Source: a bacterium (lineage in GTDB: Bacteria > Babelota > Babeliae > Babelales > GCA-2401785). From it: a stretch of DNA of 64,000 bases. Of this stretch, positions 1 through 64,000 are shown piece after piece (within the stretch, counting starts at the first letter, position 1; every line of letters starts with the position of its first letter). The position numbers and the translations under genes are program-made. The DNA is taken from NCBI GenBank assembly GCA_023249975.1, contig JAHFBP010000004.1, positions 4,094 through 68,093 on the forward strand. Direction: 5' to 3'. A model generated the notes under the pieces. That model was not told the origin of the DNA. It saw only the letters and a list, made by a program, of their open reading frames with translations, and ran no database searches.

Positions 1-675
1 TGAGCGGAGCATGGCGTCCATTTCATCAAATCGGTACACATATTGCTCGAAAGTTTCTGATTCAGATTCAGTAATTATGCCGTTGACGATCAGGTCGTAG
101 CGGCATTGCGAGCTGAACATTTGTGTTTGCCAATTGTAGGAGGCAAGAGTGTTGAGCGCAATTGTTGACCCATCGGCGCGAGTGTTGGCTCCTTGGCACC
201 AGACGTCACAATGCTCCGGAACTGACGCAACGGTTTCTATTTCCAAAAGGAGTGTTCCGCCAACTGCCAAATGTTCGTACATCAAATTCAGGCATTGTTG
301 TGATGTTGTCAGGTCCGTAATCAGGCCCCAGGATCCAAATGGCACAAAAATCAGATTGTATCGAGTTGAGCTTGTAAAATCTTGCACAAGTTGTTGCCAG
401 ACCGGTGCGGTTTTATCGTTAATTGTGGCGTATTTGTGCCGCAAAGCCTCGAGCATGTGTTCAGAAGCATCAAACCCCTGAATATCACATCCGGCCTGGA
501 GCATGGGGATCAAGAATCGCCCGGATCCGCACATGGGTTCTAAAATGGGCCCGTGCGCAGCCTTGGCATATGCCAGATAGAATGCCAACACTGCCTGAGC
601 GTCGGGGCTGTGCTCAAGTTCAAGGTCATAAAATTCGGTGCATAATTTTTGGTAGGTGGCGAGTGTGTTATTCAT
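1..675 (-). CDS. class I SAM-dependent methyltransferase (C-terminus runs off window edge)
   Basis: Open minus-strand frame from ATG at 675-673 to position 1 (225 codons). It is absent from the ORF track because no stop lies in the window. Translation begins MNNTLATYQKLCTEFYDLE and contains an AdoMet motif I-like ILEPMCGSGRFLIPML and a post-I GFDASEHML. The start overlaps the upstream HEPN stop (ATGA). Confidence 0.7.
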   Translation of the reverse strand, partial: MNNTLATYQKLCTEFYDLELEHSPDAQAVLAFYLAYAKAAHGPILEPMCGSGRFLIPMLQAGCDIQGFDASEHMLEALRHKYATINDKTAPVWQQLVQDFTSSTRYNLIFVPFGSWGLITDLTTSQQCLNLMYEHLAVGGTLLLEIETVASVPEHCDVWCQGANTRADGSTIALNTLASYNWQTQMFSSQCRYDLIVNGIITESESETFEQYVYRFDEMDAMLRS

Positions 676-1079
676 GATTTATTTTTATCAATTTTACAAA
701 TTTCTTGTTTAACAAAATTGAATATAGCTTCAGATTGTTCAATAAAGCTTTGAATTTTTTCTTGGCTAGGTTTCTTGAATGTATTATCAGGATATCTTCC
801 GGCTGTTGAATAAGGTGAAATAACAGCGGCTAGTGGGCGAATCATCTCAAATTGTTTGTTGTGTTGGTGGCATTGATCAACAAGAGTAACAAGGTCATGT
901 GTTTTGATGAGTCCAGTATTTTCGAATATCAGAAAGGCTTTGAGGGCTTTTTCAGCACATTGTTGGACGTGAAAAAGGGTGGTTACAAATGATTCTGAAA
1001 AAAGATGTTTGGCTGAATTTAGATCTTCAAGAGCTATCAAAAGACAATGTTCATGAATTTTCATAAATTCGTTTACCAT
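672..1079 (-). CDS. HEPN domain protein (toxin-like partner of MNT)
   Basis: Contains QQCAEKALKAFL...KTHDLVTLV...YSTAGRYPD, which matches the HEPN (PF05168-type) helices. The likely start is the MVNEF Met at 1079 rather than 1178, overlapping the upstream MNT gene end. Confidence 0.75.
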   Translation of the reverse strand: MVNEFMKIHEHCLLIALEDLNSAKHLFSESFVTTLFHVQQCAEKALKAFLIFENTGLIKTHDLVTLVDQCHQHNKQFEMIRPLAAVISPYSTAGRYPDNTFKKPSQEKIQSFIEQSEAIFNFVKQEICKIDKNKS

Positions 1080-1377
1080 ATTTTTTAATAAGAAAACTGA
1101 GCGACGATGAATCTTGAGAGTATTCTGCAAATTCTGCAGGAGTGTAAACCATAATGTTTTTAGCCACCTTAACACCAATAAGAGCTTTGTATCCTTTGGT
1201 CATCAGTTCATAGTGCTCTATATCCTCGCCATCAACAATAATTAAAAAATTGGTGTCAATGTTTTCTTCTCGAATAGGTTCGAGCATATAAATTTCACGA
1301 GGGTTATAGATTTTTACAAATCGTCGTGTAATTTCGTCAATAGTGGCTTGGCTTAATGGTTCAATGTCAGTATTCAT
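1051..1377 (-). CDS. minimal nucleotidyltransferase (MNT)-like protein, catalytic motif apparently degenerate
   Basis: Small ORF directly upstream of and overlapping the HEPN gene. IYMLEPIREENIDTNFLIIVD...MVYTPAEFAEY resembles the MNT fold, but GS is replaced by EP and DxD by DTN. The ATG at 1377 is preferred over the TTG at 1434. Confidence 0.5.
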   Translation of the reverse strand: MNTDIEPLSQATIDEITRRFVKIYNPREIYMLEPIREENIDTNFLIIVDGEDIEHYELMTKGYKALIGVKVAKNIMVYTPAEFAEYSQDSSSLSFLIKKYGKRIYENS

Positions 1378-1504
1378 AGAGAATCTTTTGTGTAAATAAT
1401 CTTTTAATGTTCCTAATGTATCCAAATATTTCAAAAGTTACCATGTCCTTTAGGTGTCATATTTTGACAGTTAGAGGATATGATAGCTTTTTGTATTTGT
1501 GAGG

Positions 1505-2074
1505 TTAAGGAGCTATGCCCGAGGACGGTGAGCGCCATGCTACGAAACATTTTGGCGAAGATTCATAAATGATATCTCGGATGCTATTTTGGTGGGTTGC
1601 TAAATAGGGGCTTCCCATAAAGAGCGCAATTTCTAATTTGTACTTGTTTCTTAGGGCTTGAATAAGATTTTGAGCTGTAATTTCATCAATGGGGACATAT
1701 TTTTCTGTGGTTTTGTCAATTTTTTTAATTTTTAAAGTTAAGATGGCTAAATCGTGCATTTCAGATATGGCATTAATGATATCTGAAGTTTTTGGGTCAT
1801 CCCAATCAAGATCATCGGTATCAAAAAAGCTAATTTTGGAAATTTTTTTAAGAGGCAGTCTCTTAAATTGATCAAGTTTGAAAATTCTAATTCCGCACGC
1901 ATCAATAAGATTACGGTTTGAGCGTGAAACTTGGGCCACTATATTGCGATGTTTTTGGTCAAGATATTTCATGATGTAATGTTGAATCTCGAATGGGAGT
2001 TGCTCAAAAAAAGCATCAGCTCGATGTGGTGTCGTACACAATAAGATGAGTCCGGCGAGTAAAAGCTTTTTCAT
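1505..2074 (-). CDS. secreted F-box-like / LRR-cap family protein
   Basis: Signal-like N-terminus MKKLLLAGLILLC. LPFEIQHYIMKYLDQKHRNIVAQVSRSNRNLI fits the F-box consensus LPxEIxxxIxxxLdxk...VsRxxrxL. The C-terminus IRDIIYESSPKCFV matches the cap motif of the LRR family. The start ATG overlaps the mnmA stop (TAATG). Confidence 0.6.
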   Translation of the reverse strand: MKKLLLAGLILLCTTPHRADAFFEQLPFEIQHYIMKYLDQKHRNIVAQVSRSNRNLIDACGIRIFKLDQFKRLPLKKISKISFFDTDDLDWDDPKTSDIINAISEMHDLAILTLKIKKIDKTTEKYVPIDEITAQNLIQALRNKYKLEIALFMGSPYLATHQNSIRDIIYESSPKCFVAWRSPSSGIAP

Positions 2075-3144
2075 TACAATCCCATAACCCCAGATCCAAG
2101 GCAGATTTGATCATCATAAAATACCGCAAATTGCCCAGGGGCGATGCCTTGGTCGTTTTCGGTCAAATGGACGATGCCATCAGTTTCTGATGATAAATTG
2201 AGGGTGCATTGGGCAAGAGCGGGTCCGTGACGAAGTTTGACCAATAGATTTGCCATTTCAGGAGCCGTGCCCGAAATCCAATGACAATCGGCGACGGAAA
2301 AGGTGTCGCGCTTTTTATTTTCATCATGATATTGGCAGGAAATGTAGACGATATTTTTTTCAATGTCTTTGCTGAGTACATACCAGGGGCCGCCATGCAA
2401 ACCAATTCCTTTGCGTTGCCCAATCGTGTGGTACCAGTACCCTTTGTGTTGCCCCATTATTTTGCCGGTTTCAAATTCTACAAAATTGCCTGGCTTGTCG
2501 CCTAGGTGGTGGCGCAAAAATTCATTAAAACTAATTTTCCCCAAAAAGCAGATCCCAAAGCTTTCTTTGCGTTCAGCCGGAGCAAGGCCTTTGGTTGCTG
2601 CAATGTGCTTCACTTGCGATTTGAGCAGATGACCAATGGGGAACATCGCTTTTTGCAGTTGTTCTTGGCTCAGATGTGACAAGAAATAGGTTTGGTCTTT
2701 AATGGGGTCAGGGCTACGCATCAGGACTGCTTTGCCATTTTCCATTTTAACTTGGGCATAGTGTCCCGTGGCAATGTAATCAAACCCTTGGCCGGCTTTG
2801 TCATAAAAGCAGCCAAATTTGATCATCTGGTTGCACAAAATGTCGGGGTTGGGTGTGCGTCCTGCCTTGGCTTGAGCGATCGTGTAGGCCACAACGTTGT
2901 CCCAATATTCGCGTTGTAGCGAGACGACCTTGAGTTCAACTCCCAGTTGACTGCAGACTTGTTGCGCATAATTCAGGTCATCTTCCCAGGGACAGTTACC
3001 CAAAAAAGCTAATTCATCTTCGAGCCAGATTTTGAGGTAAAAGGCGGTTACATCGGCGCCTTGGTCCTTGAGCAGGGCAAGGGAGACCGCGCTGTCGACC
3101 CCGCCGGAAACGAGCATAGCAATTTTAGGTTTATGCGTATTCAT
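2074..3144 (-). CDS. mnmA: tRNA-specific 2-thiouridylase
   Basis: PP-loop MLVSGGVDSAVS, 356 aa, MnmA-like throughout. Confidence 0.93.
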   Translation of the reverse strand: MNTHKPKIAMLVSGGVDSAVSLALLKDQGADVTAFYLKIWLEDELAFLGNCPWEDDLNYAQQVCSQLGVELKVVSLQREYWDNVVAYTIAQAKAGRTPNPDILCNQMIKFGCFYDKAGQGFDYIATGHYAQVKMENGKAVLMRSPDPIKDQTYFLSHLSQEQLQKAMFPIGHLLKSQVKHIAATKGLAPAERKESFGICFLGKISFNEFLRHHLGDKPGNFVEFETGKIMGQHKGYWYHTIGQRKGIGLHGGPWYVLSKDIEKNIVYISCQYHDENKKRDTFSVADCHWISGTAPEMANLLVKLRHGPALAQCTLNLSSETDGIVHLTENDQGIAPGQFAVFYDDQICLGSGVMGL

Positions 3145-3242
3145 AAAGTACTCTACGATTCATTTTTTAAAGAAAGGGGCACGTCTTCACGACATACCCC
3201 TAGTTTACTGGTCTTTTATTCTTTAATCAAAAGCGCTCGAGT

Positions 3243-5279
3243 TTATTGATTAGGAATCCAAACATTTTTTCTATGCTCTGCTGACCATACCCATTGACCC
3301 CCAGGTTGTGGTTGAGGACCATATTCAGCCGGTTGTTGTTGTGGTTGAGGAGCATACTGAATTTGTTGTACGGGAGCTTGCATGGGAATGTAAGATTGCT
3401 GAGCATATTGCTGCCGCGGAACATATTGAGGAATCGTTCGTAAATTAGGGTCGGTGTAGGGGTTAACGTAGGCAGCATTGCTGCCCATAGGAATATAGCC
3501 TTGTTGTATTTGGTAAGTAGGTTGTTGTTGTTGATATCCATATTGATTTTGGGGAAGTGGAGTTGCTGGCATATTAATAATAATAGGTTGTTGGCCAGCA
3601 AAAGCTTGTCCTGTAGTTTGAGGTTGTTGTGCCTTTGGTATAAAGGCTTGAAGTGGCGTTGAAGGGCTTGAAGCAGCCGTTGCAGGGATTGCGTCTTTTT
3701 GGTCGGGTCTCGTTTGGTCAGATTGCTGCCAAGAGCTTGCGGCTGTAGCATCAGGCGATGGGGCAGGTGCTGATGGGATAGGGGCTGGTGGTGTTGGCTG
3801 GGTATTATCGATTTTGATCTCTATATTATATTTGGTGAATTTTTTGGTGGTGTTTTTGGTGTAATAATCATTGAGTGTTTTTTGTTCACTTTGTGCAAGT
3901 CGTGAGTAAAATGACCATTTTTCAGGCATGCCACCATTCAGGTGGCTTCCACGTAGCGCGAGAGCAAGAAGTTCAGCAAATGCCGTATAGGATAATTCTC
4001 CTGAGTCTCCAAAGGTCCAGTCCAATTTTACTTTGGCGCGTTGCAGGAGAGAAAAGAGGTAGTTTTTTGCCACGTCATTGGATATGTTATTAAAATCAGT
4101 GATTTGACTGAACAGGGCTGTGATTTTTGAGACCGTGTCGGTATACAAATTTTCGTTATCAAATTGAAGCTTGATCATGGGGTATTGTTGCAAAACTAGT
4201 GCTTCATCATCATTTCTTCCCACAATTTTTTCTTCAGTGGCATCTTGAAATATTCCTTCCAGTGCATCGATGTAATTGCCATTTGATTTGGCAAGAATTA
4301 AAAAGCTACGAAATTTTGTGTTGGCGTGGGCTTTTTGGATGAGTGAGCCAAATTGAGCTTTGGTGGATTTGCTCGTAAAGTCCATTCTATTAAGTACATT
4401 CCATGAAATGCGTTTTGAGGCATCAGAAATCAAGCGAAATATGTACAGAGCTGCGCCAATTGATGCGAACATTGAGGTGTCAAATACTTTGGCCAAATCA
4501 TTACATCCTTTTACAAAACGAGCCTCTTGGGGTGAGATGAGATTCTGAAAAACCTGTTTGGTGCGTAAGGTTTTTATGATTTGGGCATCAGCATCATGAA
4601 TTGCGATCGGGATAATCTGCATGGCTTGATTGTAATATTCTTCGATGGCTGTTTGATAATCTTCATCTTTTCTGACTAATTCTTCGGTAAAAGCATCCAG
4701 ATTTATTATGGCATTTTTTTGGCTTAAAATAGTTTTGTAATCAGTCCCATTGCCTTGCAGAGCGTCGGTTGGCAAACTTGTTGCATCTCGCAGAATAAAA
4801 AGTTGTGAAACATCAGGATAATTGAATTGTTTATCAAGGCTATAAAAAGGGGCGGCAAGTATTGATATAAAAAGTGAGTATTGAGCATACGCGGTTCTGA
4901 GGGCGGGATTGCTTTGGTCCTTTTTTGCACTATCTGAATCACCCCATCGTAGTACTTTGCTCGCTTGTGCAAGTAGGTTCATCATGTCACGGAGAGTCGT
5001 CACTTTTTGTTTGGATTTCCAATCAACAGTGCACAGTTTGTTCATAATGCTGAGCAGGCCGTAGCTGTAACTATTACTGTTTTTGAGCAATTGCGTGATC
5101 ATGGTGTCCTGAAACGCGAGGCGATCGAGAATGTTTGTTGGCTTGACTGTTGGTTTTGTTGAGATGGGGACTCCCAATGCAATAGTATCGCTAGGGTTTT
5201 GAACAAGAACAGGAGAGTTTGTTCTTGTGGAGGTTGAAATGCATAACAGGCCGAGAATCAGTACTATTTTTTTCATCAT
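3243..5279 (-). CDS. secreted protein of unknown function with P/Q/Y-rich C-terminal tail
   Basis: Signal peptide MMKKIVLILGLLCISTS. Three K-x-[RK]-[ILM]-x-W motifs are shared with the upstream paralogue. The last ~190 aa are P/Q/Y low complexity. ATGA overlap with 5276..6826. Confidence 0.8.
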   Translation of the reverse strand: MMKKIVLILGLLCISTSTRTNSPVLVQNPSDTIALGVPISTKPTVKPTNILDRLAFQDTMITQLLKNSNSYSYGLLSIMNKLCTVDWKSKQKVTTLRDMMNLLAQASKVLRWGDSDSAKKDQSNPALRTAYAQYSLFISILAAPFYSLDKQFNYPDVSQLFILRDATSLPTDALQGNGTDYKTILSQKNAIINLDAFTEELVRKDEDYQTAIEEYYNQAMQIIPIAIHDADAQIIKTLRTKQVFQNLISPQEARFVKGCNDLAKVFDTSMFASIGAALYIFRLISDASKRISWNVLNRMDFTSKSTKAQFGSLIQKAHANTKFRSFLILAKSNGNYIDALEGIFQDATEEKIVGRNDDEALVLQQYPMIKLQFDNENLYTDTVSKITALFSQITDFNNISNDVAKNYLFSLLQRAKVKLDWTFGDSGELSYTAFAELLALALRGSHLNGGMPEKWSFYSRLAQSEQKTLNDYYTKNTTKKFTKYNIEIKIDNTQPTPPAPIPSAPAPSPDATAASSWQQSDQTRPDQKDAIPATAASSPSTPLQAFIPKAQQPQTTGQAFAGQQPIIINMPATPLPQNQYGYQQQQPTYQIQQGYIPMGSNAAYVNPYTDPNLRTIPQYVPRQQYAQQSYIPMQAPVQQIQYAPQPQQQPAEYGPQPQPGGQWVWSAEHRKNVWIPNQ

Positions 5280-6826
5280 GCCCCTTTAAGGTTTGCGGTT
5301 AACTGAACATAAGAGTTAATGGTCAACTGTGTGCGGGTATCAAATTTGGCAAAAAGTGCAGCATTGGCTTGATTAGTTAGTGCATCAAGAACTTTTTTCA
5401 GTTCTAATTTCAGGTCTGGATTATTAAGGTCCCAAAAGTTAAATGTATTCCAAGAAAGTCGTTCTTTAGTTTGTGTAATTACATCACCAAGAATTCCCAT
5501 AAATGTTTTTCCGAGATTATTAACATTTTTTGTTGAGGTTTCTATAAATTCCAAAAGATGTACAATGCCTTGTTTATATGCTTCTTCTTGAAAGAGTTTG
5601 TAGCGGCGATTGTTGGTAACAAAATCTTGCACAATGTAGAGCGAATACAGGGCCAATTCATCTTCGTCATAGAGTTGCGCCTTTTGTTTGGCAAATTGAG
5701 CAAAGGTTCCACAAAATTTGGTAAAGGCTTCTGGTGTTCTGATGTCTGGAGTCTCGGTGGAAATGTTTTTGAAAAGACGTTGGAGAATATCTGATGTTGG
5801 CGAAGAATTTTTTGAAAACGATTCAGCAAATGATGGCGTATTGGCCATATTGGCAAAAAGTCGATAGTTCAAAATATAGAGTTCCGGATCTGACCAATAG
5901 ATCGTGAAAGTGGCGCTACCAATGGCCCACGCCATTTTTTCTTTTATGTCCACAAGGAGCTCAAGCAGTGAAGGGTAGTCTTCGGGATTAGGTCGCCCCA
6001 TAAAATTCACTGTTTGAGATACAGCGGCATATGAATTGGCCATTCCACCCATAAGACTTATTCCCAATGTATAAAAACTTTGCTTCAGATATCGCATAGC
6101 ATTCCACGATCTTGTAAAGTAAGGCAGGATTGAAAGTCCCGTGTGATACTGCGGATTGTTTGGATCAGTGGTATAACTTGGCAGCTCAGGAGCAATTAAA
6201 AGCCTGAGCATGGAGGGTGAAATACTCAGGGGCCCTTTGATTGAACCGACAGTACCCAATATTTTTTCGGCACGTTCAATATACGATTTGCGAAGATCTT
6301 CAATGGTATGCAGATCTTCACGTTCCATTTTTGCAAATTGGAAAATTCCTTCAACGTCAATGGCAGTATTTAATAATCGTGAATTGTTCAAAGTTTCGAT
6401 CGTTTTGAATAAATCAGCCATACTTTTAATCAGGGCTTTATCGGTCCAGCCTAATCCATTGAGTGTTGTACCTAGTCCTCCGTTGCCGTAAACCCATGGA
6501 TATGCCCAGGTGATGCGTTCTTTGGCTACTACAATCAAATCAGCAATTTTGGCATAAATCCAATCAGGAGTGCTTGGGTTGAGTCGCCACAAATAGTTAG
6601 TCAAAACTTTGATTCCAATATCAAAATAAATACGGCGCATATTGTCGCCTGGATAATTGATATGGTTTTTAATAAGATCTTCGATGATAAAAATCATACG
6701 AGTATCTTCAAAACCTTGGATTAGTTGGGCAAAATCATCCCTGACATTGGCCTGAGATATCGAACTTAAAAAAAAGTTAAGACTTAAAAAAATGAGTGCT
6801 CGCATAAAGCGTTTTGATAGGATCAT
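5276..6826 (-). CDS. secreted protein of unknown function (paralogue of 3243..5279)
   Basis: Signal-like FMRALIFLSLNFFLSSISQA. Motifs VAKERITW, IKEKMAW and TKERLSW occur at spacing similar to the neighbour. Confidence 0.8.
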   Translation of the reverse strand: MILSKRFMRALIFLSLNFFLSSISQANVRDDFAQLIQGFEDTRMIFIIEDLIKNHINYPGDNMRRIYFDIGIKVLTNYLWRLNPSTPDWIYAKIADLIVVAKERITWAYPWVYGNGGLGTTLNGLGWTDKALIKSMADLFKTIETLNNSRLLNTAIDVEGIFQFAKMEREDLHTIEDLRKSYIERAEKILGTVGSIKGPLSISPSMLRLLIAPELPSYTTDPNNPQYHTGLSILPYFTRSWNAMRYLKQSFYTLGISLMGGMANSYAAVSQTVNFMGRPNPEDYPSLLELLVDIKEKMAWAIGSATFTIYWSDPELYILNYRLFANMANTPSFAESFSKNSSPTSDILQRLFKNISTETPDIRTPEAFTKFCGTFAQFAKQKAQLYDEDELALYSLYIVQDFVTNNRRYKLFQEEAYKQGIVHLLEFIETSTKNVNNLGKTFMGILGDVITQTKERLSWNTFNFWDLNNPDLKLELKKVLDALTNQANAALFAKFDTRTQLTINSYVQLTANLKGA

Positions 6827-7044
6827 CTGGGTTCTGTCACTCTCAACAGAGATTGATATATGAGAACACTCTAGAAAACCCCCACTAGCTCAAGCAAGCA
6901 TTCGGTTGCAGAGTAAGGATTTATAGTCTGCTATTGCCACTTCATTCAGGGTGGTGTTGTTTTTGATAAAAGACAGAAAGTGCCTTACACTAGTTATGAT
7001 CATTTCTTTTGGTAAAATGAGTTTCATAAAGCGCGAGAAAAGCC

Positions 7045-8997
7045 ATGCCATGCAAAAACAAATTTTATGTCACCACTCCGATTTATTACGTAAATGCCAA
7101 ACCTCACATTGGGACGCTGTATTCGACGTTGATTGCCGATGTGATTGCTCGTTGGAATAAGATTAAAGGGAAAAAGGTTTTTTTCCTGACCGGAACTGAT
7201 GAGCATGGCCAAAAAATTGAAGAAAAGGCTAAGCTCGAAAATATGGCGCCTCAGGACTTTGTCGATTCCATGATTCCGTCATTTAAGTCAATGTGGCAGC
7301 GCTTTGACCTTGATTATGACCATTTTATCAGAACAACCGATCGCAAACACGTCGAGGCGGTCAATACCTTGCTCATCAAATTGATTGAAAAGGGAGATAT
7401 CTACAAATCCGAATATATCGGTTTGTACTGTGTTCCCTGCGAAACTTTTGTGACAGCCGAATCGGCTCATCGTGATGCAGCTTCAAATTTGATGTGTCCA
7501 ACGTGTGTGCGTGCATTGCGTGAGGTTTCGGAAGAAAGCTATTTTTTCAGACTTTCTGCGTATGAAGAACAATTGCTCAAATTTTATGATGAGAATCCTA
7601 ACTTTATTTCACCAAAAGAGCGGATTAATGAAGTCGTTTCATTCGTTAAATCGGGCTTAAAAGATTTAAGTATTTCGCGCAAAACGGTCAAGTGGGGCAT
7701 TCCATTTCCGGGCGACCCAGAACACACGGTGTATGTCTGGGGTGATGCCTTGACCAATTACATCAGTGCTGTTGGATATGGCGACGGTGCGGCCAGTGAC
7801 AAAATATCTTTTGATTATTGGTGGCCAGCTGATGTTCAGGTTATGGCAAAAGACATTGTGCGATTCCATGCGGTTTATTGGCCAGCGTTTTTGATGGCGG
7901 CTGACTTGCCTCTTCCAAAACAATTATTGGTGCATGGTTACATCATGTTTGAGGACAGTAAAATGTCCAAATCAAAAGGCAATGTGGTCGATCCAGCTTT
8001 GCTTGCCGAACATTATGGTGTTGACCAAACGCGTTATTATTTAATGCGTCACATGGCTGTCAATCAAGATGGTAGCTTTTCGTACGATCAAATGGAAAAA
8101 CAAGTTGAGGCTGATTTGGCCAATAACTTGGGTAATTTGCTTAGTAGGATTGTCTCGTTGGCCATTGCCAATGGGCTGACCCATGTGTCTCCGGTTGAAC
8201 AGCTTGAGGGTAAAACAGCGCTGCTTAAAGATAAATGCGAAGAGGCGTTCCGTGCCTATTGGGATGAGATGAATCATCATCATTATCATGTGGCTATTGC
8301 CAATTTATGGACGTTTATTTCTGAAGTGAATGCGTATGTTCATGCGCAACAACCGTGGAAATTGGCCAAAGAGAATCCAGAATTATTCGCTGAAGTTGTC
8401 AGTGCAGTGTGCCATAGTCTGTATGCAATCGGTGTTTTGGCTTGGCCAATTATGCCTAAAAAAATGGAAGAATTACTCAGCTGCTTGGGCGTTGCATTTG
8501 ATTATCGCGGGCACCATTACATGGACGAATTGCGCGCGAACAAGTGGAATATGACGTTTAATCTCAAGAAAAACGAAACACCGTTGTTCCCCCGTCCAGA
8601 GCCAATGCCAATGGCTCCTGGTCAACAGGAATTGGAAAAGCAATCAGAAGATAAGTTGGTTGAAGAGTATATTTCAATTGAAGATTTTGCCAAAGTTGAG
8701 CTGATTGTGGGCACAATTATCGAATGTGAACCTATGCCAAAATCAGACAAACTTCTGCGCATGCAGGTTGATTTTGGTAACAAAATTGGTATTCGTCAGG
8801 TTTTGTCGGGCATTGCACAACATTTTGGGCCTAAAGATTTGATTGGTAAACAGGGTGTGTATGTCGGCAATTTGGCCCCTCGAAAAATGATGGGAACCAC
8901 GTCGCAGGGCATGATGCTGTTTGCTGAAGATGAAAGTGGTGTATTGGCGATGGCTATGGTTGCCGGCAAAGTAGCGAACGGTACACGTCTCAGATAA
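7045..8997 (+). CDS. metG: methionine--tRNA ligase with C-terminal tRNA-binding (EMAP/Trbp111-like) domain
   Basis: HIGH-type PHIGTLYS and KMSKS motifs. The C-terminal VGTIIECEPMPKSDKLLRMQVDFG is typical of the tRNA-binding domain. Confidence 0.95.
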   Translation: MPCKNKFYVTTPIYYVNAKPHIGTLYSTLIADVIARWNKIKGKKVFFLTGTDEHGQKIEEKAKLENMAPQDFVDSMIPSFKSMWQRFDLDYDHFIRTTDRKHVEAVNTLLIKLIEKGDIYKSEYIGLYCVPCETFVTAESAHRDAASNLMCPTCVRALREVSEESYFFRLSAYEEQLLKFYDENPNFISPKERINEVVSFVKSGLKDLSISRKTVKWGIPFPGDPEHTVYVWGDALTNYISAVGYGDGAASDKISFDYWWPADVQVMAKDIVRFHAVYWPAFLMAADLPLPKQLLVHGYIMFEDSKMSKSKGNVVDPALLAEHYGVDQTRYYLMRHMAVNQDGSFSYDQMEKQVEADLANNLGNLLSRIVSLAIANGLTHVSPVEQLEGKTALLKDKCEEAFRAYWDEMNHHHYHVAIANLWTFISEVNAYVHAQQPWKLAKENPELFAEVVSAVCHSLYAIGVLAWPIMPKKMEELLSCLGVAFDYRGHHYMDELRANKWNMTFNLKKNETPLFPRPEPMPMAPGQQELEKQSEDKLVEEYISIEDFAKVELIVGTIIECEPMPKSDKLLRMQVDFGNKIGIRQVLSGIAQHFGPKDLIGKQGVYVGNLAPRKMMGTTSQGMMLFAEDESGVLAMAMVAGKVANGTRLR

Positions 8998-9005
8998 TTA
9001 ATTTT

Positions 9006-9033
9006 CTGGGGTAAAAGTGCACTTTTACCCCAG
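9006..9033 (+). terminator. perfect 28-bp palindrome after metG (putative terminator hairpin)
   Basis: CTGGGGTAAAAGTGCACTTTTACCCCAG is its own reverse complement. It lies 9 nt after the metG stop, and a T-rich run follows about 15 nt later. Confidence 0.5.
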
Positions 9034-9057
9034 AGCCTTCGCGCTCTTTTTCCCTTT

Positions 9058-17681: not shown

Positions 17682-18878
17682 TTAATAGCACAAATTGCAA
17701 GAATTTCTAAACCAAACAAGGTAATAGTTGCATTTTGGGGGGAGCGCATTGGTGATCATGTTTACTTGTGCAGATGACCATTCTTTTCCAAGAGAGAGCT
17801 GGCAGGAAAAAACTTCAAGATTCGGTAATTGGGCAAGTGCCTGGCAAAGTACATGATCAGCGCCAGGAATTTTTGCAATGTTTGCATTATCCATTATGAG
17901 AACTTTTAAGGTTTTAATTTTGCTCAAACAATCAAAAAAGTGTTTCAGTTCATCAAGTGTGCATTCTTCCAGTTCAATCGAGATGATCTCTAATTTTTCT
18001 AAACGGCGCATCTGTGCCAAACTGCTTGCAATTATATGTAAACGAGCAGGATCTTCTCCTAGTTTTGAACAGTTGAGGTCGAGCGTGGTGAGGTTTGAAT
18101 GTGCAAGCGCATTGCCTAATGATGCAATAAGCTCAGGGGATACAAAGCCTGCAGGCAAAAATGTTCTGGCAAGGTGAATTTTAAGGTCAGTTAGACTTTC
18201 CAGCATGTGAAAATTTTGGGCCAATGTTATGTAAAAATGGATATTTTCATGAATATGAGTGCCCGTAAGAACAAGCTTTTTCAGACCTTTGAGTGAGGTG
18301 ACGGCTTGGGCAAACCAGATATTGGAAAGTTTTTTCGAGGCATTTTGGCCAGAACTAAGGGCATATGACAAATCAAGTTCTTCAAGATTTTTAAATTGAG
18401 GCAAAAGTTTTGCTACCAGGAGTATTTTTTCAGGAGTTTCCTCAAGGGCACCAAGTTCAAAATTTAAAACTACCAGAGTTTCTGCGCAATGATCAGCTAA
18501 AGCTTGAAGAAGATTGCCAAAACCGTCATTATAAGCGATCGCAATCTGTGCGCTTTTGAGATGAGATAAGTTTGACACATGCTCCAAAAGATCCGCGGCA
18601 AGCATGCTTTTTAGCAATGGAGAGTAGCATCTGATTGCTTCAATTTGATCAAGTTGGCCGGCATCAACGGCTTGTTGTAATTCATCAGAATCAGATATCT
18701 TAAATAATTGAGTTATTGGATCACGTTTGAGGGGTAATGTAGGTCTTTGGGTTTTTGGCCCAGCGCACCATTTATTGGTGTTATAAAAATCAGCTGGCCA
18801 CATGTTTTTTCGGCTTGGCGCCATGTAGCTGACCACTGAAATGCTTAGGCACAAAAAGAGGGGAAAGAGCTTTTTCAT
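17682..18878 (-). CDS. secreted LRR protein (RNI-like), WPADFYN family
   Basis: Signal peptide MKKLFPLFLCLSISVV, then APSRKNMWPADFYN. Irregular LRRs (LEELDLSY, LKKLVLTG, LTTLDLNCSKLG, LEKLEIIS). Cap ITNALPPKCNY. Confidence 0.75.
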   Translation of the reverse strand: MKKLFPLFLCLSISVVSYMAPSRKNMWPADFYNTNKWCAGPKTQRPTLPLKRDPITQLFKISDSDELQQAVDAGQLDQIEAIRCYSPLLKSMLAADLLEHVSNLSHLKSAQIAIAYNDGFGNLLQALADHCAETLVVLNFELGALEETPEKILLVAKLLPQFKNLEELDLSYALSSGQNASKKLSNIWFAQAVTSLKGLKKLVLTGTHIHENIHFYITLAQNFHMLESLTDLKIHLARTFLPAGFVSPELIASLGNALAHSNLTTLDLNCSKLGEDPARLHIIASSLAQMRRLEKLEIISIELEECTLDELKHFFDCLSKIKTLKVLIMDNANIAKIPGADHVLCQALAQLPNLEVFSCQLSLGKEWSSAQVNMITNALPPKCNYYLVWFRNSCNLCY

Positions 18879-19017
18879 AATGCTTCTTTTGACTTAAAGA
18901 GCGTTTTCAGGAGGGCATTATAGCTATTTTGATTGAGATAAGCGAGCGCAAAAGCTTCAACTTCAGTACTAACTTTTTCAAGAACCAATTCATCTATTGC
19001 ATTTGCTCGATCATAAA

Positions 19018-20061
19018 TTACATTGCTATGCGTTTGCAGGAAAAAATCAGCATAATATGATGCTCAAATAGCTTGTTATGAAAGTAATCACCTGTTTTTA
19101 AAATTTTTAGGTATTCATCCTCGCTCACTATTAAATATCGAAGTGTTCCTATTTTTCCGAGGCGTACTACAAGAATCTGAAGTTCGTTTTTAGTCAAACG
19201 ATGTAAATCATTGCGACTGAGGTTAAGTTTTTCCAGGTGTGGCATATCAACCAGCCACGAAGCAACCCTGTTCAATAAATCTGGCCATATCCCTAAACGA
19301 GAATCGCTCAGGTCAAGTTTTACCACAGATGAGTTCTTTAGGCCCATCACCAATCCAAGGGCCAGCTCGGGATAAGGAGGCTCTATGCCAATTCTTAAAT
19401 CAACCAATTTTTTAAGAGAGGGGATACTTTTACTGATGGATTGGCAGATGATGAATCCATAACGATTTGTTAGGGTTATACCAATCTTTAAAATTCGCAG
19501 TTTTTGGAAGAAGGGGAGTGTTTCAAGAATTAGTTTGATTGATTCATGACAATGATCGGTATGAGAAAAATCTAATACATTAAATTCTTCGAGATTGATA
19601 AATTTCGGTAAAACATTGGCAAAAGCCTCGAGATTCCGCTGTGATATGCCCAATTTGCTACCCTCAAAATTAAGGCCGATCACCGTTTTTGAGCAGTGTT
19701 TGCCCAAGGCCTGAATTAAACATCCAAATTCAGGCTCAGATGCATATTTAAAATGGATTCTTTGCACATTTGTCAGGTAAGGAACATAGTCGATCCATTC
19801 TGCTGGGTGTGCATCAAAAGCTGCATCGTCTGAACCCAACTCGTAAATATTTTCGAGCATGCCATTTTCGGATGCCTTTTTAAGCTGTTTTAAGGTGTGG
19901 ATTGTGAGTTGTTTGGTAGATTTGTGCCGCGTTTTGGCAACCTGAACAGACCATTTGCCGACATTATAAAAATCAGCAGGCCACATGTTTTTCCGCTGAG
20001 GAGCGGCATAATTGGAAGTTGCTGCGGCAAGGCACAAAAACAGGGCAATGAGTTTTTTCAT
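19018..20061 (-). CDS. secreted LRR protein, tandem paralogue of 17682..18878
   Basis: MKKLIALFLCLAAATS, then APQRKNMWPADFYN, the same post-signal motif as its neighbour. LRR-like LEEFNVLDFSH, VKLDLSDSRLG and LEKLNLSRNDL. The Met at 20061 is preferred. Confidence 0.75.
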   Translation of the reverse strand: MKKLIALFLCLAAATSNYAAPQRKNMWPADFYNVGKWSVQVAKTRHKSTKQLTIHTLKQLKKASENGMLENIYELGSDDAAFDAHPAEWIDYVPYLTNVQRIHFKYASEPEFGCLIQALGKHCSKTVIGLNFEGSKLGISQRNLEAFANVLPKFINLEEFNVLDFSHTDHCHESIKLILETLPFFQKLRILKIGITLTNRYGFIICQSISKSIPSLKKLVDLRIGIEPPYPELALGLVMGLKNSSVVKLDLSDSRLGIWPDLLNRVASWLVDMPHLEKLNLSRNDLHRLTKNELQILVVRLGKIGTLRYLIVSEDEYLKILKTGDYFHNKLFEHHIMLIFSCKRIAM

Positions 20062-20143
20062 GGTCGACCTTTGGGGCGAAAAATGGCTCAATGAGGAGCA
20101 TGTTAGCTGTTTTAGGGCCTTAAATCTAGGATAAAAGTTGCAA

Positions 20144-20509
20144 ATGATAAGTTCTAAAAATCTTATCCGAGGCTCTGTTTGACTTGTTGATTTGGATCCA
20201 ACTATTGGGCATGAACAAGCTAAAAAACGTCCTTGTTTGGTAATAAGAGCTGATATCTATAATCAGGGGCAGAGGGGGTTTGCTGTTATTGTGCCCATCA
20301 CCTCGCGAGCTCGTGATCTTTATTGGCAGATTCCATTGGGTATTTCAGAAGGTGGACTGGATAAGTTGTCGTATATCATTTGCGATAAAGTAAGAAGTGT
20401 TTCTTTGCAACGATTTTCACCTAAATCTCTTGGATTTGTAAGTGATTTTACACTCGCACAAGTTGAAGAGCGGCTGAAGGTTTTGTTGTCTATTGTGCAG
20501 CAAGAGTAA
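20144..20509 (+). pseudogene. mazF: MazF/PemK-family toxin gene interrupted by in-frame TGA at 20180-20182; no antitoxin gene
   Basis: The frame from ATG 20144 reads MISSKNLIRGSV*LVDLDPTIGHEQAKKRPCLVI...VPITS...ICDKVRSVSLQRF. This is a canonical MazF N-terminus and core with a stop at codon 13. The track ORF restarts at TTG 20192. Confidence 0.7.
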
Positions 20510-20543
20510 AAAGAGAAAGATATAAGAAGACATTTATGCATGT

Positions 20544-21761
20544 CTATCTTTCGCTCATTGAGCAAAACGCTTCGACTTCACTTTTAACTTTTTCAAGAAC
20601 CAATTCATCAGTCATGTTTTTCAAAACCATCACAATCCAGTGCGCGACCAGGGGCATATCCCCAGGTTTTGTGCCACGGGTTGTGATGGCTGGTGTGCCA
20701 ATGCGAATTCCTGACGGATTGAGTGGTGAGGTGGTGTCGTGCGGGATCATGTTGGCGTTGACGATAATGCCAGCGCGTTCAAGAGCGACGGCGGCTTGTT
20801 TTCCATTTATGGATACTGGGCGTAAATCGATCGTAAAAAGATGATTGGTCGTTCCGTGGCTCACAATTGCATATCCAAGGTCAGCGAGCAACTGGCACAA
20901 AATTTGAGCGTTTTGAATAACAAGTTTTTGGTAGGCAATAAATTGTGGTTGTAGGGCTTCTTCAAATGCGACCGCTTTTGCCGCAATGACGTGCATCAGT
21001 GGGCCACCTTGAATGCCGGGCATAACGGCACGGTCGATTAAGTTCGCAAATTCTTTTTTGCACATAATCAGCCCGCCGCGCGGTCCACGCAAGGTTTTGT
21101 GGGTGGTGCTGGTGACAAAATGTGCATATGGCACAGGATTTGCGTGCAGGCCTGCTGCAATCAGTCCGGCAACATGTGCAATGTCGACCATCAAATACGC
21201 GCCGCATTGTTGCGCAATTTCTGCAAATTTTGGGTAGTCAATTGGTTGAGAATAGGCTGAAGCGCCGGCAATAATCAATTTGGGTTGATGTAAAAGCGCG
21301 AGCATTTGGACTTCGTCATAATCGATCAGGTGCGTTTTTGGATTAACATGGTAGGCAACGGAATTGAAGAATTTTCCCGAAAAGCTGATTTTTGCGCCAT
21401 GGGTCAGGTGTCCGCCTGACGCCAGTTCCATTCCCAGAATCGTGTCACCAGCATTGAGAACCGCCATGTAAACGGCCATATTGGCATTAGACCCTGAATG
21501 AGGCTGAACATTGACGTGCTCAGCCCCAAAGATTTGTTGTGCCAATTGCTGGGCATAACGTTCAATTTCATCAATAACCTGGCAGCCGCTGTAATACCGT
21601 TTGCCAGGATATCCTTCGGCGTATTTGTTGGTCAGCACTGATCCTTGGGCCTTACGGACCGCATCGCTTGCATAATTTTCAGATGCAATGAGGTTGAGCG
21701 TGGTGCGTTGCCGCACTTCCTCGCGTTCGATGAGGCTTAAGACTTTGGATGGGTGTGCCAA
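20544..21761 (-). CDS. glyA: serine hydroxymethyltransferase
   Basis: LIASENY and the PLP site [12 protein letters not shown]. Confidence 0.95.
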
Positions 21762-21787
21762 ATTAATACTCCGCGTACAGTGCTCAC

Positions 21788-22918
21788 TTAAACGTTGAAT
21801 TTGATATTCAAAATGTCGCCGTTTTTAACCACATAGGTTTTGCCTTCTGTGCGCAATAAACCCAGAGTTCTGAGTTTTGCTTCGCTGCCTTGTGCAAAAA
21901 TATCTTCGCAGTTGTACACTTCAGCTGCAATAAATCCGCGTTCAAGATCGGAGTGAATCACGCCAGCAGCTTGGGGAACAAGAGTTCCTTGGGTAATGGT
22001 CCAAGCGTGAGCTTCCTTGGGTCCGCACGTGTAAAATGAAATCAGACCAAGGCGTTGATACGTGGTTTTAATTACAGAATCAAGTCCGCTTTGTTCAATG
22101 CCCAAGTCTTGCATGAATTCTTTGGCATCAGCTTCGTCCATGTGGGCAAGTTCAGATTCAATTTTTGCTGAAACAGGAACTACATTTTCTTCACCAAAAC
22201 GAGCAACTACCGCTTGATAGTGTTTGTTTTGCTTGTAGTTGGTTCCAGAGAAGTCCTCTTCGCTCAAATTTGCCACCACAAGGAAAGGTTTGCCGCTGAG
22301 CAATGGAATCAAAGGGGTATCTTCCTTTTTGGCTTGTGCGACAAGTTTGATGATGGCTTGATGGTCTCCCTTTTCAAGAAGAGGGATCAGTTGTCCGACC
22401 AGCTCTTGTTCTTTTTCAATTTTTTTAATTTCAAAAACGGAAGCTTGTTTGTTTTTGGCAGCTTTGAGCAAGGTAACAAAACGTTCATTACGCTTTTCCA
22501 AGCTTTCCAAGTCTTTGAGCATCAATTCAGTCAAAATATTTTCAAAGTCGTTCACAGGGTCAACGGCATTGTGTACGTGCAAAACATTGCCATCTTCAAA
22601 GCAACGCAACACATGGATGACCAAATCAACTTCCATGATGTGTGACAAGAATTGATTTCCCAAGCCTTCACCTTTGGAGGCACCTTTTACCAATCCTGCA
22701 ATATCCACAAAATTCATGGTGGCAGGGATTAATTTTTGAGATCCGTAAACAACCATAAGGCGGTCAAGTCGTTCATCAGGAACTTTGGCCATGGCGGTGC
22801 TGGGGTCCAGGGTACAGAATGGGAAGTTTTCTGCTGGGACTGATGATTTGGTAAGTGCATTGAATAGTGTTGATTTACCAACGTTTGGAAGCCCAACTAG
22901 GCCAGCTTGCAAAGCCAT
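21788..22918 (-). CDS. ychF: ribosome-binding ATPase YchF
   Basis: [18 protein letters not shown] and the C-terminal TGS-like [11 protein letters not shown]. Confidence 0.93.
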
Positions 22919-23147
22919 GAATACCTCTTTAGTAAATACCCAATTAGGGTGAAATAATTCCTGTTAATTACGCATATTTACAAGTTTATAACCAATTGAG
23001 ATTTTTGGCCAGGACGGTTGATTTGCCGATTATTTTTATAAAAATGCTGATTTACTCATGAAAATATGGTCAAAGGGTTGTCACAATTGCGATGTAAGGC
23101 TATTCTAAGAGCTGGGACATCGAAAGATGTGCTTTTTGATATACAGG

Positions 23148-23221
23148 GGCGGCATAGCCAAGAGGCAAGGCAATGGTCTGCAAAACCGTGACCCCCGGTT
23201 CGAATCCGGGTGCCGCCTCCA
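23148..23221 (+). tRNA. tRNA-Cys(GCA)
   Basis: Cloverleaf folds by hand: acceptor GGCGGCA/TGCCGCC, anticodon loop CTGCAAA, T-arm CCCGG-TTCGAAT-CCGGG, U73, encoded CCA. Confidence 0.9.
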
Positions 23222-23258
23222 TTTTTCTTTAACATGCTTTATCATAAGTGTCAGTGAT

Positions 23259-23344
23259 GCCGGGGTGGTGGAATGGTAGACACAAGAGACTTAAAATCTC
23301 TCGGGCGTACGCCTGTACCGGTTCGAGTCCGGTCCTCGGCACCA
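23259..23344 (+). tRNA. tRNA-Leu(TAA)
   Basis: Anticodon stem AGAGA/TCTCT with loop CTTAAAA, long variable arm, T-arm ACCGG-TTCGAGT-CCGGT, encoded CCA. Confidence 0.9.
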
Positions 23345-23701
23345 GTCTTTGTTAAGCTTGATAAATTCAGCTTAACTATGCCTGGCGCAGCCAGCAAAGT
23401 GATTTCATAACGAAGACGGTCCAGCGAAGCATTTTTGCCAGGCCTGGACAATTTTTCTCTCTCGTATCCCCTTTGATAACTTTTTTCCTTAAGTTTTCAC
23501 ATATCAATTTTAGAAATCGCCTTTTATTTGTCCGAAAAAAGATCAATAGCAATCAGGATTTATGGTATGTCGTTGATCGAAAACTTGACAAAAATATCGC
23601 AATCAACAATCATCAGTGTGGCATAAGTCGATTGGGAGCCTACTATGAGTATGTAGTGGGTTTTTTTATAAATCCTTTTTATAACCAAGGAGTTGATTGT
23701 T

Positions 23702-23974
23702 ATGAACAAGGCAGAACTAGTAGAAATGATTTCAAAAGAAACCAAGATGCCAAAAGCTTCATGCAAAAATGCACTCGAAGCTTTCATCAAGGTCGTTGAA
23801 GGTTCATTGAAAAAGAACAAGCCAGTTGTATTGACTGGATTTGGAACTTTTGAAGTTATCAAACGCAAAGAGCGTATCGGTGTCAATCCTGCCACTGGTG
23901 AAAAGATGAAGATAGCTGCTAAAAAAGTTCCTAAATTCAAACCAGGCAAACAATTGAAAGATGTTGTTGCTTAA
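23702..23974 (+). CDS. hup: DNA-binding protein HU
   Basis: MNKAELVEMIS...GFGTFEVIKRKERIGVNPATGEKMKIAAKKVPKFKPGKQLK. SD AAGGAG lies upstream of ATG 23702. Confidence 0.92.
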   Translation: MNKAELVEMISKETKMPKASCKNALEAFIKVVEGSLKKNKPVVLTGFGTFEVIKRKERIGVNPATGEKMKIAAKKVPKFKPGKQLKDVVA

Positions 23975-23994
23975 GTTTGACTAAAGAATTCTTT

Positions 23995-24030
23995 AAAAAG
24001 GCAATCGCTGAAAAGTGGTTGCCTTTTTTT
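23995..24030. terminator. bidirectional rho-independent terminator between hup and rnpA
   Basis: AAAAAGGCAA-14 nt loop-TTGCCTTTTT is a 10-bp perfect stem flanked by A-run and T-run, between convergent genes. Confidence 0.75.
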
Positions 24031-24385
24031 ATTGTGTGATTTCTTGAGTTTGTCGCTTCCCAAAGGCTTTAATCAAAAAAGCTTTGGTGTCGTCAAATGA
24101 AAATTTTCGTGCCTCGGGATATACGAGGAGCGCAGATTCGCGCACATTGAGATACAGTTTTTCTTCATAAAAAACAGAGTGCACTCGGCGCTTGATGAGA
24201 TTGCGCACATGTGCAGGACCGACACGGCGAGGAATGATAATCAAAAGTTTCCCGTGATCGATGCCTGGTTGTGCGGTAGTAGAAATAATTTTGAGTCCCA
24301 GCCGACTGGCAAGAGGTCGAGCTTTTGCCAGAAGCTGACCTACTTCTTTGTGACTAAACCTGAAAAGGCTGCGAAAGTGTGACAC
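24029..24385 (-). CDS. rnpA: RNase P protein component
   Basis: Basic 118-aa protein with RRVGPAHVRNLIKRRV (RNR-type motif), 7 nt downstream of rpmH. GTG start. Confidence 0.85.
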   Translation of the reverse strand: MSHFRSLFRFSHKEVGQLLAKARPLASRLGLKIISTTAQPGIDHGKLLIIIPRRVGPAHVRNLIKRRVHSVFYEEKLYLNVRESALLVYPEARKFSFDDTKAFLIKAFGKRQTQEITQ

Positions 24386-24391
24386 AAAGCC

Positions 24392-24526
24392 CTAAGCTGT
24401 AAGGCGTTTGCGACCTTTAGCGCGACGTCGGTTAACAATTGCGCGGCCAGATTTTGTGCTCATACGGGCACGGAAACCCATTTTGCGTTTTCTTTTAAGT
24501 TTGCTTGGGCTGTACGTTATTGACAT
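24392..24526 (-). CDS. rpmH: 50S ribosomal protein L34
   Basis: Not in the ORF track because it is under 60 aa. The minus-strand translation is [44 protein letters not shown]. Confidence 0.93.
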
Positions 24527-24604
24527 AGTAACTCCACGAGGTGTCATAAATACAATGGTAAAAAATACTTTTCCATTTTACCTAAGGTTGTGAGTTCAGG
24601 CAAG

Positions 24605-25285
24605 CTAAATTTGTCGAAATTGTCTTTTCAGCGCAGGGCTTTTTAGCATAAATACACTATTGTTTTTATTCTCAGAGTCAATGTGACTGAAGGAAAAGTC
24701 GTTTTTTATCAAAAAATATTGGCATCTCACGTTATCTGGGGCAACTTCTGCAGTAATTTTGGCAATATTGGTAACTTCAAAAAATTCTCGAGTGGAAAGC
24801 TCAATGGTCTCTTTTGAGGCCCCTATTCCCTGGTGGCTTTTCTTTGCCCAGCCTGAAAGAAGGGGTCCTTTGGGTGATCCGCGTAGTTCAATTACACCTG
24901 AAAATGCACCAGTTTTAGTGTCAAAACCTGAGTAAATAAGCCAGCGGCGATAGCGTTGATTGAGCCATGCATGGCGTAAATAGGCCTCAATGTCCCGATT
25001 TTCACCACAGGATGTAGCAAAAAATTGGTCGGCAATGTCATACGAAAAAGCCTTTTTATAGTCGTTCCAATGACTGCGATCAAAGAGTTTTAGTGTGATA
25101 AATTTGCCCTTGATCTCTTTTTTCGGTTCTCGCAAAAAGGTGAGTGTTTCTGTGTTGTTGTGACGAGCATCAAGCCAATATCGTAATTCTTTGTCGGGCG
25201 CCGCCCATTTTTTTTGGGTCCAGACAAGGTTCAGGCTCAGGGCAAAAAGTCCAATGAGCCCCGCCAATTGATATATTTTTTTCAT
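24605..25285 (-). CDS. GNAT-family N-acetyltransferase-like protein with N-terminal signal/anchor
   Basis: VIELRGSPKGPLLSGWAKKSHQGIGASKETIELSTREFF...ITAEVAPDNVRCQYFLIKNDF resembles the RimJ/RimL-type GNAT core. Hydrophobic N-terminus. ATGA overlap with the tig-like gene. Confidence 0.5.
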   Translation of the reverse strand: MKKIYQLAGLIGLFALSLNLVWTQKKWAAPDKELRYWLDARHNNTETLTFLREPKKEIKGKFITLKLFDRSHWNDYKKAFSYDIADQFFATSCGENRDIEAYLRHAWLNQRYRRWLIYSGFDTKTGAFSGVIELRGSPKGPLLSGWAKKSHQGIGASKETIELSTREFFEVTNIAKITAEVAPDNVRCQYFLIKNDFSFSHIDSENKNNSVFMLKSPALKRQFRQI

Positions 25286-26607
25286 GCGCGTGAAAGAGTT
25301 GTGATGATAAAGTTTAATGTTTTTTCACGTAAAACCGCCATGTTGAGGATGCGTTCGGGTATGGGGTAGTTCAATTCATCAAAATTTTCAATTGCGGGCC
25401 TGAAATACACAAATTCGCGCAAGCGGTCATGATTGAACAGGTGCAGATACCCCTTCAGGTCGCTGTTTGTGATTTTGAGGTTTTCTTGTTGAGCAATGGA
25501 GTCGATCAGTGCTTCTTCGCGCAATTGTTTTTCGGCCAAGGTTTCAAGCTGCTTTTCAAACTTTTTGTGAGCTTTGTACACGCGATAGTCAGGTAATCGA
25601 CGCACGCTGGCCAGAAGGTCTTCTTGTTTGCGTAGGGTTAGATGGTGTGGAATTTCGAATCTTTGGCGAGATAGGAGTAGGTTGAAAATTTCTTCAATAA
25701 TCGATCTGCGCTGGGAAATGTCATTTCTGAATGAAAAAACTTCGATGAGCTTTTTGTGAACATCTACTTTGTTTTTGAGATTAAACATTGACTTGAAAAG
25801 TTCAACTGAAAAGTTTTCGCCTTTTGACTTAGAGATAATGGTGACCAAGTGCGTGCTGCGGTCGCTCAAAAATTCATCCAATCCATCGTTCAGTTGCAGT
25901 GATTTGATGGTAAATGAATCGCCTATTTTTTTTCCCGCAAAAGCTTGGCGGAAGGGGTCGCTGACATATTGGGTTGAAAATTTGAACCAATATCGATTGG
26001 TCAATCCGTCAAAAAGTGGGACCTTGTCATTGTTGACGAGCTTGATTTCAAGTTCAAGCCAGTCGCCTTCCCCAACCACTTCAAGTTGTTTTTTCTTGAA
26101 TAGTTCGCCTTCGCGATCAATAAAGACTTCAACTTGTTTGTCCAGGTCTTTGTACAGCTTTCTGCGCGGGGACTTGAAAGGGAAGTGTTGCCAGTTTTCT
26201 AATTTGGGTGACTCAATGGCCGATATTCGAAAATCGTACGATATGGCATCATCAGAGTGCGTAATGCTGGAAAGCCGTGGTGTGTGGACCACCAGTAATT
26301 TGTGTTTCCACAATTCTTGCATCAAAAAATCAAGAGCGAGATAGCGCAACCCAAATCGTTCGGCGCTTTGTGTAATGGAGCTTTCGTACCGGCTTTGGAT
26401 GAAATCCTGAGGAACCATTGAACTTTCAAGCCCATGAGGACGTGCATAGGTGCAATAGGCTTTGACAATGTGGCCTTTGATTTGTCCGGCCATTTGAGGG
26501 TGAATGATGACAAGCGCTTTGAATAAATTGGTCGAGATTCTCTCGACTTTGAGCTCTATTTTCTGAATTTCTTGATCAATTCCTGATCCAAGTTCGATAA
26601 CAGGCAT
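25282..26607 (-). CDS. tig: trigger factor-like chaperone (divergent)
   Basis: About 440 aa with trigger-factor architecture: an N-domain with ARPHGL..VP in place of GFRxGKxP, a central FAGKKIGDSFTI segment, and a C-terminal ...FEIPHHLTLRKQEDLL. SD GAAGGAG lies before ATG 26607. Confidence 0.6.
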   Translation of the reverse strand: MPVIELGSGIDQEIQKIELKVERISTNLFKALVIIHPQMAGQIKGHIVKAYCTYARPHGLESSMVPQDFIQSRYESSITQSAERFGLRYLALDFLMQELWKHKLLVVHTPRLSSITHSDDAISYDFRISAIESPKLENWQHFPFKSPRRKLYKDLDKQVEVFIDREGELFKKKQLEVVGEGDWLELEIKLVNNDKVPLFDGLTNRYWFKFSTQYVSDPFRQAFAGKKIGDSFTIKSLQLNDGLDEFLSDRSTHLVTIISKSKGENFSVELFKSMFNLKNKVDVHKKLIEVFSFRNDISQRRSIIEEIFNLLLSRQRFEIPHHLTLRKQEDLLASVRRLPDYRVYKAHKKFEKQLETLAEKQLREEALIDSIAQQENLKITNSDLKGYLHLFNHDRLREFVYFRPAIENFDELNYPIPERILNMAVLREKTLNFIITTLSRA

Positions 26608-26750
26608 GCGCTCTCCTTCGCTCCCCAAAGATTTTTAACGTGAGCATAATGTACTGTTGGGTTGCCAGGGGAGTCAAGTGTGTGTTGGAAGCTGCCTTTA
26701 ATACTATTGTTGATATAATCATATGTTTATGTTGGTGAATTTAGAGTGAA

Positions 26751-27407
26751 GTGAGATATGCGATGTTTGCGGTTATGGGAATAAAGTTTTTGATATGTAT
26801 GACATTTTGCACGATGGGTTCTGTTCCGCTTGTTGCAACACAGGGGGTTGAGGAACGAGCTCTTGAGCTTGTTTTGTTGCGTGGATTGGCTAAGTACAGT
26901 ATTGATGATGTGACATCGAAATTTGTGTGGCAATATGCCATTTTAGGACTAGATGTTGTTTTGGATAGATTTTTTCAAGAAAGTTTGCACAAGACATTAT
27001 TTTTTTTCCCAGAGGTTACTGAAGCGTCGCGTTTAAAAAACAGTCCAGAATATTATTGGTTTTGCGAGGCTGCTAAGTTTCGATTGCTTAATATACTTAA
27101 AATGCAATCTAATCCTAAGGAGTATGATGTCGATCAATTTCTGGAAACATTAGCCAAAAAAGTTGTTGATAGTGTCTATAATGCAGTATTGCTCAATTAT
27201 AGGGGTTCGATATGTGCAGATGTTGTATGGCTGATGGATCGTGAAAAGATTTTTTTGGTAGAAAAATGGAAGCCTATTGTTGCTCATATTATACGAGAAT
27301 TGTGTCAGGCTGGGATATTTTCTTATGAGGAACTTGGAGTTATGCGGCCGAGAGTATCGTTTTTTTCTGGGGGATATGTGCATCTGAATTTACCACCAAG
27401 AAATTAA
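26751..27407 (+). CDS. hypothetical protein with hydrophobic N-terminus
   Basis: 218-aa ORF with no recognisable motif. It abuts a tRNA gene. Confidence 0.55.
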   Translation: MRYAMFAVMGIKFLICMTFCTMGSVPLVATQGVEERALELVLLRGLAKYSIDDVTSKFVWQYAILGLDVVLDRFFQESLHKTLFFFPEVTEASRLKNSPEYYWFCEAAKFRLLNILKMQSNPKEYDVDQFLETLAKKVVDSVYNAVLLNYRGSICADVVWLMDREKIFLVEKWKPIVAHIIRELCQAGIFSYEELGVMRPRVSFFSGGYVHLNLPPRN

Positions 27408-27413
27408 ATTTTA

Positions 27414-27497
27414 TGGTGCAGGAGAAGGGACTCGAACCCTCACCTCGCAAGAGACTGGTTCCTAAGACCAGCGCGTCTACCATTCCGCCACCCCTGC
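27414..27497 (-). tRNA. tRNA-Leu(TAG)
   Basis: The reverse complement folds with anticodon stem CTGGT/ACCAG, loop CTTAGGA, a long variable arm, T-loop TTCGAGT and CCA. Confidence 0.9.
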
Positions 27498-27614
27498 ACA
27501 ATTTTGAATGATCCATTTTGGTAGGCTATTTCTAGCGATGTGGATCACAAAGATAATTTTAGGCTAATTTTAACAAGCTCACAAGGGCCAGCGTGTTTTA
27601 ACTGGCGCGAAGTA

Positions 27615-27690
27615 TGGTGGGTTGCCGGGGAATCGAACCCCGAACCTACAGATTAAGAGTCTGGCGCTCTGCCAATTGAGCTAGCAACCC
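27615..27690 (-). tRNA. tRNA-Lys(CTT)
   Basis: Reverse complement GGGTTGCTAGCTCAATTGGCAGAGC...CTCTTAA...GGTTCGATTCC...GCAACCCACCA. Confidence 0.9.
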
Positions 27691-27875
27691 TCATTAATTA
27701 AAAGGGTAGCAAGAATCAGGGGAAAATAAAGAAAAAAGAGTATTTTAATGATTTTTTTATTATGATACTGCCGCAATTGATCAAAATAATGATAAAGGCA
27801 TGAGTTATGAATATGCGAATTTTGGTAATTATGTCGCTTGGAATACTCAGTTTTGGGCCATCAAAAATTCAATCA

Positions 27876-28673
27876 ATGCCCAATTATTTGGAACTTTTGG
27901 CTACAATTAAAAATCGTGGCGTTGTGCGGTCAGATCGCACGGGAACGGGAACTATAAGTATCCTGGGGCCACAATTAAGGTTTGATCTGGCACAAGGTTT
28001 TCCGATTTTAACGACGAAAAAAGTGTTTTTCAAGTCGGTGATAGCTGAATTGCTCTGGTTTTTGTCCGGGAGCACCAATGTTCATGATCTGCAAAAAATG
28101 AATTGTCATATTTGGGATGAATGGGCAGACAAAGAAACGGGCGAGCTGGGGCCCATTTATGGGCATCAATGGCGGTCGTGGACATCCGCTGACGGTAAAA
28201 CTATCGACCAAATTCAGAATGTAATTGATAGCATCAAGTTAGATGCGAATTCACGGCGACACATTGTCTGTTCATGGAATGTGGGTGAAATTCACAAAAT
28301 GGCGCTTCCTCCTTGCCATTGTTTGTTCCAGTTTTATGTAGCGGAGGGAAAATTGTCCTGCATGCTGTATCAACGATCGTGCGACGTCTTTTTGGGCCTT
28401 CCGTTTAATATTGCCTCATATGCTCTTTTGACGCACATGATTGCTCAGCAGTGCGACTTGCAAGTGGGGGAATTTGTATGGACGGGATGCGATGCACATC
28501 TTTATCTTAATCACATGGAGCAGGTTAATCTGCAGTTGAGCCGTGACCCTCGCACATTGCCAATATTGAGTATCAAGCGCAAGCCCAGCAGTATTTTTGA
28601 GTATGTCCCCGATGACTTTGAGTTAATTGGTTATAATCCACATGGGTATATTAAAGCTCCAATTGCGGTGTAA
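27876..28673 (+). CDS. thyA: thymidylate synthase
   Basis: MPNYLELL...DRTGTGT...[12 protein letters not shown]. The canonical start is the Met at 27876. Confidence 0.93.
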
Positions 28674-28675
28674 TT

Positions 28676-28942
28676 ATGAAAAAAAGCTTTGTAATAACGA
28701 TGCTGGTTTGGAGCTCTGTTTATGCGGGAAAGCCCTTTTGCAGAAGGGGCCCTGTTGATATTCACGAAAATCTAGATTTAAAAAGACAGGTTTTAATTGA
28801 CGAACTTAATCGACTTAAAGATCAGTATGCTGATTATGCGGACACTAAGTTTGATGGAACCAATGCATCATCTGCATACATCGCACAAACATTATGTATG
28901 TCAATTTATGAAATAGAACGAGAGCTTGCCGCATTGGAATAA
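28676..28942 (+). CDS. small secreted hypothetical protein
   Basis: Signal-like MKKSFVITMLVWSSVYA. Starts 2 nt after the thyA stop. Confidence 0.55.
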   Translation: MKKSFVITMLVWSSVYAGKPFCRRGPVDIHENLDLKRQVLIDELNRLKDQYADYADTKFDGTNASSAYIAQTLCMSIYEIERELAALE

Positions 28943-29050
28943 AAGGTCTTAGGTATTTCACAATGGAATTTTTTTGGGGATTTGCTACGATCAATACGGC
29001 ATGTATTGTGTGGTGTGCAGGTTGTTTAATTGATTAAGGTTGTGAAATAT

Positions 29051-29722
29051 ATGAAGAAACTATTGCTTACAGGTCTTTTTTTGTGTGGATTAAGTTCAAA
29101 TATTGTTAATGCTGGTTTACCAGATTTTTTAATGGCTCTGAAGATAGATGATCCATCCTGTGTTACTGTTTATGAAAATATTGGTTTAGCATATGATGAT
29201 GCCATATCGGCATTGAATTCTCAAAAAATTATTCCCGAAGCTTTTAATTTGATTAAAGAAGATTTTATCAAACTCATGGTATTGATAAAAGATAACAAGC
29301 GAAATGAGACTTGTTTTTTATTTAATCAAATAAAAGGTGCAATCAATTGTTGGAAACCTCGAGCAAAGCGTGTTGGCGTAACAATGTGCGATCAGGAAAC
29401 TCAAGTGTATCAAGAGGACCTTGGTATACCAAGAGCAATGGCAGCTTCAGCGGCGGTACCTTGTTCTGACGAAAATGAATGGGCTGATGAAGGTGATTGG
29501 ACTGAAGTTTCAACAATTTTTTCTAAAAAATCTGAAGAATTGAAAGCTGAGATTAAAGGTCTAAAGCAATCGATTCAGCGCTTAAAGAAAAGGTTAGCAT
29601 ATAAGCCAAACATCTTTGGGGCTACACAATTAAAGTGTAAGATTGACCAAAAACAATATGCATTGTGTCAAAAACAACTGGAGTTGATGGCATTAACTCC
29701 AGATTCAGTAGAAAATTCATAA
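29051..29722 (+). CDS. secreted hypothetical protein
   Basis: MKKLLLTGLFLCGLSSNIVNA signal peptide and a C-terminal coiled-coil-like KAEIKGLKQSIQRLKKRL. Confidence 0.6.
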   Translation: MKKLLLTGLFLCGLSSNIVNAGLPDFLMALKIDDPSCVTVYENIGLAYDDAISALNSQKIIPEAFNLIKEDFIKLMVLIKDNKRNETCFLFNQIKGAINCWKPRAKRVGVTMCDQETQVYQEDLGIPRAMAASAAVPCSDENEWADEGDWTEVSTIFSKKSEELKAEIKGLKQSIQRLKKRLAYKPNIFGATQLKCKIDQKQYALCQKQLELMALTPDSVENS

Positions 29723-29745
29723 AGTTTATGAGCATAAGGTTATTT

Positions 29746-30369
29746 ATGGATATTAAGAAGATTTTAATGAGTCTTTGTTTTCTTATGTGTATTTCGAATG
29801 TGTTACATAATATTGATTACAGCACAAAAAATGTTGTTGAACTCATTAAGAATGATGAAGTTGCGTTTATTCAAATGCCTAAAACGGTAAACTTAGAAGT
29901 AAGGCCTAGGGTAAATAGGTCCATAGCGCACCAAACTAAAAGCTTGCTCAAAATAGCTGGTGGTATGGCACGTGTAATTGGAAAAACTTTTTTTGTACTG
30001 TTAACGCCAATCTTTTCTGTGCCTGTCTTGACGACACGATTCTTTAACAAAGATGGACACAAAAAAAGAAATCGTCAGTTAAAAGCTCTTACTTGTATTC
30101 TTGGGACAGCTCTCTGCGTTGTTTCACCTATTATGTGTTCTATACAAGCAATCGTCCTTCCCCACATACTTACACAGTCAATAACTTCTTCATATTGTGC
30201 ACCTGAAGAGGATATATATGATTCGCGATGTAAGTATAAATCTTGGAAGCCCTTAGCCACAGTAATTACCTGGTTAGCATTACGAGGTATAGCACTACAG
30301 GCTTTTGGCTCAATAGCCACTGTTTATCATTCATGGTCGCAAAAAGTCTTAATATTCACTGTTGATTGA
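29746..30369 (+). CDS. multi-pass membrane hypothetical protein
   Basis: Several hydrophobic segments (ILMSLCFLMCISNVL, FFVLLTPIFSVPVL, LGTALCVVSPIMCSIQAIVL, VITWLALRGIALQAFG). The start is uncertain (29665, 29728 or 29746). Confidence 0.55.
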   Translation: MDIKKILMSLCFLMCISNVLHNIDYSTKNVVELIKNDEVAFIQMPKTVNLEVRPRVNRSIAHQTKSLLKIAGGMARVIGKTFFVLLTPIFSVPVLTTRFFNKDGHKKRNRQLKALTCILGTALCVVSPIMCSIQAIVLPHILTQSITSSYCAPEEDIYDSRCKYKSWKPLATVITWLALRGIALQAFGSIATVYHSWSQKVLIFTVD

Positions 30370-30476
30370 TCAAATTCTTATATAGAACTTGTTTTTGTAG
30401 GGTTAAATCGTTGATGGATTGTCATTCTGGGGTATGCTTATAGCTATTATGTGCACCAGGATGACAAAGGCTGAAA

Positions 30477-31535
30477 ATGGCATCTGATGAAGTTGTAGAA
30501 ATCGGCTCTGGCATAGAAATTCTAAATGCTCGAAGCAATGATGAAGAATCCATTGTCATTTCGCGCCCCAAGTCTTTTGCTGAATATCATGGGCAAGAAG
30601 AACTGAAGGGCAAGTTGAGGGTGTATGTCACAGCATGCTCACAGCGCAACGAGGCTTTGGACCACCTTTTGTTTTTTGGGCCTCCAGGGCTTGGTAAAAC
30701 AACGATTGCCCGCGTGATGGCGCATGAGTTAAATGTTCCAATCAAAGTGACCAGCGCCCCTGTTTTGGAGCGCAGTGGCGACCTTGTGGCCATTCTTTCC
30801 AATTTGCAGCCCCGAGAAATTTTATTTATCGACGAAATTCATCGTCTTCCGACCATTGTTGAAGAAACTTTGTATTCTGCCATGGAAGAATTTTGTGTCG
30901 ACATGATCATTGGCCAAGGTGCTGGAGCCCAGTCCATGCGGCTTCCACTCAATCCATTTACGCTGATTGGCGCAACCACAAAATCTTCATTAATTTCCAG
31001 TCCCTTGCGTACTCGCTTTGGGATTATTGAACGCCTTGATTTCTATTCACCCGAAGAATTAGCTCAAATTGTGATTCAGACAGGCAAGGATTGTGGCATT
31101 ACGATTGATGCAGCAGCGGCATTAGAAGTTGGCAAGCGGGCACGGGGTACGCCTCGGATTGTCAAGCGCATGACGCATCGTGTGCGTGATTATGCACAAG
31201 TTAAAGGGATTGGCGTGATTAATGCACAGATTGCGCAAGAAGCACTGACCTTTTTGGGCATAGATCAAGATGGTTTGAATAAATTAGATCGTGATTTGCT
31301 CATGTCAGTATTGCGTGATTTTGACGGCGGTCCGGTTGGTTTGGATACGTTGGCTGCAATTACCGGTGAAGATAAAGAAACGATAGAAGAAGTGTGTGAG
31401 CCGTATCTTTTGCGTCAGGGATTTTTACAAAAAACCCCTCGTGGCCGACAAATTCCATTCCAAAAACGTCCGTATTTGATGCGGCGATTTTTTGGAATGG
31501 AAACTGATATTCAGGCACAGTTATTTAAAAGTTAA
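30477..31535 (+). CDS. ruvB: Holliday junction helicase RuvB
   Basis: Walker A GPPGLGKTT, Walker B FIDEIHRL, sensor RGTPRI. Confidence 0.95.
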   Translation: MASDEVVEIGSGIEILNARSNDEESIVISRPKSFAEYHGQEELKGKLRVYVTACSQRNEALDHLLFFGPPGLGKTTIARVMAHELNVPIKVTSAPVLERSGDLVAILSNLQPREILFIDEIHRLPTIVEETLYSAMEEFCVDMIIGQGAGAQSMRLPLNPFTLIGATTKSSLISSPLRTRFGIIERLDFYSPEELAQIVIQTGKDCGITIDAAAALEVGKRARGTPRIVKRMTHRVRDYAQVKGIGVINAQIAQEALTFLGIDQDGLNKLDRDLLMSVLRDFDGGPVGLDTLAAITGEDKETIEEVCEPYLLRQGFLQKTPRGRQIPFQKRPYLMRRFFGMETDIQAQLFKS

Positions 31536-31653
31536 GAAGCCCCAATCAATTCGACAATTTTCAGTAAAATGGATAAAGTTTATGGTATGTGCTTGCGCAT
31601 GTAACATGAGATGTACGCGTCATAGATAATTATCAAAATAGAAAGATAGAGCG

Positions 31654-32370
31654 ATGTCTGGTCATTCCAAGTGGGCAAATATCAAACATAAAAAAGCAAA
31701 AGAAGATGACAAGCGCGGACGAGTTTTTACGCGTATTTCCAAAGAGATTTTGGTGGCCGCGCGTGAAGGCGGCGGTGATCCTGCGGGCAATGTGCGTTTG
31801 CGCATATTGATCGAAAAAGGTCGTGCGGTGAATATGCCCAAGGACAATATTGACCGAGCTATTAAAAAAGGTATTGGTGAGCTTGGTGGCGAGCATTACG
31901 AATCAGTAAGCTACGAAGGTTATGGCCCTTGTGGAGTTGCGGTGATTGTTGAAGTTTTGACTGAAAATAAAAATCGTACCATTTCAGATGTGCGCCATTG
32001 TTTTAGTAAACGCGGTGGAGCAATTGGTGCTGATGGATCAGTTGCGTGGATGTTCCATCACAAAGGAGTGGTGACATTTGCAGCTCCTGGTGCAAGCGAA
32101 GACGACTTGCTCGAAAAGTTTTTGGATTTGGACATTGACGAATTGATTCTTGATGACGGCATGGTCACACTTGAATGTGCCATGGATCAATTGGATACTG
32201 TTCGTTCTGGCGCAGAAAAACTTGGGTTTAAGGTTGAATCAGCTGAACTTGCGTGGATCCCACGTACTCCAGCACAATTGAACGAAGATCAAGAAAAGAT
32301 AGTTTACGATTTCCTTGATGCAGTTTCGGATGTTGAAGACGTTCAGAATGTGTATGCCAATATTGAATAA
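31654..32370 (+). CDS. yebC: YebC/PmpR family transcriptional regulator
   Basis: MSGHSKWANIKHKKAKEDDKRG. Confidence 0.92.
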   Translation: MSGHSKWANIKHKKAKEDDKRGRVFTRISKEILVAAREGGGDPAGNVRLRILIEKGRAVNMPKDNIDRAIKKGIGELGGEHYESVSYEGYGPCGVAVIVEVLTENKNRTISDVRHCFSKRGGAIGADGSVAWMFHHKGVVTFAAPGASEDDLLEKFLDLDIDELILDDGMVTLECAMDQLDTVRSGAEKLGFKVESAELAWIPRTPAQLNEDQEKIVYDFLDAVSDVEDVQNVYANIE

Positions 32371-32385
32371 GGTGTGCAATGCCGG

Positions 32386-32621
32386 CCCTTCGATACTATT
32401 TTTCTTGCGAAAAATCACTTCCTCAGTCGCTAAGGCTATGGCGGACAGGCAGGGCATGCGGGTCGTGGGGTGCATGCCGTATTAGTTAAGAAAAAAATGA
32501 GCAGATATTCTGCTGAAGAGAGCTAGTAAATTTGTTAAGTCGCAATGGGGTGGCAGGTAAAAAAATATCATCCACACCCCGCATTCCCTGAGTGTTTTGT
32601 GAAACAAAATGTATCGAAGGG
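32386..32621. repeat. palindromic intergenic repeat pair (long arm 32386-32460, short arm 32580-32621) around a ~120-nt core
   Basis: CCCTTCGATACT...CAGGGCATGCG faces CGCATTCCCTGAGTG...GTATCGAAGGG. The same arms occur at 47.5 kb and 61.0 kb. Confidence 0.85.
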
Positions 32622-32648
32622 TTTGAATTTGTAAAAAATGGAGATTAC

Positions 32649-33545
32649 ATGATACGAAGTATGACGGGGTTTGCGAGTGTCACAGTTGAAATTTCTGGCG
32701 GAAAAAATCGACCATCAGTTTCATTTATGATTGAAGTCAAAACGCTCAATGGGCGCCATTTTGAGGCAACAAGCCGTATACCATCGGGGCTTTCACATCT
32801 TGAAATTCCATTTACCGAAGTTTTGAAAGAAAAACTTGTGCGCGGTCGTGCTTTTTTGACCATTCGCAGCGCTACAGGTGAAGCTTCACTTGATCGGCCT
32901 GTGATGTCCATGGAAGTGGTCCAACAGTACATTGAAGAAGGTAATCGCATCAAGAAGCAATTCAAAGTAGGCGGTGAATTGACCATTTCCGAGATTATGC
33001 TTTTGCCGCATGTTTTTTCATTTGAACGTGTTGGATTGACCAAAGCGGACGAAAAAAAATTACTCGAAGGTTTACATGAAGTTGCTGATTTGATCACTAA
33101 AGAGCGTGATCGAGAAGGCAAGTCGCTTCAAAAAGATATTAAAGCTCGTTTTGAGCAATGTCGTAAAATTATGGTGAGCATTCGCAGTTCATTTGAAAAG
33201 TTTATGGATACGCAAAAAGATGTGGTCAAAAATATGGTGAATGAGGCAAAGCAGGGTGGCACCGCAGCGCGCAGCCAGCTTGATGATTTGTACGCCATGC
33301 TGAATAAAATTGATATTAACGAAGAAATTATTCGATTTAACAGCCATTTGAGTGCCTCAGTAAAACTTTTGTCTGATGCAAAACAAGATGAAAAGGGCCG
33401 ACGATTAGATTTTATTATTCAAGAGCTTGCGCGTGAGGCCAACACGATTACGGCAAAATGTTCCAGTTTTGATATTGGGTCGCATGCTGTTGATATTAAA
33501 GTTGAACTTGAAAAAGCGCGTGAGCAAATACAAAATATCGTATAA
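32649..33545 (+). CDS. yicC: YicC family stress-induced protein
   Basis: MIRSMTGFAS start and C-terminal EANTITAKC...VELEKAREQIQN. The track ORF start at 32592 runs into the repeat and is rejected. Confidence 0.88.
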   Translation: MIRSMTGFASVTVEISGGKNRPSVSFMIEVKTLNGRHFEATSRIPSGLSHLEIPFTEVLKEKLVRGRAFLTIRSATGEASLDRPVMSMEVVQQYIEEGNRIKKQFKVGGELTISEIMLLPHVFSFERVGLTKADEKKLLEGLHEVADLITKERDREGKSLQKDIKARFEQCRKIMVSIRSSFEKFMDTQKDVVKNMVNEAKQGGTAARSQLDDLYAMLNKIDINEEIIRFNSHLSASVKLLSDAKQDEKGRRLDFIIQELAREANTITAKCSSFDIGSHAVDIKVELEKAREQIQNIV

Positions 33546-33697
33546 CACAAGGTCCCCTCTGCATGTCTGACAAGTCCATATTGTTTTTTAGAAAAAACTG
33601 GGATAAGATCGGGCCAATCCGCAGCCAGTGTTTTTGCAAAAAATCGTGTTGATAGCAAAATAACAGGCTCTCAGCCAGTTCCAAAACAAAAGGATGC

Positions 33698-35773
33698 TTG
33701 GTGAAGAGGGGGCACAGAACTTTTTCCAAATTAGTACTGCTGCTCGCGGTTTTCATCTGCTGGCAGAATCTTGCGTTACCCGGATTTAAATTTCATGGGC
33801 AACAGGCGTCACATATTTTCAATGGCACAAGTCAGTTTCATTTGGACAACGGTGTTACCACATTCAGTGGAACACTTAATCTTGCTAGCACCTCAACGTT
33901 GATTTCTTCTGCAGGAAAAACCATAGCATTTACTGGCGGTGCATTTTTTCAAGGAAATAGTGGCGTTTTTATGCAAGGGACCATGTCAACAACAGAGTTT
34001 GTGTCTCTTACTGGAAATAAGTCATTCAATGCTGAAAAGTCAACATCATTGTCGGGGGTTAATGTTTCGGGCACAGGAAATTTGATCGACGGATCATTAA
34101 CGCTTTCTGGTGGTATTGTTATTTTAAATTCGCTTTCAAGTCTTACACTTTCTATTCAATCGAGCATGAGTCAAAATATTACCTTAAATAGCGGTACGCT
34201 GACTTTGGGAGATAGACTTCAGTTTAATGATGGAATGGCTCCTATTGGACCGGGAACAATAGATTGCCAATCTTATCAGTTGGCGTTTGGAGGAGGTTCT
34301 GGTGTTGTGTCTCTTTCAACTCCACTTGTTATTCAAAATGGAGCTTTGGTTACATTAAATGGAAATGTTGCGCTTACCAACAAATTGAGATTTGACAATA
34401 CAGGAGTATTGGAAGGCAATGGAAATGTTCTTGATATGAGTGGTGGTTCAACCCTGTGGGTACGCTCAGGAGTTGGACTTTCATTGCAAAATATTGAAAT
34501 TAGAGGTCTTGGAGGTTCTGGTGGATGGTTATTGCTTGAAGATGCAAATTCAACATTAACCTTAAAAAATGTGACTTTGCAGCTGAATGCAGCATATACC
34601 ATAACGAATGGTAAAATTTATGTTGCAGGAACAGATAGTAAAATTACCACGAGTGACAAGGTGCTTGCTTTTACTAATTTGGCAACCTTGACGGTTGATG
34701 GTGTTTCACTGATATATGACACGCTCAATACTCCAGAGGCTCAAAATATTACTCCATTTCCTGTCAATGATGTTGCCAGCGGTGTTGGAGTGAATTTAAT
34801 TAATGGAGGGCTGATCCGTTCAGTTGACAGTTGGAGTGAGGATACGGTTAACGTAGTCCTTGCAACATTAAATTTGGTGCGGAATGAGGATCTATCAGCA
34901 CAGCGTAAATTTAATTTTAATGGCAGCGGAACCGTTACAAATATGACGTGTGATGGTGGCAATTTTGTGATGCAATTTCCTCATACAGTATCATCGGTAT
35001 TGAATGTGGCCGCAGCAAAAACTGTAACATTGCAAAATGTGGTGCTTCGTGACTTTGCGCCGGGACATATTTCACTGGGTGCGGGAGCCTTCTTGTACTT
35101 TGGTTCAAATTGTGTCATTGAACTTGGTGATAATCAGGCTTTGACCACTTCATGGACTTTCAATGGTGGGTCATCAATTATTAATGGCAAGGGACTTAAT
35201 CTTGATTTGAATAATTCATTTGCTCTTGTGGTTAATCCAACCACAACTTTGCAAATCATGAATACTCGTGTGACCAATGTGGGAGGTTCAAATAACCCAA
35301 ATAATATTCGATTGGCGGGTAATACGGCAACTCTTGCATTACGCAGTAGTCAGTTGGTGTTGGCGCAAAATTGGTCATTCACGACCGGGTATATTAACTG
35401 TTTTGACAATGTTAAGCTTGAGGGGCCTGGCAATGTCTTTCAGTTTCAATCGGCCAATCCGCTGACGATTCAATCGAATGCAACATTGATGTTGGATCGT
35501 AACATTACTTTTTCATACGATTCGCTCGGCGCTTCTAAAAACAATTTGGTCTTTACAGATACTTCTTCTCGGCTGTATCTCAATGGTTGTACACTTCTTT
35601 CAACTCGTACCGGGGTCTCTTTGTCTGGAGGGATTTTGGTACTTGATGATTTGGTTACTTTCTCAAGTCAAGCATCAACTCTGGCCAATGCAATGGTTTT
35701 GAGCAGCACTTTGAACATTCAAGTTATGGCAGGAGCTGTGGCCAACGTATTTGGGTATGTTGAGTATCGTTAG
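33698..35773 (+). CDS. secreted repetitive beta-helix-like protein (adhesin/Pmp-like?), function unknown
   Basis: Signal-like FSKLVLLLAVFICWQNLALPG. 691 aa rich in G/N/S/T/L with recurring short strands (GGAFFQGNSG, SGGIVILNS, NGGLIRS, SGGILVLDD). Confidence 0.6.
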   Translation: MVKRGHRTFSKLVLLLAVFICWQNLALPGFKFHGQQASHIFNGTSQFHLDNGVTTFSGTLNLASTSTLISSAGKTIAFTGGAFFQGNSGVFMQGTMSTTEFVSLTGNKSFNAEKSTSLSGVNVSGTGNLIDGSLTLSGGIVILNSLSSLTLSIQSSMSQNITLNSGTLTLGDRLQFNDGMAPIGPGTIDCQSYQLAFGGGSGVVSLSTPLVIQNGALVTLNGNVALTNKLRFDNTGVLEGNGNVLDMSGGSTLWVRSGVGLSLQNIEIRGLGGSGGWLLLEDANSTLTLKNVTLQLNAAYTITNGKIYVAGTDSKITTSDKVLAFTNLATLTVDGVSLIYDTLNTPEAQNITPFPVNDVASGVGVNLINGGLIRSVDSWSEDTVNVVLATLNLVRNEDLSAQRKFNFNGSGTVTNMTCDGGNFVMQFPHTVSSVLNVAAAKTVTLQNVVLRDFAPGHISLGAGAFLYFGSNCVIELGDNQALTTSWTFNGGSSIINGKGLNLDLNNSFALVVNPTTTLQIMNTRVTNVGGSNNPNNIRLAGNTATLALRSSQLVLAQNWSFTTGYINCFDNVKLEGPGNVFQFQSANPLTIQSNATLMLDRNITFSYDSLGASKNNLVFTDTSSRLYLNGCTLLSTRTGVSLSGGILVLDDLVTFSSQASTLANAMVLSSTLNIQVMAGAVANVFGYVEYR

Positions 35774-35894
35774 GTCTGCAAAAACACCGTTTCATCCTTG
35801 TCTTTACGCCCAATGCGTAGTATTCTATTAATACTCATATAATAGCGATTCCATCGGGGGTTTGCTCAAAATAGAAAATTCAGGAGGATAGTGC

Positions 35895-38555
35895 GTGGCG
35901 GACAAAATCGATTCGAAAATGCCTAATATTCAATCTGTAGTGCCTCTTTCAATTGATAAAGAGCTGAGAAGTTCATTCCTTGATTATGCAATGTCGGTTA
36001 TCGTCAGCCGTGCACTTCCAGACGTACGAGACGGACTCAAGCCCGTGCATCGCAGAATTTTATATTCAATGCATACGATGGGATTGTATCACGAACGAGC
36101 TTATCGTAAATCAGCAACGGTAGTTGGGGATGTGATGGGTCATTACCACCCACATGGAGACTCTGCAATTTACCAGTCCATGGTTGGTATGGCACAATTA
36201 TTTTCAAAGCGATATCCATTGCTCGACGGCCAGGGAAACTGGGGTTCCGTTGACGGTGATAATGCTGCGGCAATGCGATACACTGAAGTTCGTATGGCTT
36301 CAATTGCGCGCGAATTGTTAACTGATATTGAAAAAAATACGGTTCTTTTTGTTCCTAACTTTGATGAATCAAAAACTGAGCCAGATCTTTTGCCGAGCAA
36401 AATCCCTAACTTGTTGATCAACGGAACAAACGGTATTGCTGTGGGTATGGCAACATCCATTCCTCCGCACAATGCGGGTGAAGTTATTGCAGCTTGCCTC
36501 GCTTTGCTCAAAGATCCAGAATTATCTGAAGAAGAATTATTCGACCTTGTTCCAGGTCCCGATTTTCCAACAGGCGGTATCATTTGTGGCCGTTCTGGAA
36601 TCTTGAAGGCTTATCGCACAGGACATGGAAATGTTGTGGTGCGTGGAGTTGTTGAGATTGAAGAAACAAGTAATAAATCTGTTTTGATTATCACCGAAAT
36701 TCCATTCCAGGTGAATAAATCAGATTTGATTAACAAAATTGCTGATCTCGTAAAAAATAAAGTTATTGAAGGTATTACCAATCTTCGTGACGAATCGTCT
36801 AATCGTGGTGGTATGCGTGTGGTGATTGATATTCGCCGTGGTGACATTCCACAGGTTATTCTCAATCAGCTTTATAAGCACACACAGCTTCAGTCTTCAA
36901 TTTCGATCATTATGTTGGCGCTCTTGAAAAATCGTCCGATGATTTTCACATTGCGTGAAGTTCTTGAACAATTTCTTGAACATCGCCGTGAAATTATTCG
37001 TCGTCGTTCTGAATTTGATCTTGATAAGAGCAAAAAACGTGAACATGTACTTCTTGGCTTGCTAACAGCTCTTGAAAACATTGATAAAGTTGTTGAATTG
37101 ATCAAAAAAGCAAGCGATGCTACCGATGCAATTTTTGTACTAGGTAATGCATTTGGGTTGAGTGAAGTTCAATCTAAGGCAATTCTTGAAATGCGCTTGC
37201 AGCGTTTGACGGGTCTTGAACAAGACAAAATTCGTGAAGAAATGACTGAGCTTAAAAAAGTGATCACTTTCCTTGAAACAATTTTGAACGATCCAGAAGT
37301 TCTCAAAGAAGAAATTCGCAAAGAGCTTGAACAGATTCACAAAACTTATTCTGATCCACGTCGTTCACGAATAGAAGCGTCAGTTGATGGAATTATGGAT
37401 ATTGACCTCATTCCTGATGAAGATGTGGTCGTGACATTAACTCAAAAAGGGTACATCAAGCGCGTCCCACTTGAAGTTTATGAAGTTCAGCATCGTGGTG
37501 GAAAAGGCAAAAAAGGCATGGCTGACTTGTCGTCAAATGACGATATTATGTTGGACTTATTTGTTGCCCGTAATCATGATGATTTACTCTTCTTTACCAA
37601 TAAGGGCCGTGTGTACACCCTGAATGTGTACAATGTTCCTGAAGGTTCTCGTACAGCCAAAGGTCGTGCCGTCATCAACTTGTTGCCATTGACTGAAGGT
37701 GAAACCGTGGTCAAGTTGTTGTGTACTCGTGATCTGCAAACGGGCTATTTGGTGATGGTGACTAAAAAAGGAACCATTAAAAAAACTGAAACCAAAGCTT
37801 TTGCAAAAGTGCGAAGTACCGGTATTCAGGCGCTCAACCTCAATGAAGGTGACGAACTTTCATTCTGCTCACTCAGTAGCGGAACTGATGACATTGTATT
37901 GATCTCAAATATGGGTCAAGGAATTCGCTTTAACGAAGAAGAAGTGCGTCCAATGGGTCGTCATGCGGCCGGGGTGCGTGGTATTCGTATGCGCGAAAAA
38001 GCCTTTGTTGTTGGACTTGAAGTTATTTCTGATGATCGTGACTTGTTGTTTGCCACATCACGTGGATATGGAAAACGTGTGCGTATTGAAGATTTCCGTG
38101 TTGCACATCGTGGTGGACTTGGAGTACGAACTATTCCAGTTGGCGCGAGAAATGGCGAAGTAATTGGTATGGCACGTGTTGCCGTTGAATCAAGTGTTCT
38201 GTTGATTGATGAAATGGGTAAAATCATTCGTCTTTCACCCGAAGAAATTCGTACCATGCGTCGTGGCGCTCAAGGTGTGCGTTTGATTCGACTTGATGAA
38301 TCGCAACGGGTTTCGACCATTGTTGCGTTTGATGAACATGAAGAAGAAGATAAAAATGGTAATTCTGCGCCTCGTCCGCTTGTTAGAGAGCCTCGGCCAG
38401 AAACAGAATTGCCGGAAGATCTTTTGGAAGAAGAATCTGATGAAGAGTTGCTCAAGGGAGACCTTGAGGCACTTGAAGGTGATTTTGAAGCTGAAGAAGA
38501 GGCTGAAGACGCCGAAGATTCAATGGATGATGAAGAAGACGAAGACAACGAATAA
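35895..38555 (+). CDS. gyrA: DNA gyrase subunit A with long acidic C-terminal tail
   Basis: [17 protein letters not shown], active-site AAMRYTEVR, beta-pinwheel CTD, then about 75 aa rich in D/E. GTG start. Confidence 0.95.
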
Positions 38556-38571
38556 TATTTGTGATTAAAAT

Positions 38572-38608
38572 GAGGGGGCCTTTGTTAAAAAGGCCTCCTC
38601 GTTGTTTT
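38572..38608 (+). terminator. rho-independent terminator after gyrA
   Basis: GAGGGGGCC-loop-GGCCTCCTC (one mismatch) followed by GTTGTTTT. Confidence 0.6.
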
Positions 38609-38631
38609 GAATAAGACTATGGTGGTTATCT

Positions 38632-39789
38632 ATGAATAATAATGTGCTTATGCATTTGTCGCTCATTTCTCACATTGGGCCTGGAACTATTTTTAAAATT
38701 ATCAATGCACTCTGCCCAACGGCATTTGCGGTGTGGCGGAGTGGTTCGACTGATATTGATCATGTTCATGTAAAAAGTGTTTTGCTTGAGCTGTACAATT
38801 TTACGCCGTCAGACTTTGTTACTCAATGCGGCTTGAGCGTTGCGACAGCTCAAAAGTGCCATGATGCTCTGCTGGATACTGATCTTCTCGATCAGGAACT
38901 TGGTCTTGCGATTAAAAACAATGTACAGATAGCAATCTTGTTTGATGATGCATATCCGTATCTTTTGCGTCAAATTAACATTCCCCCTGCCGTTATTTAT
39001 TATCGTGGGCAATTAAATTGGATTGATCCCAGCAAATCATTGGCAATTGTCGGATCGCGCCAAGCCACACGATATTCCGTACGCGTTATTGACCACATTG
39101 TTCCTGATTTGATTGCATCAGGATGGAGCATAGTTAGTGGTGGGGCCACCGGGGTGGATACTTTTGCTCACGAAAAAGTGCTGCAATTAGGTGGGCATAC
39201 TGTTGCGGTGCTTGGATGCGGCTTACTGCAAAATAATAAAAAAATATTTACAGACATTGTTGCAAGGGGCGGTGCAGTGGTTTCACCATTTCCCCTCACC
39301 TTTCCCGCATCTCAAACAACTTTTCCGGCGCGCAACAGAATTATTGCGGGATTGTCCGTAGGAACTTTGGTTATTGAAGCTCCGCAAGAGAGTGGAGCAT
39401 TGATTACGGCCAAATATGCGCTTGATGAAAACAGGCATGTATATGCGGTTCCTGGGCCCATAGACGATTATTTGAGCCAGGGGTCCCACAATTTGATTCG
39501 ATCTGGTGCAATGCTGGTGAGTAATGCTACGCAGATTTTGGAAGATTTGGGATATCGCGTTGAACAGCATGAACAAGCCATTGAGTATGAGAATAAATTA
39601 CCCAAAATTATTATCCAAGAAAACGATGAGAATGCTGATTTGTTCAGGGTTCTTGATCGTGCACGACCACTTGAAGATATTGCACAATTGATTAATTGTT
39701 CACCACAAGATGCTCTTGATCAGCTTTTTGGGTTGCAGCTTGAAGGTAAGGTGAGTCAAACCTTTGCGGGCTTGTGGGAGCGGCAATAG
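38632..39789 (+). CDS. dprA: DNA processing protein DprA
   Basis: LAIVGSRQATRY...SGGATGVDTFAHE...FPARNRIIAGLS. Confidence 0.9.
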   Translation: MNNNVLMHLSLISHIGPGTIFKIINALCPTAFAVWRSGSTDIDHVHVKSVLLELYNFTPSDFVTQCGLSVATAQKCHDALLDTDLLDQELGLAIKNNVQIAILFDDAYPYLLRQINIPPAVIYYRGQLNWIDPSKSLAIVGSRQATRYSVRVIDHIVPDLIASGWSIVSGGATGVDTFAHEKVLQLGGHTVAVLGCGLLQNNKKIFTDIVARGGAVVSPFPLTFPASQTTFPARNRIIAGLSVGTLVIEAPQESGALITAKYALDENRHVYAVPGPIDDYLSQGSHNLIRSGAMLVSNATQILEDLGYRVEQHEQAIEYENKLPKIIIQENDENADLFRVLDRARPLEDIAQLINCSPQDALDQLFGLQLEGKVSQTFAGLWERQ

Positions 39790-39907
39790 CGTGATTTTGT
39801 TTTTACAAGAGGGTTTTTTTCTGGTTAACTAAAGAGCAGATAGTCAGCGAGTATTGGCTTTGTGTCTTTTGAGTTTAAGCATGAAGTGTCCATTGAAAAG
39901 GTTTATT

Positions 39908-40396
39908 ATGAAAAAGAAATTATTAATGAGTTTTGTGTTCTATGCTTTGTCGGTCAATGCGTGTGATCTTCATGACCATGATCATAATCATGATTCTGAA
40001 GTTTCCAAAGATGTAAGTGAAGCATCCAATACATTTATGTTTACAGCAGAAGAAGACGGTTGCACAGAAGTTGCAGCGAATTCAGAATTTGATGAAGCAG
40101 ATGAAAAAGTTGAACATGATTCTGGCGACATTGCAAAATCAGATGAAATTCAGTTGGCAAAGTTGTTTGAAGTAGACGGTGACGAGGATTCGACTGAATT
40201 TGATTCAGCAGAGTTTGATGCGGCACTTGAAGAAATGATGACTCCTGAAGTTCAAGCTCAAATGGAGCAGGTTTTCAGTTCAGAAGAATTTCAACAAGAG
40301 TTTGCCAAATTTTTGGAATCTCCTGAAATGCAAGCACAAATGGCAGAAGCTCTTTTGAGCGAAGAAAATGCTGATTTGGCTGTAGCTGCTGCATAA
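39908..40396 (+). CDS. secreted highly acidic protein with His/Asp cluster
   Basis: MKKKLLMSFVFYALSVNA signal peptide, CDLHDHDHNHD, and repeated PE(V/M)QAQM motifs. Confidence 0.55.
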   Translation: MKKKLLMSFVFYALSVNACDLHDHDHNHDSEVSKDVSEASNTFMFTAEEDGCTEVAANSEFDEADEKVEHDSGDIAKSDEIQLAKLFEVDGDEDSTEFDSAEFDAALEEMMTPEVQAQMEQVFSSEEFQQEFAKFLESPEMQAQMAEALLSEENADLAVAAA

Positions 40397-40426
40397 AAAA
40401 GAAAATAATTCTGCTTTATTTTATTT

Positions 40427-40966
40427 TTGAGATGCCAATTGTATATGCTGGAGGTTAGGTCCTCTTGTGCATCCATACGTTGCGGAAGGGCTTTCATGAG
40501 TGTTAATCTTTCCATATCTTTTGAGTTGGTGTGTCTGATGGGGTGGCTTGTGCGTCGTGAGCGCAAAGCGCTGAATGGACTAGTTCGCAAGGCGTTAGCC
40601 TCAGGGCTTGCTAAAGAACTTGAAAATTCAGATGCCGACTCTGAGTCGTTCAAAAACATTAACGAGCAAACTCCAACCATTGTTTCAGATTTTTTTTCGC
40701 GACTTGAATCAATGGTTTACGAGGAGCTTGATCGTGAGGATGGCGATTCTGCCGTAATTCACGAAAAGCTTGGCACAATTGTTAAAAAAATTGATCATGA
40801 ATTTACTGATGAAAGAGCATTGTTTCTCAGCCTCAAGCAATTATATGCTGATCACAAAAAGCAGGGGGATGATGCACTGGACAGTCCTGTTCCAGAGTTG
40901 GAAGATGAACTGTTAAAGGTTTTTCTGAAAAACTGGAAACCAGATCAGCATGATCAGCGGAATTAG
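40427..40966 (+). CDS. hypothetical protein (start uncertain)
   Basis: 179-aa ORF with one hydrophobic segment (ISFELVCLMGWLV). No recognisable motif. Confidence 0.45.
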   Translation: MRCQLYMLEVRSSCASIRCGRAFMSVNLSISFELVCLMGWLVRRERKALNGLVRKALASGLAKELENSDADSESFKNINEQTPTIVSDFFSRLESMVYEELDREDGDSAVIHEKLGTIVKKIDHEFTDERALFLSLKQLYADHKKQGDDALDSPVPELEDELLKVFLKNWKPDQHDQRN

Positions 40967-40992
40967 CACATATTATTTTTGCTGATAAATTT

Positions 40993-41031
40993 AATGGCGT
41001 GGGGTTGTAAAAATTCCCACGCCATTTTTTT
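40993..41031. terminator. bidirectional rho-independent terminator
   Basis: AATGGCGTGGG-12 nt-CCCACGCCATT is an 11-bp perfect stem followed by T7, between convergent genes. Confidence 0.8.
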
Positions 41032-41035
41032 AATT

Positions 41036-42826
41036 TCAAGTTAATTCCTCCGGCAAAAATCCGCCAACCTGTGCATTCCACAATGTTCTGTACAGTCCAT
41101 CTTGGCCCAAAAGTTGGTTGTGGGTACCGTCTTGCATAATTTTCCCCTGATCAAATACAAGAATACGATCCATGTTGAGTAATGTGGAGAGCCGATGAGC
41201 AATTACAATAGTGGTTTTTCCTTGCATCGATTCCCACAGGCTATCTTGAATATATTTTTCAGTGACTGAGTCCAGTTGTGATGTTGCTTCATCTAAAATT
41301 AAAATTGGTGCATTTTTCAAAATAGCACGAGCAATGGCAATTCTTTGTCGTTGTCCCCCCGAGAGTTTGATGCCGCGTTCTCCCACCAATGAGCTGTAGC
41401 CTTGTGGTAATGAACTAATAAATTTATGGGCACCAGCTTTTTTGGCAGCTTCAATGACTTCTTCATCGGTTGCGCCATGTTTTCCGTAGCGAATGTTTTC
41501 CATCAAAGTGCGATGAAACAGTGACGGATCTTGAGGGATGGTCGCAATTGCAAGGTGCAGACTATCTTGAGTGACATCACGAATATCTTGATCATCAATG
41601 AGAATGTGGCCGCCTGTTACATCGTAGAGCCTGAGGATCAGGTTGATGAAGGTTGTTTTTCCGCCACCGGAATAGCCGACAAGCCCGACTTTTTGACCAG
41701 CTTGAATGGTTACAGAAAGATTGCTGAATAAGTTAGGCGTTTCTGGGTAGTGAAAATTCACACGATCAAAAGTGATGTTTCCACGTGAAACAGCCAGCTG
41801 AGTGGCATTTTTGCTATCTTCAAGTTGCGCAGGTTCCAATATGGTTTGCAGGGCCTGGGCGATGCGGCCATACAATGTTGTAAATCGGACAACTTCAAAG
41901 GCAACCCACCAAATGTATTCAAAAAATGAAAAATTAATGGTCAGAACCAGCGCAAAGTCCCCAACCGTTATCCATCCTTCTTGTCGCCCTTTGCAGAGAA
42001 AATAAAAATTGAGAATTTGAAGGGTAATGATGGCCGCGCCGTACCAGAGCCAGACCCATAGATATGACCACTGAAGTTCTTGTTCAGCTTTAGTCGCGTT
42101 ACCAACGGTTTGGGCGAATGATTGTTTTTCTGAAGTGTGGGCCGAAAATAATCGAACTGATAAGATATTCGAGAGAATGTCGACAATTTTTCCCGTAACG
42201 CTCGATCCCGTTTCTGCCCAAAACCCAGCAAGATGGGTAAGTTGTTTTCTCGAATAAAGAATGACGCCAATGCAAACAATGTTCCATGCTAACATACACA
42301 GGGCGAACCATATATTTACGTACCACAATGTTATGATGGCAATGATGGTGGTGAGCAAATGAGCAAAAAAACGATCAATTACAATTCGTATGAGGTCGGA
42401 GGTACACCCCATCAAGTCGGCAACTTTATTGGATAGGCTTCCAGAAAAAGTATCCTGAAAAAACATATGACTTTTATTCAAAAGTGTTTCGAGACAATTG
42501 TTGGCGATTGTTGCACGCAACTGGGGAATCATTTGAATTTCAACCAAATAATTATAAAGACGGTATGTCGCAGTTTGGAGGATGCATATTCCCAGATATG
42601 CCAAAATAGGGACTGCAAGATAGCTAAAAACCGCACTTTGTGACCCTTGAGAAACTCGATCAAGAATGATTTTGAGTAAGTAGGGATTGACTGATGCGCT
42701 CGTTGCAAAGGCAATCACGCATAAAAACATGCTGAAAATTGCGCCAGGAAAAGGCTTTATGGCATTGAAAAGATATGACCATACCTGGTATGACGATACC
42801 TGTCGTGTCGTAATTTGAGTGTTCAT
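41036..42826 (-). CDS. ABC transporter, fused permease/ATPase (MsbA/multidrug exporter-like)
   Basis: Six-TM N-terminal half. Walker A GYSGGGKTT, signature LSGGQRQR, Walker B ILILDEATS. Confidence 0.9.
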   Translation of the reverse strand: MNTQITTRQVSSYQVWSYLFNAIKPFPGAIFSMFLCVIAFATSASVNPYLLKIILDRVSQGSQSAVFSYLAVPILAYLGICILQTATYRLYNYLVEIQMIPQLRATIANNCLETLLNKSHMFFQDTFSGSLSNKVADLMGCTSDLIRIVIDRFFAHLLTTIIAIITLWYVNIWFALCMLAWNIVCIGVILYSRKQLTHLAGFWAETGSSVTGKIVDILSNILSVRLFSAHTSEKQSFAQTVGNATKAEQELQWSYLWVWLWYGAAIITLQILNFYFLCKGRQEGWITVGDFALVLTINFSFFEYIWWVAFEVVRFTTLYGRIAQALQTILEPAQLEDSKNATQLAVSRGNITFDRVNFHYPETPNLFSNLSVTIQAGQKVGLVGYSGGGKTTFINLILRLYDVTGGHILIDDQDIRDVTQDSLHLAIATIPQDPSLFHRTLMENIRYGKHGATDEEVIEAAKKAGAHKFISSLPQGYSSLVGERGIKLSGGQRQRIAIARAILKNAPILILDEATSQLDSVTEKYIQDSLWESMQGKTTIVIAHRLSTLLNMDRILVFDQGKIMQDGTHNQLLGQDGLYRTLWNAQVGGFLPEELT

Positions 42827-43437
42827 ATTTTTCCTAATTCTAACTTCAATTCATAGATGGGCAGACCGATAACATTGGTATATGAGCCATTAATATAACT
42901 GACAAATTGTGCGCCAAAACCTTCGATAGTTGCTCCACTTGCAACGTTGAGAGCAAATGGCACATTCTCAAAATATGAGGCGATCATATTCTCGGCAACT
43001 TTATAGCCAAAGGTCGTTGAGCTGTACCAATCAGATTGTTTGGTCACACTCCAGTCACCTTTCTGGCTTTCGTATAATCTCAAGCAACACCCTGTGACCA
43101 CTTGGCCGTCTTCATCGCGTAATAATTGCAGATATTTGGCCAAAGTTTGGCGGTCGCCCGGCTTGCCCAAAATAGTGTGACTTTTTTGTGTTCTGACTAA
43201 GGTGTCAGCAGTTAAAACTGCAATTTTTGTACCTTCTTTCTCCACCGGCGGGAGAATAATGAACTTCATTTTTTCCTGGGCAATGCCCATTACGGTTTCT
43301 TCAAAACTGTTTTTTGGCTCACATGTTTCTTCGTGAGGATTGAGTTTGAGCAGTTGGTATTCAATTTTTGCCTCATCAAGCAATTGTTTACGGCCTGCCG
43401 AGGTGGAAGCAAGGTATAGTGTTGGATATAAGAGCAT
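42823..43437 (-). CDS. maf: Maf-like nucleoside triphosphate pyrophosphatase
   Basis: LYLASTSAGRKQLL N-terminus and C-terminal NVIGLPI. ATGA overlap with the ABC gene. Confidence 0.85.
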   Translation of the reverse strand: MLLYPTLYLASTSAGRKQLLDEAKIEYQLLKLNPHEETCEPKNSFEETVMGIAQEKMKFIILPPVEKEGTKIAVLTADTLVRTQKSHTILGKPGDRQTLAKYLQLLRDEDGQVVTGCCLRLYESQKGDWSVTKQSDWYSSTTFGYKVAENMIASYFENVPFALNVASGATIEGFGAQFVSYINGSYTNVIGLPIYELKLELGKI

Positions 43438-43547
43438 TTTTATACGATTCAGATAAACTAATTTCCGATATGATTATTAACAAAAGTTTATCATACTTTT
43501 CCTAAATGAGGATTTTTCGGCATGGAAAAGTTGATGTTTAGGATAGT

Positions 43548-44108
43548 ATGCTGAATAAATTATTATGTATGTGTGTCTGTTTGGTTTCATCAGTTGCTTA
43601 TACCATGACGGCGGATGAAATGCAGAATTTCCCTTATCTGATACAGAACGCAAGAGTGCTTGAACATGCCAGACAGCAGAGACTTGCATCAATTACAGAT
43701 TTTTCTCAAAAATTATTCTTGAGTTTTTTTACAGAGACTGACCCATTGTGTTTGCTTGAATCAGAAACAGAAATGGGATTGAGCTCTCAGGTATGTGATC
43801 ATCTACATAATGTTACCTTGAAAGCTTTTCATGAAATTGCGTGGGAGGTGGAAAAAAAAGAGCATGGATGGCGTTTGCCGATGGACGGTATTAATGAAAT
43901 ACTGCAGCAAGTTTTACATATCTTTAGGCTGTATTTGGCGAAAAATCCAGGAGAGCGTGATGTGGTAAAAATGTATATAGCTCATCTTTTTACCGCTGAA
44001 CAAGCGAGTAAACATAGTAATTTTTATTGTGCGAATTTGTTAAAGGGATTATACAAGGGCTTGGAGCAAGAATTAGTCCCGTCTGCTTTGTTTTGTACAA
44101 TTTTGTAG
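43548..44108 (+). CDS. hypothetical protein ending in a CaaX-type box (CTIL)
   Basis: N-terminal MLNKLLCMCVCLVSSVAYT. The last codons are gct ttg ttt tgt aca att ttg tag, which read ALFCTIL and stop. Confidence 0.6.
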   Translation: MLNKLLCMCVCLVSSVAYTMTADEMQNFPYLIQNARVLEHARQQRLASITDFSQKLFLSFFTETDPLCLLESETEMGLSSQVCDHLHNVTLKAFHEIAWEVEKKEHGWRLPMDGINEILQQVLHIFRLYLAKNPGERDVVKMYIAHLFTAEQASKHSNFYCANLLKGLYKGLEQELVPSALFCTIL

Positions 44109-44204
44109 CTTTGTGAAATAGATAAAAAAGATTTCACTTGTTTTATAACTTGGACAGCATATTATGCTGGGAACTTCAAAGAGTGTTCTTTTTGGAGATT
44201 GAGC

Positions 44205-45182
44205 ATGAAATTTAAAGTTGCTATCTTCTCAATGATCATTGCGATTCAGAGTTTGCCATTACACACAGGAGCACTTCTTTCATGTTTTGGTAGGGAGAAT
44301 AAAGCCAAGGCCCCCCTCGAAGAAGTTCTCTTTTGCGACAATATTTTCGTTATGGGGGCTCATTCAGACTATCCTCAGCGAATTCCTGTAAAAATGCAGC
44401 AACAGCCGTGGGCGGTTGAACATCGCACGTATCGTCCATCAGTTTACCCTGAGGGGTGCATGGACAATACAAGTATTGAATATCCCCAAAACCCTATGGG
44501 ACGGACAGGTCTTGCGGGTAAAGGGGTTTTTGAAAATTGGGGCGTCAATCGGGATTTTATTGTGGTGGTTTTTAACCATGGCAAGACGGGAAATATACAA
44601 GTTTTGTCTTTGAGGCTACCGGGAACGGGGTCCTATGTGTTGCCTTCGGGTGCATCACTGGGGGAATATCGCGATCCTAGTTTAGTGGTGAAGGCTGCGG
44701 TCACCATGTTATTGGGATTAGTGCCCCAGAATCCCAGCGATATGAATATGCTGACCAACAATTTTTGGGAGTATGAATATTTTGCAGATTCTCGCAACAC
44801 TGACAATGCATGGGTGGAAGCATGCATTGTGTTTTATGAAATTGAAATTGATGAAACTGAAATATCAGGATTTATCAATGGCCTTGAGCCTCGGTGGCTT
44901 GATGCGCATCAAGAATTATTTTTGTTAAAACATAATTATGCAGAGCTTGTTCGTTTTGTGAGTCGCAAAACGCGTATTATGGCTTTGCAGGGACAATTGA
45001 GTCAGGACCTTGAAGGTTTGTTCAATGATGCAGCAGACGAGGATGAAGGTGAAATTACGCCACGTGATGCAATTTCAAAAAAGAAATCCCCAATGAAATC
45101 TAGACCAATTCCTATTCCAACGCCTCGGGATGAAGTAACTTATATTTTTTTTCATCGGGGATTAGGATCAAGCAAAAAATAG
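44205..45182 (+). CDS. secreted NUDT9-homology (ADP-ribose pyrophosphatase-like) protein with degenerate Nudix box
   Basis: NPMGRTGLAGKGVFENWGVN and ADSRNTDNAWVEACIVFYE parallel NUDT9 [20 protein letters not shown] and DDPRNTDNAWMETEAVNYH. The REFGEE position reads KAAVTM. Signal-like MKFKVAIFSMIIAIQS and a basic C-terminal tail. Confidence 0.65.
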   Translation: MKFKVAIFSMIIAIQSLPLHTGALLSCFGRENKAKAPLEEVLFCDNIFVMGAHSDYPQRIPVKMQQQPWAVEHRTYRPSVYPEGCMDNTSIEYPQNPMGRTGLAGKGVFENWGVNRDFIVVVFNHGKTGNIQVLSLRLPGTGSYVLPSGASLGEYRDPSLVVKAAVTMLLGLVPQNPSDMNMLTNNFWEYEYFADSRNTDNAWVEACIVFYEIEIDETEISGFINGLEPRWLDAHQELFLLKHNYAELVRFVSRKTRIMALQGQLSQDLEGLFNDAADEDEGEITPRDAISKKKSPMKSRPIPIPTPRDEVTYIFFHRGLGSSKK

Positions 45183-45184
45183 AG

Positions 45185-46057
45185 CTATAAATTTTCATGA
45201 CGACCAATTCCTGCCATTTTGCGAAGTCGTGCAATTCTTTCCTTTAATGGGGGATGAGTTGAAAACCAGCTCCATACGCCATCAGTTGAAAATGGATAAA
45301 CAATGAACAAACTGGCTGTTGAGGCTTGAGCATACGAATCAGGGTGATACTTGGTTTTTGAAGAACCTTCAAGTTTTTCAAGTGCTGAGGCAAGAGCAAG
45401 TGGATCGTGACAGGTGTCGGCGCCACACTCATCGGCCAAATATTCACGTGAGCGTGAAATAGCCAATTGAATGAGCATGGCCATAAAGGGGACGAGCAAT
45501 AGGGCGATAATGGTGCCCCATCCACCATCTTCATTATTGCGGCGACGGCCACCAAAGATCATTGACCAGCGCATCCAGTCAGCCAAATAAGCAATGGCAG
45601 CTGCAATGGTGGCAGCAATGGTTCCGACTAAAATGTCGCGATTTTTAACATGAGAAAGTTCATGTGCCAATACACCACGCAATTCATGCGCATCAAGTAA
45701 TTTCATAATCCCTGTGGTGACAGCAACAGAAGCATTTTCAGGATTGCGACCGGTTGCAAAAGCATTGGGTGTATCCATATTGAGTAGCCACAGTTTGGGC
45801 ATCGGCATGCGAGATTGTAACGCCAATTCTTCAACGATATTGTAAACTTCAGGGTATTTTTGTGCATCAAGAGGTTGTGCGCCATACATTTTTAGAACTA
45901 ATTTGTCTGAGTAAAAATATGTAAAAAAGTTCATGGCACAGGCAAGTACGAGCGCAATAATGAGACCTTGTTCTCCGCCAAAAGCATGTCCCATGAAGAG
46001 TAAGAGTGCGGCAAGTGAACCAAGAAGAAAGGCGGTCTTTATGTAATTTCCAAACAT
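45185..46057 (-). CDS. htpX: membrane zinc metalloprotease HtpX
   Basis: HELSHV zinc motif, four hydrophobic segments, C-terminal THPPLKERI. Confidence 0.92.
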   Translation of the reverse strand: MFGNYIKTAFLLGSLAALLLFMGHAFGGEQGLIIALVLACAMNFFTYFYSDKLVLKMYGAQPLDAQKYPEVYNIVEELALQSRMPMPKLWLLNMDTPNAFATGRNPENASVAVTTGIMKLLDAHELRGVLAHELSHVKNRDILVGTIAATIAAAIAYLADWMRWSMIFGGRRRNNEDGGWGTIIALLLVPFMAMLIQLAISRSREYLADECGADTCHDPLALASALEKLEGSSKTKYHPDSYAQASTASLFIVYPFSTDGVWSWFSTHPPLKERIARLRKMAGIGRHENL

Positions 46058-46341
46058 GAGCTACTCCTCATTTTAAAAGAACTTTCATCGTCTTACTTAA
46101 AATGTAAACGTACATGCCTCAAGATGCAAGAGGAATATTCTTTTACCACTGAGTGTTTTTGGGAGCTGCATAATTAAGACCTTAGGCGAGGTGCCTGGAG
46201 ATGAAAAAAGGGTACATGCTGCCCGCCGTATGCATGTCCTTTGAAAAGTAGTTTTGCTGTGGGTCAAGATGAAGGGCGGTCTTTAAGGAGCTTCCAAGGG
46301 GGAATTACTTTTCATTGTGTAAAAATATGAAGCAAAAATTA

Positions 46342-46491
46342 TTACATGCCAGGCTTGCAACCATTGCCGCCTGAACATTTGCAGCTGCAGCAGCTCTTCA
46401 TGTAAAGTGCGTAGATTACAGCAACAGCCAAAACCGCTACCAAAATATTGCACGTCAAACACCAAGGGATAGTCATTCCGAGAAACATCAT
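46342..46491 (-). CDS. small membrane peptide, Cys-rich tail (49 aa), unlisted
   Basis: MMFLGMTIPWCLTCNILVAVLAVAVIYALYMKSCCSCKCSGGNGCKPGM. SD AAAAGGAG lies 6 nt upstream. The peptide has one TM helix. Confidence 0.6.
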   Translation of the reverse strand: MMFLGMTIPWCLTCNILVAVLAVAVIYALYMKSCCSCKCSGGNGCKPGM

Positions 46492-46526
46492 GCCAAACTC
46501 CTTTTATTTAAAAAATAAGAAAAACA

Positions 46527-46688
46527 CTATTTTTTATAAAAATCATCTTTTCGGCATCTGCAAAAACATTGGTATCTTTTGACCAAAACAATTTCAACAA
46601 TTCGCACCAGGCAATTTGCCAAGCAAATAATGGCAATGACGCTGATGATCGGGTGTTGATTAAGAAGAAGAGTAATTGTTTCGTTCAT
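46527..46688 (-). CDS. small membrane peptide, Cys/basic tail (53 aa), unlisted
   Basis: MNETITLLLNQHPIISVIAIICLANCLVRIVEIVLVKRYQCFCRCRKDDFYKK. Starts 21 nt after the preceding peptide stop. Weak SD (AGGAA). Confidence 0.55.
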   Translation of the reverse strand: MNETITLLLNQHPIISVIAIICLANCLVRIVEIVLVKRYQCFCRCRKDDFYKK

Positions 46689-46709
46689 GTTACATATTCC
46701 TAAAAAAAT

Positions 46710-46820
46710 TTACTTTTTACAAGTTGACATGTAGGTGCACCACAAAACCCAAGTTGCTCCAATTGCTCCTATGGCCGTGAGTATTGATTTGAGATTCACA
46801 ATATCACAAAGCACACCCAT
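46710..46820 (-). CDS. small membrane peptide (36 aa), unlisted
   Basis: MGVLCDIVNLKSILTAIGAIGATWVLWCTYMSTCKK. SD AAGGAG lies 7 nt upstream. Confidence 0.55.
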   Translation of the reverse strand: MGVLCDIVNLKSILTAIGAIGATWVLWCTYMSTCKK

Positions 46821-46936
46821 ATGCGTCTCCTTGAGTTGCTCATAGTTCAACGTTAGCTCTTATTATCAATGTTATTATCTTTATTCCGCATATTCTGGGC
46901 AATAGTTTTCTGCTCTTGTGTGCTGCAGGGGTAGCT

Positions 46937-47437
46937 TTAGAGGGAGTCTTCGTAGTCAATTTCCCAGTCAACGGTTTTTGAGCCATCATCTGATGAGTGT
47001 TGATCAACGTTTTTTCTGTCTTCATTGCTTGATCCAGGCTTTGCAAGGGTTTGCTCAGGGGCAGATTTATTTTTTTGGCGTATGTGTAAAAGTTGAGAAA
47101 CTTGGGATTCAACTTGTTGTTTGTATACCTCAGTTTCTGATTCAAGTTGGTCTTTGGTTTGGTCAAAAAGTTGATTAACCTCGCCTTGAAGTCGGGAGAT
47201 TTTTTTTTGTAACTTGAGAATCATTTCAACGCCGGCAAGATTGATGCCCATTTTGTGGGTCAGGTGAATTACTTGTTCAAGAGCATCAACGTCTTCTTCG
47301 GTAAATTGCCGTGTATTGCCAGCAGACCGTTGAGGCGTGATCAATCCCTGTTTTTCATACAAACGAATAGTTTGTTGGTGTACCCCAAACATTTGGGCAA
47401 CTACAGAAATTGAATACATACCTTTTTTACGTTTCAT
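46937..47437 (-). CDS. MerR-family (HspR-like) transcriptional regulator with coiled-coil C-terminus
   Basis: HTH YSISVVAQMFGVHQQTIRLYEKQGLITPQRSAGNTRQFTEEDV. The ATG at 47437 is preceded by GGGGAGGG. Confidence 0.8.
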   Translation of the reverse strand: MKRKKGMYSISVVAQMFGVHQQTIRLYEKQGLITPQRSAGNTRQFTEEDVDALEQVIHLTHKMGINLAGVEMILKLQKKISRLQGEVNQLFDQTKDQLESETEVYKQQVESQVSQLLHIRQKNKSAPEQTLAKPGSSNEDRKNVDQHSSDDGSKTVDWEIDYEDSL

Positions 47438-47511
47438 GCCAGGCCCTCCCCACAATCAATCGCACAGTTTTATAAAATTAACACGAGATATTTATGTCTA
47501 TGCCCACCACC

Positions 47512-47649
47512 CGCATGCCCTGAGTGTTTTGTGAAACAAAATGTATCGAAGGGTTCGGTATTGTACAACTTCAAACCCTTCGATACTATTTTTCTATGAA
47601 AAATCACTTCCTCCGTCGCTAAGGCTATGGCGGACAGGCAGGGCATGCG
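47512..47649. repeat. palindromic intergenic repeat, complete hairpin copy (short arm 47512-47553, long arm 47576-47649)
   Basis: CGCATGCCCTGAGTGTTTTGTGAAACAAAATGTATCGAAGGG, a 22-nt spacer, then CCCTTCGATACT...CACTTCCTCCGTCGCTAAGGCTATGGCGGACAGGCAGGGCATGCG. Confidence 0.9.
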
Positions 47650-47708
47650 GGTGGCGGGATATGTAAATTTCAATTATTTGTGCTTATCTTAGTTAAGTTA
47701 TGCTCAGA

Positions 47709-49526
47709 CTATCGTTTTAATACGCTCAAAAAAGCTTCCTGAGGCAATTCAACGTTACCAAGCTGTTTCATCTTTTTCTTACCTTTTTTCTGCTTTTCAA
47801 GCAACTTCTTTTTACGCGTGATGTCACCGCCATACAATCCTGCAATCACGTCCTTACGAACCGGAGATACCGTTTCACGCGCCAAAATTTTGGCTCCAAC
47901 TGCCGCTTGAATAGCAACAGGAATTTGTTGGCGATGAATAACTTCCTTCAGGCGTTCAGTGATATTGCGTCCAATGCTGATTGCGCGGTCTTTGTGCACG
48001 ATGAGTGACAAGGCATCAACGCTTTCACCATTGATGAGAATATTCATCAATTGCATATCCGCAGGTGCATAAGGTGTTTCTTCATAGTCGAAACTTGCAT
48101 ATCCAGCACTGCATGATTTGAGCCTGTCGTAAAAGTCCGTCACAATTTCAGAAAGTGGCAGTGCGTAAGTGACAATGACACGATTTTCATCAAGGTACGT
48201 CATGTCTAATTGTATGCCACGATAGTTTTGGCAGAGCGTTAAAATATTACCCAAATATTCTTTTGGTGTAACAATCGTTGCTTTGACCATTGGTTCACGG
48301 ATTTCAGAAATTCTTTGAACTTCAGGGAATTTGGCAGGATTTTCGACCACCATTTCTGTGCCGTTAGTTAAAGTAATTTCATAAGGCACGGTTGGAGCCG
48401 TTGAAATAATTTCTACATCATATTCTTGTTCAAGACGTTGTTTGAACACATCCATGTGCAAAAGGCCCAAAAATCCACAGCGAAAGCCGAGACCCAAAGC
48501 CATTGAAGATTCCGGTTCGACCGTGATACTTGGGTCGTTGAGTGTCAATTTTTCAATCGCATCGCGTACGTTGTCGTATTCGGTTGTTTCAACAGGATAA
48601 ATTCCTGCAAAAACCATCGGCTTGGCTTTTTTAAAACCAGGCAGAGGGGTTACCGGATGTTTTTTATGATAAAACGTATCACCAATATAGGCTTCACGAA
48701 CGGTTTTCATACCCGTAATGATGTAACCCACTTGTCCAGGCAAAAGTCTGTCGGTTGGTGTTGGTTCAGGGAACATAAGTCCAATTTCAAGAACCTCGTA
48801 GCTGTCGCCTGTATGAGCGGCTGTTACAAGGTCACCTTTTCTGACGTGTCCATCCATGACTTCAATCAAGCAGACAATTCCGCGGTAAATATCAAACCAT
48901 GAATCGAACAAAAGAGCCTTGAACGGCTTGGTATCATCAGCTTTTGGTGCGGGGATTCGGTCAATAATTGCACCAAAAATTTCATCAATACCAATTCCAG
49001 CTTTGGCAGAAGCGAGCAAGATTTCATCTTGTTCAACGCCAAAAGCTTTGATCATTTCTTCAGAAACGCGCTCTGGTTGGGCATTGGCCATGTCGATTTT
49101 GTTGATGACCGGAATAATGGTCAAATCTTGATCGAATGCCAAATAAAAGTTCGCCAAAGTTTGTGCCTGAATCCCTTGTGCTGCATCAACCAAGAGCAAT
49201 GAGCCTTGGCATGCGTACAATGATCGTGAAACTTCGTATGTGAAATCCACGTGTCCGGGAGTGTCGATCAAATTGAGCAAATAAGTTTCGCCTTTGTAGG
49301 TATAAAAGAGCGATGCTGTTTGCGCTTTGACCGTAATTCCGCGTTCTTTTTCAACTTGAAGCTTGTCCAAAAATTGTTCATTTCGGGTCCGTGTTGAAAG
49401 GGTGCCTGCTTTTTCGAGCATGCGGTCGGCCAAGGTTGATTTGCCGTGATCGATATGCGCGATGATCGAAAAATTTCGGATCTTGTCAGGCGTAAATTTT
49501 TCTAAGATTTTAAGATATTTTTCCAT
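47709..49526 (-). CDS. lepA: translation elongation factor 4
   Basis: NFSIIAHIDHGKSTLADR and DTPGHVDF, with a LepA-specific C-terminal domain. Confidence 0.95.
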   Translation of the reverse strand: MEKYLKILEKFTPDKIRNFSIIAHIDHGKSTLADRMLEKAGTLSTRTRNEQFLDKLQVEKERGITVKAQTASLFYTYKGETYLLNLIDTPGHVDFTYEVSRSLYACQGSLLLVDAAQGIQAQTLANFYLAFDQDLTIIPVINKIDMANAQPERVSEEMIKAFGVEQDEILLASAKAGIGIDEIFGAIIDRIPAPKADDTKPFKALLFDSWFDIYRGIVCLIEVMDGHVRKGDLVTAAHTGDSYEVLEIGLMFPEPTPTDRLLPGQVGYIITGMKTVREAYIGDTFYHKKHPVTPLPGFKKAKPMVFAGIYPVETTEYDNVRDAIEKLTLNDPSITVEPESSMALGLGFRCGFLGLLHMDVFKQRLEQEYDVEIISTAPTVPYEITLTNGTEMVVENPAKFPEVQRISEIREPMVKATIVTPKEYLGNILTLCQNYRGIQLDMTYLDENRVIVTYALPLSEIVTDFYDRLKSCSAGYASFDYEETPYAPADMQLMNILINGESVDALSLIVHKDRAISIGRNITERLKEVIHRQQIPVAIQAAVGAKILARETVSPVRKDVIAGLYGGDITRKKKLLEKQKKGKKKMKQLGNVELPQEAFLSVLKR

Positions 49527-49573
49527 ACTTTTTTCGATTATGAGTTTTGTGGGCCATTTTTATTTTAAATTTT

Positions 49574-51268
49574 TTACATCTGCTGAGGTTGATCTAATCC
49601 CATCAAATCAAGACAAATTTGCAATGTTTGTCGTACCATCATGGTCAATGCCAATCGGTGCTCAGACCTGGCTGTGTCGGCTGCATCAATCACGCGATTA
49701 TGTGCGTAAAATGAGTGGAATTGTTTGGCAAGTTCGAAGGTGTAAAATGCGAGCATGTGCGTGTGGTAGGTACTCGCAATGGTTTTGAGTATTGATTCAA
49801 GCGAAACAATCTTTTTGATCAAAGCTATTTCATCATTTTCGAACACAAAGTTGTTGGCATTGAGTTTTTTGGATCGCAAATGCATTACAAAGTTTTCAAA
49901 AATAGCTTCTTTTTCAGCCTTTTCCAAAATTGCAAATGTTCTGACAAATGCGTATTGGATGTAATACACAGGATTTTCTTCAGATTTTTTAAGAGCTACA
50001 TCCAAATCAAATTCCAAATGAGCTTCGGCTTTGCGGTTAAGGTAAAAATAACGTGCAACGTCTTTGCCCACGATTTCAATCACACTGGCCAGAGTTTCGA
50101 AATTTCCGGCTCGTTTGGACATTCTGACGAAAACATCACCTTTTTTGATGTGAACCATTTGATACAAAATAACATCAAGCTTGGACGCATCATTGCCCAA
50201 CGCCTGCATGGTTGCCTTCAGTCGTGTGACATAGCCGTGATGATCTTGGCCCATAATGTCGAGAATGTGGTCATAACCTCGATCAAATTTGGTTTGGTGA
50301 TACGCAATATCGGGAGCGATGTAGGTTGGCTCACCCGTTTCTTTGACAAGCACACGATCTTTTTCATCTCCAAATTCAGATGATTTGAACCACAGTGCCC
50401 CATCAGCTTCGTACGTAAAGCCTTTGTCAGTCAGGGCTTGGATTGATTTTTTTAAATCTCCATTGTCATACAAGGAGCGTTCAGAAACCCAATTGTCAAA
50501 AGAGACGCCATAAAGTTGCAAGTCAGATTTGATTAAATTGAGCATTTTTTTGTAGCCATAGTTGATGAAATATTCAACTGGTTCTTCTAAAATCTCCGCA
50601 CCAAATTCATTTTTTAGCTCTTGTGCCACATCCTTCAGGTATTGGCCTTTGTAGCCATCTTCAGGAAAATCAGCTCCCGCGCCTTCCAGTTCTCGGTACA
50701 GTGCCTGAAGTGATCTGCCCAGACGGTGCATTTGGTTGCCGGCGTCATTGATGTAAAATTCTCGGGTGACATCGTGACCAACGAATTTTAAAACTCGGCA
50801 GAGCACGTCGCCAATAATCGCGTTTCGGCCATGAGCTAAATGAAGTGGTCCGGTAGGGTTAGCGCTGACAAATTCAACGAGGTAGCGTTTTTTTTCAGAA
50901 TCGGCGATTTGGCAATCAGCTTCAGGTGTATCCAAAAGCTCTTGGCAGATGGTTCCCCAGAGTTTTTTGTCAAAAGTAATGTTCAAAAAACCAGGTCCAG
51001 CAATTTCAATAGAACTGATAGAACTTAATGGTTTCTCTGTTTTGGCACGTTCGAGCAATTCAGTTTTGAGCTTGTTGGCCAAGTCTTTGGGCGCAGTTTG
51101 AGTGATTTTTGATAAAACCAGCGCTGCGTTACAGCTGACATCACCAAACTCTGACCCCTTGTCGACGTTTAATGTTACATCAACTTTGTCCAAGCGGTCG
51201 CGACTAATGCCAAGAATTGATGCAAGAGCACTGATGATGTCGTGACGAAGGGCAATCAAGGTTTTCAT
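49574..51268 (-). CDS. argS: arginine--tRNA ligase
   Basis: SANPTGPLHLAHGRN (HIGH region), 564 aa, and a DALR-type C-terminus ending in M. Confidence 0.93.
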   Translation of the reverse strand: MKTLIALRHDIISALASILGISRDRLDKVDVTLNVDKGSEFGDVSCNAALVLSKITQTAPKDLANKLKTELLERAKTEKPLSSISSIEIAGPGFLNITFDKKLWGTICQELLDTPEADCQIADSEKKRYLVEFVSANPTGPLHLAHGRNAIIGDVLCRVLKFVGHDVTREFYINDAGNQMHRLGRSLQALYRELEGAGADFPEDGYKGQYLKDVAQELKNEFGAEILEEPVEYFINYGYKKMLNLIKSDLQLYGVSFDNWVSERSLYDNGDLKKSIQALTDKGFTYEADGALWFKSSEFGDEKDRVLVKETGEPTYIAPDIAYHQTKFDRGYDHILDIMGQDHHGYVTRLKATMQALGNDASKLDVILYQMVHIKKGDVFVRMSKRAGNFETLASVIEIVGKDVARYFYLNRKAEAHLEFDLDVALKKSEENPVYYIQYAFVRTFAILEKAEKEAIFENFVMHLRSKKLNANNFVFENDEIALIKKIVSLESILKTIASTYHTHMLAFYTFELAKQFHSFYAHNRVIDAADTARSEHRLALTMMVRQTLQICLDLMGLDQPQQM

Positions 51269-51464
51269 AAAAGGGCCTTTTTGAGTGATAAACAGCTTGA
51301 GACTATGCAGATGTATTCAGTATACCGCAGGATCTGAACTTTGAGAATATCCAGAAAGGTTGTTGTTTTTTATAAAAAACCGTGATTTTTAAAGTTTTTT
51401 TATAAAAAAATTTCTTTTAAGGCAAGTTGAAGAGAGTAATTATTGTTTCTGCGTGATATTCATA

Positions 51465-52934
51465 ATGAATTTTATACATAAAAAACTTTGGCTTGCTGTG
51501 CTTTTGATAATTTCGCCCTCTTTTTGTTTCACTGTGCCGCCATGTGGCTTTGATCATGAAGAACTAAATAAACAGTCGATGCGATTGCTTGCCGAAAATA
51601 GGGCAATTGCTCTTCAAAATGAGGCACTTGCGGCTCAAAATGTAACATTAAGAGCGAATGCTACAACTCTAAAAAATAATTACACACAAGCTAAGGCTGC
51701 GTATGAAGAAAGGCACAGTTTGCTTTTGATGCAACGTGATAAAATTCTAGAACTCGAGACTCTTGTAAAAAGTCAGAATGGAGTTATGGCTGTCATGGAA
51801 AAAAGGTCTCAAGAGCATCAATCTGCAAGGGATGCAACAAAAAAATATCTGGATCGAATTAAAGCTCAAAATACAGAGATCTTAGATTTGAAAAATGAGA
51901 TTGCGCAATTGAAGGCTCGTTCCGATTCATATCTTTCTTCGCAAGACACCATTGTGAGCTCTGCAAGAGAAGATTTGCGGTGTGAATTTGAGGAAATGTA
52001 CAACGTTAAGATTGGTGAATATCATGAATCACAAGACCGGTTGCGCTGTGAACAAGTCCGATTGTGCAGTGAAAATGAAAAGCAACGTGTGCAGATTCAA
52101 GACTTGCAAGTGGCTTTGGACCGGGCCTCTGAGAAAATTATGGAAAATGAACCAGTAATTAAATTGGGAAAAGAAAAATGTGATGAGGCAACCAAAAGAG
52201 AGGAGCTTGCAACGAGAAGGGCTCTTGATGCAGAAGCTCAGAATCAAGAGTTGCGCCAAATGATAGGACGGATTCAGATTGAACGAGCAACGTGTTTGAG
52301 CGAGCAAAAAAGTCGGGAAGAATTGGAGCGCGCGTTTAAGGCTCTTAGTTTAGAGGTTTGTGGAGGCAAAAAAAATAGTGCTAATCTGCAAGGGGAAATT
52401 CGTGAACTTAAAAAGCAAAATCACGAATTAGATAGAGGCTTGAAAAATTTACAAGCTCGATATAAAGCCCAGAGTAAAGAGCTAGGTGATTTTAAGGGCT
52501 GGCGTTATCAGTTTTACAAGGATGATTACAAAAATCGCATGAAGCATATTGATAACACGGTCAGATGTCATGCATATATGGGCAGAATAGATCGCCTCTG
52601 GATAAACTTTTTGCAGGATCGCGACATTCATAAGTTTTTTGCTTCTCATTATATTTTAATGGTCTGCTATCAAGACAAAATGGATTTAGATCACTTTGTA
52701 AATTATGGACATAGAGAATCTTATCTGGAATCTTTGAAAAAGTTCCTAGGCAGCACTGATATTTTTGATAGTGAATCGCGTGACGCAATTATGAGCTGTG
52801 CCGAAGATTATTTTTGTAATCAAATTGTTGTATCGCACTTTGAATCTTCAATGTTTGAGTCAGATGACAATAGTGATGACGATGATGTTAAAGTGCTGCT
52901 TGAGAAGGCCTCCTTTAAAAGACTTCGCAATTGA
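51465..52934 (+). CDS. secreted long coiled-coil protein with globular acidic-ended C-terminal domain
   Basis: Signal-like MNFIHKKLWLAVLLIISPSFC. About 300 aa of heptad-like Q/E/K/L-rich sequence, then a Cys/aromatic-rich segment and a DDNSDDDD tail. Confidence 0.65.
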   Translation: MNFIHKKLWLAVLLIISPSFCFTVPPCGFDHEELNKQSMRLLAENRAIALQNEALAAQNVTLRANATTLKNNYTQAKAAYEERHSLLLMQRDKILELETLVKSQNGVMAVMEKRSQEHQSARDATKKYLDRIKAQNTEILDLKNEIAQLKARSDSYLSSQDTIVSSAREDLRCEFEEMYNVKIGEYHESQDRLRCEQVRLCSENEKQRVQIQDLQVALDRASEKIMENEPVIKLGKEKCDEATKREELATRRALDAEAQNQELRQMIGRIQIERATCLSEQKSREELERAFKALSLEVCGGKKNSANLQGEIRELKKQNHELDRGLKNLQARYKAQSKELGDFKGWRYQFYKDDYKNRMKHIDNTVRCHAYMGRIDRLWINFLQDRDIHKFFASHYILMVCYQDKMDLDHFVNYGHRESYLESLKKFLGSTDIFDSESRDAIMSCAEDYFCNQIVVSHFESSMFESDDNSDDDDVKVLLEKASFKRLRN

Positions 52935-53167
52935 GAGTCTTGTGAAAGGCAAAAAGCTGTCGTGATGAACTTGAAAAAAATGGACTGAGATATTTCACAA
53001 TAACCCTATCTGAAACATGTCAAAACAAACCAGGCAAGTCCAAGAGCTGGATGATTTGTTGAGTTTTGTTCGAATACTGCGGTCCAAACTCTTTACTTTT
53101 CCTCTGGGGTATTGTTACAGTTTGAATTAGGTCGAGTGCGCAATATTGGAATTTGATGGAGCTAGAT

Positions 53168-53881
53168 ATGAAAAAACTTATACAAGTTAAAATGGTTTAT
53201 GGATTCTTGGCCATTTGTTTGCTCGGGAATTTTAATCTATGTGCTGCAACTTTGGACGAACAAGCTACTGATATCGCTGGGCAGCTGGAAGGGGTTAAAG
53301 AACGAATTGATGAGGCAAATCTTGCGCGAAAGGTCAGCGCAGATGGCACTCTCATTAAAGATTCCCAAGGTAATTTTGTAAAAAATATGGATAAAAAAGG
53401 GCTTGAGGCTTTTTTGTCAAAAGATAAAGCTGCAAGAGAATATCTCCAGAAAGTGGAGAGTATTCAAAGTAAGGTTTCAGGTGCAGATAAAATAACACTG
53501 AGGTCTCTTTTAGAGACAAAGGTCAATGAAAATCTTCTTGCTCATTATGATAACACAGCGAGGTACCTCAAGCCTGTAGCCGCTGCAAAGCGGTTTGCAA
53601 CAGACGAAGAAAAAATACAATCAGCGGATGTCAATAAAAAAAACAACAGTAAAGTCAAGGCTGCAGTGGATAAGCTGCTTTTAGAGAGAAATAAAAAATC
53701 AGAAACACCAACAAACCGTAGAAAAAAAGCTTCTGGTTCTGACACGAGTAGTAATGCAAGTGATGCAAGCGATATCAGCGGAACATCTACGGAGTCAATG
53801 CGAAGTAAGAGGTCGCTCACAGAAGGCCATCAAGCTGCACCGCTTCATAAAGGACCTGCTCGTCGTATAATCAAACAATAA
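53168..53881 (+). CDS. secreted hypothetical protein with Ser-rich basic tail
   Basis: MKKLIQVKMVYGFLAICLLGNFNLCAA and C-terminal SGSDTSSNASDASDISGTSTES. Confidence 0.6.
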   Translation: MKKLIQVKMVYGFLAICLLGNFNLCAATLDEQATDIAGQLEGVKERIDEANLARKVSADGTLIKDSQGNFVKNMDKKGLEAFLSKDKAAREYLQKVESIQSKVSGADKITLRSLLETKVNENLLAHYDNTARYLKPVAAAKRFATDEEKIQSADVNKKNNSKVKAAVDKLLLERNKKSETPTNRRKKASGSDTSSNASDASDISGTSTESMRSKRSLTEGHQAAPLHKGPARRIIKQ

Positions 53882-53907
53882 ATAACTTAAGAAATTTTTA
53901 ATAATTC

Positions 53908-53941
53908 AGGAGCTTCATTTCTTGGGGCTCCTTTTTTTTTG
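53908..53941 (+). terminator. rho-independent terminator
   Basis: AGGAGC-13 nt-GCTCCT followed by T9. Confidence 0.7.
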
Positions 53942-53995
53942 AGTATACTTGAATTCGGCTTAAATTCTCTGATTTTTTTTAAAAGTAGATTTTTC

Positions 53996-55750
53996 ATGGA
54001 ATTTTCTCATAATCGCCATGAACTGGCCGTTCGTATGCGGCGCATTCAGGTTGTGATTGCGTTTTTGACTCTTATTCCGTGCGTGATTATTGGGCGCCTT
54101 GTGTGGATGCAGCTCATTCAGGGCGATATTTGTCATGCGCGAGGTTTGCAAAATTTTATGCGCACCGAGCAGATTCAGCCGCTGCGGGGGCGTATTCTCG
54201 ATTGCAATGGTCAGGAATTGGTAACCAATCAGTTTTCGTACGATGTGCATTACAATGGCCTGGGGAATCTGCAATTGTGCGATTCGATTATTGCAGCATT
54301 GCAAGCCATTGTTCCCATTGATCTTGATGGTGATCTAGAAGCTCTGAAAAATGCCGAAAAACGAAAAAAAACAATTCTCCTCAAGCACGATGTGCCATTT
54401 GCGCTTATTTGTCAGTTAAGTGAGCATCACCTTTTGGCCAGTCGTATTACCGTTTCTCGTCATCCCATGCGCTCATATCCGCATGGTACCAGTGCGTGCC
54501 ACGTGCTGGGGTATTTGCAACGCGCATCGGCAAGCAATTCTGTCATTGGCAAAGAGGGGCTGGAGCGTCATTTTGAGACGGGTCTTTCGGGTGATGTGGG
54601 ATCTGTGCGCAAAATTGTGGATGCCAAGGGCAAGCGGCAGGCTTGTGAAATTGTCAACCAGGCTCACGACGGGCAAGATATCCCATTGACGCTCGACGGA
54701 CACCTTCAGCGTTGCGCCGAGTCGATTTTTGAGTCATTGCCGGTCGCTTACCAGGTTGGAGCCTATCAAGCAGGCGCCTGTGTGGTGCTTGATCCGAGCA
54801 ATGGTGCTATTAAGGTTATGTTGTCATCTCCTCGCTTTGATCCAAACCAGTTTTTGGCATCAATTTCTCATGAAGCCTGGAATCGCGATTTTATTCAGGG
54901 GAATGCGCTTTTAAATCGTTCAATTCAGGCAATGTATCCTCCAGCTTCAATTTTCAAATTAGTGACATTTGCTGCTGCGCTTGAAAAAGGTGTAATCAAT
55001 TCAGAGACTGAGTTTGAATGTACGGGATCGGTGACGTGTGGCGGCAGGCCTTATTACTGCATTCGGCGGTGGGGGCATGGCATGGTGACGGCCACTTCAT
55101 CTCTGGCGTATTCATGTAATTGTTTTTCGTATCGCGTTGCAGAATTAATGAATATTGACGATTTTGCCGATTTTGCCCATCGATTGGGCCTTGGTGAGCC
55201 GACAGGATGCGTTTTGCCCGAAAAAAGTGGACTCATTCCCACATCAGAATGGAAGCGACGGATTAAGCATGAGCCGTGGTGGAAGGGTGAAACTTTGTCA
55301 GCCAGCATAGGGCAAAGTTTTTTGCTGGTCACTCCTCTGCAGGTTGTGCGGATGATATCAGCGCTTTTCCAAGGATATTTGGTGCGTCCGCGATTACTCA
55401 AAAATGAAGCAGTTGATTGCAGTCCTTTGCATGTTTCTTCGGAAATACGAGAATTGTTAATGAGTGGGCTGCGTGAAGCGACTCGCGTGGGGACGGCAAA
55501 AGCATTGGGGAAATTGCAGGACTTTGAGGTGTATGCAAAAACAGGAACAGCTCAGGTTGGAACGCTTGATCAGTCGCAATCGGGCAATGTGATGTATCGT
55601 GAACATGGATGGTGTGTTGCATATTTTCGTTACAAAAATTTTCATCCACTTGCAATGGTGGTACTTCTTGAGCATGTCGGGCGCTCCAGGCCAGCTGTTT
55701 TGGTGGTTGAGCAGTTTATGAAATTCTATCGAGATTACTGTGAGTCATGA
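53996..55750 (+). CDS. mrdA: penicillin-binding protein 2 (elongasome transpeptidase)
   Basis: N-terminal TM segment. SxxK (ASIFK), SxN (YSCN) and KTGTA motifs. Confidence 0.9.
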   Translation: MEFSHNRHELAVRMRRIQVVIAFLTLIPCVIIGRLVWMQLIQGDICHARGLQNFMRTEQIQPLRGRILDCNGQELVTNQFSYDVHYNGLGNLQLCDSIIAALQAIVPIDLDGDLEALKNAEKRKKTILLKHDVPFALICQLSEHHLLASRITVSRHPMRSYPHGTSACHVLGYLQRASASNSVIGKEGLERHFETGLSGDVGSVRKIVDAKGKRQACEIVNQAHDGQDIPLTLDGHLQRCAESIFESLPVAYQVGAYQAGACVVLDPSNGAIKVMLSSPRFDPNQFLASISHEAWNRDFIQGNALLNRSIQAMYPPASIFKLVTFAAALEKGVINSETEFECTGSVTCGGRPYYCIRRWGHGMVTATSSLAYSCNCFSYRVAELMNIDDFADFAHRLGLGEPTGCVLPEKSGLIPTSEWKRRIKHEPWWKGETLSASIGQSFLLVTPLQVVRMISALFQGYLVRPRLLKNEAVDCSPLHVSSEIRELLMSGLREATRVGTAKALGKLQDFEVYAKTGTAQVGTLDQSQSGNVMYREHGWCVAYFRYKNFHPLAMVVLLEHVGRSRPAVLVVEQFMKFYRDYCES

Positions 55751-55788
55751 TATACTTTGAAGATCAAAATTTTTGCAAAGAGGGGACA

Positions 55789-56970
55789 ATCATGAGTGAA
55801 GAAAAAAAAGCACCAAAGGGCTCAGTTAAAGGAAACTTTTTGCTCTTTTTTGCATTTGACGTTGGCGATGAAATTGATTTGCTTCAATTGCGAAGGCGCC
55901 GCTTGGTGCCGGTTACAGTGCCTCAGGTGTCATCATATTTTAAAAATTATCACAAGCCATTAGCCTTTGATGTAGCTGATTGTTACGAAGGAGGGGCTGC
56001 CTCAAGAACAGATTGTGTCTCGAGTAAAGTACATACTTTTGGGGTCATCTCGTTTTGCTACAAAGTTCCATTTGCCGGTTCTTTGGAAGATGCTAAGTCA
56101 AAATTTATTGAAATTTATGATCAGTATTCAGCAACAAGTAAACAAGATGCTTTGGCCGTATTTAGTACTATTAAGGATGCGATTATTCGACCATCATTTT
56201 TTAATTTACGTGGTGAATATTTTGGGGTTCAAGTTGATCCAGTTTCTGGGTTAGATCCAGCAGAATTTAAGGAAATGTACGCACAAAACATTGCCTCGCT
56301 GATTCGTTTTGAGCGAGAGTCACTTTCTGAGTATCAACAAGATGCCATTCTTTCTTCGTCAACCGGATATTACGGTGAAGATATGGTGGTAATTGATGGC
56401 CAGGCCGCGTTTGTTTATGATTTTGAATACTTTGAATTGATCGAGTTTTTTGAGTCAGCCACTATTCAACGGCTTGAATTGCAATACTTTGATCGCCTTT
56501 TAGATCGTAAATTAAATCAATTTTACAGTGGTGATCGACTTCATATTGAGAGTTATCGTTCATACATTCCGATGCTCAAAGCAAAAGAAGACCGGCTGGT
56601 GGAAGAGCTTGCGCGTTTGCGTGTGGATATTTCAGTAATAGTAGATCGTCTTGAAGGTGGGTTTAAGCTTTCGGGCGACCCGTATTACGAAGAAGTGTAT
56701 TCCATGTTGGTCAACAAAATGCAGATCAAGGACTGGAAAGAGTCAGTTGCCAACAAACTCGAGATTGTACAGGATTTGTGTGGCATCCATAAGTACAAAA
56801 TGGAAACACTGCGCATGGAGATTCTGACCATTGTGATTATCGTTCTTGTGGCACTTGAAGCGTGGTTTGCATTTGCTCGAGATCATAAACCTGTCGACTC
56901 TGTGGCGACCAATGTTGTTGCTGCGCAGATAGTTGAAGAGGAAGAAGAGCACATAAACCTGAGAGATTAG
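55789..56970 (+). CDS. RMD1/DUF155-like protein with single C-terminal TM helix (tentative)
   Basis: C-terminal ...SGDPYYEEVYSMLVNKMQIKDWKESVANKLEIVQDL...MEILTIVIIVLVALEAWF resembles the RMD1-family end (LEw-IIiLI-Ei). It lies immediately after mrdA, where rodA is often found. Confidence 0.4.
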   Translation: MMSEEKKAPKGSVKGNFLLFFAFDVGDEIDLLQLRRRRLVPVTVPQVSSYFKNYHKPLAFDVADCYEGGAASRTDCVSSKVHTFGVISFCYKVPFAGSLEDAKSKFIEIYDQYSATSKQDALAVFSTIKDAIIRPSFFNLRGEYFGVQVDPVSGLDPAEFKEMYAQNIASLIRFERESLSEYQQDAILSSSTGYYGEDMVVIDGQAAFVYDFEYFELIEFFESATIQRLELQYFDRLLDRKLNQFYSGDRLHIESYRSYIPMLKAKEDRLVEELARLRVDISVIVDRLEGGFKLSGDPYYEEVYSMLVNKMQIKDWKESVANKLEIVQDLCGIHKYKMETLRMEILTIVIIVLVALEAWFAFARDHKPVDSVATNVVAAQIVEEEEEHINLRD

Positions 56971-57051
56971 TCAATTTCAGTAGATTTTTAGCGGTTTATT
57001 TGGTAAAAATAAGATTCATACATTTTTGATGTATGCTTTTTATATGGATAT

Positions 57052-57128
57052 GCGCCCGTAGCTCAATTGGATAGAGTACCGGACTTCGAATCCGTAGGTT
57101 GCAGGTTCGAGTCCTGCCGGGCGCACCA
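57052..57128 (+). tRNA. tRNA-Arg(TCG)
   Basis: GCGCCCG acceptor, anticodon loop CTTCGAA, T-arm GCAGG-TTCGAGT-CCTGC, CCA. Confidence 0.9.
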
Positions 57129-57156
57129 GTTTTCCCATAATCAAAATATTCTTCAT

Positions 57157-57233
57157 GTGCCTATAGCTCAGGTGGATAGAGCGAGTGATTCCTAATCGCT
57201 AGGCCACAGGTTCGAGTCCTGTTAGGCACACCA
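57157..57233 (+). tRNA. tRNA-Arg(CCT)
   Basis: GTGCCTA acceptor, anticodon stem AGTGA/TCGCT, loop TTCCTAA, T-arm ACAGG-TTCGAGT-CCTGT, CCA. Confidence 0.9.
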
Positions 57234-57273
57234 GGCTACGCTCTAATGAACTACGCTTGGTACGCCATGGTAA

Positions 57274-58104
57274 TCAATATTGAATAACATCGCATTCAGC
57301 GGGCACTGCTGCTCGAATTTGATTCTGTATTTCTTCAGAAAAATGTGCGAAATATATTTTGAGCGATCGCAGATGAGTCAGTTGCTGTAGTGCTATGATC
57401 AAATACTCTATGAACTCTCTACCCGCCTTTGTTCTTTGGTTGGGGATGGCATAGAGTTCCAGTTCTTGAAGAGTCGTCAACTGAGCCAGAATCTTGGCAA
57501 ATTCAATAGTTGTTTCATGATTTTGATCGCAAAGGGTAAGTTTTAAGGATTTAATAACTGAGTTATGCTGCATCCCAGAAAGAAGTAATTCAAAAAATTC
57601 TGGATCTGTGCCAGGTATATTTAAGTGTTCAGATAGGGCGCTTTTTTGAAAAATGAATTCTTCGTGAAGACAGCGTATATAAAGTTCATGTAATGAAAGG
57701 GGATAGTTGTCTTTGAGAACAAGGGCTTTTTCTTTAAGACTATGAATAAGCTCTCGATTATTTAATGCGTTCTCGAATTCGGTTCGTTCCAACAGTTGGT
57801 TGCGTTCTCCCGTTTCTTCAAGTTCATTGTCATACGCTTCTTGTCTCAGCTCTCTTTCAAAGTCAGCTTCTAAGGCATCGTATTCTTCGTCTTCGGGGTC
57901 AGAAAGCTCTTCTCTTTCAAATTCACCATCAGATGTATCGTCAAAAAAAGTTTGATTGTTATCCAAAATATTATTTTCTATATTTTCAATTCCATGCTCG
58001 AGATCTGGTAAGTCGAGAAGAGGGAGTCTGTTGCACGAAGCGCCTTCAAGAATAACTGGTGAGGATAGTGCTAGTATATTCAAGGCTAAAAATAATTTTT
58101 TCAT
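57274..58104 (-). CDS. secreted acidic-linker + LRR-cap family protein
   Basis: MKKLFLALNILALSSP, acidic FEREELSDPEDEE, LRR-like LQELELYAIP and LRSLKIYFAHF, and cap IRAAVPAECDVIQY. Confidence 0.7.
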   Translation of the reverse strand: MKKLFLALNILALSSPVILEGASCNRLPLLDLPDLEHGIENIENNILDNNQTFFDDTSDGEFEREELSDPEDEEYDALEADFERELRQEAYDNELEETGERNQLLERTEFENALNNRELIHSLKEKALVLKDNYPLSLHELYIRCLHEEFIFQKSALSEHLNIPGTDPEFFELLLSGMQHNSVIKSLKLTLCDQNHETTIEFAKILAQLTTLQELELYAIPNQRTKAGREFIEYLIIALQQLTHLRSLKIYFAHFSEEIQNQIRAAVPAECDVIQY

Positions 58105-58312
58105 TAATGCGTGTTCGTCGGCAGGAGGCCAATTAAAAATCATATCAAATTTTCTTATAAGTCTTTAGGATGCCAGCATATTAAAAGATTTTCAAAAAAA
58201 GTGATTTTCATGTTAAAAATGATGTTTTTTGTCGAGATTTCGTTATTTTTAACCCAGTTTGGTCAGGTTCATCCATTAATTATGATCAAGGAAAATAATT
58301 GATAGTAGCTTC

Positions 58313-64000: not shown

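Follow-up and report, generated by a model that had tools for sequence, protein, structure and literature searches.

Small stress-induced inner-membrane proteins of model bacteria such as E. coli are shorter than 60 amino acids, possess a single transmembrane (TM) helix, are missed by annotation, lie in or near stress regulons and are often restricted to particular lineages (reviewed by Hemm, Weaver & Storz 2020, as cited in PMC10470546). Type I toxins, too, are typically small; they span the membrane once and carry charges at the C-terminus. Arrest peptides such as SecM, MifM, VemP, ApdA/ApdP and CliM are encoded by small upstream ORFs with an N-terminal membrane or signal segment that adjoin a gene for membrane biogenesis or quality control, and they are patchy and lineage-specific (PMC7897499, PMC10987492, PMC13183943). 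In eukaryotes, CYSTM proteins represent small Cys-rich membrane-associated proteins tied to stress and metal tolerance (PMC2804304, PMC10840359). The locus analyzed here carries three short ORFs, referred to as p1, p2 and p3, located between an hspR-like gene and htpX. We consider them candidate lineage-specific small inner-membrane proteins of a heat-shock and membrane-quality-control operon, a reading to which we assign a probability of roughly one half. They fall into the same size and TM class as the E. coli proteins, but show no homology to them, are known from sequence alone and are unusual in their Cys-rich, predicted cytoplasmic tails. With CYSTM proteins they share small size, Cys-richness, membrane association and a link to stress; however, CYSTM proteins are eukaryotic and tail-anchored, their cysteines lying within a C-terminal TM segment or immediately ahead of it, whereas in p1-p3 an N-terminal TM segment is followed by the cysteines.

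The source organism is an uncultured, amoeba-associated Candidatus Dependentiae (TM6/Babeliales) bacterium, a member of a phylum of intracellular parasites of protists. All features discussed are encoded on the minus strand of a 64-kb stretch of DNA, here called the window. The hspR-like gene for a MerR-family repressor (46937..47437, 166 aa) was identified via Pfam and NCBIfam profiles, homologues and alignment. The protein contains an N-terminal MerR-type winged helix-turn-helix (Pfam MerR_1, 65.5 bits; MerR, 47.7 bits), scores 103.6 bits against the NCBIfam HspR equivalog NF047375 (cut-off 105), lacks cysteines and ends in a conserved acidic/aromatic C-terminus (...DWEIDYEDSL). Its 1773 homologues are mainly from Dependentiae/Babeliales, and JGI labels homologues "heat shock protein HspR". 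The htpX gene (45185..46057, 290 aa) encodes an M48 zinc metalloprotease with N-terminal TM segments and the HExxH zinc site in the form HELSH, scoring 121.6 bits against Pfam Peptidase_M48 (PF01435) and 358.3 bits against NCBIfam HtpX (cut-off 369); an AGGAG Shine-Dalgarno (SD) site lies 6 nt ahead of its ATG. Both flanking genes had thus been correctly recognized in a preliminary description, which placed an HspR-like regulator upstream of the three ORFs and htpX 284 nt downstream on the same strand: the htpX start at 46057 is indeed 284 nt past the p3 stop. Further neighbors, within about 8 kb on each side, are argS, lepA, a NUDT9-like gene, maf, an ABC exporter, dprA, PBP2 and genes for proteins of unknown function.

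In 63 Dependentiae loci htpX is the next gene after hspR, with a gap below 200 nt in 53 of them and often as part of a lepA-hspR-htpX arrangement. The succession of hspR and htpX is therefore a conserved gene pair across Dependentiae, and the p1-p3 region lies within a real stress module, as had been suggested from the local gene order. No description of this operon was found in the literature searched. Here, 879 nt separate the two genes. No other stretch of the window lacking ORFs of 90 aa or more is as long; the window is 88% coding, its median interval measures 98 nt, and among the five intervals next in size, three (641, 399 and 303 nt) contain tRNA genes. The GC content of the p1-p3 region (0.32-0.41, compared with 0.42 for the window) does not mark it as a distinctive compositional island. 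The source contigs carry no called gene between hspR and htpX, confirming that the ORFs are unannotated. The inserted stretch would most likely hold three orphan genes for small single-pass inner-membrane proteins.

The three ORFs could be reproduced at exactly the lengths (36, 53 and 49 aa) and spacings (21 and 35 nt) first reported. p1 (46820..46710, or 46710..46832 with its SD; MGVLCDIVNLKSILTAIGAIGATWVLWCTYMSTCKK) is preceded by AAGGAG at 46832-46827, separated by 6 nt from its ATG at 46820, and encodes a single helix of moderate hydrophobicity, which carries the small-residue motif AIGAIGA, and a KK tail; a TTG-extended form of 46 aa starting at 46850 is an alternative. p2 (46688..46527; MNETITLLLNQHPIISVIAIICLANCLVRIVEIVLVKRYQCFCRCRKDDFYKK) starts 21 nt past the p1 stop and combines a strong TM helix with a basic CFCRC tail. 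p3 (46491..46342, or 46342..46503 with its SD; MMFLGMTIPWCLTCNILVAVLAVAVIYALYMKSCCSCKCSGGNGCKPGM) follows after 35 nt, with AAGGAG at 46503-46498 and a 6-nt spacer to its ATG at 46491, and pairs a strong TM helix with a tail, CCSCKCSGGNGC, that resembles metallothionein. Each product thus begins with a short uncharged stretch, would cross the membrane once and ends in a basic tail with cysteines, in line with the architecture originally proposed. Strong SDs had been claimed for two ORFs, which applies to p1 and p3, while p2 is preceded by just AGGA, 9 nt upstream. A 6-mer SD occurs in only 3 of the 248 short ATG ORFs of the window, p1 and p3 being two of these, and their AAGGAG-N6-ATG arrangement resembles the ribosome-binding sites of htpX in relatives (for example AAAGGAGAAAAGCCATG and CAAGGAGCATCACATG). 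A 60-aa frame at 46283..46465, initially seen as a possible competitor, is not to be preferred: like a 56-aa ORF at 46097..46267, it has no SD, no hydrophobic helix, low coding scores that do not improve on those of p1-p3, and no counterpart in the databases. Between the hspR stop and p1, a consensus scan returned one promoter-like sequence, TTGCCC-17-GATAAT (46874..46902); such sites are as frequent in the region as expected from shuffles and this one is therefore weak.

The arrangement of p1-p3 exceeds chance. None of 5000 dinucleotide shuffles of the hspR-htpX gap produced a set of three ATG ORFs of 36 aa or more that did not overlap and all contained a hydrophobic 19-mer, and none produced two such ORFs with an SD site either (0/5000). 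Maximum KD19 values are 1.62 for p1, 2.52 for p2 and 2.51 for p3, and comparison with shuffles of each ORF's own bases gave P = 0.038 for p1, 0/5000 for p2 and P = 0.0042 for p3. This hydrophobicity is frame-specific, the other frames of p1-p3 not being hydrophobic, and p2 and p3 are among the two to three most hydrophobic of the 248 short ORFs in the 64 kb. Sliding-window analysis further identified the TM-encoding halves of p1, p2 and p3 as the best sense frame in each case. The sole SNP seen within the ORFs, at 46608 in p2 in another assembly, is a synonymous third-position change (Leu27, CTG>CTC).

Coding statistics point in the other direction and bring up a competing explanation, namely that the 879-nt interval is a decaying or rearranged spacer. 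p1-p3 would then be nonfunctional remnants of longer small membrane-protein genes, comparable to the 78-99-aa genes of relatives, that kept the SD and first TM segment but were frameshifted, the Cys tails being what the wrong frame yields up to a premature stop. Or they would simply be fortuitous ORFs. Periodic-Markov coding scores are equivocal to negative (p1 -0.07, p2 -0.08, p3 -0.11). Among chunks of real genes taken together these values rank below the 5th percentile, and among real TM chunks alone at the 7th-19th; nor do the ORFs' own frames clearly outscore the other five. When p1-p3 are set against random TM-like ORFs, the likelihood ratio stays below 1 throughout (0.60 for p1, 0.27 for p2 and 0.20 for p3), and over the tail half of p2 another frame outscores that of p2. 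Out-of-frame translations carry clusters of at least three Cys in 17 aa about 27 times as often as the real proteins of the window do, and the latter never show a cluster of at least four. Cys-richness is thus a statistical hallmark of non-coding frames in this genome. A precedent is provided by the relative L020, where a TM helix with a Cys-rich tail demonstrably results from a frameshift in a gene that L098 has intact; for small-ORF mining in general, this serves as a caution that the combination of TM helix and Cys-rich tail can mark frameshifted or non-coding sequence. Decay would also be in keeping with the degenerate second copy of the htpX start in the same interval (see below), with a 448-nt hspR-htpX spacer in L087 that holds no credible ORF, and with L005, in which a gap of equal size (861 nt) holds three intact small genes. 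Like this htpX relic, a palindromic repeat upstream of hspR is a sign of junk accumulation at the locus. However, every one of the three ORFs is complete, with start, helix, basic tail and stop, the spacers are short, strong SDs are kept at ideal spacing, no frame of the gap resembles any small protein of a relative by tblastn or tblastx, and both the synonymous SNP and the shuffle result argue against mere debris. Overall, we regard a decaying or fortuitous origin as possible but somewhat unlikely.

Database searches returned no homologues of p1-p3. The peptide sequences are absent from about 15 billion predicted proteins, and no homologues were found in Pfam, NCBIfam, PHROGs or the PDB, by word search of 5.8 billion clusters or, for p2, by exhaustive phmmer against 1.84 billion representatives. 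The lone phmmer match of p2 (P0121) is a repetitive protein of 2792 aa whose score is the sum of six weak repeat matches, and it was rejected. Neither tblastn with p1-p3 nor tblastx with the whole gap matched any of 134-136 related loci, and the 64-kb window contains no paralogues. No relative close enough to reveal purifying selection on the three frames exists: the nearest HspR among the 15 billion proteins is about 61% identical over its full length, and a scan of genome contigs with HtpX yielded no closer relative. P0054, with 78% identity in the HspR N-terminal domain, and P0020 come from contexts that differ or lack the gap, and the relatives closest by HspR carry other small genes between hspR and htpX, or none.

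In the spacer between p3 and htpX lies a degenerate second copy of the start of htpX, covering its ribosome-binding site and roughly 27 initial codons (46223..46325). It begins 16 nt past the p3 stop and is recognizable as a 61-nt direct repeat of 70% identity; gapped local alignment of 46297-46223 with 46053-45975 scores 41, compared with a maximum of 24 for shuffles. Within this relic the SD has changed from GAGGAG to GAAAAG and the ATG to CCC, indels are present and the relic frame retains a weakly positive coding score. Its htpX start lies about 40 nt past the p3 stop, a typical operon spacing. As judged from this repeat, htpX once followed p3 at about 40 nt and was displaced by a 244-nt duplication or insertion. 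The same spacer folds into a terminator-like hairpin, GGACAUGC...GCAUGUACC followed by U6 (46204..46242; -10.7 kcal/mol), which is not significant (z=-1.3); two other assemblies have contig breaks flanking it (46255 and 46198). Because the 284-nt spacer holds the htpX relic and this weak hairpin, co-transcription of the three ORFs with htpX, as envisaged in the preliminary description, is doubtful.

Control of the set by HspR, also part of that description, could be argued from position only, the HAIR operator being absent from this locus and its relatives: even with 3 mismatches allowed, CTTGAGT-N7-ACTCAAG was not found around the locus, and a relaxed pattern occurred once in 136 loci, away from hspR, the chaperone promoters lying outside the window. 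Candidate RNA thermometers or SD-masking hairpins before p1, p3 and htpX fold no better than shuffles, the fold of the 284-nt spacer as a whole is likewise not significant, and no Rfam family was detected at the locus even at relaxed E-value. From their position, p1-p3 would be transcribed by read-through from hspR or from the weak promoter just upstream of p1 and therefore presumably be made together with the heat-shock regulator.

Comparison with other Dependentiae indicates that the space between hspR and htpX is a slot for small membrane-protein genes. Nine of the ten larger-gap loci carry ORFs of 72-99 aa with 1-2 TM helices, belonging to at least 5 unrelated families (represented in L004/L009, L005/L007/L008, a 90-aa ORF of L005, L014/L070, L098 and L133), and 10/10 slot ORFs of relatives score as coding with frame 0 best of six. 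Since nine of ten large gaps contain ORFs scoring as coding, small membrane genes in this slot are recurrent and real. The slot genes resemble p1-p3 in slot and strand, in their hydrophobic helices and in their tight operon spacing; the L004/L009 family additionally shares a charged C-terminal tail, and L005, with its three small genes, presents a gap of similar size. In contrast to p1-p3, they have clearly coding scores, encode proteins of 72-99 aa with mostly two TM segments that are not Cys-rich, usually start 3-13 nt past the hspR stop (p1 starts 116 nt past it) and show no detectable similarity to p1-p3. The best P value among 27 hydrophobic-segment comparisons between p1-p3 and slot proteins of relatives was 0.006-0.01, which is not significant, and no frame of the gap showed similarity to the small proteins of relatives in tblastn or tblastx.

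The C-terminus of the L004/L009 family carries an F/W-D-x-D/E-Y/F-E-E motif that is the same as the conserved C-terminus of HspR. It is conceivable, if quite unlikely, that the slot is a dedicated, fast-evolving one whose small membrane proteins couple the state of the membrane to the HspR/HtpX circuit. They might act as membrane-anchored decoys or sensors, at which the shared motif would hint, as thiol or metal sensors through the Cys tails of p2 and p3, or as nascent-chain monitors of membrane insertion tuning htpX, with p1-p3 constituting a new Cys-based version. A narrower proposal takes p1-p3 as cis-acting leader or "monitoring substrate" peptides of the SecM/MifM/ApdA type, which by way of their own membrane insertion would gauge membrane-protein biogenesis and adjust htpX translation. 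Small ORFs with an N-terminal TM segment 17-50 nt upstream of htpX, unrelated in sequence and alike in architecture, do recur across Dependentiae lineages, and Sec/YidC arrest peptides likewise show a patchy, fast-evolving distribution (PMC7897499, PMC10987492). However, the downstream gene is htpX rather than sec or yidC, the C-termini contain no RAPP-like or other known arrest motif on inspection, and folding of the region ahead of htpX gave no SD-sequestering structure better than shuffles, whether in the window or in 7 relatives (z -0.2 to +0.9). In addition, p3 now lies 284 nt away from htpX and three ORFs exceed what a leader needs, rendering this proposal highly improbable.

Size, single TM helix and charged C-terminus would also fit toxic small membrane peptides, either type I toxin-like or holin-like, forming a selfish or stress-induced cassette whose toxicity is limited by HtpX or another membrane protease. 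As in HokB, the peptides are small and hydrophobic with some cysteines and a possible membrane-protease link, and the membrane protease RseP is documented to degrade small membrane proteins including the toxin HokB (PMC10470546). According to the same work, however, HtpX and FtsH, with their cytoplasmic active sites, are ill-suited to substrates with tiny extramembrane parts (PMC10470546). Antisense RNA signals are missing: a consensus scan of 46342-46850, which an sRNA could escape, detected no promoter- or terminator-like site on the plus strand. Moreover, p1-p3 hit none of the toxin and holin families in PHROGs or Pfam, and three differing tandem peptides inside an operon would be atypical, making a toxin cassette very unlikely.

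The cysteines themselves suggest a last group of functions, in which p1-p3 would act as precursors of RiPPs or bacteriocins, as small metallothioneins anchored in the membrane, or as peptides directed at the amoebal host, where their juxtamembrane Cys would be palmitoylated. CCSCKCSGGNGC is reminiscent of metallothionein and of palmitoylation motifs from viruses or eukaryotes, and the parasitic lifestyle of Dependentiae inside protists would suit an effector. No metallothionein, SCIFF or CYSTM family matched at E<=1 in Pfam or NCBIfam, however, and maturase genes (radical SAM, LanB/C/M, YcaO) are absent within about 8 kb on each side. The nearby ABC transporter lacks a C39 peptidase domain, the N-terminal segment is a membrane anchor and not a leader, and the adjacent Cys-free MerR protein is of the HspR type and not a metal sensor. 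The specific candidates were accordingly rejected: SCIFF/ranthipeptide, lanthipeptide and thiopeptide precursors for want of a precursor family match and an adjacent maturase, metallothionein/SmtA-like proteins for want of a PDB sequence match as well as a family match, leaving the mere resemblance of CCSCKC, and CYSTM for its reversed order of TM helix and Cys tail. We give such precursor or effector functions scarcely any credence.

Returning to p1-p3 as small inner-membrane proteins, the positive-inside rule predicts an N-out/C-in topology. Because of this predicted insertion, the CFCRC tail of p2 and the CCSCKC tail of p3 would face the reducing cytoplasm at the membrane surface. Position and architecture suggest that p1-p3 may be accessory membrane components of the stress module. 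They could serve as small modulators or clients of membrane proteostasis, and their thiolate tails could bind metal or sense oxidation, although any metal, redox, toxin or HtpX-substrate role is speculation. If p1-p3 are real, they would represent orphan small membrane proteins added to the stress circuitry of a poorly known obligate-intracellular phylum. The wider and perhaps weightier result is a conserved Dependentiae hspR-htpX operon into which unrelated small membrane-protein genes have repeatedly been inserted, making this slot a natural comparative system for studying small membrane proteins in relation to membrane quality control and heat-shock regulation.

Three small minus-strand ORFs, p1 (46820..46710, 36 aa), p2 (46688..46527, 53 aa) and p3 (46491..46342, 49 aa), are located between a MerR-family gene (47437..46937, minus strand) and htpX (46057..45185, minus strand), an interval of 879 nt hereafter referred to as the slot. 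The ORFs are separated by 21 nt (p1/p2) and 35 nt (p2/p3), with 284 nt between p3 and htpX, while lepA (49526..47709, minus strand) lies 271 nt upstream of the MerR-family gene. Based on profile searches, the regulator is HspR-like (Pfam MerR_1, 65.5 bits; NCBIfam HspR, 103.6 bits with the cut-off at 105) and the protease is HtpX (M48, 121.6 bits; NCBIfam HtpX, 358 bits with the cut-off at 369). The start codons of p1 and p3 are preceded by AAGGAG at exactly 6 nt, the same Shine-Dalgarno (SD) form as found upstream of htpX in relatives, and that of p2 by AGGA only, at 9 nt. All numbers in the preliminary description of the locus, a tricistronic set of Cys-rich single-TM peptides, could be reproduced. 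On the source contigs, no gene caller predicted any gene in the slot. A 327-aa protein convergent with htpX (44199-45182, plus strand) has a weak precomputed match to a NUDT9 N-terminal domain (PF25969) and no Pfam match in our own scan, and possibly represents a eukaryote-like protein of this protist-associated bacterium.

The arrangement of p1-p3 exceeds chance. Among 5000 dinucleotide-preserving shuffles of the 879-nt interval, none contained three ATG ORFs of 36 aa or more that do not overlap and each have a hydrophobic 19-mer, and none contained two such ORFs with an SD; when 632 real stretches of 879 nt from the 64-kb sequence were inspected, only 2 (0.3%) showed the pattern. Local T-richness does not explain the hydrophobicity: when each ORF was compared with shuffles of its own bases, P was 0.038 for p1, 0/5000 for p2 and 0.0042 for p3, and neither of the other frames read from this DNA is hydrophobic. 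Further, a six-base SD match precedes only 3 of the 248 short ATG ORFs in the window, p1 and p3 among them. The window is 88% coding, and intervals between its ORFs of 90 aa or more have a median length of 98 nt; the slot is the longest of these intervals, and three of the five next-largest intervals (641, 399 and 303 nt) hold tRNA genes.

Other observations count against p1-p3 as ordinary genes. The alternative, which we consider less likely than genuine genes, is that the spacer is decaying and that p1-p3 are remnants or chance ORFs within it. We trained a three-periodic second-order Markov model on 41 long ORFs from the window; it identified the correct frame for 97% of real 45-codon chunks and 85% of leave-one-out TM-containing chunks. 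With this model, the scores of p1, p2 and p3 are -0.07, -0.08 and -0.11 bits per codon. Fewer than 5% of all real chunks score this low; relative to TM chunks the values fall at the 7th-19th percentile, and relative to short spurious ORFs in the top 13-20%. The frame of each ORF does not stand out clearly as the best. When random TM-like ORFs were simulated for comparison, the likelihood ratios came to 0.60 (p1), 0.27 (p2) and 0.20 (p3). In sliding windows, each ORF has the best of the sense frames across its helix-encoding half, whereas in the Cys-rich tail of p2 another frame outscores its own and in the p3 tail no frame scores. Cysteine makes up 1.4% of real proteins compared with 4.1% of out-of-frame translation in the window; at least three Cys in 17 aa is about 27 times commoner out of frame, and at least four is absent from 16,900 real-protein windows. 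A precedent for Cys-rich tails arising from out-of-frame translation exists in the same slot of a related contig, where a 72-aa ORF (L020:5631-5874) encodes a helix followed by ...SFSNCGRCVSIYFRYC and is a frameshifted copy of an intact 81-aa two-helix gene (L098:4631-4876).

No homologues of p1-p3 were found in family libraries, the PDB, 5.8 billion clusters (word-indexed search), 136 related loci (tblastn and tblastx) or elsewhere in the window, and the peptides are absent verbatim from about 15 billion predicted proteins. As small ORFs are rarely called, protein databases represent a weak test. An exhaustive phmmer search of 1.84 billion representatives with p2 as the query returned a lone match, which was rejected as a repeat artefact. 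The sole variation inside p1-p3 among available assemblies is a SNP at 46608 (G>C on the minus strand, in L136), which is synonymous at the third position in p2 (Leu27, CTG>CTC) and non-synonymous in an overlapping 42-aa frame, a single and weak data point.

The p3-htpX spacer carries signs of decay. At 46325-46223, 244 nt upstream of the real start, we identified a decayed copy of the start of htpX, comprising its ribosome-binding site and ~27 codons (61-nt ungapped repeat, 70% identity; gapped alignment score 41 against a shuffle maximum of 24) with mutated SD and ATG as well as indels. The relic start is located about 40 nt past the p3 stop, which shows that htpX originally came directly after p3, at a spacing normal for an operon, before a 244-nt duplication or insertion displaced it. 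The relic is followed by a weak terminator-like hairpin and U6 run (-10.7 kcal/mol, z=-1.3). Contigs of two independent assemblies (ENA ERZ27297344, Logan SRR14366769) start exactly at 46198 and another ends at 46255, bracketing this hairpin and suggesting strain-level structural heterogeneity or an assembly-breaking feature. A promoter-like TTGCCC-17-GATAAT lies upstream of p1, but shuffled sequence yields such sites just as often. Neither this locus nor those of relatives revealed a HAIR operator, the locus has no Rfam match, and no SD-masking structure was better than chance. It is plausible that p1-p3 are co-transcribed with hspR, and doubtful that they are with htpX; judging only by position, p1-p3 may be under HspR control.

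Nearly all HspR relatives belong to MAGs and genomes of Candidatus Dependentiae/Babeliales (TM6), Vermiphilus among them. Sequences identical to this HspR and HtpX occur on only a handful of same-strain contigs, and the nearest full-length HspR anywhere is ~61% identical. In 63 of 134 fetched loci, hspR is directly followed by htpX, with a gap below 200 nt in 53 of these 63, often 5-30 nt, indicating that hspR-htpX is a conserved tight gene pair of the phylum; lepA is frequently found ~20 nt upstream. No description of this pair in Dependentiae was found in the literature. In an alignment of HspR homologues (A1), Dependentiae C-termini share the motif D-[WL]-[EK]-I-D-Y-E-[DE]. In Dependentiae lineages with another gene than htpX behind hspR, this HspR family has a further recurrent partner, a conserved ~145-aa soluble protein carrying ...QLTISYELLYLMQWLLENEP...WKP.KK (L030, L075, L095, L101, L124).

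Nine of the ten loci with a gap of at least 200 nt hold between one and three ORFs, each 72-99 aa long and containing a single hydrophobic segment or two, usually beginning 3-13 nt past the hspR stop and ending 17-100 nt before htpX; L005 encodes three in an 861-nt gap. The tenth, L087, has a 448-nt GC-rich spacer without a credible ORF. The relatives' ORFs belong to at least five mutually unrelated families without Pfam matches; each of the ten is scored as coding, and in every case its own frame is the best of six. Small membrane-protein genes in the slot are thus a recurrent feature, either independently arising or rapidly diverging, which raises the prior for p1-p3 being real. Two such proteins (L004:4322-4579, L009:5498-5797) end in F-D-[VT]-[DE]-[YF]-E-E, resembling the HspR C-terminal motif; this hints at a binding partner shared with HspR, for which the small protein may be a membrane-anchored decoy.

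Most of the unusually long lepA-hspR spacer is occupied by a nested-palindrome repeat (47503-47658; RNA fold z=-8.1) with the core CCCTTCGATAC...ACACTCAGGGCATGCG-loop-CGCATGCCCTGAGTGT...GTATCGAAGGG. Copies of ~94% identity are found in the yebC/yicC and mreC/amidase spacers (32386-32623, 61000-61100), and the core 'cccttcgatac' recurs in distant Dependentiae hspR-htpX spacers (L087:4486-4934, L118:4462-4552). The repeat matches no Rfam family and has the look of a REP/MITE-like element belonging to this phylum.

We put at roughly one in two the probability that p1-p3, or at least p1 and p3, are genuine lineage-specific small inner-membrane proteins expressed with hspR. This estimate weighs their arrangement, frame-specific helices, SDs, the largest empty interval of a compact genome and recurrent slot use against atypical coding statistics, Cys clusters of non-coding type, decay in the interval and zero homologues. 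By the positive-inside rule, the basic tails of p1, p2 and p3 (+2, +5, +3) would be cytoplasmic. The CFCRC and CCSCKC thiols would then lie on the inner membrane face and could there bind metal or respond to oxidation. The neighboring MerR protein is HspR-type and lacks cysteine, which counts against a metal-sensing operon; RiPP/metal/effector, toxin-like and leader-peptide readings share the remaining probability. A role as HtpX substrates is tempered by the point, made in PMC10470546, that HtpX and FtsH work from the cytoplasmic side and are poor at handling tiny membrane proteins, although p2 and p3 do have tails of 17-19 residues. Monitoring substrates (PMC7897499, PMC10987492) are attractive for the slot as a whole, but neither an arrest motif nor an attenuator structure is present. 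Judged by the defining features of each class, p1-p3 fall outside CYSTM (PMC2804304), metallothioneins, RiPP precursors and arrest peptides, and membership among known type I toxins is not supported; at most they resemble small membrane proteins of stress operons in general. The ORFs are real as sequence and plausible as genes, in which case they would be new orphan small membrane proteins. Firmer, and of greater interest, is the context: an hspR-htpX operon found across the phylum, with a variable slot for small membrane proteins.
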